A stretch of DNA of 64,000 nucleotides from Callorhinchus milii (GCF_018977255.1 NW_024704742.1:42906001-42970000), one strand, 5' to 3'; positions 1 through 64,000 are shown, numbered from the stretch's first letter. Made by a program: numbers and translations. Notes: a model not told the origin generated them from the letters alone.

Positions 1-550
1 GGTATTGGGTAACTCGGGTCATCTTGGACACAAATTGGCTCCAAGTGACATGCTTGGCAATACAATGTCAGAATTGAGCCAACTCTCTGTGGCAATCTCA
101 ATAGTCCAGTTCCAGAACAGGAGAGTCCACAGTACTCAAGGGCACTGCTGATGACAGACAGTTTGGCTCATCGGCAGGACTTGGAGGGGTAGTCCAGTCA
201 TTGGAATTCTTGTTAACCCTGTAAGCCATCCAAAGCCCTAATGGGTAGGTGGTTTTAGTTTGGCAGGCAGCAGGATGTGTGCCAGACAGTGATATCAATG
301 GCAAGTTAGGAGGTTTTAGCTAATTAAACGCCAGCATTATCCCAACATACTCTCTGGGTCTTCAAGCCTTGGCTCTTGCCAATGTACTCCTAATGCTGAA
401 TTTGGTAAGCAGGATGTGTCCCTCCAGGAAATAGTTGTATTCCAGATGGAAATTTCCATGTGTAGGTGACATATATGGAAGTCTGGTTTGGGTACTCTTA
501 AGTATGTTGATGGATTTCCGCATTTGATAGATACCGGGCTAACCAAAAAT
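1..550 (+). mobile_element. Family X repeat copy
   Basis: Reverse-complement similarity to 53598-54165 and 34420-34600; ends in ...gctaaccaaaaa. Confidence 0.7.
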
Positions 551-1029
551 AGAGCATGAGTAACAAGTGGAACCATCGCTTCCAGGTCATGGTGCCACAG
601 GACATCTATATTAAGTTGGTTGTGTCTTGAACTGTGCTGTATTCTATATGTATTAATAAGAATAGATTTACAGTTCCAGTATTTTCATTCGTGACATTTC
701 AAAAGCTATATCAGACACCAAATTATTTGTTGTAAATGAACATCTGCTACTTTCAGCTGTTATCCATCTAGCATCACTTCAAGCAATTAATGATCCTTCC
801 TGCATATTACGTTACAGAAGCAATGCTTAATCTAGTTATTCAAACTGCAGCAGACTGCTTCTGTGATAGCTGTGAAAGCATGATCAGTGGAATTAAGGAG
901 CACTTTCATGCAGATCAACTCATCTATATTGATTTAACATGAATGCTTCCTTAACTGGTCTGATTGAAATTTGTCAAGAAAATCCCAGTATAAGCACACA
1001 TCTTTAAAGTAGTAGTATTTAGGTACAAA

Positions 1030-1575
1030 CAATAAACAAGGCAAACAAGATCCTCAGCTATATTAATAAAAAAGACAAACATGATGCTGGGCTATATTGC
1101 TAAATAAATTGAATTTAGGTCCCCAGATATCATACTCAGGCTGTATAGTGGTCTGGTCAAGCCACATCTAAAGTATTGCTCTGGTTCTGGTCACTGCAAC
1201 ATAGGAGAGCTGCCTATGCCCTGGAGGCAATACAGAGGGGAGCACAAGGAAGATTCCCACTGTTAGAGGAATGAGTTATGAGCAACGATTAAACATACTA
1301 GGGCTCTTCAGTCTTGAGAAAAGACATCTGAGTGGTACCTTTTGAATTAATTTTAAATGAATTGAAAAAGTAATCTCAAAACAATAGGATGCACCAAGAC
1401 AGCAGAACGAGAGGACATAGGCTTAGAGTTCTAAGGGTAATTTCAAGGACAGATACCAGCACATTTTTCTTTACCCAGAGGGTAATTAATGACTGGAGCA
1501 GGTTACCAAGAAGGGGGCTGAGGCCAGTACACTGCCCTCATTTCAAAAACAGGTTGGTGCTGTGACGGGAAGATG
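1030..1575 (+). mobile_element. CR1 LINE 3' fragment
   Basis: Degenerate ORF2 end (LYSGLVKPHLKYC...LEAIQR). Confidence 0.8.
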
Positions 1576-2334
1576 GTCGTGTGGGTGTTCTGGATTTGAT
1601 CAAGTTTTCTAAATCTGCAATTATATTTCATCTTGCTTTCCACTCAATTCTTTTCACTGCAACAAAATTTTATACTAAAATTCACAAATCAAAATTTTAA
1701 ATTGAAAAGACTCGGACACTTTGTTGTACAGCATTGCTTAGAATTTCAAAAGATAGCAAAAGGTAGGTATCTTAGATGGATAAATCATCAACTGTTTTTT
1801 CCTTTATTTTCCTTCTTTTCTTTCTTGTGCAACAATCCCTGACCTTGGCTCCACATCTTTTCCTGATGCATTGCCTTGTCATGTGGTTAATCGAGGATGT
1901 AAAACTGTGTCATATCACTTCAGGGCACAGGATGTTGGAGTACAGAATAATTGCACCACTACACCAAAAGGTTTTCATTAATCCAACTAGTAAGTTCTTG
2001 ATTATCTGCTTGAAAAGCATATCCTTAGTATAAACATGATCCATAATACAAATAGAAAACAGATTAAGATATTATAAGGTATTATTATTTGTGTAATAGG
2101 TAGAGACAGCATCATAATATATTTATGATTTTGGTATTCATATACTATTTATCTAATGTAACTCATTGAATAAATACTGCATGTTTAGTTAGGCCTCTAA
2201 CCTACTCTACTAGAAACACAGATTCTCTTCAAAAGAAGCTGCTTTGTTGATGAATGGGGAACTAACAACAGCTAGATATTAGGCACTTACCTACAAAAAA
2301 ACGCAGTCACTCCATCGAACAATAACTAATGAAA

Positions 2335-2930
2335 TATTTTTGGTCATCTGGGCATCTAACGTATCACCCTGCAAACCAGACTGAGAGTTTCACATAAATA
2401 TGGCATCTACACAGATAAATTACCTTGTGTCTGGAATGGAATAAACACTCTCTTCCTGGAAGGACACATCCTACAACTTGTCGGTACAGGTTGGCAAGTG
2501 CCAAGGCTTGAGGACTCTAGAGCATGTATTGGGATACTAAAACTGCACAGCTTACAATTGAGAGCACAAATATACAGTTAATTCACTTTACAATATATGC
2601 TGTGAAAAACTTTGAGATGTCTCGAAGAAGTGATAAGGCACTATATTAAATGCAAGGATTATTATTACTGTCTAGCAAGCTATGACACTGGCACAACATG
2701 TCTAGTTATGAGACCCTACCCATTGGAACTTTAACTTATGGAGTTAACAAAGGTCAAGTGGAAAGGATTTGACATCCAACAAGCACAGGTTTGAGCCCTC
2801 ACTCGATGGTTAAAAGATCCAAGGAACCTCCTGGGAAGCAACATAGCTCAGTATGAAATGCATGAGAGCATTGCCACCATCTTTCTAGTCGTAGCTCAGT
2901 CACAAATTCCTATCCATTGAGCGATGTTTC
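2335..2930 (-). mobile_element. Family X repeat copy with a nested SINE tail (~2565-2670)
   Basis: Both termini present (ttttttggtca... and ...attgagcg). Confidence 0.65.
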
Positions 2931-2939
2931 CTTCAGTTG

Positions 2940-3190
2940 GAATTATTATCCTCGGAAAAGCAATCCGCCAATCGACTAACAACTGGGTTCCTACTTACTG
3001 CTAGATATACAGAGGTGTGTGGAGTAAGGAAACTTGCCCAATGTTTCGCCCTGCTGGGAATCGAACTTAGGCCTCTCGCTTGCCTCTAAGCGGTCTGAGA
3101 TGCCATCCCGCGTGGAGAGCGCTATATAAATCAAAGTTGTTGTTTTTCTTGTTGTTGGCAAGAGCTCTAACCACTGAGCTACAGGACTCC
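2940..3190 (-). mobile_element. tRNA-derived SINE (family A, long form, 5' half) with a nested L2 3' tail
   Basis: Head ggagtcctgtagctcagtggttagagc on - strand; + strand L2 tail at ~3087-3156. Confidence 0.8.
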
Positions 3191-3427
3191 AGAAGCACAT
3201 TTCTGAGAAGATACTCATTTTACTTATAATTCCTACTTCAACCCAAAAGATAAGTAGATAGAATTGATTAATTTTGGCCCAGCAATCAAGTATTTTAACA
3301 ATAACATTTTCTAGAATCAATTCCAGTTAATATTAATGAAATGTACTTTGTGAAGTACGGTAAACATTAAAGTTCAAAGTTTATTTAAAAAAATGTATCT
3401 TTGAATATTGCTCTACTAAAAATCAGT

Positions 3428-3795
3428 ATCATCCTTGCATTTGATATAATGCCTTTTATGTCAAGAGGATGTCTCAAAGCACTACATGGGTTTTACCTGA
3501 AAATGGAGTGATTGTGCATTTTGTGACTGAACACAACAGTTGTAAAGTGAATAAACAATTTTAATTTGAGGATTATTGGCCAGGATCACAGGAAGAAATT
3601 CCATTCTCTTTTTGAATAGTGCATGGGACTTCAATGTCCGTCTGAACAGGCAAACAGGACCTGGTTTAATGTTTCCCCATCACTGCATTGGAGTGTCAGC
3701 CAAGATTACAACTTCAAAATCCCAATATGGAGTTTGAACCCATAACCTTCTGTCTCAGAGGCAAGAGTGCTACGAATTGAACCAGGGTGATACTC
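3428..3795 (-). mobile_element. Family B (DeuSINE-like) SINE
   Basis: Collinear similarity to 14524-14968. Confidence 0.72.
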
Positions 3796-6247
3796 AATTT
3801 TTAATATTAGACCACTTGGTTTGCCACATAAGACAAACAGTCCGCATACATTACAATTGTACAATAAGGAATCTCTTCCTATATTTCACTACTTACCAAA
3901 ATTCTTCTTTACAAGGATAATTACCTTTAAATCAGACATAAGGGAATAAAACTATGTATGATTTATGACTGCTGCTAGCCATAGAACTCTGTCTGTAGTT
4001 GTTACTTCCTTTTATTCCTGTTGTGATTTCTTTTCGTAATCTGTATTAATGTTGTGTGACTTAGAACAAGCAGCAGCATGAGAAATTAAGCAATTTTGGC
4101 ATCACTGAAGCACCACACACGATTTGTTCACATCAAGTGAACTACCTGCTGTGGGAGGTTTGTCAGCCCTGGCTTCACTCTAGATAATGCATTTTGCCAA
4201 AATCAAATATGCCTAAATTACCTTGTGTAAGAATGTCAACATAGCAAATCGGTAGTGTCCCCAACTGAGCTGTGACACAATTAGAAGGATAATACATTAT
4301 CCCAGGCCAGTCAGTTTTGTATTCTGCCCCTTCACTCACTGTTACACTGTAGTGTTAGAGTAATAATGGATTCAATTGTTCCAAGCAGTCCCATAACTGT
4401 ATTATCAACCCTAATCTAATAAAATAAGACATTGAATTCTGTTTTTACTTTGAAGTAAAAGATTTGAAATCTGCTCACTCTGTTGTCTTTAAACCTCCAT
4501 TCTTCCTATCTTCTATTTTTATTTTGACTTTTATTTGATTTTTAATCCTCAATCTAGCATAGATTGTCTTTTTGATCATGTATCTTCTTAAAAGTCTTAT
4601 ACTGAACTTTATCAAAAGAACTTATGTTCTTTCTTTTGTCTCAGGTTTCCACTACACCTTTTATTTTGGAAATGGGAGAATCATTTTTAAATATGGGCAA
4701 CAAAGGCCTTTAAAAGAGATTTTCAGACAATCCCCAAATCACAGAATGCAAGGATTCACCTGGTCACATTATAGATGCTGATTGTGACAATCATTGGCAT
4801 ACAAATCATCTAAAAATTGCAAAGGGTTTGGTCAAAGAGTTTTTTTTGTTAGTAATTTTTGAACTTTGTACAGTTAAACTTTTCCACAGTGTTTCATGCC
4901 TCAACCACCTTTTTTGCTAACCTGTTCCAACTACAGTATTAATTACTCTCTTGGTAACAAAATAATTGCTGATATTTGTTCTGCAATGGCCCTTCCAACC
5001 CTAAACCTGCGCTGCCTTGTTCTGTTGTCATGGCATATCTGAAGGTGTTGTTCTGAGATTATAATAGTAATAATAATAATCCTTGCATTTCATATGATGC
5101 TTTTTCATGTTGTCGAAACATTTCAAATACTTCACTTGATTTCTGCTGTAAAGTGTAGTAACTGTGTATTTACGTGTGGTTTACTTTCTTAATATTATTT
5201 AAAATCCTACATACCTATATAAGGTTCCTCTAAAACTCCAAATCATCTTAGACTCATCGCTTGCTAATCATTCCTTTAACACTAGGGATCATTATTGTCT
5301 TTCTGGCAGATTTCTGGCAGTCTACGTATTTCATGGAGATGAGAACCTTCCTATGTGTAGGAAGGCAAGATTGAACAGACTACTTTGCCAAATGAATGTG
5401 TGGTACTGGAACAGGGAACAGCATTAGTAACTGTCACTTGATTGTAGATGTAGGAGTAAAATAAGAAGCTTTATCAGACTGCCAGGAAGAACTTGCAGAA
5501 ACATCAGATAGCTAATTAGAGGTGACTCATCAAACCATGTTAAAGAAAACTCATATTGAGGCATGTTTGGAAAGTACTAAATATTTTGACCTAGGTATGT
5601 GAAGCATAATACCCTAAAGATCTGACCAAGTTACCCAGAATGAAGTACCATTAGGATGTGGGAGAGAGATCACTAAAGGCAGTTATTCTACTCTGTGTGC
5701 TCCCCAGAGACTTAAACAAGTGCCACTTAACTTTCCTGTCCTAGATAAGCAATTGCTTATAGAATATTTAACAATTTACTGTTCACAAATTAGGAGATGT
5801 ATTACACTACAATACATTATGTTAGAATAATTATAAAATATTATATTTAAAAGCAAACAAGGTACCATGAATGACTATTTTCCGGTACCATTCAAAGGCA
5901 GTTACATAACGTAAGTTCAATATGCAGGGATGCATATGGAATAGAAAACCTGGTAGCCAGGCTCATAATTGAACATTTTTAAGACTAGGCTAAAAGAAAG
6001 GAGTTTACATTGTATTTAGATAATTGCTATAATCAGTGCTGTCTGCCACCTTCCTCAGCTTCCCCCTCCCCCAGCTTGGCTCTCAGTCAGCTCTGTGAAG
6101 TGCTTTGAGACGTTCTTCCAATGTGAAAGGTGCTATATAAATGTAGAATTGTTGTTGTTGTATAGTGAGAATTATAGGATTACTTTAATAGAGGTCAACT
6201 CTGCAATTTGTTTTGAGTTTGTCAGGGTGCAGAGGTAAAGTAGAAAC

Positions 6248-6615
6248 ATAATAATAATCCTTGCATTTGATATAACACCTTATCACATCTTCTAGACATC
6301 TCAAAACTCTTCACAGAATATACTGTAAAGTGAATTGACTGTCTATTTATGGGCGAAACACGGCAGCCAATTAAGCACAGCAGTGTCCCACAAACAATCG
6401 TGGATTGAGTAACCAAATTATTATTGTTCCTTTTTACACATTATTATCCCTGGAAAAGCAATCTGCCAATCGACTAACAACAGGGTTCCTACTTACAGCT
6501 CAGTATACAGGGGTATGTGGAAGTAAGGAAACTTGCCCAAAATTTTGCCCTGCTGGGAATAGAACTCAGATCTCTCTCTTGTGAGACGATCGCTCTAACC
6601 ACTGAGCTACAGAAA
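6248..6615 (-). mobile_element. tRNA-derived SINE (family A, long form)
   Basis: A/B-box head, extra internal segment, (TTA)n tail. Confidence 0.85.
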
Positions 6616-6639
6616 CACCACGGACAAATACCCAACTTT

Positions 6640-7060
6640 GCGAAATTACACAGAATTACATTGTCTATTACAGCACAGAAATAAGCCATTTTGCCCAATC
6701 CATCTGTCCTGTTGTTTATACTCCACATGAGGCTCCACTCCTCCTAAATACACTCTCCTACACTTCTCTATTTCCTTCTCCATCATGTATGCATCAGCTT
6801 TCTTTTAAATATGGTGATGCTATTTGCTTCATCCAGTTTCTAGTGGTGAGTTCCACATTCTGACCACCCTCTGTATAAAGACATTTCTCTTAAACTCCCT
6901 TTTAGATCTGCTACTGGTTATCTTATATTTATGCCAGCTCAATTTAAACTTACCCCAAAGTGAAAACAATCTATTATCGTCCATCCTAGCGAAACCTTTC
7001 ATAATTGTAAACATTATGATGTTTACATTATATCTCTATCAAAATTTGAAGGGTTAAAAC
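6640..7060 (-). mobile_element. CR1 3' fragment
   Basis: FIQRVVRMWNS motif on - strand. Confidence 0.75.
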
Positions 7061-9194
7061 TCTCAGTCCCAAACATAACCAGATATTCATCCCACTCTTA
7101 TTTGAACATCTAATGTGACACAGCATTAATTGCTTTAGGTGGGAGTTATCCAATCTGAAGACATGCTGGAGGCTTGGGAAGTATGAAGTGTAATTTCAAG
7201 CTTATGGTTAGGTATACATAGATTTGCATTTGCAATTTATTTCAAATCTATAGAATGCAAATTGAATTGTAAAATCTCATTTTGTTTTAAAAGGAACTCA
7301 ACAATTTTCTGCAAGGGGAAATAGTAAATGGGTGGTAGGTAAAAGTTCACTTGACTTTTAAAGTAATAATTAAAGAGGTTTGGGGCCTCATAAGCAGTTC
7401 TGCCATCTCCATGGCAAAGATGCTTCTAGCATCTCATTTCTCTCTTCACTGCTTCACCTCCGTGACACTGTCTTTCCTAATTTTACTCTTACCACTATCA
7501 CCGTCTTTATTTTTGTCTCCTACAATGGTTTCCCTCCCCCCCACCGAGCCCAGTCAGTTATGGTGTTTCTCAGGACTCTCTTATCTTTATTATGTTTTTG
7601 CTCTCTTCTAGTGACATAATAATAATCCTAGCATTTGATATAACGCCTATCACATCTTCAAGATGTCTCAAAGTGCTTCATAGGATATACTGTACAGTGA
7701 ATTAACTGTATATTTTGTGGGCAAAACATGGCGGCCAATTGTACCTAGCAGTGTCATCATCATCCATACGTATGCGCAGAGTTAGTGGCAGAAGTGGGAG
7801 ATGTTACGGAGATGAAGAAAAGCAGAGTGAAAGAGACCCCTTATGTAAGGTTTGAAGGTTAGTTGTGAGTTGAATCCATCAATGTTTTGCATCAGCTCCA
7901 TGAATTCAAGCAAGCTCAAAAAACTGTTGAAGCATAATGAGTGATTTAAATGTTTGTGATTTTTTAATAAAATGAACATGTAGCCAATGCTGAAGCCTCA
8001 GGTCTCTCTCAAAACTACAAAAGTGACAGGATAAAATATGACTAGATGTAGGCTAGTTAGAAATGTCATGCATGATAGTATTCTTGGCAAAATCAACCCA
8101 CATGTTTAATTAATGGCAGTCTTTTTGGCTATAATAAGTTGTTTCATTTTGGGAAGATGCAGACAGCTCAACATGCATACAATTGTGGGGTTTGGTGCCT
8201 TGGAACACAGCAGTATTGTAGAACTGTTAATGTGTAAGTGGTTGTAGATGCTAAACGACCAAGTTTGTCTCTGTGCTATTGTCTCTAAAGTAATTCTGAT
8301 TTGCTGAGTTTGTTGACTCAAGTTTGACAAATGCTTTTCAAATGAGCAGACAGCATAGATGCTGAAGATTACAATAGTCTTAGTAGTGTCATCAACAAGG
8401 CTACATGGACCATGATTCAAAATCTTCAGTTCAAAGCAGAGATGTAGCATGCTTTGTCTGCTCAGTCTGAATCATAGATGGAACTATTGTTCCTGTACAC
8501 ATAGCAAGTGACATGAAGTCAACGTATACCATCTGAGAGGCTGAACACCCTTCTTCTTGTCCATCTTTTTCACTTACGCTTGGAGAAGTCTCCTTGTGTC
8601 AGTTTTTTTGTGGGCTTTGACATTCTTACCATTGATAATGATAATTCTTGCATTTGATATAGTGTTGTATCATGACTTTGAGACTCTCAAAGCATTTCAC
8701 AGAATATACTGTATATAAATTGATGTACATTTTGTGGGTGAAACAAATAATCTTAATGTAGCCAAATGACAATATAGAGTTTGAAACAAAAAATATTAAT
8801 GTGGAGAGATTTGTAAACTTGTAATAATCTCTAATTAGCACCCAAATTGTTATAAAAATAATTAAAACATATTGCTGACCATTATGTTTGTGGTTGAGAT
8901 ACCAGGGAACAATAAGTCATTAAGTCTGATATTAGTTGTAATTATGCTGAAAGAAATAGGCAAATATATTAATATTAGTAATAATTCGACTAAAATTCTA
9001 CCAGATAAAATGTAACTACATGTGTATAAAAGACATAATAACAAAGACTTGAAAATTCTCATGGTATTAGTCTGAAGACCATTGTCCTAATATTTAAGAT
9101 TTTTTAAAATGTTCAGTTTTATTTTGGAAACAGATTTTTCCCCAAATAAATGCTAGCTGTTAATTATATAACGTCTTTGGATTTTATGACAACC

Positions 9195-9580
9195 ATCATC
9201 CTTGCATTTGATATAACATCTATAATGTCAAAACATCTCATTGCATATTACTGTCAAAGTGTAGTGACTATATTTATAGGTAAACACTGCAGCTAATTTG
9301 CACATAATAAAATAGCTATGAAGTGAATGATCATTTTTTTCTGGATTGTTGCCCATGATACCAGAAGAAAACCCCTCTTTTTTGAAGAATGTCATGGATC
9401 CTTACTATCCACTTGAATAGGCAAGCCAGGATCTCGGATTAATGCCCACAATGCCATTGTTGTGCTCTCCCAGTACTGCACTAAAGTGTCAGCCTTGACT
9501 AAATCAAAATCGCAACATAGGGCTTGACGAAAACCTCCTTACTCAGAGATGAGTGTACTAACAATTAAACTAAGACCACA
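9195..9580 (-). mobile_element. Family B (DeuSINE-like) SINE, diverged
   Basis: Collinear similarity to 14524-14968. Confidence 0.68.
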
Positions 9581-9949
9581 CCTACTTCTAATATGTGCCT
9601 TGAATCCACAACCTTCTAAGCAACTGAATCAAGTAGTTGAATTACAATACAATTTACATTTTATAGTGCCTTTCAACTCAGGCGGAGGTCTCAAAATTCT
9701 TGACAATGCTAGATGGGCAACTAACTGGGGGTGGGATTAGGCTCAATTGGTAACACACTCACTTTTGGGTCAAGAGGTTGTGAGCACAGTATTGAAAATA
9801 GCAGGGATTTTACCACCTTCTTTTGTGACTAAATGAAGAACATTAGCATTATAGCTAAATTTAAATATCATTAATTCATTGTTTTAATCTGCATTCCTTC
9901 ATAGATAGAATATATATTAATGACCTTTTGTCAGTTCTGCAAAAACAAT

Positions 9950-10360
9950 TTTGTCAGTTCTGATGAAAGGTCATCGACCAGAAAGTTTAATAATAAACCC
10001 TGTATTTGATATCATGCTTTTCACGTCTTCTAGACGTCTCAAAGCGCTTCAGAGAATATACTGTAAAGTGAATTGACTGTATATTTGTGGAAAAAAGCGG
10101 CAGCCAATTGCCCACAGCAGTGTCCCACAAACAGTCATGGATTCAAGTGATCAATTTTATTATTGTTTTTTTTGAAAGATTATTATCAGGCATGTGGAGT
10201 AAGGAAACTTGCCCAAGGTTTTGCCATGCTGGGCATCGAACCCAGTCTCTTGCCTGCAAGGCAAATGCTCTCACCACTGAGCTACAGGAGTTAATTCACT
10301 TTCCTCTCTCCATAGATGCTGCCTGACCTGCTGAGTGTTCCCAGCGACTTCTTTTATATT
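9950..10360 (+). mobile_element. Second copy of the Penelope-like/hammerhead element, split by a SINE insertion
   Basis: cagttCTGATGAaaGGTCatcGACCaGAAA at 9955-9984; element resumes at ~10290 (ttaattcactttcctctctccatagatgctgcctgacctgctgag). Confidence 0.75.
9990..10288 (-). mobile_element. tRNA-derived SINE (family A, short form)
   Basis: tRNA-like head (gtagctcagtgg...gggttcgatgccc) and L2-like tail. Confidence 0.85.
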
Positions 10361-11069
10361 GCTTTTAAATGAGTTCAATGTCCTGGCCTCAACCAACTTT
10401 CTTGACAACCTGTTCCAGTTGTTCATTACCCTTTCTATAAAGAAAAATGTCCTGGTATGGATAAATAGCTACAGCTATGTGTGGGATGTTACTGTTGCTG
10501 TAGTGCTTCTCTCCAGGGCAGTAAATCATAAGCTTTTCTGGGTTCTTTATGATCTGTGGAGAAAGCAAAGGACACAAATTCGGACTCTAATCAAAATTGT
10601 GCCCTAGAGTTTTATGTTGTGCTCTACACATATTTCATTGTTACAGAGTGATTTGTTTAAGAACTGTGGAAAATCAGCTTCTAAATAAAGACTGAATATA
10701 AGAATTTTCCAAAATCCTGTGCAATTTAGAATAGAGCAGTGGCCTTAAGGTTCACTCCATGAGAAATGTTTGTGCTCTGGAGACCAGGGATAGAAGAAGA
10801 AAGTTAGAAATTAAATCATTCAAATTACAGTGAAATGAGTCATTAAATTGAACATGTTTCTTTTCTGCATTTAATAAAATAAAGCTCTCATCAAAGATTT
10901 GAGACAAAGCAACAGAACAATAACAACCATAAATAAGAAAATGTGTTTTTTCCTTAGAGATTGTTGCATCTTATAAATGATACTGTCGGAACAGTACTTT
11001 CATTTACTCCTATTCTCAACAACAACAATATGACATTTATATAGTGTCTCTCGTGTAAAGAGGACATCG

Positions 11070-11330
11070 AGATGAAGGTCCCATTGCAGGTCAAGCTTGT
11101 GGCATATAAGACCTGGCTGCAGACAGTCCTCCTTTATGGATTTGAGCTTCTGGGGATGCAATGGAGAAGCTTCCTCCAACCCATCTGCAAAGTCCAGGAT
11201 TAAGCAATGAAGTGGATGTGAGTTGGCTTTTCAGCAGGCGCATCTATTTGCCAAGGCCTCTCACATGAGGACCTGGATTAAGCAGCTCATGCTGCATCAG
11301 CTTGATACACGACATTGGACATGGACCTCG
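11070..11330 (+). mobile_element. Possible old RTE-clade LINE fragment
   Basis: PLQVKLVAYKTWLQTVLLYGFE resembles the RTE ORF C-terminal KL-Y...LLYG-E-W motif. Confidence 0.45.
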
Positions 11331-12644
11331 AGAACATCAAGGTGGGGGCAGAAAGCATGAACAAAAGGAAAAGTCAAGGTATTTCTTAAAGATGAAGAGG
11401 GAATGAGCAAGGTGGAGGGACATTATGGAGCTGCAGAGAGAGTGTACAGAATGCCTAATAGCTCCCCCACTGATGGTGGGATGAGCAGTGGACAAGAAGC
11501 AAGCTGATGTTCACTGAGCAGAGAGAGCAGATAGGGTGCTAGAACATGTGAAGTTCTGCAAAGCTACACTCAATCTACTGACAGACAGAAAGTAACATAA
11601 TTGAATGGACTGGACAGGTCATATTTCCAACTCTTCCTTCTCCTAAAATGGATCAATGTGGTAACCTGAATTCATGATTCACCTTCAGCCTTTCTGAGAC
11701 TATTGCAAACATCTGTGGGAGGTAGTCTAGTGTCACAATGAACTATTGTGTCCAGTGAGCTATTGTGGTGTCATATTCAGGACTCAGGTTCTTGCCTCCT
11801 TCAAGATCCGTCTCAAGACCCTTCCCATCGACCACGTCTTTGTGAACCCTCCTGCCACAAATCTCCCTGCCCTCCCTCCCTCCTGATCCCAACCCCCAGC
11901 TCGGGTCCAAATCCCTGACTTTCCAGTGCCATGGAACGTCCTCCTAGTGTGAAAGGCTCTACACAAATGTAATTTGTTGTTATTGATATGTGCATTCTTT
12001 ATTTATTGAATTTCATCCTGTTATAAATCTCTCGGAATATAAGTGAGCAGATCACCAAAGAACCAAAAGAGGGATAGAGTCTATTATCACTTAGACTTGA
12101 CAGATAATCATCTCTTAGTTTAAATGGCAACTGCTGAACCTATGGTTAGCTTTCAATTTGTCAGCTCTTGTTGCTTGAGGCATTTTCAGTGGAGTGGCAG
12201 AAATGTCAGTGTGGTTTAATCTCAAAAGAATGTCTTCCATCCTTGCAAAAAATGACACTTAATTAGTCATTGGAAAATTGTAAGCAGTACTTGTTCCTGT
12301 TTAGATTGATTCAACCGGTGTCAGAAATTCACTGAGTTATTCACTTCCAAAAAGGTTGTGGAGTACTGGGCTAAAATGAACAATGCAGTTTAATATTAAT
12401 AACAAATAATTTACCCTGTAAAACTACTTCCATCAGGAAATTATGTTATAATTTATAATAAATTTATTCTATCATGATTAGTGTAACAAGTTGAGATGGC
12501 GAAACAGTTTTGAATTAATAATGGTTCAGGTCCATAAAACAGAATTGAAACAAACCACAGTATATTGGTGCTTTATTCTTTTACCTCTTATGCTCACAAG
12601 AAACCAGCTTGCACTACAATGTACTCTAGTTAAGCCATTTGCAC

Positions 12645-13150
12645 ACCAATAACCCCAATCCTCGCCAGGCTTCACTGGCTCCCTGTCCTGTCTCTGAAAC
12701 GATTGATTTCAAGATCCTCACCTCAGCATGCAACCTCTCTGATCTCTTCGCATCGTAGCATCTCCCCATCTTTCTTGTGCTTGGCATCCAGCCCCACCAC
12801 TTTGCAATTCTCTGAGAAGCTTTCCTGCATGAAGGGCACTATATCAATGTAAGTTGATGTTGGCAAGGCTGACTTGCCCGTCCCACCAAGGTTCTTCACC
12901 TCTCTGCCCCCACCCTCTGAAACTCCATCCCACAGTCCCTCCGCCTCGCCCCCTCCTTTGCCTCCTTCAAGTCCTGTCTCAAGACCCTCCTCTTTAACTG
13001 TACCTTCGGTCACCCTCCTACCCCTACCCTCCCTGCCCTCCCCCCCCCACCCATCCCAACCACCAGCTTGTGTGAAAGTCCCTAATTATCCAACGCCTTG
13101 GGACGTCCTCCCACCGTGAAAGGTGCTATAAAATTTAATTTGTTGTCGTT
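12645..13150 (+). mobile_element. L2 3' fragment
   Basis: cttcactggctccctgt...gatttcaagatcctc; tail gtgaaaggtgctata...ttgtcgtt. Confidence 0.8.
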
Positions 13151-13227
13151 GTTTACAAATACAGTCACTACATTTTACGATAAATCTTGCCAAGTGCTAT
13201 GCGACATTGACAACATGATAAGGCAAA

Positions 13228-14341
13228 ATCAACAACAACTTGCACTTCACGCAGGGTAGTGTCCCGAAGCGCTTCACTGTGGTGAAGTCTGACAACAAGC
13301 CAGGGGGAGAGGGAACGGGTAGGTGACCGTAAGCACAATCAAAAAGGAAGGTCTTTACGTGTGATTTGAAGGTGGGGAGGAAGGGGGCAAGGCGGAGGGA
13401 TTGAGGGAGAGAGTTCCAGGGTTTTGGCGCGTAGTGGCTGAAGGCACGCACATTGTTGAGGGAACGGAGGACACGTGGGACAAAGAGGAGGCTGGAGCCA
13501 GTCGAGCAGAGGCAACGGGTAGTGGATTGGGGGTTAAGCAGGTCGGATAGGTAGGGAAGTGCAAGGGCATGAAGTGAATCGAAAACAAGTGAGAGGAACT
13601 TGAAATTGATCCGTTTGGTGATTGGGAGCCAGTGGAGCCTGGCTAGGACTTGTGTGATGGGGGTGCGGAGTTTCGTGTGGGTAAATATTCGGCCTTCTGA
13701 GTTTTTAATTAATTAGATTTTGTGTATGGTGGAGCTGTGGAGACCAGCCAGGAGAGTGTTCGAATAGTCCAGCGAAGGCGTGGACAAGGTTTTCAGCTAC
13801 GTCAGTTGTGAGTGTGGCGGAGGTGGAAAAAAGCGGTCCTGGTCAGGGAACGGATGTAGGGTAGAAAGGAAAGCTGGGGATCAAACCTGATGTAAGCTGC
13901 GCATGGCTTCGATGAATGTGAGGCAGAGCCCAGGGAGGTTGAGGAGTTCAGATCCACAGGAGTGAAGACATTGACAGAAGCCAAGGAGTATGGCTTCCTT
14001 CTTGTCCACATTCAGGCCTTGATGCCTGACAGACAAGGTGATAGAATATCGTCGGACCTGGAGTTGGTACTGAAGGAGGAAAAGTAGATTTGGGTGTCAT
14101 CCGCATACTTGTGGAAGTTTACCCCATGTCTGTGGATGACATCGCCAAGAGGGAGCATATAGATAAGGAAAAGAAGAGGGACAAGGATGGAGCCCTGGGG
14201 TACCCCAAAGGTGACCGGCGGGGATGGGAGGACAGATCATTTGCCGAGATGAAATGGAGGCAGTTTGTTAAGTAGGACTCGAACCATGCAAGTGTGTTCC
14301 CGCTAAGGTGGATGAGGGAGGAGAAACAGTGGAGGAGGATG
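13228..14341 (-). mobile_element. L2 LINE fragment (RT region to 3' end, internally deleted)
   Basis: gtgtcatccgcatac (YADDT motif on - strand), PQGS-like motif, L2 tail. Confidence 0.88.
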
Positions 14342-14523
14342 TTTCCAATTTTGTATGTTAATTATGGACACCCATTCCAACCCATTGTCCAAAAAAAACA
14401 CCCATTCCCACCAAAACCCATTGTTAGTGAAGAGAGAATAAATGATAGGAACACAAATAGACTACTGAGACAAAGAAGTGTGCATAAAATTTTCTTCTGT
14501 CCTCTGCTCTATCACCAAGTTTG

Positions 14524-14968
14524 TAATAATAATAATAATGCTTGCATTTGGTATAGCGCCTTTCACATTGTTGAGACTCTCAAAACACTTCACAAGATAT
14601 ACTGTTAAGTGTATTGACTGGGTATTTTGTGAACAAAACCCAGCAGCCAGTTGCGCACAGCAATGTCCCACAAACAGCCATGGAGTGAGTGACTAAATTT
14701 ATTTGGAGGATTGTTGACCATGACAATGGGAGAAACTCCCTTCTCTTTTCAAATAGTGCCATGGGATCTTTAATGTCCACCTGAACAGGCAGACGAGATC
14801 TTGTTTTAAAGTCTTATCTAAAGAATGGCACCTCCGATAAATCAACCCCCCCCCCCCGAACACTGCATTGGAGTGTCAGTATGTGATTCCAAGACCCACA
14901 GTAGGGCTTGAACCCATAACCTTGAGACTCAGAGGCAAGAGTCCTACCACTGCACCAGGCTGACACAC
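14524..14968 (-). mobile_element. tRNA-derived SINE with Deu-domain-like core (family B, SacSINE1/DeuSINE-like)
   Basis: Minus strand reads gtgtcagcctggtgcagtggtagg...gggttcaagccc...aaagatcccatggcactatttgaaaagagaaggg. Confidence 0.8.
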
Positions 14969-15669
14969 CACTTGTACAATTTAACCTCATGTTGAATTAC
15001 ATATTACACAAGCCCAGGGAGCAGAAAAAGACCTTAACATGTGGGGTTTCTCTTCCAAAAAAGTTATTCTTTGGAAACTCTTCTACCAAAAATGCCATGA
15101 ATAGAGCATAAAGAAAATGTGTTGTTATATTGGAACAGGGAATTCTTCATAAGTGGGAATTGATTATCTGGACGGTGGTGGGATTGACTGATTGTTTCTG
15201 GAATGTAAAACTGAGAGCCCAATTTATTTTTGTCAGATAGACTTCATCTTGCATGCTCCAACTGCAGTGTGCTCAGGTGGAAAGTACCAAACATTCAGTC
15301 TGTCACGGAAATAATATTTGATATTAAAACACTATATAATCAATTTCAGTAAGAAGCTCAGACTTCAGCAAAAGAATTGCTTCAGATTACATGCAGATGG
15401 GTCAAGCTGCGTGTGTGATTTTAAAACCTGAAATGTCAAATTCTGCTTAGTTTCTTAATCAAAACTACAATGATAATCTTCAATGATAAACTCAAAACAA
15501 AAGCCACTGATGGTTACCCACGTACCGTGCAAGAGATTCTTAATGCAGACAAGTTGAATATATCTTTTATGGGTCTCATAACATTATTTAAAAATTCTTA
15601 AAAGTTAAAATAATTAAAATAATATTTCTTAATATTTCCTAAATGAGGAATTTAAGCCACGCGTACTGA

Positions 15670-16155
15670 AACAACAACAACAACAAGATTCCATTTATAA
15701 AGCGCCTTTCACGTCAGGAGGACGTCCCAAGGCGCTGCACAGTTGGGTCATGACCCGAGCAGGGGGGAAATGGTCAGGGTGAGGGGAGGGAAGGGAGGGA
15801 GCGAGGAGGGGGAAATGGTCAGGGTGAGGGGAGGGAAGGGAGGGAGCGAGGAGGGGGAAGAGAGTCGAGAGGGGAGCTGAAGGCTCGGTCAAAGAGAAAG
15901 GTTTTGAGACCGGCCTTGAAGGAGGAGAGGGAGGAGGCGGCGAAGGCACTGGGGGATAGAGTTCCAGAGCCTGGGGGCTGAGAGGCTGAAGGCCCGACCA
16001 CCGATGGTAGGGCGATTGGGGCGGGGGATGTGGAGCAGACCGGAGCCGGAGGAACGGAGGGTACGGGCAGGTAGGTAGGGTGATAGTAGGTCAGAGAGGT
16101 AGGAGGGAGCAAGGCCGTGAATGGCCTTGTAGGTGAGGATGAGGATCTTGAAATC
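15670..16155 (-). mobile_element. Young L2 3' fragment, same subfamily as 37198-37965
   Basis: Near-identical to 37198-37635, plus a 45-bp tandem duplication. Confidence 0.9.
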
Positions 16156-16499
16156 AAAGTAGAGTATATTATATATTTATATATATTTCATGCTGACTCA
16201 CCGGAATTTCTCTCCAACATGATCTAATTCCAGAGGGGATATTATGTATGTTGTTAGGGATTTTATTGGGATTCTTTAGTATTAATAATAATTTTAATAT
16301 TTCCTTGCATTTGATATAGCACCTTATCATGCCATTAAAGTGCTTCCCAGGATTTACTGTAAAGTGTTTGCGTATTTGTAGACAGGTGGTTAAGTACACA
16401 AAAATTTGGTAAATTAGACCCAGTTAATTTTCTATACTGAACAAATAAATGGTGAAATAAAAAACTATCATTAAAGACATATCCCCGTTGCAGCTATTG

Positions 16500-17460
16500 T
16501 TTTTTGATCAGTCAAATGTTTGACACATGTGGAAACCCATTACATGCTTAAGAATATCCGCAAACAGAGTTCCAGGCATCCCACCCCCACATGGAAATTT
16601 CAGAGATGTTTATTTGAATGGAATGCGTACTCTTTCTCTGGAAGGACCCATCCTGCATATATAATTTCGGAAAGTATTAGGTGCAGGTTGGCAAAAGCCA
16701 AGGCTTGGGGATTCCAGAGCGTGCGTTGGGGTACTGCTGGAGTCTAACCAACTAAAACCACCTAGCTTGCCGTTGAGAGCACTGCCTGGCAAGCTTTCCC
16801 ACTGCTTGTCCAACTAGGCCCACCCTACCCATTAGGGCTTTGGCTTGCAGGGTTAACTGGAGCTATAAGATCAGCCATGAACAGGCTTGAGGGGGATGAA
16901 TGGCCTACTTCTGTTTCTATGAAGTGGGAAGTCTCTGACCCCAGTGACTGTTCTGCCTTCCATGTCATGTTAATGAGCTAGGCTGAATGAGCTGTCATTT
17001 TTTTATACAAAAACACTCAGTTCTGACGAAGGGTCGTGGACCCGAAACATTGACTCACTTTCCTTTCTCCATAGATGCTGTCTGATCTGCTGAGTTTTCC
17101 CAGCTCTCTCTGTTTTTGTTTCAGATTCCAGCATCTGAAGTATTTTGTGTTTTGTCATTTTTTTATGACAGCTGGGCATAGTGTGGGCTTGATTCTGACA
17201 TTCCATTGAGAAACATATTACCTTGGAGCCAGTTTAGCTCCAAGGATATCCCATTTACCTCACCCATAAGGAGGACAATCGCTAGTTGGCCATTTGATTT
17301 CTGACAAGCGTGCGTTTAAGCTGTCACTAGGTGGATGGCAGGTACAAGGAACTCTATGCGAGGGTGCTGGTGGGCCACACAGCTCAGCACGAGATGTTTG
17401 AGAGCATTGCCACCATCTTTTGCCTTCAGCTCAGATACACATCTGTTCCCATTGAGCGAA
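16500..17460 (-). mobile_element. Unrecognised ~0.9-kb non-coding repeat (family X), near full length, interrupted by a CR1 tail and the hammerhead element
   Basis: Collinear with copies at 1-550, 2335-2930, 31750-32280, 34420-34780 and 53598-54165. Confidence 0.75.
17007..17152 (+). mobile_element. Short Penelope-like terminal-repeat element with a hammerhead ribozyme core and 14-bp TSD
   Basis: CTGACGA-a-GGGTC-gtg-GACCC-GAAA at 17023-17047; flanks tgtcatttttttat at 16993-17006 and 17153-17166. Confidence 0.8.
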
Positions 17461-20400
17461 AGCAGCAGCTGTTTACCTCGCTGCACAGTAAAGCATCTGC
17501 AAAGATCATTTGCTTGCTAAGACGTTTTGCTTTGAAAAACAAATATCGGTTTTAAAATAGTAAAAGCAATCTATATTTAACAAAGACTCCTCTGGATATG
17601 TTACATTTCTTTGCCAAGCTAACCAATTTTCCACTGACAATGTTTTTGATGCACTATTCAAGACAAAATAGACACTTTAAATGTACTAACTGTTGTACAT
17701 GTGGAGAAGCACTGGTTCATGGTTTGTTTTTCAAAGCTTTTGGTTTATTTAGCATTTCAAAGAGATGAGTTCTTTATTTTGGTATCCAAGCTTTGCAAGT
17801 CCCTCACTGTGATAAGCTTTGAAACCAGTTATTTTCATAAGCCCAAGTTGTTTCAACATTATTACAGACAGATGGAAAATCGTAGCTAAGTAGTGAGCTC
17901 TTTCGAACCTATAACTATCCACATTTTTCTAAATTAAGCATTTCAAGTGAAAAATACTGCAGTTTGTGATCTGGGGCATAGCAACACAGTCCACTCTTCT
18001 GATGACGACTGGTTGGATCTTTATATTTAAACCTATTTGCTGTCCCCCCCGTGCCAATAGTTGTCATGAACCGCCATATATCAAGAGAATAATAATGTTC
18101 AAATGGAAGATCAAGTACTTTGAAGAGCTAAAGTATGGTACAACAGATTATCCTGTCTTAGGCAATTTGCCTGATTTAACAAAGTTAACATCAGATGAAG
18201 TAGAATGGACATAAATATCCAATGTGGGTGTAATTGCATGCAAAAAAATTAAGTGAACTGTGCATTTACATATCTGACTGATCAAGGTAATAATTTGGTT
18301 GTCAGAAGTTTAATGACTCATTGCAATCATACTGTAGGTCAAAATTAGTGAGAAACGAAAACTAACGCTGGAATATTCATATGACTTTACTCTTCAACCT
18401 GGTCTACTTCCACAGACAATATTTTCCCACCTCTCAGTCACAGCAGAAAAGAAACTATTGTGTCCCATCGAACTTGTGCTAATTTCAGTCTGTGTCTATC
18501 CTTAGGCATGTGTTGGGCGCCTCAGGAATGTATACCCAGATGAATCCTATTTACCCTGTACATGAATGATTTGGAAATGGGGATAGAATTCTGTCTATTT
18601 AAATTTGCTGATGATATCAAATTAAGGGGAACACAACTTAGGAAAGGGATTTGGAAGTATTAGTGGATAAGCTCTGAAAACAATAATACAGTGCAGGACA
18701 ATGAAGAAAACAAAGGCAGAAGAATGGGAGAGTTTTTTCAGAGAGCCAGCACAGGCACGATGGGCTGAATGGCCTCTCCTTATGCTACAAATTTATGTTG
18801 GGTTAAGTGATCTATGCTGCATTTTTCTAACCTTTAGTCAAAAGCACTCAACATGCAGCACTTTGATTCAGAACACAAATGTAGTAGTGCACTTCAATAC
18901 TTATTCCACTCCTACATGGTCCCTTAAAAGGTTTAAGTTGTTTAAATGAATGGGCTGAGTGTGTGTTTCATGGACCATTTTTAATATTAAACAGTCAGTC
19001 GCCCAATCTACTTCTAAACATTAAAATACTGCAAAACTGACACACTAAAGTTCACGGCATGTACTGAGGGCACTTAGTTTCTCCGAAATTGGGTGTTTTT
19101 TTTAAACTTCCAACAGGAAGTATAAATCAAGTCATTTTGCTTCCAGAAATGTCAATTTGTAACATCTAAAGTGATCTTGGTTGTTCTAGTTTGTATCCTC
19201 TCCAGGGCAAAAATCTCCTATGATTAGCTGAACCAGAACTGCATACGGTATTAATCAGATTCTAACCAATGCATTGCATAGCAATGATTGTGTCTCTGAT
19301 TCTACTCTATACCTTTACTGATGTGATTTTGCATCATATTGTTCTTTTTTATTCCATGGGTGTGTGTGTGAACCCATCTCCCACTACTCAGTGGCAAACC
19401 ATTGAACCAGCATGTAGCAATATAACCCATTTTTAACAATCTATTCTTTGTTACTCCAAGGACTGGGAAATCAATAAAGCTAAGCTCCTGCAGGCAGGGA
19501 TAGTGGAGGAAAATACAAACAGCTAATTTCTTGCCAGCAATAATAAGGTTTACATTGTACTGACATCCGTGAAAATAAGTTCCACTGAAGTAAACGTTGC
19601 AAAGAAGCTGAAAAGTCTAAATGGTAAATATTGGCATGCTTGCTTGGAACAATGATAATAACCTAATTCTCTGATGGAATCATTTCATTAGCTGAAAATC
19701 ATGGATTTCATTTACTTTTTTATCGTAAATCCTCATCTGTTTTTGTAGATAAGGCTTAAATAATTAGGCTTGTACTTAATCTAGTATAAAGCATCTTATT
19801 TATTCCTCTGGTTTGTAAGATACAATTACTCACTGGTATCATGCTTATATCAGAAGAGGTATTTACTTGTAGAGGTAGGGCTAGATGAATTGTTTAATAA
19901 AAAGCAGAACATACTGGTTGGTTTTGTGATATTCTGGTGTAGTCAATGCTAGAGTTCCACCAACAATACGTGCTCTGATTTGATACTAATATCTTCAATA
20001 GATTTTTTTCTTAAATTATATTTCATCTGCACAATGATTTTTTTGTATAAAGGCACAGCTTTATTTTTAATATGAGTTTGGTGTGTGTGAGTGTGTGTGT
20101 CGGGGAATTACCTGAGACTGAGTGAAGACACCCAAAGGTGGAGCCAGGATATCTAATCTGTGCGGCGTAGTGGAAAAAAGAGGTAGAAGTTATTGGCTAT
20201 TAGGCTGACAATAAATGACCCAATCTCATTGGATCAGTGAGGTGACTGACAACAGAGCACTGGGGAGTGTGCTTTCGAATCGCTCCAGGACGCTGCCCTA
20301 CGTGAAGGGCACTATATAAATGCAAGTTGTTGTCGTTGTTCCATGAGGGCAGTGATCTCACAAAGAAGAATGAAGAGGATGAATGATGACCTTCTGCCAG

Positions 20401-20564
20401 TGTCAGTTGGTAACTGGGACAAAAAGAAAGACCTAGCAAGGGTCAATACTGTGTTGGCTTAGGAACAGGTTCAGGACTAATGTCGACTAGCTATTTGGTG
20501 CTTCACCATGCTTACTGTTCATCGAAATTCTTTTGTGTTTTGTTGTTAAATATATCTGGACAGA

Positions 20565-20950
20565 CAACAATGAGAATAATTTGTAGTGTTAGCGGAATGA
20601 GCTATGAACAACGGTTACACAAGTTAGGGCTCTTTAGCTCAAAAAAGACGGCTGTTTTAGACGTATAAAATTTTAAACGGGACTGAGAAAGGAACCCCAG
20701 GACAATACTTTCAGATGCACTAAAACAGCATATTGATAAAGCACAGGTTCAGTATTACAGAGGGCATCTCATGATAGACACCAGGAAATGTTGCTTTACC
20801 CACAGGGTAATAAACAAATGGAATGGTTACAGTAAGCGTTGTTGAGGCTAGGATGCTGAACTCATTTGAGAAGCAGCTTCAGACTATAATGGAAAGACGG
20901 TAGGCATTCTGGATGAATGACATTAAATTGGTCATTCAAACCTTTTTGTT
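20565..20950 (+). mobile_element. CR1 3' fragment, old
   Basis: GMSYEQRLHKLGLFS translation. Confidence 0.75.
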
Positions 20951-21699
20951 CTTGTGATTATTCTTATCTCAACACGTCAGATCCTGCTGCAATAAACATG
21001 AAGCAAGACAATTATACTAATTGTCAATAACTTATAGAAATAAAAATTCTAAATCAATGAAACAATTCATTGTTTATAAACATTACTGTTTCATCTGACC
21101 TTTAAACTCAGCAATAAAAACATTTTGGCTTGCTCTTTAAGAGGTTTTGGATATTGTCATAAAGTCTCCCAGTTGTGCCGTCACTATTTTATAGCAGAGT
21201 GCACTGCAATAGAGTGCATTATATTTGTGTATGAATTTTAACCTCTTTCATATGTTGGAATGTCGTCCCAATGTGAAAGGTACTGTATAAATGCAATTTC
21301 TTGTTGTTGTTGTTATTTGAGTGGCCCAATCTATATTTATCTCACGCAAGCACAGTTTGCCGGCACTCTCAGTTTTTTTTTGAGCTAGCTGGTTGGAAAA
21401 CAACTGAACATTTTTGTAAAATAACAAAATCCACCCTCAAGGCTCCCAATTCCATTGTTCCAATAATATTGTGTGATGTGCAATGCCAAGGCAGCTCAGC
21501 TGGTTGGGATCGAGCTAATTCTGCAACATAGCACAGCCAGCACATTGCCATTTAAAATCCATGCATTCGCCTGCTGGGTCTGATTGAGTGAAGAAAGCAG
21601 ACCTTGGGCAAGTTGCAGAGCAATTTGTCAACTGTAAAGGCTGTCTACTACTTCATTACAGATGCTGAGGACAGGAATAAGCTGGGATCGCAGAGATTG

Positions 21700-21958
21700 T
21701 CTGGCTTTTTGAAGCTTGAGAAGTTGGGGGTGTCAGAAAGGTTACTGCAGGAATAACTGGCTTGTGGCAGTGGAGCATTCATCATGATGTGGCTTTAAAT
21801 CTTTAAATTTGAGCTTTTTCTATCATTGTGAAGCAGAATTTTCCAAGCATTAGATTGTTCACCCACTAATAGAGAACATGAGCCGAGTTTAAACTATTGT
21901 AATAATAAAGGTTGGTTTCAACCTATTGATGATGTATTCTTGCAATAGAAATGCTGCT
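21700..21958 (+). pseudogene. Decayed 28S rRNA fragment (3' domain V / peptidyl-transferase region)
   Basis: ggtgtcagaaaggttactgcaggaataactggcttgtggc...tatcattgtgaagcagaatt..ccaagcattagattgttcacccactaatag...gatgatgt matches conserved eukaryotic LSU rRNA, with many CpG-type substitutions. Confidence 0.9.
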
Positions 21959-22179
21959 ATTTTCTCCTGGTAAGAAGAGTATTGAGGAATGGAATGAGGA
22001 GGGTGACAAAAGTACTGGAGCTGATGCAAACATACGGGGAGGTTCATCATTAAATATAAAATTGTATACGGTGTGCAATTTTTTATCTTGCAGTTTTATA
22101 CCAGTCGGTCTTTCTAGGGTCCAATGGGTTATGTGTCGGGTGTCAGTCTGGGAACTCAGCTTGTCGCCATATATCGAAA

Positions 22180-23150
22180 TGAGTTAATGACTGAATGAAT
22201 AGAAAGTTTTATATCCAAGTTTGCAGATGACGACACTAAGCTAGGAGGCTCAGTAAGTTGTGTAGTGGGAGTAGAAAGTTACAAAGCGAATTAGACAGAT
22301 CAAGTGAGCGGGCAAAGCTGTGGCAGATGGAGTTCAATGTAGGGAAGTCCGAGTTCATCCACTTTGGATCGAAAAAAGATAAAAACAGAATATTTTCTTA
22401 ATGGGGAGAAACTAAGAACTGTGGGGGATCCAAGGAATTTGAGTGTCCATATTCACAAATCACCAAAAACCTAGTTCCCGGGTGCAAAAAGTAATCATAA
22501 AGGCGAATGGAATGTTGGCCTTTATCTCAATGGGCCTGAATACAAACGGGAGGAAATGTTGCTTCAGCTGTATAGAGCATTAGTCAGACCCCATTTGAAG
22601 TACTGTGTTCAGTTTTCGGCACCACACCTCAAGAAAGACATATTGGCCCTGGAGGGGATTCAGCGCAGGTTCACCAGAATGTTACCGGGACTAAATGGTT
22701 AAGTTACGAGGAAAGGCTGCATAAACTTGCATTGTATTCCCTTGAGTTTAAAAGGTTGAGGGGTGATTTGATTGCGGTGTTTAAGATGATAAAGGGATTC
22801 AATAGGGTAGATACAGAGAAGCTACTTCCTCTGGTGGGGAATCCAAAATAAGGCAGCAAAGTCTTAAAATTAGAACCAGACCATTTAAGAGTGAAATCAG
22901 GAAGCATTTTTTCACTCATAGAGTGGTAGAAATCTGGAAATCGCTCCTCCAAAAAGCAATGATGCTGGATCCATCCACACCTTCAAGAGTGAAGTTGATA
23001 GATTTTTGGTAGGTCAGGGATATAGGGAAAAAGCAGGAAATTGGAATTGATGGGATTAGTTGAGGTACAGATCAGCCATGATCTAATTAAATGGTGGAAC
23101 AGGCTCGATGGGCTGAATGGCCTACTCCGGTTCCTATGGTTCCTATGTTG
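22180..23150 (+). mobile_element. CR1 LINE, 5'-truncated (RT KFADD to 3' tail)
   Basis: aagtttgcagatgacgacactaagctagg; ends ttcctatggttcctatg. Confidence 0.92.
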
Positions 23151-23359
23151 CTATGAGTCTATGCTGCTTGCTTCTGCAACACCACAAAAGCCTTGTCCAA
23201 ACTCCATATGCTCCATTTGCTTTACGAAAAAGAATCGGGCACCAGAAGCAGCAGTATTTTGCAGTCTACTGTTATTAATTATTCTTACATAGTCCATAGG
23301 ATTCGCTCCAGAAATACATTAGGGGGAAGGTTTACTTTATCTCACATTTTCTATAAGTG

Positions 23360-23605
23360 TCAGCTTTCCTTGATGCAGAAGGTCTCTCATTTCTGAATCA
23401 AGGTTGAGGGTTTAAGCTCCACATCAGGATCTGAGTTCTTAGTATAGGCAGACACTTCATTGCATTGCTGAAAGAGTTCTGCATGGTCAGAGGTGCCATT
23501 TTTTACATGAGACAGTAACCAGAGATCCTGTCTGCCTATTCAAGAGGAAATTGAAGATCTTGTCAAAATTGTCAAAAAGAGGGTTTCTCTTCATGCCCTG
23601 GATAA
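23360..23605 (+). mobile_element. Family B (DeuSINE-like) SINE fragment
   Basis: Head and cagaggtgcc...tgagacagtaac...gatcctgtctgcct core. Confidence 0.62.
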
Positions 23606-24146
23606 CAATTGAAATTATGAAACAATACCATTGATTTCTGCTTCTCTGTGCTATATAGTGGATTCTCTCACCCAGTTCTTGTTAGGTCACCAAACTTTAC
23701 TGTTACATATTCCTCATGTGTGATTCATTCTGCAGACCTTATGTGCTTCTTGATGCTCCCTCTGTGACTGTCTCTGGATAAATGTCTGCAACTATGGTGT
23801 AGCAAGAGTGATGTTTTGATACATCTCTCTAGATCTGTAAATTATGCGCTTGCCGGAGTTCTTTTAGGTGTCAGTTTAGTTCATTTGGTAGCTTGCTCGG
23901 CTCTGGGTCAGAAGGTTTTGGATTCATGTCAAAGTCCAACGTTGTGAATAATCTCATGCCACTCTTTCAAAAGAGAAGGGAGTTTGTCCTGGACAACAAT
24001 CCTCCAGATAAAATTGATCATTTTAAAATTTGGAATCCTGAGCTTAAGAATATCGAAAGCAAATTGTGAGTCCCATATATGCATGCCATGTATGCATGGA
24101 AATTACCCTGTGACTGAATTGGGCTGTGCACTCTGATCCGAAGGGG

Positions 24147-25004
24147 GTACACCCACCCTGCTTATTTAATTCCTGACTGTTATGGTCACAGGTTGGCAAG
24201 GGACAAAGCTCAGAGTCTCCATATTGTGCTTTTGATACTTAGAACCATAGAAAATTTGCAGCACAGAAGGCTCTTCAGTTCATCACATCTGTAATGGCTC
24301 TTTGAAAGAGCAAACCTTTCAGTCCCACAAAATCATAATAATAATAATTCCTCCCCAGACAAGTTAGTTTGGATTTGCAGAACAGCAGTATTTGAGGTGT
24401 TTAAGATGATAAAAAGATTCAATAGGGTAGATACAGAGAAATTATTTCCTCTGGTGGGGAATCCAAAATAAGGCGGCATAGTCTTAAAATTAGAACCAGA
24501 TCATTTAAGTATTCTTACGCTCATAAGGCGGTAGAAATCTGGAATTCACCCCCAAAAGGCTGTGGATGCTGGATCCATCCACACCTTCAAGAGTGAGGTT
24601 GATAGATTTTTGGTAGCTCAGGGATATGGGGAAAAAGCGAGACATTGGAATTGACAGGATTAGTTGAGGTACAGATCAGCTATGATCTAATTGAATATCG
24701 GAACAGGCTGAATGGGCTGAATGGCCTACTCCTGTTCTTATGGTTTCTATGTTCCTATGGAGTACACCATCCCTGCTTACCCAATTCCTGACTGTTATGG
24801 TCACAGGTTGGCAAGAGTCAAAGCTTAGGATCCCCAGAGTGTGCGTTTGATGCTTAGAACCATAGACAATTTACAGCACAGAAGGCTCTTCAGTCCATCA
24901 CCTCTGTGATGGCTCTTTCAAAGAGCAAACCTTTCAGTCCCACAAATCATAATAATAGTTCCTCCTCAGACAAGTTAGTTTAGATATGCAGAACAGCAGT
25001 ATTT
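24147..25004 (+). repeat. ~245-bp direct repeats (24147-24393 and 24762-25004) flanking a CR1 fragment
   Basis: Collinear copies, roughly 90% identical by eye. Confidence 0.9.
24394..24759 (+). mobile_element. CR1 3' fragment, same subfamily as 22180-23150
   Basis: Closely similar to 22775-23150. Confidence 0.9.
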
Positions 25005-28000
25005 CTCATCCAAATATTCTTGGGATTTTACTAACAAATAATTTTGTCGATAAACATTCATAGACAATGTGCAAACGTCTTTGTTTTAAGGTTATATTAT
25101 CTGATTACTGCCTCGATAGGTGGGTTATGCAAAGTTAATTAGTAACAAGAGGGTTCATTTCCGTAGCATGTAAAAATAGTTTTCAGGTCTATGATCTGCT
25201 GAAAGACTGCGGATCGGCCATTGCTGCACGTAAACATACCGGCTGTTGATTTAGTCTCAACTTCGATATCTACATGGAAAATTCAAACGCTCATCATCAC
25301 AATCTATCCAGCTCCCTGCAGCTTCATCCTACTCATTATATCAAAGGAAACAATACAATCAGGCAAGCAGTGAAAACTGATGGATTTTTTATGATGAGTC
25401 AATAAATCAATACTTCTTGTACAGAATAAAGGTTATTTTCTGTTTGCGCAAATGTTATCAATTTTGAAATGTCAGTGCATTGTTCAAAAATCTACATTGG
25501 CAAATGAATTCAGCTGTCAAAGGTACTGTGTGTATAATGAAATCAGGTAACACTTACAATGTTCCTCTAAACTGCGACAGCAAGCCTTCCTATTACCATT
25601 TTTAAAGCACTATCTTATCTTGCTAAAAGCAGTTACCGTGATGCAATTGTGTTCGGAAATAGACTGAGGACTCATTATCTATGAAAGAAATTTGCAAAAG
25701 CAAAAATCAAAAGAATTTGAGCTGAAGCAGGCGCCAAGTATGAGTACTTCAATTGCATTATTATGTGCAAAGCTTGTATCTAACCGTGCATATCTTTTCA
25801 AAAAAATATAAATTTTATGACAAAAAATGGAACTATTTCTAATCGGTTTATGCAACCTGCTTATCTATCAAAAATAACTTTTGTTTCACTCTTGTGATGA
25901 AATATATTAAGTGGCTGACTAGTGACAGCTTCATTTTGAACAATGTTTCTATTACTCCTGTTCTTGAAGTGCTGACTCATGTTGTGGTGTTGACACCCTC
26001 TGATATTTTGCTTAAATGACCGTTCTACATGTAAGATATGGTTACGCAGCGTAAACCTAAACATTTGGCAAGATTGGCAAATCATGAACCTTGCAGGTAC
26101 CTGGGTGCGTCTTTGACCTTCTCCAAACTCGCTCTAGTGTCGATTTCTGCTGCTTTCCTGCTGGAACACAGGAACTACCTTTGGTTAGCTTGATGAAAGT
26201 AAAAACTGAGGTTGACGTCTGAGAAGATTGCCAACACTCATTGGCATTTAATCTGTGGAAAATATTATAATCAAGTCAATTTCTGTGCTCACCTGACAAA
26301 CACACACGTACTGGTTAGTAATCAGAATATAATATAAATATATAAAAGAATACAATTCTCTGGGACGAACCAGAATATTGTAATATTGTAATAATAAAAA
26401 TTTACTTAAATAACAGAAATTGTTTTATTACTGTATTATGTGTAAACTGATGTTCCTAAAGCTTAGTGTTTTCTATACAAAATGCTTCCTCCATGAGAAA
26501 ATCTGCCTTCCTTAAACAATTTAGGTTGGATGAGTTTTAGTTTTCCATTAACAGTAGTTGGAGGGATTCAGTACTTGCACTGAAGATATGAATCTGACCT
26601 ACGTGTACAAATCCATAAGTGAGCAGTCATTTAATCTGTGGCTTTTTTGGAACCTATTTGGAACCTTTTGTTACAATCTGTATTAATAATAAATTTTGAA
26701 AGTTGCATCTGGATAATCCTGGCATTTGCTCCAGCTCAGAATTTATTGCAAGCATTTGCAGTCAGACTGCAACTTCTTGCACATTTAAGTTGACAGTAAT
26801 TAGAGTTTATTGTGGCTTGCTGACATCCCAGGTCCTGGTATCAATGTTAAGGGTTAGCACTAGCCTCTCCAGTGCCGTGAGCATTAGTTTTAATGAGAAG
26901 ATCTTTGAAAGCTGATCTTTAAATGGAGATATAGAAGAATAAATAGCTACAGTCTACAGCCTTACCTCTCTTCCTTTCTATGTGGAAGTAAATAAAATAT
27001 TACCTTAGCTGGAATAGGGTGGCATTGCTAGTGCAGGAAATAAGTGACCTTTTGGTGTCAATTCATAATACCTTTTATTGTGTTCATTGAATCTCATCAA
27101 CTAGAATGACATGACTGACAGCAAGCATATTGGGGCCTATAAAGAGACATTTATCTCCACAATACAATCCACAAGAACATTCTCTTCACAAATTAAACAT
27201 GTTGAGATTGAAAAATCGCTGTGAAACCTTCCGGTATCAATTTTGATACAATTGGGAACCGCTTATTCATCAACTTGCTCATACAAATGGTTTAATTGTT
27301 TAACCATTCTGTTGTACTATTCGAGAAATGTGAGATTCTCCCTTTGTCCTGGCCAACAGTCCTAGAGTCATTAAATTCATTTATTTTTTAGGAACCTTGC
27401 ATTGCGCACTCTCAGTCCTTTTTCTTCCATCATCGACCATAGAAACGGGTCAGTTCAGCACCCAATTTTTTTGGCCATTTTTCACCATTTCTTTGTTGCT
27501 GTTTTCAGTAATTCTGTAGTTCGATGAAGCTTTTATGTACGAGTTTGATAATATCTCCAGAAATCAGAAGGCCCGAGTGGGTGAACAGCAGGGGCAAAAT
27601 GACAAGAATCCCTCTACATCCTTCTCCTCAGTGAGGTCATGCCACAGAGGCCCTGATACTGGTGCAGAATCCAATGAATAGTTTCTTGTTTTTTAAAAAA
27701 TAAAGTTGTCATTAGGGCTTCTCTCCCTACTAACATGATGGTGATTATCTAAATGAGAAAGTCAATGAGATAAACATGGAGAACTCTTAACAATTATCTA
27801 AAAAGGTAATGATGCACTTAGTCATTGAACAGAATAAGAATATACAACCAATTCTGCCTGGGGCTCTACCACTGTATGAAGCAGAGAATTGAGACATGTT
27901 GATGCGATTATGTAACCAACACTTTCAGATGAGTATTCAGTGACAGATGTATTACACTCTTCTCCAAAACACAAGTTTTGCATTTGCCCATAAAATACAC

Positions 28001-29707
28001 ACTATACTTTACAGGAAATCATGTGAAGCACTTTGAGACGTCCTTCCGACATCAAAGGTGCTATATCAAGTGCAAGGATTATTCTTCATTAATAGGTCAA
28101 ACATATTTTGACAATAGAGATCACTGAGATAAGTTATCATTATTTAGGTAAATGTTGTCCCTTTAAGTTTAAAAAGTACCAATTCTCCTTTCCTTTTACC
28201 TCTTATACATTTAAATTCCTCCCAGAACATTTGAAGCCTGAAACTGAAGACCAAGATTACAGACTTTTAAGACTTTCCATACCAACTTAAACTCAGTTGT
28301 GATTTTGTAAGCTAATTTTTTACAGTTCTTTTTGGAAGTGTAAACAAATTGAATTTAAGACTTTTTCAAAATTTCTCACAATCATACATTTTAGGACAAT
28401 GGTCTTAAAGTCTGAGAACATGAGAATTTTTGGTACTTTTTTGTTTAGATTCACAATAGAAAATACCTAAAGCAGTTCAATTCAGCAAAATACATGGATA
28501 AAGCATTTGTTGTTTGCTGCTCACTACTTAGACATAACCCTATAATTAGAAACCTTTTGGTATATATCACAGTTCCAACAACTCCTGAATGTTCTTCATA
28601 CCAGCAGTTACAATGCCAAAATGCAACAACTTACCATAAACAAGTTGTTCTCAAAGGTGAAACAATTCCATTTTTACATGAAAAGCAACAATTTGATCTA
28701 TTTTAGTAACTTCATTTGTGATTCAAAAGTCTTTTACTTAGAGGAATCTGATGTTATTGTCAAAGATTTTGCTCAGTATTTCAGAGGGTATGTAACAGTA
28801 CAAATAAGTTTCCAGAAATGGTGGTTGAGGACAAAACACTCGACTCATATTAAAAAAAATCATTTTGATGCTGTGATGGGAGGATGGAAGGAAGGATGAG
28901 TTCAGATGGGCCTTCTTGATCCGAACTCTCGTGACTTGTGCATCATTCCTTAAACATACAAGCATTATAAAAGAGCAGTGAAATAACTTATGCAGTTAGT
29001 TCAGTGCCACAGTTTCACCAGGGTGGTTACTATCACCATGACATAGTCTAACCAAAGCTTAATTAGTTTGACCACCAGATATCAGAGAAGCATTAATGCA
29101 ACTATCACTGCATAAAAACACTAGATGTTTAGGGTACATCTGTAATCATGTTTTTAATATTCACACAAAATTAAGTTAATGGCTTTCATGGTTGATTATT
29201 AATTAGGACATTTGAAATTGTATGAAAATCAATTATACTTTCTATGCTGGATTGCAAATATAATTGTCAGTGTTGATCAGTAGCATTCTTAAGTATGCAC
29301 ATTGGGGAGAAATAATGAACGATTGCTGCCACTGCAACCAGGATGCATTGCCGGCTCTGCTTGATGGTATTGTATTATCTTCACCATCTCTGACAACACC
29401 AACACTGACAAAGCCATCTTGGACTATTGCTTCATCTCTCTTAACCGCCTCCTACTCACGGAAGTCACCCTCCCTGATCCCAACTCCCAGCTCGGGTCCG
29501 AAACACTGACTGTCCAACACCTTGGGATGTCCTCCCAATGTGAAAGATGCTATACAAATGTATCAGCGCTTTGGGACTTCCCCCGACGTGAAAGGCGCTA
29601 TATAAATCTAATTTATACTTGCCACTTTTTCCCAGCTGGTTCTGACCTTGTTCAGTCCCTCATCCCTTCCAATCCACCAAAAGCAGCCGTGCCTTCAGTC
29701 ACTTATT

Positions 29708-30045
29708 GGAGTCCTGAAGCTCAGTGGTTAGAGCACTCGCCTCACAAGTGAGAGACCTGGGTTCGATTCCCTGCAGGGCAAAATGTTGGACAAGTTTCCT
29801 TACTCCACACGCCTGTTTACCTAGCAGTAAATAGAAACCAGGTTGTTAGTTGATTGGTAGATCGCCTTTTCAGGGATAATAATCCCTCAAAAAAAAATTT
29901 GGTCACTGTTTGTTGGGACACTGCTGTGTACAATTGGCTGCTACGTTTTAGCCCATAAATATACAGTCAATTCACTTTACAGTATATTCTGTGAAGCGCT
30001 TTGAAATGTCTAGAAGATGTGAAAAGCGCTATGTGATGTGAAAAG
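29708..30045 (+). mobile_element. tRNA-derived SINE (family A, long form)
   Basis: ggagtcctgaagctcagtggttagagcactcg...gggttcgattccc head; shared 3' body. Confidence 0.88.
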
Positions 30046-30269
30046 ATTGCATCTAAAGACCTTCTGCTTTGATTCTGCTTATGGTCATCTCCCCTCTCTC
30101 CGTGGCTGCGTGATAAGCTTTGTCACTGTTAAGCGCTCCGAGACACTATTCGTGTGAAGGGCGCTATATAAATGTCAGATGTTGTTGGCATGTTGTGAAG
30201 GGGACATAACGTTGAAGCCAACTCGAAGAGCTTTATGAGATATCCTGAAAAACTTGGTTGTGTGTATTT

Positions 30270-30765
30270 TAATAATAATAATAATCCTTGCAATTGATAT
30301 AGTGCTTTTCACGTCGGGAGGATGTCCCAAAGCGCTTCACAGAACACACTGTCAAGTGAATTGACTGTATATTTGTGGGCGAACGCGGCAGCCAATTGCG
30401 CACAGCAGTGTCCCACAAGCAGTCGTAGATTGAAAATGACCAATTTATTATTGTTTTGGGTTTTGGAGGGATTATTATTAGGCGTGTGGAGTAAGGAAAC
30501 TTGCCCAAGGTTTCGCCGTGCCTGGAATTGAACTCAGGTCTCTCGCTTGCAAAGCGAGTGCTTTAACCACTGAGCTACAGGACTCCACAGCAGTGTCCCA
30601 CAAACAGTCGTGGATTGAGTGACCAAATTATTATTATTTTTTTCTTGAGGGATTATTATCAGGCGTGTGGAGTAAGGAACCTTGCCCAAGGTTTCGCCCT
30701 GGTGGGAATCGAATTGAGGTGTCTTACTCCGAGACGAGTGCTTTAACCACTGAGCTACAGGATTC
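30270..30765 (-). mobile_element. Tandem family A SINEs: full copy 30270-30586 plus 5'-half copy 30587-30765
   Basis: Two heads (ccactgagctacagga) ending at ~30586 and ~30765. Confidence 0.88.
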
Positions 30766-31749
30766 CTAAAGATAAGACTGAATTAATGAATTTATCACAA
30801 TCTTTCAATGTACTATTATAGATCCAGAGGCATTTTTCAATAATAATTCTAATATTTCTCACTTTATAATTAAAGTGCTCCTTCTGGCCATCTTGATGTA
30901 ACTCAGGATAGCATTTAACGATCGGAGCTAAAAGCAAATACGCTGCAATCTCTAATCAAACACAGTCTGCTTGGCATAAGAAATGCGGATCGAATCAACA
31001 GAGACTAATAGCTTAGAACATTTAATTTGCAAAACAAACCATATTAATGGAGCAGTCACCATGTCTGTTGTGCCCGAGGAAAGAAAGGTGCATGCTGCAA
31101 ATCCAGAAGTAGTGCAGCTTCGTGGGTAGAGCCAGGTGACTGTAACTACCAATGTAGTTACATCAATTCACTTTACAGTATGTTCTGTGAAGTGCTTCGA
31201 GACATCTCGAAGATGAGATAAGGCGCTATATCAAATGCAAAGAATATTATTACCAAAAATTATTTCAAATTCCATTAAAAGTAATTAAACCTGAATCAGA
31301 TCAACAAATACAGACAAAAAAAGTCTTGCACGTAGTGATCATGAAGCACAAATCTGTAAGAAAATACATAAACAAGGTTTACAATTAATATATGCTCTCC
31401 CAGGGATAATTGTAAAGTGGGATTTTCATTACTTGAAGGAGTTGGCTACATTCAGCAATATGCCAAGAAATTATTTAAGTTTCTTCCTCATAATCTACCT
31501 TCAATAATTGTTATGCTGCATGTTTTTTTAAAAAAATTACAGCAGTTGAAGATGTTTTGGACAGTACCTTTTGTATTGTACTGAGACAAAAAGATGCAAT
31601 TAGAAGTGTGAGGAGTGAATGCTTCATAGAAACTTGCTGTGTCTTCCTGCATTTTCGCTGCTGCAAGTATCACAGACATCACAGCAACAAAGCTACAGAA
31701 AGCCATAGCAGGTCAGGCCTAAAGTGGTGAGATTGCTGACTCAGCATGA

Positions 31750-32280
31750 CAATTTTTGGGGATTCAGTTGGGTATCTGACACATGTAGAAATCCATTACC
31801 ATGTTTAAGAGTAACCAAACCAGTCAAAGTTTCACATATGCATGCTGCTTCCACATGGAAATTTCCCTATGTCTGGAATGGAGTATGCACTTTCTCACTG
31901 GAGGGACACATCCTGCTTCACCTAATTTTGTTAGTAGTTGGTACAGGTTGGCAAAAACCAAGGTTTAGGGACCCCAGAGTGTGTTTGGGGGTACTGCTAA
32001 AAATGCATTATCTTGCCATTATGGTAAGCAATGGCGCTCAAGCGCTCTGAGACACTGCCCAGGGTGGAGGTTGCTATGTAAGTTCAAGTTGTTGTTGTCT
32101 GGCAAACTTCCCACCAGTTGTCAGCAAGGCACTAACCCTTTAGATTGGCTGGGCTGTCATCAACATTGCCCTGGAGTACTGCTGATCAGCCAGCTCAGGA
32201 ACCAGTCCCTTTAGACGCAGCTCAGCTCCAAGGTTATCCAAGCTCCAAGGTTATCCAAGGTTATCCGGCTTACCTCTCCC
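31750..32280 (-). mobile_element. Family X repeat copy with a nested L2 tail (~32040-32100)
   Basis: Similarity to 16520-16860. Confidence 0.7.
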
Positions 32281-32769
32281 CTCAGAGAGTATAGTCAGCA
32301 TTACCAAGATGACATTGAGGGATCCTCCAAAACCAGAAGCTTTCCTGACTCCCAAGCAAAGAGGAACCACAGACCCCATCAGTCCAAGAAGGAACACCAG
32401 AGCTAGACAGGGAAGTAATACCAGAGAGTGAGGTTAATGCTTGTCATCGAAGAAGATTCAGCAAGGATATGCACTGCGCCAAACTGAGACTCAGCAACCT
32501 ATCACAACACAAGCATGGACTCTCAGCTCATACAGACATAAGACACATATTTCTGTTTCATGTAGCTTTCAAAACTCAAACAGAAAAGGAATTCAACTGG
32601 CATTACTACTTTGGAATCCTCACTAAGATATTCTTCTCACCTGTCCATCAGTGAAATTGATGTACAAAGCAAAAATGAGGTTATAGATACTTCCCATTCA
32701 ACTGATAAAAAAATTTAAGAAATCACACGAAAATGCCATTGAGCTTATAAAATCATAACCTACCCACTT

Positions 32770-33110
32770 TTGAAGGTTAAGAGAGGATCCAATAGAGGAT
32801 CAATTATTACTACTGTTTAGTGAATTGGTAACAGGGCATAAGATCAGGAATGTTACTGAAAGGGGGAGGTGAGAAGGAACATTTTCATGCAGAGTTTAAT
32901 TAGAGCATGAACTGCTTTGCCAAAGCTGGTTGTGGTGGCTAAGGTCGTATCATTGAAAACGGAATTGGAGAAACATTTGAAGATGAAAACTATGAAAGAG
33001 TATGTAGTGGGAGCAGAGAATTGGCATAGAGTAGTTAACTCTGGGGGTGGAACTAATAACGGCACAAGGTCATTGAGTGGAAGGATTGGTGCAGTAATAT
33101 CTATGATTCT
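32770..33110 (+). mobile_element. CR1 3' fragment, old
   Basis: gagaaggaacattttcatgcagag...gcatgaactgctttgcc. Confidence 0.65.
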
Positions 33111-34419
33111 AATTACAGGGCTACTTAATCTGCTGAGATAGGCTGTGTAACAAGCAGCGATGAACCTATAGATGAGCCCCCAAGTACATTTCCAGTGCTA
33201 TGTGTGAGTCACAACTTCCTGGCTCCTGACACTCTGTGCAGAGAACATGGTTTATGTACTCATATCTATGGCTCTTTTGGATTTTAAAATCATTGGTCAT
33301 ATCACCTTCAGTATTGCTTTTTCCAATGAAAATAAATCCAGCGCTTGGAGCTCTCTGCGAATAATTTATGCTGTGCGTTTGTGTTAGTGGCATCAAAGCC
33401 ACATTGCTCCAAGCAGTATATTGTTGTGGAGTGAACAGAATAACTGGATTTATAATTTTAGATCGACATCATCTCAAAGCTACAGAAAACCAGTGGCTGA
33501 TTGAGAGAATCTTTTTTTTTAATATTAATCAGCCCCAGGATGCAATTGACTCTTTAATAATATTAAATTAAAAGATATGAAGCCAGCAATCAGGCAGCCT
33601 GGGAGCTTTCAACGTATTACATGAGTGATCTCTGTGTGATACACACTCACAATGTTTATACTGCAGAGGTCAAACCGCATTGCTCCTTAACTACTTCTTT
33701 TAGCCTCGAATAGGAAGGTTACCTGGATCCCATGATAGGAGGATCATCCCTTTTGATAGCTGGATGGGGAAAACAAAATCTAATTTTGCCTGAGCTCCCT
33801 GGGTTGGGGGTGTGGAGGGGGCGAAACAGCCAAGGTTCCAGCTCCTGTATCATATCCAGAGACCCCTGCTGGAAGGCCCATGTAAAATAGAAAATAACAT
33901 AAATATAAAGAATATATGATGCTGAGAACGGGGAAGAAGAGAAACTAGAAGTATAATCAGTGACAGAGCAAGTTGAATTTATAAAATATTTTAAGTAGTT
34001 TTGTATTTGGATTAATTGATTAAAGTTAAAATCACAATTATAACGTTGTTCTGATGTTTTATTACTGTAGTATCCACTTTTGTCCATGTTACATAATGTG
34101 AGCTTAAAATGTAAGAAAAACTGTCTCCAGGGAACTCTCTATACTGTACTTTGCGTTTATCATCCCACGTTCCATAATTGATGTTCCCAGGCTCTATTTT
34201 TAAATGTGGATTCTATAAACACTTGCTTCCACTTCCTCAACCAAGCTTTTTGGTCAGAAGGAAACATCTCACCCAAGCCAGACTCTGTCCTCCACTTAAT
34301 GCACATTTTTATTTTTTTCCAAAATCTCCTTTAAGCCTCTCCTCCAGGATCTGACTCAGTCTGCCTTCCCTTGTCAACAGGTGCAGGGTGAGAAGAGTCC
34401 CTGTCCTCAGGGACTGGTC

Positions 34420-34780
34420 TGCCTTTCCAAGTCCTGCCAGGCTGGCTGGGCTGTCATCAGCAGCTCCCTGACTCAGGAAGTGAATTACTGAGACCACCAC
34501 AGAGGGTTGGCTTGATTCTGAATTCTGTTACAAAGCATGTCATCTTGGAATCAGTTTAGCTCCAAGGAGACCCCATTTATCTCGATCCCCCAGAACAACA
34601 GTCACTTAACATCCAACAAGCCTGGATTTGTATCACTACTAGATGGATGGCAGGTACCAGGAACTCCTGGTGGGCTTCCTAGTAGGCAACACAGCTCAGC
34701 ATGAAATGTGTGAGAATATTGCCTCCATCTCCATGCCCACAGCTTGGACACACATTCCTTCCTATTGAGCAATGGTTCAA
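34420..34780 (-). mobile_element. Family X repeat copy (head half)
   Basis: Similarity to 17170-17460 and 1-190. Confidence 0.7.
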
Positions 34781-34916
34781 CCAGGTACACTTTTTAGAAA
34801 ATATGTTCAGTACATATACCAAAATATATCTATAATATTACAATGGACTAAAAAGCTATAGCGGATCACACTGATTGTTTTCAAACATGCTGTAATACTT
34901 GTTACAAGACAAACAT

Positions 34917-34922
34917 TTTATT
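34917..34922 (-). promoter_or_regulatory. Probable ADGRA3 polyadenylation signal AATAAA
   Basis: tttatt on + strand about 400 nt past the stop, after an AU-rich repeat-free UTR-like stretch. Confidence 0.6.
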
Positions 34923-35314
34923 ATGTAGCAAAATTACAGACCCAGAAGATGGATATTAGGCAGTGTTTCTGAGCTTCACTATTCATGCAGTTTTATGTAT
35001 AAAGCTTAAAAAAACATCCAGTACTGCATAATACAACAGAACTAAATGCTATAAAAATAGAAATTGTGGCATTGTTCTCTATGTCTCTTTACACAAAGGA
35101 TTAATATGAGTTTGGATCACTTAAAAAGATATGTACAGAAAATTTAAAAAAATTATAGCTTCACGTATCAGAAATCAGACCGTACCTTCTGTATTCATTT
35201 TACAATGTAGAATGTTATTTTGTAAACATTTTTACAACAATAATTTTAACAGTTCAAAAGAATGTACCTCACAGTTTGATATGTTTTTTTAAAAAAATTG
35301 GGAGACTTTGTAAA

Positions 35315-36575
35315 CTACACAGTAGTTTCGTTTCTCCAAAACCCAGTTCTGATGTTTCCAGTGCTGTCTGCATTGAGCAAGGGTGCATCTTGGCTGCTGC
35401 CTTTCAGCAGTCCATTCTGAGTGGCCAAATTAAGACCGTACGATTTCTGGTTCTCAAGTTCAACCATTATAGGCTGCTGTAAACTGTCTTTACTGCTACT
35501 GACCCCGTCCTTCTCTACATTTCGATTACAATGCGTCAGTGTGTAGCTGACATCACTGTTGTCAAGTTGGCTGTGGCTGTAATGGCGCTCCCTCAAAGCA
35601 GAGCGAGACCGTCTACTGCCATGGTGACTCTCATGGTTGCTGTGCCTACTCTTTGGTTGGCCATTATGCACACTTCCCTCTACACTTGTAGGAACATCAT
35701 ACGCATACTCTCTTAACACTGCGAGTCTGCTGTGTCGATGAGCTTGGTGTGCCCTAGTCCGGTTTTTATGGTGCCTGTTCACTTGTCCATTGGGACGGTA
35801 CGCCACTTCCACAGGAGCTACGTGCATTTTCAGGTCATTGTCCATTGAATGCTCTGTAAGGCTGTTGTCGAGCTGTGTAGATATGTTGCTAGCCACAGGA
35901 TTGATCTGATTCTGCACTGCTGCAGCGTGAAGGTTAGTCAGTTTACATCCCTGGGAAAGTTTGTTGTTGCTGGATGCAGTCTTGTTGGTAGTGGAGGATT
36001 CTCCACTACTGTTTGCAAATTTTGGAGCCTCTCCGTTGGTAAGACTGGCACCTGGAGGTTGAACATTCACCTGCATAGAATAGGTGCTCCTTCCTGGACA
36101 GCAAGTAGCCATCCAACATCGTCTTACATCTTCTCTGCCAATGCAATGGTGAAGCACAAGGAAAGCACCTAGACTCAAAGCTGTCGCCCCAAAGAGACAG
36201 CTAAAAATAAGATCCAGAGGATAATATTGTGAAACTGCAAGAGCCCCAGATACCCAGAGCACAGCATACATAAATAATGCTAGACTTGCACCAATCAACT
36301 GAGCTTGAAACGTGTGCTCATTCTCCAGTGCAGAGGATGAAACCACTGAACAGTTTGCTTGCGATGTAGACATTGAATCATTTAAATGCGAATCGCCATG
36401 TTCGATGCTTGCCAAACGTTGCTGTTCTTCTGTCGTTTCCTTTAGCTCATATTTACGTTCTGGATGCTGTTTATGCTGCACAAAAATGCTAAGGAAGTAG
36501 ATGCAGTTCACAAAGAAGATAAAGCCCACAGGCCCATAGAATGCTCCTAAACTTGGTTCCCAAGCCATCCAACAA
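35315..36575 (-). CDS. ADGRA3: ADGRA3 terminal coding exon (TM5-TM7, C-tail, PDZ-binding ETTV, TAG stop)
   Basis: Acceptor tttcag|T then CWMAWEPSLGAFYGP; 425-aa ORF in track; stop at 35315-35317. Confidence 0.98.
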
Positions 36576-37197
36576 CTGAAAAAAAAATACAAAAAAAATT
36601 AAAATAGATTTTTTGCTAGCTGAATTCTAAAGCATTACACATCTGGTATAAACAGTTCAGTATTAATCTGCCAACATGTGATTTATATGGGATGAAGCAT
36701 AATTTGTACTTTATCTACAACAGTCAGATGAAAGCGCCTGGGCAAATCTTTCTGCTGTGGAGTGACTCACAAAGGGATGCTTTGCCAAATACTACAAATA
36801 TCTCCTTCTGCTGACTTTTGTCAAAGCTGGATAAATCCAATAATGCTGTTGAAATTCAACTCAGTAAAATCAGACTTTGGTTGGTGAAACACAGTGACTC
36901 CCTGAAAGGGCTCGGGATTGTCACGTAAACTGGGGGCATCGATTCGTTGGGCGAAAAATAAAAAAAATCAGAGAAGTATTTCCTCCCCACACCCCTCACT
37001 CTTCACCTGCCTGTTGGCAATAGCGAGGATCTTTCAGTTTCCAATTCTCGACTGCACACAAACAGCTACACTGTGGCCACCGTTCATGCTGTGCACTCCT
37101 GTCTAGCGGCTGGAGGCACGACTGCATTTTGAGGGGGTGATGAATTCCTGCGAGGGGGCACTCAGAAATTTCCCGTATTCCCAGTCCACCATGGCCA

Positions 37198-37965
37198 TAC
37201 AACAACAACAACAAGATTCCATTTATTGAGCGCTTTTCACGTCGGGAGGACGTCCCAAGGCGCTGTACAGTTGGGTCAGGACCCGAGCAGGGGGGAAATG
37301 GTCAGGGTGAGGGGAGGGAAGGAAGGGAGCGAGGAAGGGGTAGAGAGTCGAGAGGGGAGCTGAAGGCACGGTTAAAGAGAAAGGTCTTGAGACCGGCCTT
37401 GAAGGAGGAAAGGGAGGAGGCGGCGAAGGCACTGGGGGATAGAGTTCCAGAGCCTCGGGGCTGAGAGGCTGAAGGCCCGTCCACCGATGGTAGGGCGGTT
37501 GGGGCGGGGGATGTGGAGCAGACCGGAGCCAGAGGAACGGAGGGTACGGGCAGGTAGGTAGGGGGATAGTAGGTCAGAGAGGTAGGAGGGGCAAGGCCGT
37601 GAATGGCCTTGTAGGTGAGGATGAGGATCTTGAATTCGATCCTCTGGGGGATGGGGAGCCAGTGGAGGCGAGCGAGGGTGGGAGTGATGTGGTCCCGAAG
37701 CCTGGTGCAGGACAGTACACGAGCTGCAGAGTTCTGAATGACCTGCAGCTTGTGGAGGGAGGTGCCGGGAAGGCCGGCGAGGAGAGAGTTCCCATAGTCC
37801 AGCCTTGAGGTGATAAAGGCGTGGACCAGTTTCAGCAGCGTGAGGGGTGAGGTAGTGCCGTAGTCTGGCGACATTCCGGAGGTGGTGGAAGGCGGTGCCA
37901 GTTGTGGCGCAGATATGAGGGTGAAAGGACAGCTCAGGGTCGAAGAGAACACCGAGGTTCCTGAC
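37198..37965 (-). mobile_element. Young 5'-truncated L2 LINE (ORF2 C-terminus + 3'UTR)
   Basis: LVHAFITSRLDYGNSLLAGLP...LQVIQNSAAR...HITPTLARLHWLP; (GTT)n tail; CpG-rich. Confidence 0.92.
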
Positions 37966-39774
37966 TGGCTTTGAGAGGTGGAAAGTACAGCCTTGGATGC
38001 TGATGCTGTCAGTGCCATCACCTTTCCTTTAAGTTCCAATAATTTGTATTTGTTTTAAAAAAGGCCTGTTTAATCAACGCACTTCTTAACTACTCTATAT
38101 TTTTGATATATTGTAATTGTTGAAACATTTTTGAATATCAGATAAAGTGAAGAAAGATCTTTTGGTGGTTTGGAAATAGGAAATATTTCAGCTCAGCTGG
38201 TAGCACTCTCACCAACCAGTCAAAAGGGTTTGAGTTCAAGAATCACATTGGGACTTTGAACTCCTATAATCTAGGCTGAAATTCCAAATAAAAAATGGCC
38301 TTTCACTTTATGGCTGATTATGGAACATTGTTGTGTGCAAATTGGCTGCCGTGTTTGTCTAAAAATACAATCACTACATTTTACAGTGAATTCTGTGAAA
38401 CAGTTTGAGACATTCTCCGGACATGAAAGGCACTTTATCAAAAGCAAGGATTATTACATTATTTATTATCAACAGTGTGTTTTATTCCTTCTGGTAACTA
38501 AACAAAATTTGTGTTTGATGTGCTTGCCAAAAAATAACAACTTGCAAAACGTTCACACAGGAATTAAAAGGCATTGCGCTATTACGTGAAACATTTGGAA
38601 GTTATTAACACTTGAACACATGCAAAAACTGTAACTGAGTCTTTTGTCTTGGGCAATTGTAGTTTAAGGGAAGTGAGTCTATTTCTGTCTGATACAGTAC
38701 GACGTAATGATCACTGCTACATAAATGTTTGTAATTGTATTGATGAAATGTTTGCTAACTGCTGGACAAAAACAAAATGCATCCAAAGTACAGTATATCA
38801 CCAATTTACTTATGAAACAGAACAATGAAAATACAACCTACATAGGGTGATTTTCCTGCAGAAGGAACAATCATCATCATTCTTTGAATACAAGCCAAGA
38901 GTATCAAATTCCAGCTGAGTGGAAGATCGATACTATGAATTCTTAAGAGACAATGACCCCAAGTAATTTCGCTCTTACCCCCATCGGCGAAGATAACATA
39001 CTGAAACTGCTAAACCAAAAATCATATGAACTATTGGATACTAATCTTATCAATCAAACTGTGGTCAAACGCCCAATGTGATTTTTTAAAAAATATTCTT
39101 AATGTTTTATCACTTGACATCTACATTTGTTAAAAATGCAACTTTAGAAAAAATAGAATTTACAAATATATAGTGCTGTAGTGTAAATATTCTCTGTAAG
39201 CAAATTGCTTATATTTTCCAATAATTCTATTTGTTAAAATATATTCAGAATTAAAACATTGATTTGAAAAAATACAGTACTTTGCACATGATCAGACAGA
39301 ATACATTAAAAGAAAAATGTTAGTACTGGGTTAAAATTTCTGCCATTCATCGAATATTCAAAGGGTTTGTTAAACCTCATCAAACGTTCAACAGTAAGTT
39401 AGCTCTTTCAGTAAATTAAGTGTTTGGGTGGAAATCTTTCCCATTAATGTAGAATGTCAGTGGGTGCAAGAGAATTGCAAGGCAAGGCAATCAGAAACCC
39501 CATTAGTAAATTAAAAAAAAGTCTGTGCATTACATTTCCACCACCACTAGATGATGCAAGTACTCTATATAAATATTATTGAAGATGGTTGAGACTTCGA
39601 AAGTAGTAAGCAGAAATGTAATATTTTAGGAATGGTTTCACATATCAATGTTGAGTGGCCAAAGGCAAGAACACTTAGTGTGGTTAGGTAAGTTAAAAAA
39701 AATCCAATGGAAAATATTTATCTGCACCATATACTTCTATTTGTATATATTCCATACATCTCACTCTTTACATT

Positions 39775-40220
39775 TCGTACACCAAGATCCCCAAGCCCCA
39801 GAGGATCGAGATCAAGATTCTTGTCCTCACTTTTAAATCCCTCCATAGTCTTGCCCCACCCTACCTCTGTGCCTTCTAAAACATTACCAACCTGCCCACT
39901 CCCTCGCTCTGCCTGTTTCCCTCGCCCCTGCCCTGCCTGCCCCACCATCAGAGGTTGGACCTTCAGCCTTTATGCCCCCACTCTCTGAAACTCCATCCCA
40001 AAGTCCTTCTGCCTCACCCCTTCTCTTGCCTTCTTCAAGGTTTGTCTCAAGATCTTCCTGTTCGACTGCACCTTTGGGCATCTTCCTAACCTCAGCCCCC
40101 TTAGCCCCTAGCCATCCCGAATCCAATCCCCAGCTCGAGTGGAAACCCGCGACTGTCTAGCACCTTGGGACGTCCTCCCCACATGAAAAGCGCTATATAA
40201 ATGCAATTTGTTGATGTTAT
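39775..40220 (+). mobile_element. L2 3' fragment, intronic
   Basis: ccccagaggatcgag..tcaagattcttgtcctc; L2 tail. Confidence 0.85.
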
Positions 40221-40394
40221 GAACGATACATCACATTTAGCATAACTTTATCCTCAACACTTTGTTGTACAAACAAATAAATGTACAATATTAACATTAG
40301 ATATTACGGAAACACTCAAGCCTGAACATCAAATCTATTGGACTGAATGGATTGCTCTTAAAGGAGCTGACACAGCCTACTTAACGAACTGCCA

Positions 40395-41370
40395 GCACTA
40401 CATCTCGGCCAATGNTTTTTTTCTCCCGCCCCCACCAGGTCAACTGCAGGGTACCCAAGGCTCCATCCTTGCCCCTCTTCTCCTCATCTAAATGTTCCCT
40501 CTTGGTCTTTTCATCCGCAGACACGGGGTAAACCTCCACATGTATGCGGATGACATACAAATCTACTTCTCCTCCAGCTGCAACTCTGATGTTCACTGAT
40601 GTTCTGTCAGCTTGTCTGACAGACATCAAGCCTGGATGGGCAGACACTTACTGCAGCTAAATGTTGACATGGTGGAAGCCATATACTTTGGCTCCTGTCA
40701 ACTCTCCGCCACATTGCCTTAGGCAGGACCGCTTTCCTCCACCTCTGCCACATTGCCCGCTGCCATCGTACCTCACTGCAAAAGCTGCTGAAACCCTCGT
40801 CCACGCCTTCGTCACTTCCCATCTCCACTACTCAAATGCCTTCCTCACTGGTCTCCCCTGCTACGCTATTCACAAAACTCAAAATAATTCAAAACTCCTC
40901 CACCCGCATTCTCACTCACTAAACTCTGTACCTCCAATAACCCAGTCCTTGTTAGACTTCACTGATTCCCTGTCACAGAGCGGATCAATTTCAAGATCCT
41001 CACTCTTGTATTTAAATTCCTTCATGCCATGGCCCCACCCTATCTCTCCAACTTGCTCTCTCCATACACCACTACCCACTGCCTCCACTCAACTGACTCT
41101 GGCCTCCTCTTTGTACCCCAGACCCTCCGCCCTACCATTGGTGGCCATGCTTTTAGCCACTACGCCCCGAAGCTGTGGAACTCTCTTCATCAATCCCTTC
41201 ACCTTGCCCCCCTTCTCCTCATTTTCAGTTTGTGCTTGAAGACATTCCTCTTTGACTGTGCCTACGGTCACATTCCCCCTACCCCTGGCTCGATATTGGA
41301 TTTGCCACTGTAAAGCGCTCCAAGACCACATCAGGCTTGAAGGGCACTATATAAATACAAGTTGTTGTTA
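40395..41370 (+). mobile_element. L2 fragment (RT to 3' end), intronic
   Basis: ggtacccaaggctccatccttg, tatgcggatgac (YADD), AAETLVHAFVTS. Confidence 0.88.
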
Positions 41371-41971
41371 TTTTAGCTTAATTTTATCTCAAATATAAAC
41401 TAATTCACCCATTCTATCCATTGTTAAATGTGACTTCAAATGCTGAATTTCTACCCCTCCCCCTCCCACCCACCACTCCACAATTGCATAAGTGTATAAA
41501 AACCAGGTCAAACTCTGACAATGTTTAGTCATATCGAGACCGATCATAATTGGCAGCCCAAGTGGTAAGATTATTTGTTGCCAGCACAGTAAGGGTTAAT
41601 GGTTTGCACTCGAGACTTCACTGAGTTAGTTCAATGTTTGATGGAAGGAATGTTAATGTTTACATAATCACCTAATATCACAACACCAACGCATTTAATT
41701 ATGCCTCAGTTATAGGGTCTAAAATATCAGAAGATTTGTGTTATAACCACAGCCCTGTCATGTGCTGCCTCTTCCCAGTATTATCAGGGCAATAATGACA
41801 GTTTCCAGGAGATAACAGACTTCATAGCAATATCATTATTTACAGACACAAAAATATTCCAATGACCATGTCTTACCACATAACAGGATAGTTGTCTTCT
41901 GACAACAAATCTACACGCAGACTGTCATTTCTCATCACAAATCCAAAGAAGGTTGAAAGCAGTTTACTTAC

Positions 41972-42067
41972 TATGGTGCATTTACTTCACTCCCATAATT
42001 TTTAATATTAGCTGCTGCTGTGATGCCACAAACTATGATAGGAATTCCTCCTCCAATTAGATAGAAC
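41972..42067 (-). CDS. ADGRA3: ADGRA3 exon (TM4, [31 protein letters not shown]), 96 bp
   Basis: Acceptor acgcag|G, donor TA|gtaagt; found by hand, too short for the ORF track. Confidence 0.96.
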
Positions 42068-43099
42068 CTGCGTGAATGTGAAGAGAAAGATATTAAACAA
42101 CTGCAAATGTAGTTTCTAAATAAAACACAATTGTTTTCTGATTGCTAGATTTTTTAAATATNAAAAAGGGATGTTGCAGTGCTAAGAAGCACTGATGTGA
42201 GGCATCATAAGGCAATGGGATGCAGGTACGCAATGCTCTCATCTGTACTTACTGTAGGTCTTTACGTCATGGTAACCAGGACTGTTATGCAATATTCTAG
42301 GTACAGCCTGCCCAGAGCAGTACAGTTGCCCAGAAATACACAGTAACTAGACTTTACAGCAATTGCTTGTGAAGCGCTTTGGGAACAGTTTGATATTAGA
42401 GGCACTAGATCATTTGCAAAATTATGACTTTTAAACAATCCCAAGAAATGTAACATTTCATATGACAAATTCATCCGACTGTACTTTAGAACCAGTTTGT
42501 ACTTAATATCTCACAATCCAAGGTTTTAATCTCTTTCAAGATGTACTGATTTCTCTCTATAAATTTTATATTTCAGATTTATCTACCTTTTGACTGGCAG
42601 GTGCTGAAGTGTTTAAGTACCAGATTGGTTAAGCGCCTTGAAACGACCTCCCGATGTGAAAGGTGCTATGCAAATGTAATGTTGTTGTTATTGTATTGGT
42701 TCATTTTTTATAAATTCCTTCATGTCTTAAAAAAAATTCATTTTAAAAATTTCATTTGACTGCTGTGGAACTTTTTGTTGTGACACTACTTCAGTAATTT
42801 CATCAACCTGGTCTTGAAATAAGATTCTCCTAAAGGAAATTGGATACTTATATTAATGAAAGGTGCCTCAGCCAATTGTATTCCTCCATCCATTTAATGA
42901 ACTAATACAGTTCGACAAATTAAAGTAGCTTTTACAATGACCTATAAAGTGAGTTTTACAATCCAGGCTACAATCCTCAAGCATTGATCAATGGGATTCT
43001 CCCCCACTGTTGTTCAATTCTTTACAGTATTTTACAGTAATAGCAACTGTGGGTGTTCTGATTAATCTCTTAAGCATGCAGGTTCTTAATAATAATAAT

Positions 43100-43290
43100 T
43101 CCGCCTGAACAGGCAGACAGAAACTCAGTTTAACATTTCATCCAAAGGACCAACACCTCCCACATGCAACACATCCCCACTGTGCATTGGAGTGTCACCT
43201 TAAACTATGTGAGTTCAAGTTCCGACGTGGGATTTGAACCTATAACCTTCTTACTCAGAGGCGAGAGTGCTACCACTGAGCCACGCTGAC
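43100..43290 (-). mobile_element. Family B SINE, 5' part
   Basis: gtcagcgtggctcagtggtagcactctcgcctctgagtaagaaggttataggttcaaatccc on - strand. Confidence 0.78.
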
Positions 43291-43974
43291 ATTCTTGGCT
43301 GTAATAGGAAATAAAACCTGATGCCAAGTGTTCTAATTTGCTCAATATCTGCTTTTCGACAACAAAACCAGTTAGAACTGTCTTATAGCACACCAATATA
43401 AACTTTTCAAATAATCTGTTGCGTGCCAAACCCAGCATGAAATTGGCATTCGCTGTATAATCACGTCACTACATTCTATAACTACTTACTAATGAATCAG
43501 ACAGCATACTGAACAGAAGAAACTCCAGCCTTTCACTGTGGCTTCCACTCCTTAACAAATTTAGTTTAAAAAAACACTGAACTGCAGTGTTAAATACAGT
43601 TAGGTATTAAACATAAGGTCGAGAGATACTTCATTGGACCCTTCCTCAGATTGACCAGCAGTTTAATGTCTCTGAGAAAGAATAAATGAATGAACATGAC
43701 CATATCATATCCAATTCCCCTTTAATTCTGGGAAAACCACAATGTAACAATTACAAAATTAAATGAAACAATACTATACCTGATCGCCAAGTGATTTAGG
43801 TATGATAGGTCTGAAGCAAATGGTTAAGTTTAAGATTTTTTTAACAAAATGCTTTATTTCTGAATGAAATCTCTAAAGTGAAATATATTCATTTTCCATT
43901 TGAAAATTTGTGGGACTTGCTGAAACTTCCATGTGCTAACCCTAGAAACATAAAAGGTGAATAAAGCTTCTCAC

Positions 43975-44120
43975 CTAAGCATTGGCCGGGGAGGAGGAGG
44001 GGGCTCGTCAGGGTCCTGGCACCTTTTAGCTTTCCTTGTCAACTGTTTGAAAATGTTCCTTGCTGTAACACCGACCCACAGGATGGTGGAAAGTGTGGAA
44101 TAGTGTAGAATTATACCCAC
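43975..44120 (-). CDS. ADGRA3: ADGRA3 exon (TM3/ICL2, [10 protein letters not shown]...PPPPRPML), 146 bp
   Basis: Acceptor atgcag|GTG, donor AG|gtgaga. Confidence 0.96.
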
Positions 44121-44483
44121 CTGCATTTTAAGAGACAAAAGAAGCATGAGAAAAAGTAGAAATATAATAATAATAAACTCTTGCATTGATACAGTGCTTT
44201 ACCCCATTGTCGAACCTCCCAAAGCAGTTTATAAGATTTTACTGTTAAATAATAATAATCCTTGCATTTGATGTAGCGCTTTGTCATGTTGTAGAGATGT
44301 CTCAAAGTGCTTCACAGAACGTGTAGTGAATTGGCAGTTTTCTCCGAATGAAGACCACTGGTGGCCAACCTTGGGGACCGTGAGCCGGAAGTGGCACCGG
44401 GGCTGCCAAGAAGCACCTCCCTCTCCCGAGCATTCGCACGAGTCTACGTAAATCTGTGTTCAATCCTTATTGTGCTTCCAGTT

Positions 44484-44544
44484 TTTTCTTGATTGAATAT
44501 TTCTTGATTTATGGCATAAATCAAGACATATTCAATCAAGAAAA
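44484..44544. repeat. 61-bp near-perfect palindrome (30-bp arms, 1-nt spacer, one mismatch)
   Basis: ttttcttgattgaatatttcttgatttatg-g-cataaatcaagacatattcaatcaagaaaa. Confidence 0.95.
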
Positions 44545-46770
44545 TGTATTTTGTTGCCTGACAATATAAGTTGGCCACCACCAATCTAGACGAATCCCAT
44601 TCTCATGCTCACATCCAGTAATATTCTCGCTTTTTTTCCCCAAGCATCTAATTCGCTTTTGAAAGAATTGATGGTCTCTGCTACAACAGTGGTTAATGGC
44701 AGAGAATTCCATCTGCATGTCTTACTTTGGCATATGTTGGAAGTACAACAGGTCCAGATAATTTTGCCATAACAACAACAACAAGATTACATTTGTTTAG
44801 CGCCTTTCACGTCAGGAGGATGTCCCAAGGAGCTGGACAGTGTTCAGCATTTCAGACCTGAGCTGGGGTTGGGGGGTAAGGGAGGGGAGGGGAAGGGGGG
44901 TGGCCGATGGCATGGTCGAAGAGGAAGGTCTTGAGGCGGGACTTGAAGGAGACTAATACTGCGCTAGCCACAAGATAAGTTATGGACTTTAAATGTGTTT
45001 AACCGTTGTGGTATTCCAAAGTACTTTAATTATCTGTGCTTTTTTCCCCCCAATCATTAAAAACCTTTTTTTGTGAAAAAATATGCTGGATTTTTTGCAA
45101 TTATACATTCTACTGATGTGTTCAGGCATCTGATCTCACTCTGCACTGTTGTGTGAGATTACACGGCTAAAGTGTTCTCGCTAGTCAAAACTTGGCAGTT
45201 ACACAGTTAGCAATCTCTGTGCGTCATCTACTGGAACAGTCTGATTGTTTGGTGGAGATTTTAATTCATTCATTACATTACTTTCCTGAAGGTCCATTAA
45301 TATTGCCATAAAACAGATTTCGGTGGGTGGGGGGAATTCTAATTAACTTTTCCAGTCATATAAAAATGGTGCATTAATATATTTGCTGCTCTGACTCAGC
45401 CAAATATTAGAAAATAATAGGATCTAAAATATAGCAATCAGAACGTCTGGCATGTTGATTCTTGAGAACCCCCTACAGCGTAATCCCTTTTCAGGGCTGA
45501 GCTCCTGCTGGTTGATGTGCGATAAACTTGTGATTACCAAAAGGGGCCCCAACTGAGAATCCTGCTTAAAGTCACAGCATTTTAGACACCAATGTGGCTC
45601 CACTAGAATTCAGATTATCAATGTTGGAAGTTGAAAGATATACGGTATAAAGTATTTGAAATGTCACATTTACGTGCCTTGGGTCATCCTCCCGACGTGA
45701 AAGCCGCTATATAAATGTAAAATTTATATTGTATTGTACGTAATTTAATCTTCAGATTCCTTTCATTATGCTCTATAATGTTCTACAATTTTTTAAGCAA
45801 CTTTATCTTATGTTCAGGGTTGATGAGTAATATCAAATGCAAGCTTATTATTAATTATAAACTAGAGCTTGTGTATTTTATTTTTTGAACTGTATTTCAT
45901 TTTATGTTTTAGGTTATGATTCATGTTATGTGATATATTATGTATTATATTCAGCAGTTGAAATGCACCACAAACAAAGCAACTAAAATATGGGGTATAT
46001 ATACAAAAACAAGTTATTTGAGCAGCCAAGATAAAAACAATAATCAGACTATGTACTGCAAATACCCTGATGTGGAACATTGTACAGTAATTACAAAGTC
46101 CAGAGAAAATTGATTCAATGCACTTTGTTCTCCAGAAATTTAACTTTGAAATTTACCCACTTATATTTACATAACCAAACCTGTGCCCTCGCAGAAAATA
46201 AACTGTTCTTTTCCCACAGAAGTGATACAAAATAAAAGAAACTCAGGCATACATTACCTAGAAAACAAATATTCCAAGCAGTGCTTGGTACTGCTGTAAC
46301 CCATTTAGAGGCAGACAGGTGCAATCCACTCACAACTGTTCCGCATGAGTTACCCAGCCAGTCATACTTAAACAATAGAAATATCATCTGACATTTTACT
46401 GTCTAAATGATAGTAGTGGTAATAAAATGAATCCTTGAATGTGACTGAATGTCTCAAAGGACTTCACAGGTAATTTAGCAGGTGAATATCCCGTCATTGG
46501 TCCTACTGAAGGGATTCCTTCAGCATGTAATATGAATTACACAAATTCCACAAATGTGGAATTCTCCCCCTCTCATTCCCTGATACTTTGTAGTGTTGAT
46601 ATCCTAAAGTTTGTGTTCTGCATTGACTTATCGATTGTGACTTTCAACTTCTGGTTAGCTAAATCATGGCTTTACTAAAAGTCAAGAGTAAGGCCATGTT
46701 CCCAGAAACCTGGCAGATGGGATCGGTGATCCGCAAGGTGAATCCTCAACCCAGCTGTAGGATGTTTACA

Positions 46771-47325
46771 GAACCTTGGTTAGACCATCCTTAGAATACT
46801 GTGTGCAGTTCTGGTCCCCACACTATAGAAGGGATGTAGAGGCACTGGAGAGGTTGCCAAGGAGATTCACAAGGATGATCCCAGAACTGAGAGGTTATAC
46901 CTATCAGGAAAGCCTGAACGTGCTTGGACTCTTTTCTCTTGAAAAGAGGAGGATAAGAGGTCTTTAAAATGCTGAAAGGTTTTGATAGGGTAGACATAGG
47001 GAAGATTTTTCCACTTGTGGGGAAACCCAAACCAGAGGCATCAATATAAAACAGTCACAAATAGATTAATTAAGGAAATTAGAAGAAATTTCTTCACACA
47101 GAGAGTAGTGGAAATGTGGAACATGATACCACGAGGAGTTGTTGAGGCAAATGGCATAGATATGTTTAAGAGAAAGTTAGATAGATACATGAGGGAGAAG
47201 GAATAGAAGGTTATGCTTGAAGGCTTAGTTGAGGAAGGGCAGGAGGAGACTCACGTGGAGCATAAACACCGGCATAGACCAGTTGGGCCGAATGGCCTGT
47301 TTTTGTGCTGTATATTCTAATGTAT
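46771..47325 (+). mobile_element. CR1 3' fragment, intronic
   Basis: VRPSLEYCVQFWSPHYRRDVEALER...FFTQRVVEMWN. Confidence 0.9.
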
Positions 47326-47404
47326 GTCGACATGGAAAGCTATCATCGGAGGGAATTGATTAATATTCAATATTTAATGGAACTTTTTATTTAGACCACA
47401 AACT

Positions 47405-48010
47405 AGAAATGTCTTAAGTTGGGCTTTAAAAGTGGGAAGGGAGAGAACAAGGTGGAGGGACTCCAGATAGTTCTTCCAGAGAGCGGAGGCAGAATTGCTG
47501 TAAGGTCACCCACCGATGGTGGAACGGATTGGGCAGGGCACATGAGGCACTCTGCTGTTAGCTGAACAAGCTGGAGCTGTCAGGTTGGTAGAATTCCAGA
47601 GGGTCACATAGGTGGGCAAGACTGTGGAGGAATTTAAATGCGAGGACTTAAGGATGTTGAATTTGATCGCAGGGGATCAGGAGTCAGTGGAGCCAAGCGA
47701 GGAAGAGAGCGATAAGTTTGTCGTGCCTGGTCCAGGAGAGGACATGGGCTACAGTGTTCTGAATGGGCTGCAGCTTGTGTAAAGAGGAGCTGGGCAATCT
47801 GGCTGGCAGTGTTGGAAGAAATGAGCCTGGATGTTATGAAGGCGTAAATCTGGGTCTCGGCAACCAGGAATTGAGGTTGTGGTGGAGGTGGGCAATGTTG
47901 CAGGGGTGGGGGAAATCAACATTGAGTGAGAGTCAGTGTGTAGGGATGTGTAAAGGAATGTTGGGGGTTCAACAAAACACTGAGATTCTGCATCAGCTTA
48001 TTGAGTTGGA
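47405..48010 (-). mobile_element. Old L2 fragment, intronic
   Basis: Degenerate ORF2 3' region on - strand. Confidence 0.7.
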
Positions 48011-48304
48011 GTGAGCATCCGTGCAAGTCAATATTGTCAGCCCCTGAGGAAACAGTAATACAGCATGTTGGCTTTTCACCTACATTTTGATCCAGCCAAA
48101 CTGGAATTCAGAATTCCTATCTAAGAAATTATTTTGGGCATTACTGCTTCCACAGCACAAACTGTCCATAATATAGAAGAAACCGACAATCTCACCCATG
48201 AAGGCTACATAAAATTTACATAATTTCAAATAATCATGCTAGTGGAGTAAAGAGTGTTTTCTTGGGGATTGGCCTCTACACTGACCACATAATGGGTTCA
48301 TAAT

Positions 48305-48870
48305 GCTCATAATGGGCAATCTCAATCTTCACATTAACTTCGCCTGCCCATCATCTCGGATTTTGCTGCACTCCTCTCCTCCTTTAAACTTCTCTGCACA
48401 TAAAATCCCCAACAGTGGCCAGTCCACCTCGACCTTGTCATTACCCATGGCTTTGACATCTCCGATTTGTCCATCACCAACAAGGCCATCTCTGATCATT
48501 TCCTCATCTCCCTCTCCTCTCATATCACCCTCCGCCCCGACTCCAAGACCTCCATATCTTTTTCCAACCTTTGAAAAAAAAACACTCCGCTCGTCTGGCT
48601 CTGCCCTCCCACTTGTCTTTCGCCCTCTCCGTTCCAACATTGACAGCCATGCTTACAGCAACAATGCCCCCAAACCATGGAACTTTCTCCCTCAATCCAT
48701 CCATTTTGCTCCCTCTTTCCCCATTTTCAGATCATGTGTGAGGACCTCCCTCTTTGACTGTGCTTAAGGTGACCTTCTCTCAGCTTGACGACAGTCTCTG
48801 CCACTGTTAAGTTCTCCGAGATGCTTCCCTGCAAGAAGGGCACTATATAAATGCAAGTTGTTGCTGTTTG
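48305..48870 (+). mobile_element. L2 fragments, intronic
   Basis: Endonuclease-like GNLNLH piece joined to 3' end and tail. Confidence 0.72.
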
Positions 48871-49078
48871 TTGTTGGTGGTGAAAGGCGCTATATAAGTG
48901 GAATTTTGTTGTTGTGGTGGTGGTGGTGAAAGAGAATGCCCCTGTTTAGCCTTTCATCACTGGCATTACTTAAAACAGATGCACCTGTTGCAAAGCATGA
49001 CTGTGTCCATGGATTGCTTTGTAAAGATTCCCACTGCTATGTAGTGTATGGAGAGAAAATAAGATAGTTTCTGCTTAC

Positions 49079-49202
49079 CGCCTGGCAAACACTAATGTTC
49101 CTGGTTTGATTGATGCCACCGACGAACACTGCACAGGTCAGGAAAATGTGAAAGCAGAGATTGACCAGCATGTGCCAGCTCTTGCGGCTGATCCGCACCG
49201 CA
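49079..49202 (-). CDS. ADGRA3: ADGRA3 exon (TM2, AVRISRKSWHMLVNLCFH...VCQA), 124 bp
   Basis: Acceptor tgacag|T, donor GCG|gtaagc. Confidence 0.96.
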
Positions 49203-49617
49203 CTGTCAAAAGAAAATAAATCACCGGAACAGTTAGCCAGATAGCCACAGATCAACTGAAATGGATACAGTTTCAATCTCTTTTCTCTGGATCCTGTTCT
49301 TCCCCCGGTTGTCAGTTTAGCAGAACAACATTTTCCTCCAACATTCTCGATACCCTGTGACTCATGTCATGTGCGGTAGCCAAGAATGGCAATTCAGGTT
49401 TTTGTTAAAAGAAAATTATAAATCAAATTTGTGTAACTTCAGCATTTCTGCTCTATTGCACATTTTATTGCTCTGAGGGACGGTACAAATTACAAACATG
49501 TGGTAGTTAAGTTAATTGGCTCCATAGTCATAAATTTCCACTCGTTGTTTTCATTCTTTTCAAAACGTACTAATCGTGGACGTGTATGGCTAATAACGTG
49601 ATTTTCTGCAGGTTACA

Positions 49618-49978
49618 AAAAACAGCAAGCATTTATATAGCGCCCTTCACACAGGGTAGCATCTCAAAGCACTTAACAGTGGCTTAGCTGACTCCGAGCT
49701 GGTGGGAGATGACCGTAGGTACGGTCGAAGAGGAAGGTCTTAACACGTGATGTGAAAATAGGGATGGAGGGGGAAAGGCAGGAGATAGTTCCAGAATTTC
49801 AGGGTGTAGTGGCTGAAAGAACGGCAGCTGATGGTGGAATGGAGGGAACAAGGGACATGCAGGAAGCCGTAGCCAGGCGAGCGGAGGTGGCGGATGTTGG
49901 CATAGGGAATAAGCAGGTTGGAGAGGTAGGTGGATGCCAGGGATTTGTAGATGAGCATGAGGATATTAAAGTCAATCC
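49618..49978 (-). mobile_element. L2 3' fragment, intronic
   Basis: YLSNLLIPY...FSHYTLKFWN; L2 tail. Confidence 0.8.
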
Positions 49979-50494
49979 AAGAATAGTACAGGTTATTACT
50001 GTACTAACCAAATAAATTCTCCTCATCCCCGCTATTGTCTAATGAAGGAAGAAGACTCATGCAGCACAAATAAAGTTAGCTGAAACTTTATCCCATGTTT
50101 TCATTGTCGCATGTTCCTAAACTATACACTCTTAACTTCCCCGGATAGGGTAAGTGAGGGCTGTGGTTAATTACACCCACTGTGAAGCATGCTCAGCCAC
50201 TGTTGGTACTATCAATTTCCTCCCCCAAACACAGATAGATAGATTCAGCCCAGCCTGACTGCTCACTGCCTTGAAGAAATGCAAAATGTGGCTGATCGGA
50301 GGTTTAAATCTGGATCTCATTGTGTCGAGTAGCAAGTAAATGCACTGCATCACCCAACAAATGAAACATTTGGAACCTCTTGGTGTGACAGGTAACAAGC
50401 ATGTGAACAGTTTAATAATGGCAAAGTTATGAAGCTTAATGTGTAGGTAAAACTGATGTTTAGCTGTAACTGAAAGACAGAAAAGAACTATTAC

Positions 50495-50619
50495 CTGTGG
50501 TGGTATATGTAGCTAGCAATGATTATGAACAAGCAGATGAGTAAAACTGCTGCAGTGACATAGACCACTGGATGTAAGAGGTCGATGGACCGCAGCTCAA
50601 AATCAGCACCATTCAGATC
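50495..50619 (-). CDS. ADGRA3: ADGRA3 exon (TM1, DLNGADFELRSIDLLHPVVY...YIYHH), 125 bp
   Basis: Acceptor catcag|GAT, donor AG|gtaata. Confidence 0.96.
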
Positions 50620-52359
50620 CTGATGGGCACAAAAATAGGCACAGTTAAGCGTGAGTAAAAAAATCAGAAGACAGTGAATGTTTTGGTAGAAGGGGAAAAG
50701 AAAATTTGTTTCCTGGGGCAGACTACATAGATAGCTCACTAGAGATTAGCAGTACCATGTTGCTCAACCAAGCAATTTTTAGAGAAAAATGAAAGATTAC
50801 GGGATTGTAATCTTATCAGTTGCTGGCATCACCCACGTCCGTATCTTGTCTCTTCAGCGAAGATTTCTTTGTGTAGTCAAAGAATGAAAGACGCAGCCTT
50901 CACTGAACAGTTAAGATAGGGAACTGGAACATGAAGGGATGCTGGCATGAACTCAATCCCCCAAATTAACTATTGTCATATTTGAACCGAATATTCAGTG
51001 GAACAATTAAACATAGGATGGGGAAGGGGTGTGTACTCTTGAAGTATTCTGTAGAAGATTTAATCTAACTGCATGACAAATATAGAAAGTTATGAGGGAG
51101 AGGAATTCATTCCAGAATTGCAGCTGAAGATTTTTATAACCACATGTAAAATAATGCAAGGAGTCATTGTCAAACCTGCAGTTATAATGTAATAATCCTT
51201 GCATTTGATTTAGCGTATTAAAAGTCTTTGAGACATCTCAAAGCACTTTGCAGAATATACTTTAAAGTGAATTGACTGTATATTTTTGTGGGTGAAAGTT
51301 CAAGTTAAAGGTTAGTTACTTTATGTTTCTTTGATTCGACGATCATTCATGTTTTTTTATGAATGATCATCGTGAGGTGCATCATGTGACTGGCTCAGCA
51401 CAATGAATCACATCACTGTTTCTGTGATAACAGAAATGCTCCATTTCCAGATGTTTGGAATTTCATTGGCTCCAATTGAAAGTGATGTGGAGAGGCAAAT
51501 GGAGGTGCCCCACATCAACACCATCTGGGAATGACTTCACTCCCAATAGTGGAAACCAGAAACCGTGCTCAGTAAGATTATGGAAATTACATTGTTTGAG
51601 CTAAGAGCATTTGTATTTTTATCTAATTCACTCAAAAATAGGTCCTCAGGCATCAGGACAGTTTTATTCCTATATTATTACAGTACGCATTAGAATGAAT
51701 TCAAAACAAATATTAACTGAGGAACATTTTAAAAGTGCTGTGTTCACCATGACCAATTTAGTCCTATTTTCCCTTGTCTGTCTTTTATTTTCACTATTTT
51801 CAATCTATTTTAACTTTTATTTCCTACACATCTCTTTTATCTCATTTTATTGACGGACCTAGAACTCTCCCCCTCCCCCCTTTAACACCCAGTGACCCCC
51901 ATATATATAAGAACTCATGTGGGGAGCTCCAGACATAATGCTGCAATGTGTAATATTTCATCTCATTTTATTTAGTTTTTTTTCATAGTCTCCTTTTACA
52001 ACAGAGTATCATGACATTAGAACCCCCACCCCTACACACATCAGTTTGGACTTGTTCAGTGGTTTTTTCATCCTGGTTGTTTTCTTTTGAATGGAGTTTA
52101 TATTTTTCTACAGTAATATAATAAGTGTCAGGCCCAACATGCACTGGCAATGGTTAACTTTAGATCTTTGCAAAGATTGTAGTAGTTTTTTTTAGTTGGT
52201 TGTTGTTTTTTTAAAAACTGTAGATGAAATGTAAAATGGTTTTATCTACCTAATATATGATACCTTTTGTTAGGTCTTTTTTACTTAGTGTATGAGATTT
52301 TGAAATGCACATATAATCTCATACCACAAGTCCACAATCTAGTTCTATGAGATGCTTAC

Positions 52360-52568
52360 CATCAAAACTGCATAGTTGTTCAGAGAGTAGCACTGCATTG
52401 TGGTGACATTCTCATCTGATGTGACAATGTGACATCCATCAGATATCCATCCTCCAAAACCATTCCGAATGTTGAAATCCCAGTATGCTCCCACTGGATC
52501 TACCCCATGTGCAATACGACGCAGTGTAACAGTGACAGGGTGGCTGAGGGAATCCAGACTGTTACCAT
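52360..52568 (-). CDS. ADGRA3: ADGRA3 exon containing the GPS motif (GNSLDSL...QCYSLNNYAVLM), 209 bp
   Basis: Acceptor taaaag|AT, donor ATG|gtaagc. Confidence 0.96.
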
Positions 52569-53060
52569 CTTTTAAAAAAATTATAAGGATTAAAAAAATC
52601 ACACTAAGTAACAACCATTATATCCATAGATGGATACAATCAAAACAAGCTGAATTTCTTGCTCTTGAGATTTAAAATTCTTATGATGATTAATTATATT
52701 ATTATTAATAAGATTATGTTTGATAAAGTTCCTTATAATAAACTGTCTCTAACTGCTTCAGATTTTTTTTCTGTGAAGTGTAATGACTTTGTATTTGTAG
52801 TATTTTCAATCCTTCAATCCTCAATCCTTACACAATTAAATGGGTTTGTATAAATGGATTCCTTTTCTATTTTGTAATAACAAAATAATATTTTTTTAAA
52901 ATCAGTGTCAGTCTCCGTGTGCCATCCAATGAACAATGTGTGCCAGTTTACTGTGTGTCACCCAATTCGCTGTACAGTGTCATCTGTGGTGTGAAATACC
53001 AGATGGAAACAAAAATTACAAAATGGCAGCTAGATGCTGAGACCACAAACTCTAACCTAC

Positions 53061-53268
53061 CTATCTTTGTGTAGATCACAGGGGAGGCCACACTCCGTCT
53101 CTTCCCATCATCTGCCAAATTTGTTGAATTCCCTGTGCTTGGAAAGAGTTTGCCATTCCGGAAAGCAATAAGTTGCAATTTGTAGACTGCATCTTCCATT
53201 GGTGTTGTCATAGAATAGTGGGTAAGCAAAGATGGTGGCAACTGAATAGATGCCTCCGCAATTGTATT
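53061..53268 (-). CDS. ADGRA3: ADGRA3 exon (GAIN, NTIAEASIQLPPSL...PVIYTKI), 208 bp
   Basis: Acceptor ctgtag|AAT, donor G|gtaggt. Confidence 0.96.
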
Positions 53269-53597
53269 CTACAGAGAGCATTTCAAATAAATACTTTGAG
53301 AATGTTCACATATCGCAATGCATCCTTACAGCTAAAATTAATTATACATCTGCAAAAGGAAAAATATTCCACAGAAAGGCTCTAAGTACAATAAAACACA
53401 CAATTCATTTTTCTACTATTGATCTTTCTAGGGCAACAATTGACACATAACAATAAGAGTGAGTACAGAGACTGAAATTAAAATTATTCATTAGGTCTGA
53501 GGCAACAATCAGCCATTCTTGGAGAATGTCAAATAGTTAATTGTAGTCATAGAGGCAGATGAACCCAAATTTAGATTTTAACTGTACAGCTTCGTTC

Positions 53598-54165
53598 TTT
53601 TTTTTTGGTCAGCCGAATGTCTGACATATGCGGAAACCCATCACAATGCTTAAGAGTATCCAAACCAAGCTGAGATTTCCATGCATCCCACCTACATATG
53701 GAAATCTCAGAGATAGACTGTTGGAATGGAATGTACACTCTCTCCCTGGAGGGACGTATCCTGCTTACATAATTCCGGAAAGTATTAGGCCCTGGTTGGC
53801 AAGAACCAAGACTTGGGGACCCCGGAGTGGGTGTTGGGTACTACTGGAGTCTAATCAGCTAAAACTGCATAGCTTGCTATTGAGCTTGGCAAGCTTTCCT
53901 GCTGCTTGTCCAGCTTGGACCACCCTACCTGTTAGTGCTTTGGCTTGCAGGGTTAACAGGAGCTGAATGGGATGTCTGCCCCCAGTGACTGGTCTGCGCT
54001 TCCAGGTCCCGCTGATGAGTCAGGCTGTGCTGTTATCAGCAGTGCCCTGGAATACTGTGGACTCACCAGGTTCAGGAACTGGACTTCCATTATCAGGCTT
54101 CTTATCCTGGAGCCAGTTTAGCTCCAAGGAGACTCCACTTACACCCCCTGTACCCCCTCCGAAAT
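53598..54165 (-). mobile_element. Family X repeat copy (tail half), intronic
   Basis: Starts with a T-run + ggtcagccgaatgtctgacatatg; similar to 16500-16990. Confidence 0.75.
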
Positions 54166-54614
54166 GAGGATAATCATTTTTCGTTTCACAGTACGTCAAA
54201 ATACACTCATTTCAGAAAAGCCATGTGAGGGCAGCAAAACGAGGTGCTTTTCACTCTCCACACATCCAAATCTGTGCTGTTCTGAAACTTGGCGCTTCAT
54301 TGCGCACCTCCTTGATGCTTTATGGCATTACACAGCTAATAGACATGCAACCTTTTAAGGAAAGAAAGGCCTGTATCTATCTCAGCCTCTTTGTATAAAT
54401 TTGATTGAATGTGATCAATCTTGGGCTATTGGTAATTTTTGTATGATTGTTCATCACACCAAATGACCAGGATTCACACTGCTCATCAATTTAGAAAGGA
54501 ATTTATGTGAGTCAGATCTACATAGAACTGCTGGGTCTAGCAATAGTAAACCTCAGAACACTGTTAAAATGACACATCACATACCCAGAAGTTATGAAGT
54601 GATTTGTGCATGAG

Positions 54615-55312
54615 TATTAGGATCTTGAAATCAATCCGTTCTGTAATTTGCAGCCAGTGGAGCCTGGCAGGGACTGGGGTGATAGGGGTGCAGAGTTTAG
54701 TACGGGTAAGGATATGGGCGGTGGAGTTTTGAATTAATTAGATTTTATGAATGATGGTGCTGGGGATATGGGCAAGTAGGGCATTAGAAAAATTGAAGTG
54801 GGAGGTGATGAATGTGTAGTTAAGAGGTTTCAGCTGTGTTACGTGTGAGGTATGGTCGGAGGCGTGCGATGTGATGAAGGTGGAGGAAAGTTGTCCTAAT
54901 CACTGTGGAAGGACAGCTGGGGAACAAACCTGACGCCTAGGTTGGGCACAGGTTCTGTAAGTTGTATGGAAAGGCTTGGAGGATAAGGAGGTCAGAGCTG
55001 CAGGTGAGAAGATGCTGGTGGGAGCCAAGGAGCATGGCTTGCGTCTTGTCAACATTCAACTGCAGAACGTTGGTGCGCAACCAGATGTTGATATCTGACA
55101 ACCAAGCAGACAGTGTACTTGGGTTGATGGGTGGAGGAGGAAACATAGATTTGGGTGTCACTCCACATACATGTGGAAGTTGACCCCATGTCTGCAGTTG
55201 ACATCACCAAGACGGAGCAAGTAAATGAGGAAAAGGGCAAGAATAGAGCCTTGGGGTATGCTGCAAATGACCATGTGGAGGCGTGAGGAGAAACTGTTTG
55301 CAGAGATGAAGC
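54615..55312 (-). mobile_element. L2 RT fragment, intronic
   Basis: LSDINIWLRTNVLQLNVDKTQAML translation. Confidence 0.82.
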
Positions 55313-55671
55313 AATGACGGTGGGTCAAGTAGGGTTAAGCGCTCTGAGACCCTACCCTGCGTGGAGGGTGCTATATAAGTGCAAGCTGTTGTTGCAAGCT
55401 TCATTCCTCTCATCTCCAATAACTTGTCAATCATCTCACCTTTCACCTGTTACATTTCTGTCTTTATTAATGTATCTGTCTATGCAATTGGGTAGAAATA
55501 TACAGGACCTCTTGCCTACACATAAAATTTATTGCAGGAATCCTTGTATAATTCAACCCAATTGCATAGAAAATCCATAGAATTTTATTGCTTATACATC
55601 ATCTTGTCGGCGGAGGGAGTGGACTTGATGGAATTAATCCTTTTCTCAACCCATGATTTCTGTATTTTTAC

Positions 55672-55884
55672 CTTGATTACAAAACTGGAAAGTGTGTTGC
55701 TGATGTTGCCGGGGCTGCACTTGAAACTGAACTGCTTGTCCAAGTTGCCATCTGGGTCTCGCCGCCCAAAGTCAGCAAGTCCTGTTCTATCCGTCACAGC
55801 TACTTTTTGGAACACAGTGCAGGTCATCCCACTGAAGCCATTAGCCTTGATCACAGAAGCCTCCATTGCAATGTTCGGAGAATA
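55672..55884 (-). CDS. ADGRA3: ADGRA3 exon (GAIN, YSPNIAMEA...SSFVIK), 213 bp
   Basis: Acceptor gtgcag|TAT, donor AAG|gtaaaa. Confidence 0.95.
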
Positions 55885-56128
55885 CTGCACAAACATGAGA
55901 CAAGTTATTAGTAAAGTAAACATTTTTTTGGTAAGATGATACCAAGAACATCAGGGCCCGACAGATATCATAGCCTTCTCACCAGAACATCAGAGGAATG
56001 ATAGTCCTCATTTTATTTTAGCAAATATTCTTGTTGTTGGCATGGGAATGAATAGTCAGAGATTGTCATCTTTTGCACTTTAGCCTGGATTGAAACAAAT
56101 GCGAAATATTTCAAAGGCAAATTCTCAC

Positions 56129-56290
56129 CGTTGAATAAACATGCACTCCGTTGGCTAGTCTGTAAGTGGGAATACGTTGCAAACATTGAACTATTCGAGT
56201 ACAGGCTTTTGCTTCCCGCTGAGCCATCCAAAGGACATGTTCATCTGCTAACATGATGTTACTAGCAATATCCACCATAACATCACCAAG
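56129..56290 (-). CDS. ADGRA3: ADGRA3 exon ([18 protein letters not shown]...VHVYST), 162 bp
   Basis: Acceptor tttcag|CTT, donor ACG|gtgaga; 54 codons translated by hand. Confidence 0.96.
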
Positions 56291-56384
56291 CTGAAAGAAT
56301 TAAAAAAAAGATCAGTAGCTAGAAAGAATAAAATAATTTGTCAGAACAGCAATTCTGCAACTCTGAAGCCTTTAAGATTGTGTA

Positions 56385-56768
56385 CACAATAATAATGTCT
56401 GGAGGATGTCTCAAAGTCCTTCACAGGATTTACTGCAAAGTGTAGTAACTATAAGGTAGGTGAACACTGCAGTCAATTTACACATAGCAATGTCCCACAA
56501 ACAGCCATGAAGTGAATGACCAATTTTATTTGGGGGATTGTTGGCCAGGAGATCAAGAGAAATTCCCTTCTCTATTTAAATGGTTTCTTTAAAGTCCAGC
56601 TGAACAGGTAGAGACAAAACTTTGGTTTAATGTTTCATCTGAAGAACTGAACCTCCATCAATGAAATGTCATTTAAAGTGTCAGCCTACATTGTGCGGTA
56701 AAAATACTGATGTGAGGCTTGAACCCAAAACGTTTTGACTTAAGAGGTGGGAGTGCTGCCAACTGACC
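56385..56768 (-). mobile_element. Family B SINE, intronic
   Basis: Collinear similarity to 14524-14968. Confidence 0.72.
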
Positions 56769-56891
56769 GGATAATTGAAACTATATCAAAATAAAAGCTT
56801 TAGTTGCAAGTCACAAATGCATGGACAGTCATTTGTGTTAGAAAAAAGCTATACCTTAGTTCCACTGCCAGAAACAACATAACCAACTCAC

Positions 56892-57041
56892 TTCTTTGTA
56901 CTTCTCTGTAAACCGGCCAAACTTTTCAATCATTTCAGCAACAAAGAGGACATCCATCTTGTCTGAGAAGTTTGCAGCTTCCACAGTGTATGCCAGCAGT
57001 TGTCGTGCTGTGGCCACAGCATTGGTGAGATTCAGGGGCAT
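56892..57041 (-). CDS. ADGRA3: ADGRA3 exon (GAIN, MPLNLTNAVATARQLL...TEKYKE), 150 bp
   Basis: Acceptor aaacag|ATG, donor GAA|gtgagt. Confidence 0.96.
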
Positions 57042-58009
57042 CTGTTTTTATTAAATTCAGAACATAAACAGCGTTGTCGTAATCACTTGGTACCAGAACA
57101 TTTATTGAGCCATCAGCCTAATGGCTTTACCCAGGTAAGCAATATACAGGGACAATATAGAACTAAAAAAAAAAAATGTACAATATAGTAGGAAGCCATT
57201 CAGCTCATTTCTTTGTGTGGTGCTTTCTCCTCGAAGTAGCCATTCATCCTCATCCCAATTCCTCGCTCTTTACCTATACCTTTAAGATATCCTTCCTCGG
57301 CATGTGCTTATCCAATTTGCTTTTCAACACTCCTAATTGACTCTGCACTAAATCACCCTGGCAACTCATTCTATTCGTTGGCAGCCCTCTGGGAGAAAAC
57401 TCTTCGAAAACTCTCCTTTTGCCTCTACAATTTCTTCCCTTAATTCTGTTAATACCTTGGGGTGGAAACCATCTGTGCCTGGAGATTTCTCTGACTTCAG
57501 ACCCATTGGTATATCAATTACAATTTTCTGTATACAATCAAACCTTTAGCTTTTAAGTCTTTATAAAAAGATGCACAAGATCAAGGGCATGTATTTCAAG
57601 CCTTGCTAAAATTCTTTATCTTTCAGTAGCGTAATCACTTTTTTAAACAATAAAACCAAATTGGAATAAATCCCAGGTCAAATATATATTTAATGACTAT
57701 GTCACCAATTATTAAGCATTCAATGGCACTTGGAAATACATATCTAAAGAGGCATCTCTGTTGCACCAGCAGTAAATCAGATTTACATTTCCTGTGACAC
57801 AATATTAGCTGGAGCTTGTTAAAACAATAGGTTTCATATCTCACATTTATAATAACCATTGCTATATTACTTTAAATAAGACAGTATTGAAACACAAAGG
57901 ATTTCCATGCTTAAAGTATTTTAGCAGAATTTAGAATGCAGAATTAAACCCAGACATTTGCACAGCACAAGGTAAAGTTGTCTGACACAAGAGAATACAC
58001 ATTATGTAC

Positions 58010-58211
58010 CTGATTAAACATGTAAAGCACCCGTGTAACATCATTTGCATACTGGCATCGCGAATAGTCATCCTCGGCCCAAAATCCACCTCGATCGCAT
58101 TTACGCCACACTTTCCTTTCATCTTGAGAGCTACCAGGATATATACCAGTACCTGCAGAATAACGGGTACAGAGCAGGTAGGCAGTGATGCCAGCTAGTG
58201 TGCGAGGCCAC
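58010..58211 (-). CDS. ADGRA3: ADGRA3 exon (HRM domain, WPRTLAGITAYL...VLYMFNQ), 202 bp
   Basis: Acceptor tcgcag|G, donor CAG|gtacat; translated by hand (this frame is absent from the ORF track). Confidence 0.96.
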
Positions 58212-61200
58212 CTGCGAATCAGTAAAAATAAGATGGATTTATTTCATGTCAACAATTTCTATTATAGTTGAGATAAAATTAACCGCCAAATACAGCATCA
58301 CACTGGACTTGAAATGTGGTGCTAGTTTGTCGAACTGAATGAACAGACAACAAACCAACCTGTAGTTAACATCTTAATTCTAAGGAAACTCTGCATCATT
58401 ACTGAAAATGTAGATTCCAGTGTCTCCACTATACGTAGAATCAAACCTGTTCAAGCAACCACCTCCACATTGCAAGCCACAAATATAAACCAGTTAACAT
58501 CTAGTACATTACACAGCAGCACTAGGATCATGTGTGTAGCAGTGCAAATAACACATGTGCACCATAATGAGGATGAGGGTGGGTGGGTGGGGAGGGAATT
58601 CACAGCAAAACTCTAGCTGCATGCTGAAACCCATGCACGGTGTGCAACCTCTTGTGCTTCTAATACATTTGCACTAGCACAGTTCAGCTAAATAAATTCC
58701 ACTCAATGTGAAATGGAAAATATGCAGGGTCTTTTAACCTACAGTACACATGCTTATTTTGTAGAGAAACCTGCAGTTAATCCTGTCCAGTAACATGAAG
58801 TGTTTGGTTAAGTGTTAGCTGAGTAAACAAAGCTAAAAAATAGGCAAAAGACAAAGAAAGAAATTAAGGATCATGCGAAAAGGGACGTGCAATAAATGAG
58901 AAAATAAAAAATAACAACCATACTTGCTTCTTCCCATTATAGGGACAAGCACTGCATTTTTCATGGGTTGGAAAAGGATGAACATTCGAGTTGACAGTTT
59001 AAGAGACTGCAGTGAAATTTACAACAGCTTGCATTTAAATACAGTGTAAATAAACACACTATTTCACAGGTGGGGAAAATGCCTTGTGTATGTTTCTATT
59101 GTGAGCAAAATGTTGTAACTGGTACTTTACCGAAGAACTTCATAAAGTAGCAGCAATAAGGGAAAAACTTAGGGCAGCATGACTGGTTGCTATAAGCTTG
59201 CATGGGAGTGCAGCCAGAGGTGTGCTTTTACATATGTATGAGAGGGATGTAAAAGTCAATTTACCAAAATAAATAGATATCAACACAGATTAATAATGGT
59301 CGACCTTAAGGATATCAAGAGATCAAACAGCAAAAAACAATCCGAACTTCTTAAACAGCTGGCAGGAATAGCACTTCAGCTGAAGAGACAGTAAAATGAA
59401 AGGATTAGACAGTAATGTGAGCTTGAATGTTTTTTGTTTTTATAGAGCAGCTTTTGGGAAGGTAGGGCTTATAAAAGGAACAAGATATTCTCTGTATTAT
59501 TGTAGAAATAATTACGTGCGGCCACTAATCCTTCAGTCTTTGAACAAATTTTAGAATGAGACAGATGAAGCTCGGGCAAGGCTTAAAGGGATATGGAATG
59601 GTTTACAATTTTGGTTTTGTTCACAGAAGTAATTTGTTTTGATTTCAGCGCCAGGGAATTGAGGGAGGAAACTGATAGATTAGGAGTACCCTCGTACTGC
59701 CAGGCTAACTTTTTATTTGAAAAAATGAAAGCAACACAGGACAGAAATGTTTTGTAACATTCCAGCTAACAGTTATTCTTCCAAATCCTTTAAATTTGCT
59801 AAACTCTTTAAGTGAAAAATAAAACGTAATATTGATTGACAAAACAACGGAACAAAGCACAATGCGGTTGGTGTATTTTTCTGTAGTGTAAACTGATGTT
59901 TCACAAAACTGGCAATTGTGCGCTGTGCAGGCAAAGAAAATGCTCTGGTTGCCAGGTTCTTTTCAACTTGTAAAAATACACTGGAAGTAAGTATAAAATG
60001 CTGCTCAATTACACGCTGTGCACGCGTTTCGGCGTGCATGCACAGCTCTGCTGGGACCCCAAGTTCATGACAGCATACGTGGATAGCATAACTGCATATT
60101 TTTTATCTGCACTGGTACACAAATGATCCCAGTGCTGCAACAGCAAGTGTAGTGTCCCAGACATCAACAGTATTACATTCGTGACCAGCCAGAACACTCC
60201 TAAAATGCAATCATTTGTAGTCGGTAACATGTAGTCTCTTTGGGAAACAAAACAGTGTTCAATAATAATAATCCTTGCATTTTGATTCAGTGCCTTATCA
60301 CGTCTTTGAAACATCTCAAAGTGCTTCACCGAATATACTATAAAGTGAATTGACTGTATATTTTGTGGGGGAAACATGTAGTTTCTTTGGATACTATTAA
60401 TATCATCAATGTTTGGTCAGATATTCCCATTAAATTGACGGGCTGTCCATTAACTGCTCTGTGCCCAACTGAGCCTTCTTCCAGTCACAAAAGTGGGAGA
60501 AAGGAAACAATCCTCTCCCTTTCCTGTCCTTTATCTTGAAGACGCTCAAGGGGACATGAGCTGTACTTTAACCCTGCAACCAACACCTTTCTTTTAAAAA
60601 CAAACAGAATTCTTGGTAACTAAAGAGCGTTTATTCCTGTTGATTTTAATCTTTTTGTTTGAACAGCAACTACTGATATCATCAAAGTTACTGGTCTGGA
60701 AGAAGTACTGAGCTCAACAGTGTGAAAAAGCTCGATCTGGCAAAAGTGGAACCATTAACACAGGCTGGTTTAGCATTTGTCATTGAAACTAGGTGTGTAA
60801 TTCACCTCAATCCATTCAAAATCACACCGACTCTTCCATAGAGCTATTAAAAATATATTTAACAACTTCATCATTTAATTAAAATTAAAAAATGGAAGGA
60901 ACTATAAATATTATACATTTAAAGTGTGCTACAAATAAGCAATTCCAGGTTCTGGCATCATAACACACAATGTTTCCACACCTGCCCACTCATGATGAAT
61001 CATTTATTAAAACTGATCTCTTTTGGATTTTGCACATATAATAACCATAAAAAAAGTGATGGGAAAATTCATTAAATACTTGAAATAATTGCACTATGGT
61101 ATTGACTGACAACAGATTCGCCATAGTCTAATTAACGTTTCCGCAACTCTGGAGCACAAGAATGCACAAATAGGAAAAGACCATCTGGCCAGTCCCAAAA

Positions 61201-62069
61201 GCGCAAGTGATGGTTAGCTTTGAATATAAACTCTTCCAGACAATGACATGCTGCAGAAATTGCATTGCAGGGGTGGAAGGTGCAGACTTTTTCAATCTGG
61301 CAAAAGGCTGTCCTTAGCAAGGCTGGATGGTGTTTAATATCCCAAACTGAAGAGTCATTGAAGGTTTTACAATAACGCTGAACTTCAAGAGAATCCCTCT
61401 GCTTCTAGTCTGTGTTTTAGTGTGTCACAGATTGCTGAATGATTTTCTGGAACTGAATATAATAATAACGATCCTTACACTATCATAGTGTCTCTCACGT
61501 CGGAAGTATACCCCAAAGTGCTTCACAGGATATACTGTAATGCAGTGACAGTGTGTTTTGTGAGCCCAGATAACAAAACTATCATATGATTGAGATATTG
61601 CAAAGGATTCTCTTGCAGAACAAAGCTTGTGTTGAAATCATACAGACTTTACAGCACTCGAAGTGAATGGATCTGTATGTTGGGACAGAGCCAGAGAGAT
61701 CAGATGGCCAGTCTTCTGCAGGCCTTTGCTTTTCCACATACGTCCTTTGCACTTGAAAATATTTGTCACTCAGATCATCTCGCTTTTGAAACAAAAGTGA
61801 TCTTCAAACCTTTATGTTAGAAAAATTAAAATGAGTTATTGTCTTAAATATTCGTAAATACTGGTGCTAATTTCCAAGATTGCATTCCTGTAGAAAGAGA
61901 TTTTTTTTTCCAAAACATCTTTTTTAGTCAAGGTTATACATTACATTTAGCTTTCAAGAGAACAGGAGTGTCAGTGCATCTCAATAATGCCTTAGTTAGT
62001 AATTCTACCATCATAAACTTATTAACTGTAATCGGCAGTGTGATGAGCTGTATCATTCATATTATATAG

Positions 62070-62379
62070 AAATAATAATCCTTGCATTTGATATAGCACT
62101 TTTCACGTCTGCTAGACGTCTCAAGGTGCTTCACAGAATATACTGTAAAGTGAATTGACTGTATATTTGTGGGTGAAACGCGGCAACCAATTGCGCACAG
62201 CAGTGTCCCACTAACAGTCATGGATTGAGTGACCAAATTATTATTTTATTTTTTTCTTGAGGGATTATTATCAGGCATGTGGAGTAAGGAAACTTGCCCA
62301 AGGTTTCGCCCTGCCGGGAATCAAACCCAGGTCTCTCGCTTCAAAGTCGAGTGCTCTAACCATTGAGCTAGAGGACTCC
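62070..62379 (-). mobile_element. Full-length tRNA-derived SINE (family A, short form), intronic
   Basis: Complete head to (TTA)n tail. Confidence 0.9.
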
Positions 62380-62508
62380 ACTAAGGAAAGCACTTTAATT
62401 CAACACAACGTGTTTATTGAAGTAAAAAATACATGAGACAAGTATGAAAACCTTTTGTCTATTTGGCAAGAAGTAACTTTTTTGTGTGGGATCCTTATTT
62501 CTACCAAC

Positions 62509-62673
62509 CTGAAGTTCCCTTTGTTATTCATCACTCTTTCAGGTGGGCAGTACTGAGCTGAACTCTCTAAGACAACTATGTCAACTTGCTTTGTATTGTT
62601 CCCACGTTTTGTTCGAACACGACATTCCCAGTTTCCAGTGGAGCCCATTTGGATATTTGAGATTGTCAGGGCA
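62509..62673 (-). CDS. ADGRA3: ADGRA3 exon (Ig end/HRM start, ALTISNIQ...NNKGNF), 165 bp
   Basis: Acceptor atgcag|T, donor AG|gttggt; phase matches neighbours. Confidence 0.96.
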
Positions 62674-63671
62674 CTGCATTTAAAAACAGATAAATTCGTG
62701 TTTAGCAGAAACAACACACACAGTTGGATAATCCTGAGCTTTGTGTTTGCTTTTACTATAAATATCCAGAGCTGTCAAGATATATCAACTGCAAGCAAAT
62801 GAATGTGCATTAACCATGAACTGAACTCTGAAGTGGTTCATTACTTCTTAAAGCTATTAGCTGCTATATAGTGATTTTTCCATGCTGAAATAATTTAAAA
62901 TTGAGAATATGATTTTAAAGCAATTCAAAGTATTTAAGAATCTTAATGCTGAGCACAGAATTTATATATTCTCTGAAAATGCAGAATTGCTAAATATTGC
63001 ATAGGATATCAAAAATATTTCTTAATTCACGTTTGACTCATAAGGTTAAACATGTTTTTCAACCATGAGATTATATTTCAATAATTACATCAATATATTA
63101 ATGCTTAAATTGCTTGCAAGGAAAGCAAAACTTCAGGTCTCCATAGGGTTGCCAGTTTTCAGCTCAAATATTCTCAAATAGCTTCATAGCTGAAACATTA
63201 ACACTTTTGGAGTTGGGAATGAGGCCCACAATGTAACCACGTTATAAGCAAATTTGCACTCAAGTGAAACACATTATAATGGGATTCCACTGGATTATAG
63301 AAATAGCTATTCCTTATATTTGAGTGGCTTTATTACTCTAATGTTACTTTCAGCATCACACAACTCACAAAGCTATTTTGACCTTCCATCAGGCTACGAG
63401 TTAATGCAGAAGTTAGTAGATACAGTATGTTGTAGGATCAACAGAATATTATAAAAAGACACAACTGACCGAAGATTACAAATGTAGAATGTGCGCAATT
63501 TACAGTTTAATATATTTAGCGTGTCACTTAAATTTAGTTGTAAAGTCTAAGAAAATGTTGTACTTTGTTTTGGTTTTTCATGCTGATTAATGAATATGTT
63601 CACAAAAAACAAACTACTATACGGTTATCTATGCTTTAGGCTATTGAATGTTATATCAATTGATTCATTAC

Positions 63672-63885
63672 CTTGCAATAAGGGAACAATTATGGATCAT
63701 ATTTTTTTCAACCAAAATGCCTTGGGACTCATCTGTTTCCACTATTTTTCCATCCTGGTACCAGAGTACCTGCATGTCTTGATCAATATATGAGGCCATG
63801 CATTGGAAAGGGAGGCTGTCTCCCTCAAACACCACCTGGCGATGGGAAGGGGTCAACTGAAAGGATGGCAGCTCAAGAGGCGTAT
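63672..63885 (-). CDS. ADGRA3: ADGRA3 exon (Ig domain, TPLELPSFQLTPSHRQVVFEGD...NCSLIA), 214 bp
   Basis: Acceptor aacag|AT, donor AG|gtaatg; 2 nt + 70 codons + 2 nt. Confidence 0.96.
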
Positions 63886-64000
63886 CTGTTATAAAGAGAA
63901 CAATTAATTACATATTTATTTATCGTGCAGAATACAGCAGTGTAACTAACTCTTTTAAATTGTTAGAAAAATTCACCACAACATACAACCTAATAATATA

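Follow-up and report, generated by a model that had tools for sequence, protein, structure and literature searches.

How a hammerhead ribozyme motif comes to stand in an insert of only 146 bp is the question raised by positions 17007-17152 of the window, the whole stretch of 64,000 nucleotides from Callorhinchus milii that was analysed here. Minimal hammerhead ribozymes (min-HHRs) are known from the terminal repeats of animal Penelope-like elements (PLEs), and most of the motifs are single or form opposite-strand pairs 100-700 bp apart (PMC4209133; Cervera & De la Pena, 2014). They are characterized by a helix I of 4-5 bp, a G10.1-C11.1 pair and palindromic positions 15.2-16.2 for a dimeric helix III, and their activity in vitro is low (PMC4209133). 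The original prediction took the insert for a solo, independently inserted unit of retrozyme or SINE type, derived from a Penelope terminal repeat. The present analysis leads to a different description of the unit: the insert is best taken as a brief PLE retrocopy that was dead on arrival, copied from the front end of the element and bearing a decayed minimal hammerhead.

The insert, its target site and its hammerhead motif

The features of the locus are as follows, where 'unit' refers to the repeated PLE sequence of which the insert is a copy and RT to reverse transcription.

16700-16998, unstranded: dispersed host repeat, left part ('family X'), from comparison with genome paralogues
16993-17006, unstranded: target-site duplication, left copy, TGTCATTTTTTTAT
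17007-17015, minus strand: inverted mini-arm of 9 nt, ACAAAAACA, the reverse complement of 17111-17119, ending at putative RT start site 1
17016-17152, plus strand: forward arm, PLE leader unit positions 10-146, 94-98% identical to 40 scored genome copies
17019-17055, plus strand: minimal type I hammerhead motif, by direct reading and descriptor, with the features of metazoan PLE min-HHRs (PMC4209133)
17019-17022 with 17052-17055, plus strand: helix I, AGTT with GACT, direct reading
17023-17029, plus strand: core CUGACGA, direct reading
17030, plus strand: extra unpaired A, direct reading
17031-17035 with 17039-17043, plus strand: helix II, GGGTC/GACCC, with loop GTG, direct reading
17044-17047, plus strand: GAAA, direct reading
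17047-17050, plus strand: helix III remnant ACAU, direct reading
17048-17051, plus strand: C-A-T-T, direct reading
After U 17051, plus strand: predicted cleavage site, from the position in the motif
17075-17152, plus strand: ATG and 26 open codons, putative start of the PLE open reading frame (ORF), open to the end of the unit and continued at locus L114
17119-17123, plus strand: putative RT start site 1 at unit 113-117, where tail-less arms terminate, from inverted-arm ends and loci L051 and L052
17124-17152, plus strand: 'tail', the ~33 nt between RT start site 1 and putative site 2 (unit 146-150), from arm-end comparison and the available parts of PMC8557442 and PMC11167929
17153-17166, unstranded: target-site duplication, right copy, TGTCATTTTTTTAT
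17177-17480, unstranded: dispersed host repeat, right part, from comparison with genome paralogues

The duplication around 17007-17152, which had been described as exact over 14 bp, is present: both direct reading and a repeat search of the window place TGTCATTTTTTTAT at 16993-17006 and at 17153-17166 with 100% identity, and this pair is the sole direct repeat of 9 nt or more within 16900-17260. Its flanking position bears out the claim of an independent insertion with a target-site duplication. The 3' end of other genome copies of the family is commonly ...GTGTTTTGT(T), so that the first three nucleotides of the right duplication (TGT) could belong to the element and the true duplication would measure 11-14 bp; the forward arm may then reach 17155, with TGT common to element and duplication. 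At the opposite end, ACAAAAACA (17007-17015) was found by repeat search to be an inverted copy of 17111-17119 lying outside the forward unit, and in other copies of the family longer inverted arms, of up to ~105 nt, begin likewise (ACAAAAACAGAGAG...). Folding of the 146-nt insert was no better than that of its shuffled versions (z -0.39).

The insert does sit within a dispersed repeat, as predicted; host repeat adjoins it on both sides, and 231 candidates for this repeat are present in the genome. Eight host-repeat paralogues have ~50-60 nt exactly at the insertion point that the window copy does not have, and no clean empty site for the window insertion was found among the paralogues. The flanks of the insertion at 16990-16998 and 17165-17173 are inverted copies of each other, perfect over 9 nt (AGCTGTCAT / ATGACAGCT), and the rebuilt target before insertion is a perfect hairpin with a T6 loop, AGCTGTCAT-TTTTTT-ATGACAGCT; the host-repeat paralogues differ there.

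All the hammerhead parts that had been placed at 17019-17055 were confirmed on reading. G 17031 pairs with C 17043, which corresponds to the G10.1-C11.1 pair, the extra nucleotide A 17030 stands before it, and the conserved core CUGANGA...GAAA is present together with U16.1 and an H17 that is not G. A relaxed min-HHR descriptor (helix I of 4 bp, CTGANGA, 0-1 extra nt, helix II of 4-8 bp, GAAA, NN, T, not-G) gave one match on both strands of the 64-kb window, the motif at 17019-17055, and no match in 200 first-order Markov versions of the window; on sequence grounds, the motif is no chance match. The strict descriptor, which adds complementary 15.2/16.2, rejects the window copy because ACAT is non-palindromic (C-A mismatch). 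In the hammerhead search suggested earlier, our own relaxed descriptor finds the motif and only the motif. Rfam does not recognize it: hammerhead models gave no match at the gathering score in the 64-kb window, and those for types I, II and III, HH9 and HH10 gave none at E up to 10 in 16900-17260 or in 20 better-preserved loci. The Rfam hammerhead models expect a real helix III.

Conservation of the core, which had been proposed as a test together with covariation in stem II, is evident across the genome, where exact matches number 646 for a 32-nt family hammerhead pattern and zero for the pattern reversed as a control. The helix III letters in the first 100 matches listed are ACGT in 59, ATGT in 21, ACAT in 19 and ATAT in 1. 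The family majority has thus retained the ACGT, the 15.2-16.2 palindrome of which is lost from the window copy, and the ACAT found there is read as CpG decay from an ancestral ACGU, in agreement with the decay from A-CG-U already suggested. Covariation fared less well. In an alignment of 54 copies (50 distinct rows), the only pair varying on both sides is 10.1/11.1 (GC 38, GU 6, AU 4 and other 2 of the distinct rows), and the covariation score was reached by 93 of 500 shuffles, which is weak and not significant; the hammerhead assignment therefore rests on the descriptor match and on the PLE context. Minimum free-energy folding and cofolding of three natural hammerhead segments yielded alternative pairings and not the dimeric hammerhead. 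The sole compensatory difference found is in helix II of a sister family, 'B' (500 exact genome matches to its own motif), the hammerhead of which has AGGUC/GACCU in helix II and a helix I of 6 bp.

The motif agrees with the published features and with its context as a minimal type I hammerhead of PLEs, as originally proposed. Like metazoan PLE min-HHRs, it has type I topology, the CUGANGA...GAAA core, a 4-bp helix I, an unpaired nucleotide between A9 and G10.1, and G10.1-C11.1; helix III is the palindrome A-CG-U in the family majority, and the motifs, remote from full elements, are for the most part solitary or in opposite-strand pairs (PMC4209133). The differences are that the palindrome of the window copy is lost (ACAU), that covariation within the genome is weak, that the motif is known here from sequence alone, and that helix II has 5 bp, compared with 7-8 bp in the Schistosoma families (PMC4209133). 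The window copy is most likely inert, since no promoter belonging to it lies upstream and the change from ACGU to ACAU has disrupted the helix III palindrome.

Other repeats in the window were also recorded. A 5'-truncated copy of the family B hammerhead occupies 10289-10352, starting with GTTAAT... just 5' of the predicted cleavage site, and adjoins a tRNA-like SINE head on the minus strand (10227-10286). This head is one of five tRNA-like matches (29710-29781, 62306-62377, 30513-30584, 10227-10286 and 6546-6616) with the common beginning AGTCCTG.AGCTCA.TGGTTAGAGCACTCG..., which are probably heads of a tRNA-derived SINE family and not tRNA genes. An isolated, AT-rich and degraded 161-nt match to positions 2826-2984 of eukaryotic LSU rRNA (21753-21913, 104 bits) looks like a pseudogene or retrocopy fragment.

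The parent element and the place of the unit within it

The 146-bp insert has 3259 first-look candidates in the genome of ~0.99 Gb. The 40 copies that were scored are 94-98% identical, and most of them span query positions 11-15 to 146, followed by TGT(T). Short copies with flanking duplications are common, given this number of candidates and the 8-15-bp duplications seen in members of the family. Six of the 30 loci in the first sample have more than 500 bp in common 5' of the unit, and translation of six aligned loci showed that the long copies contain, in order, a GIY-YIG-like C-terminus, a stop, an untranslated stretch of ~320 bp (the 3'UTR) and the unit.

The GIY-YIG peptide of the long copies has 1867 first-look candidates in the genome, and a 470-amino-acid open frame at locus L044 has 2424. 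This frame is 43% identical to residues 486-900 of a 904-amino-acid protein, P0006 (E 3e-117), including the YIDD/FIDD motif region. P0006 matches the Pfam families RVT_1 (32.6 bits) and GIY-YIG (27.2 bits, above the cut-off of 22.6), and the RVT_1 cut-off is passed by P0006, P0001 and P0018. The L044 fragment has no RVT_1 match of its own because the N-terminal half of the domain is missing, and the peptide of locus L029, which scores 20.7 bits for PF01541, just below the cut-off of 22.6, aligns through the GIY-YIG of P0006. Just before its nuclease, P0006, as a homologue of the family ORF, has C-x4-C-x2-C, which we take to be the published PLE motif preceding the nuclease. From the homology to both domains, the parent of the insert is an endonuclease-bearing PLE with a reverse transcriptase as well as GIY-YIG at the C-terminus. 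Derivation from Penelope is upheld by the long copies, in which the unit stands 3' of the ORF for both domains and of the ~320-bp 3'UTR.

Genome searches yielded no full-length or tandem copy of the subfamily, that is, one with pseudo-LTRs around a full ORF. Several loci were rejected as full-length parents. A '913-amino-acid open frame' (L043:585-3143, minus strand) is spurious, being made up of a PLE GIY-YIG fragment and, continuous with it in frame, a LINE ORF that has endonuclease and RT domains; L051 and L052 have no unit 5' of their ORFs; and of the eight N-terminal loci, seven are members of another subfamily, in which the junction of unit and ORF is occupied by a different, AC-rich segment. 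In this second subfamily (L113, L116, L117, L111 and L052, 5' of the ORF N-terminus), the AC-rich segment (..CCGACACATGCATAC..) replaces the GT-rich tail, and the stretch compared contains CTGATCA and no intact CUGANGA core.

The link between unit and ORF is found at one of the eight N-terminal loci, L114. A forward arm of unit 110-146, which adjoins an inverted arm, reads through there, without a change of frame, to the N-terminal coding region common to other PLE copies, and in the window the frame that begins with the ATG at 17075 is open through the end of the unit. On the basis of this one locus, the unit appears to be the PLE 5' leader together with the start of the ORF. The ~136-nt unit would hold first the minimal type I hammerhead, then, after a further ~55 nt, an ATG, and last the initial ~26 codons. 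It would also follow the ORF stop and the ~320-nt 3'UTR in transcripts of tandem or read-through type, and from RNAs of this origin it would come to lie at the 3' end of every longer copy. The earlier view of the unit as a free-standing derivative of a terminal repeat is thus better replaced by that of a 5' leader with an ORF start, which would stand at the 3' end since reverse transcription starts internally.

Two-arm copies and the origin of the insert

Copies were sampled by their 3' ends, so that their reach at the 5' end would not decide the choice. The final 65 nt of the insert found 1255 candidates; 40 were scored and 28 new loci were fetched, so defining a sample of tail-bearing, well-preserved copies. 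Unit position 10 is not passed by any of the 28, and in 20 of them one arm reaches unit 10-17. A head-to-head inverted arm is present in 20 of the 28; it ends ~33 nt short of the other arm, and in each of the 20 composites a single arm has the tail. Forward arms start at unit 13-63 and end at 145-150, and inverted arms run mostly from unit 10-17 out to 112-121, with an outer end at 112-121 in 16 of the 20 composites and at unit 44-92 in the other four, which are shorter. The 8-15-bp duplications enclose the whole composite, for example at L069, L072, L073, L080, L083, L090, L093 and L094. The long PLE copies L051 and L052 end at unit 114-116.

Copy lengths are bimodal and not graded: three of the 40 scored copies of the tail sample (L004, L007 and L027) run on for more than 500 bp, and no copy ending within the ~320-bp 3'UTR was seen among those examined. 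The start of the unit, CAGTTCTGAYGAAGGGTC, has 925 exact genome matches, and 316 when preceded by 9 nt of the 3'UTR; at least one third (34%) of the well-preserved unit starts therefore lie in longer copies, and the sharp 5' limit holds for part of the family. The copies are not random-length truncations, a point on which the original prediction had depended, as there is a sharp 5' limit at unit ~10-15 in the tail sample, with at least 34% of exact unit starts continuing upstream. Many contigs of unproven kind also break at unit 13-15, which has no bearing on expression. In contigs of this kind, L029:1537-1574 (unit ~48-85) exceeds the remainder of the unit 10-50-fold in summed word depth; the stretch is common to family B and probably to further repeat families.

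The two-arm loci are near-perfect hairpins of ~100 bp, for example L090:75-266, L083:71-265 and L071:61-253, and could yield hairpin RNAs. Matches of these loci to plant microRNA precursors (40-49 bits, below the gathering score) were rejected as artefacts of the long inverted arms.

Insertions of this shape have been described for PLEs. In PMC8557442 (Craig, 2021), their hallmarks are an inverted, 5'-truncated copy beside the insertion and a 30-40-bp tail that is frequently confined to one end; the same combination of inverted neighbour and one-end tail, with arm ends ~33 nt apart, characterizes 20 of the 28 sampled insertions. For Poseidon PAc of the lizard Anolis carolinensis, PMC11167929 (Frangieh, 2024) describes two adjacent internal RT starts, some tens of nucleotides inside the ORF, with the tail between them, cutting and extension of both target strands, and a hammerhead that overlaps the ORF start. 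According to the same paper, uncleaved RNA is the main template, the hammerhead is dispensable for insertion in vitro, and PLE min-HHR cleavage takes place only with the protein of the element.

The explanation that we consider probable is that the insert is a by-product insertion of the endonuclease-bearing PLE, in which the 5' leader was copied from a short RNA, with two internal RT starts and priming from both strands. The PLE protein would initiate cDNA synthesis within the RNA, at two sites separated by the ~33 nt of the PLE 'tail' (unit ~113-117 and ~146-150), and both nicked target strands would serve as primers. With a template RNA beginning at unit ~10-15, each cDNA would be only ~100-140 nt long, and head-to-head joining of two cDNAs would produce a short inverted composite enclosed by an 8-15-bp duplication. 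The two arm ends (unit ~113-117 and ~146-150) appear to match two RT start sites as in the accessible portion of PMC11167929. For the window copy, one cDNA would have reached the 5' end of the RNA (17016-17152) and the other would have stopped after 9 nt (17007-17015); the mini-arm ACAAAAACA at RT start site 1, taken with the full forward arm, makes the window insert a two-arm composite of which one arm was aborted at 9 nt. Arm ends do not pile up at unit 46, the predicted cleavage site, in the 28-locus sample, and there is no sign of HHR-cleaved templates. The ribozyme would be a passenger that is not needed for insertion, the templates being uncleaved RNAs.

The 5' end of this RNA, at unit ~10-15, may correspond to a transcription start. 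A TTAAAAA box lies ~26-29 nt 5' of the unit limit in the six aligned long copies, and CCAGTTC at the limit resembles an initiator; the TATA-like box is altered in the one family B copy that shows this stretch. The promoter and transcription start of Drosophila Penelope lie inside the pLTR, as stated in the available part of PMC2377424. The CAG at the start of the unit was considered as a splice acceptor, as in Drosophila Penelope, and rejected for the short copies, which keep the CAG and end there.

That the short unit is instead an independent non-autonomous lineage, either SINE-like or a 'non-LTR retrozyme', with an internal promoter of its own, processed by the hammerhead, perhaps circularized and moved in trans by PLE proteins, seems unlikely to us. 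The short copies, which are numerous, show discrete ends and duplications, as such a lineage would, and a 2026 preprint (10.64898/2026.07.22.740005) treats animal retrozymes, in the part available, as non-autonomous PLE derivatives with 'solo' monomers; the promoter of Drosophila Penelope, for its part, is internal and TATA-less in the sections of PMC2377424 at hand. The present copies share with the animal non-LTR retrozymes of that preprint, as described in its available text, a small non-coding unit, a type I hammerhead, a relation to PLE terminal repeats and 'solo' monomers. However, retrozymes are defined there by tandem HHR units and circular RNAs, whereas no head-to-tail tandem unit copies occur at the window locus or the other loci examined, the nearest case being L010, with two same-strand copies 125 bp apart. 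No arm starts at the predicted cleavage site, so that cleaved or circular templates are not indicated. Moreover, short and ORF-linked units show no diagnostic differences over a 50-nt alignment, with 94-98% overall identity, and most short copies are inverted two-arm composites, as expected of PLE two-strand priming on a short RNA. The unit has no tRNA or other Rfam match, and a search for an RNA polymerase III-type head (tRNA, 7SL or 5S) found no Rfam match on 16900-17260 at E up to 10. The retrozyme- or SINE-like character originally assigned to the unit is not sustained by these results, from the lack of tandem arrays in the loci examined and of a tRNA or Rfam match to a sequence indistinguishable from ORF-linked units and the usual inverted composites.

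It is somewhat less probable still that the short copies are ordinary 5'-truncated PLE insertions caused by poor processivity of the reverse transcriptase, with a 5' limit produced by a block at the hammerhead stem or by sampling. Heavy 5' truncation of PLE insertions is known from the available portion of PMC8557442, and single motifs were called 'probably truncated PLEs' in PMC4209133; the spread of forward-arm starts over unit 13-63 in the sample and the at least 34% of exact unit starts that continue upstream agree with this. However, a block at the hammerhead should stop cDNAs 3' of helix II/I (unit ~37-55) and not past the 5' edge of the motif, and in the tail sample the 28 new copies of the 40 scored stop at or after unit 10, while L004, L007 and L027 continue for more than 500 bp. 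None of those examined ends in the ~320-bp 3'UTR, and the lengths are thus bimodal. Origin of the insert as a solo pLTR, through recombination of the terminal repeats at both ends of a full element, an event between direct repeats that would retain the duplication, is highly improbable, as the repeat common to tandem PLE copies would include the ~320-bp 3'UTR, yet the insert starts at the unit, and the 9-nt inverted mini-arm and the inverted composites are not products of recombination.

Relation to known insertion systems and biological meaning

Copying of a short leader RNA from two internal starts, the reading preferred here, places the family close to PAc. As in PAc, the hammerhead would be at the junction of pLTR and ORF, two adjacent internal RT starts would enclose a tail, both target strands would be used, and the template would be uncleaved RNA (PMC11167929). 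The differences concern the ATG, which is ~20 nt after the hammerhead here and at the start of stem II in PAc, and the region of the start sites, which is GT-rich here (GTTTTTGT / GTGTTTTGT) and AC-rich in PAc (PMC11167929); the sister subfamily in the present genome is AC-rich there. The C-x4-C-x2-C just before the nuclease of P0006 may also set the family apart from PAc. The arrangement can also be set beside a process outside the PLEs. In twin priming or 5' inversion of LINE-1, one arm starts from the poly(A) and the other from internal microhomology. The PLE composites are alike in that both target strands would prime cDNA and give an inverted segment within one duplication-flanked insertion; unlike in LINE-1, both arms copy the same stretch of RNA, from what appear to be two defined internal start sites.

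Both the element and the ribozyme motif are of known kind, and the insert is an ordinary member of its family. For a mechanism demonstrated until now chiefly in vitro and for one lizard element, namely two internal RT starts, the tail between them, priming from both strands and uncleaved templates, the family provides support within a genome, in another host and in what seems to be another PLE clade.

A wider reading, which we put forward tentatively and hold to be somewhat less probable than not, is that the 'orphan' minimal hammerheads, which number thousands in this genome, are mostly not decayed full elements, here and by extension in other PLE-bearing animal genomes, and constitute distinct 'strong-stop' retrocopies of the first ~100-140 nt of a unit-length PLE mRNA. 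Such retrocopies would arise because reverse transcription starts just inside the element's own ORF and both target strands are primed. This offers a testable reason for the vast excess of single and paired minimal hammerheads over full PLEs. If it is true, each event would leave a near-perfect hairpin locus of ~100 bp, and these loci could steadily supply hairpin RNAs and small RNAs directed against the element.
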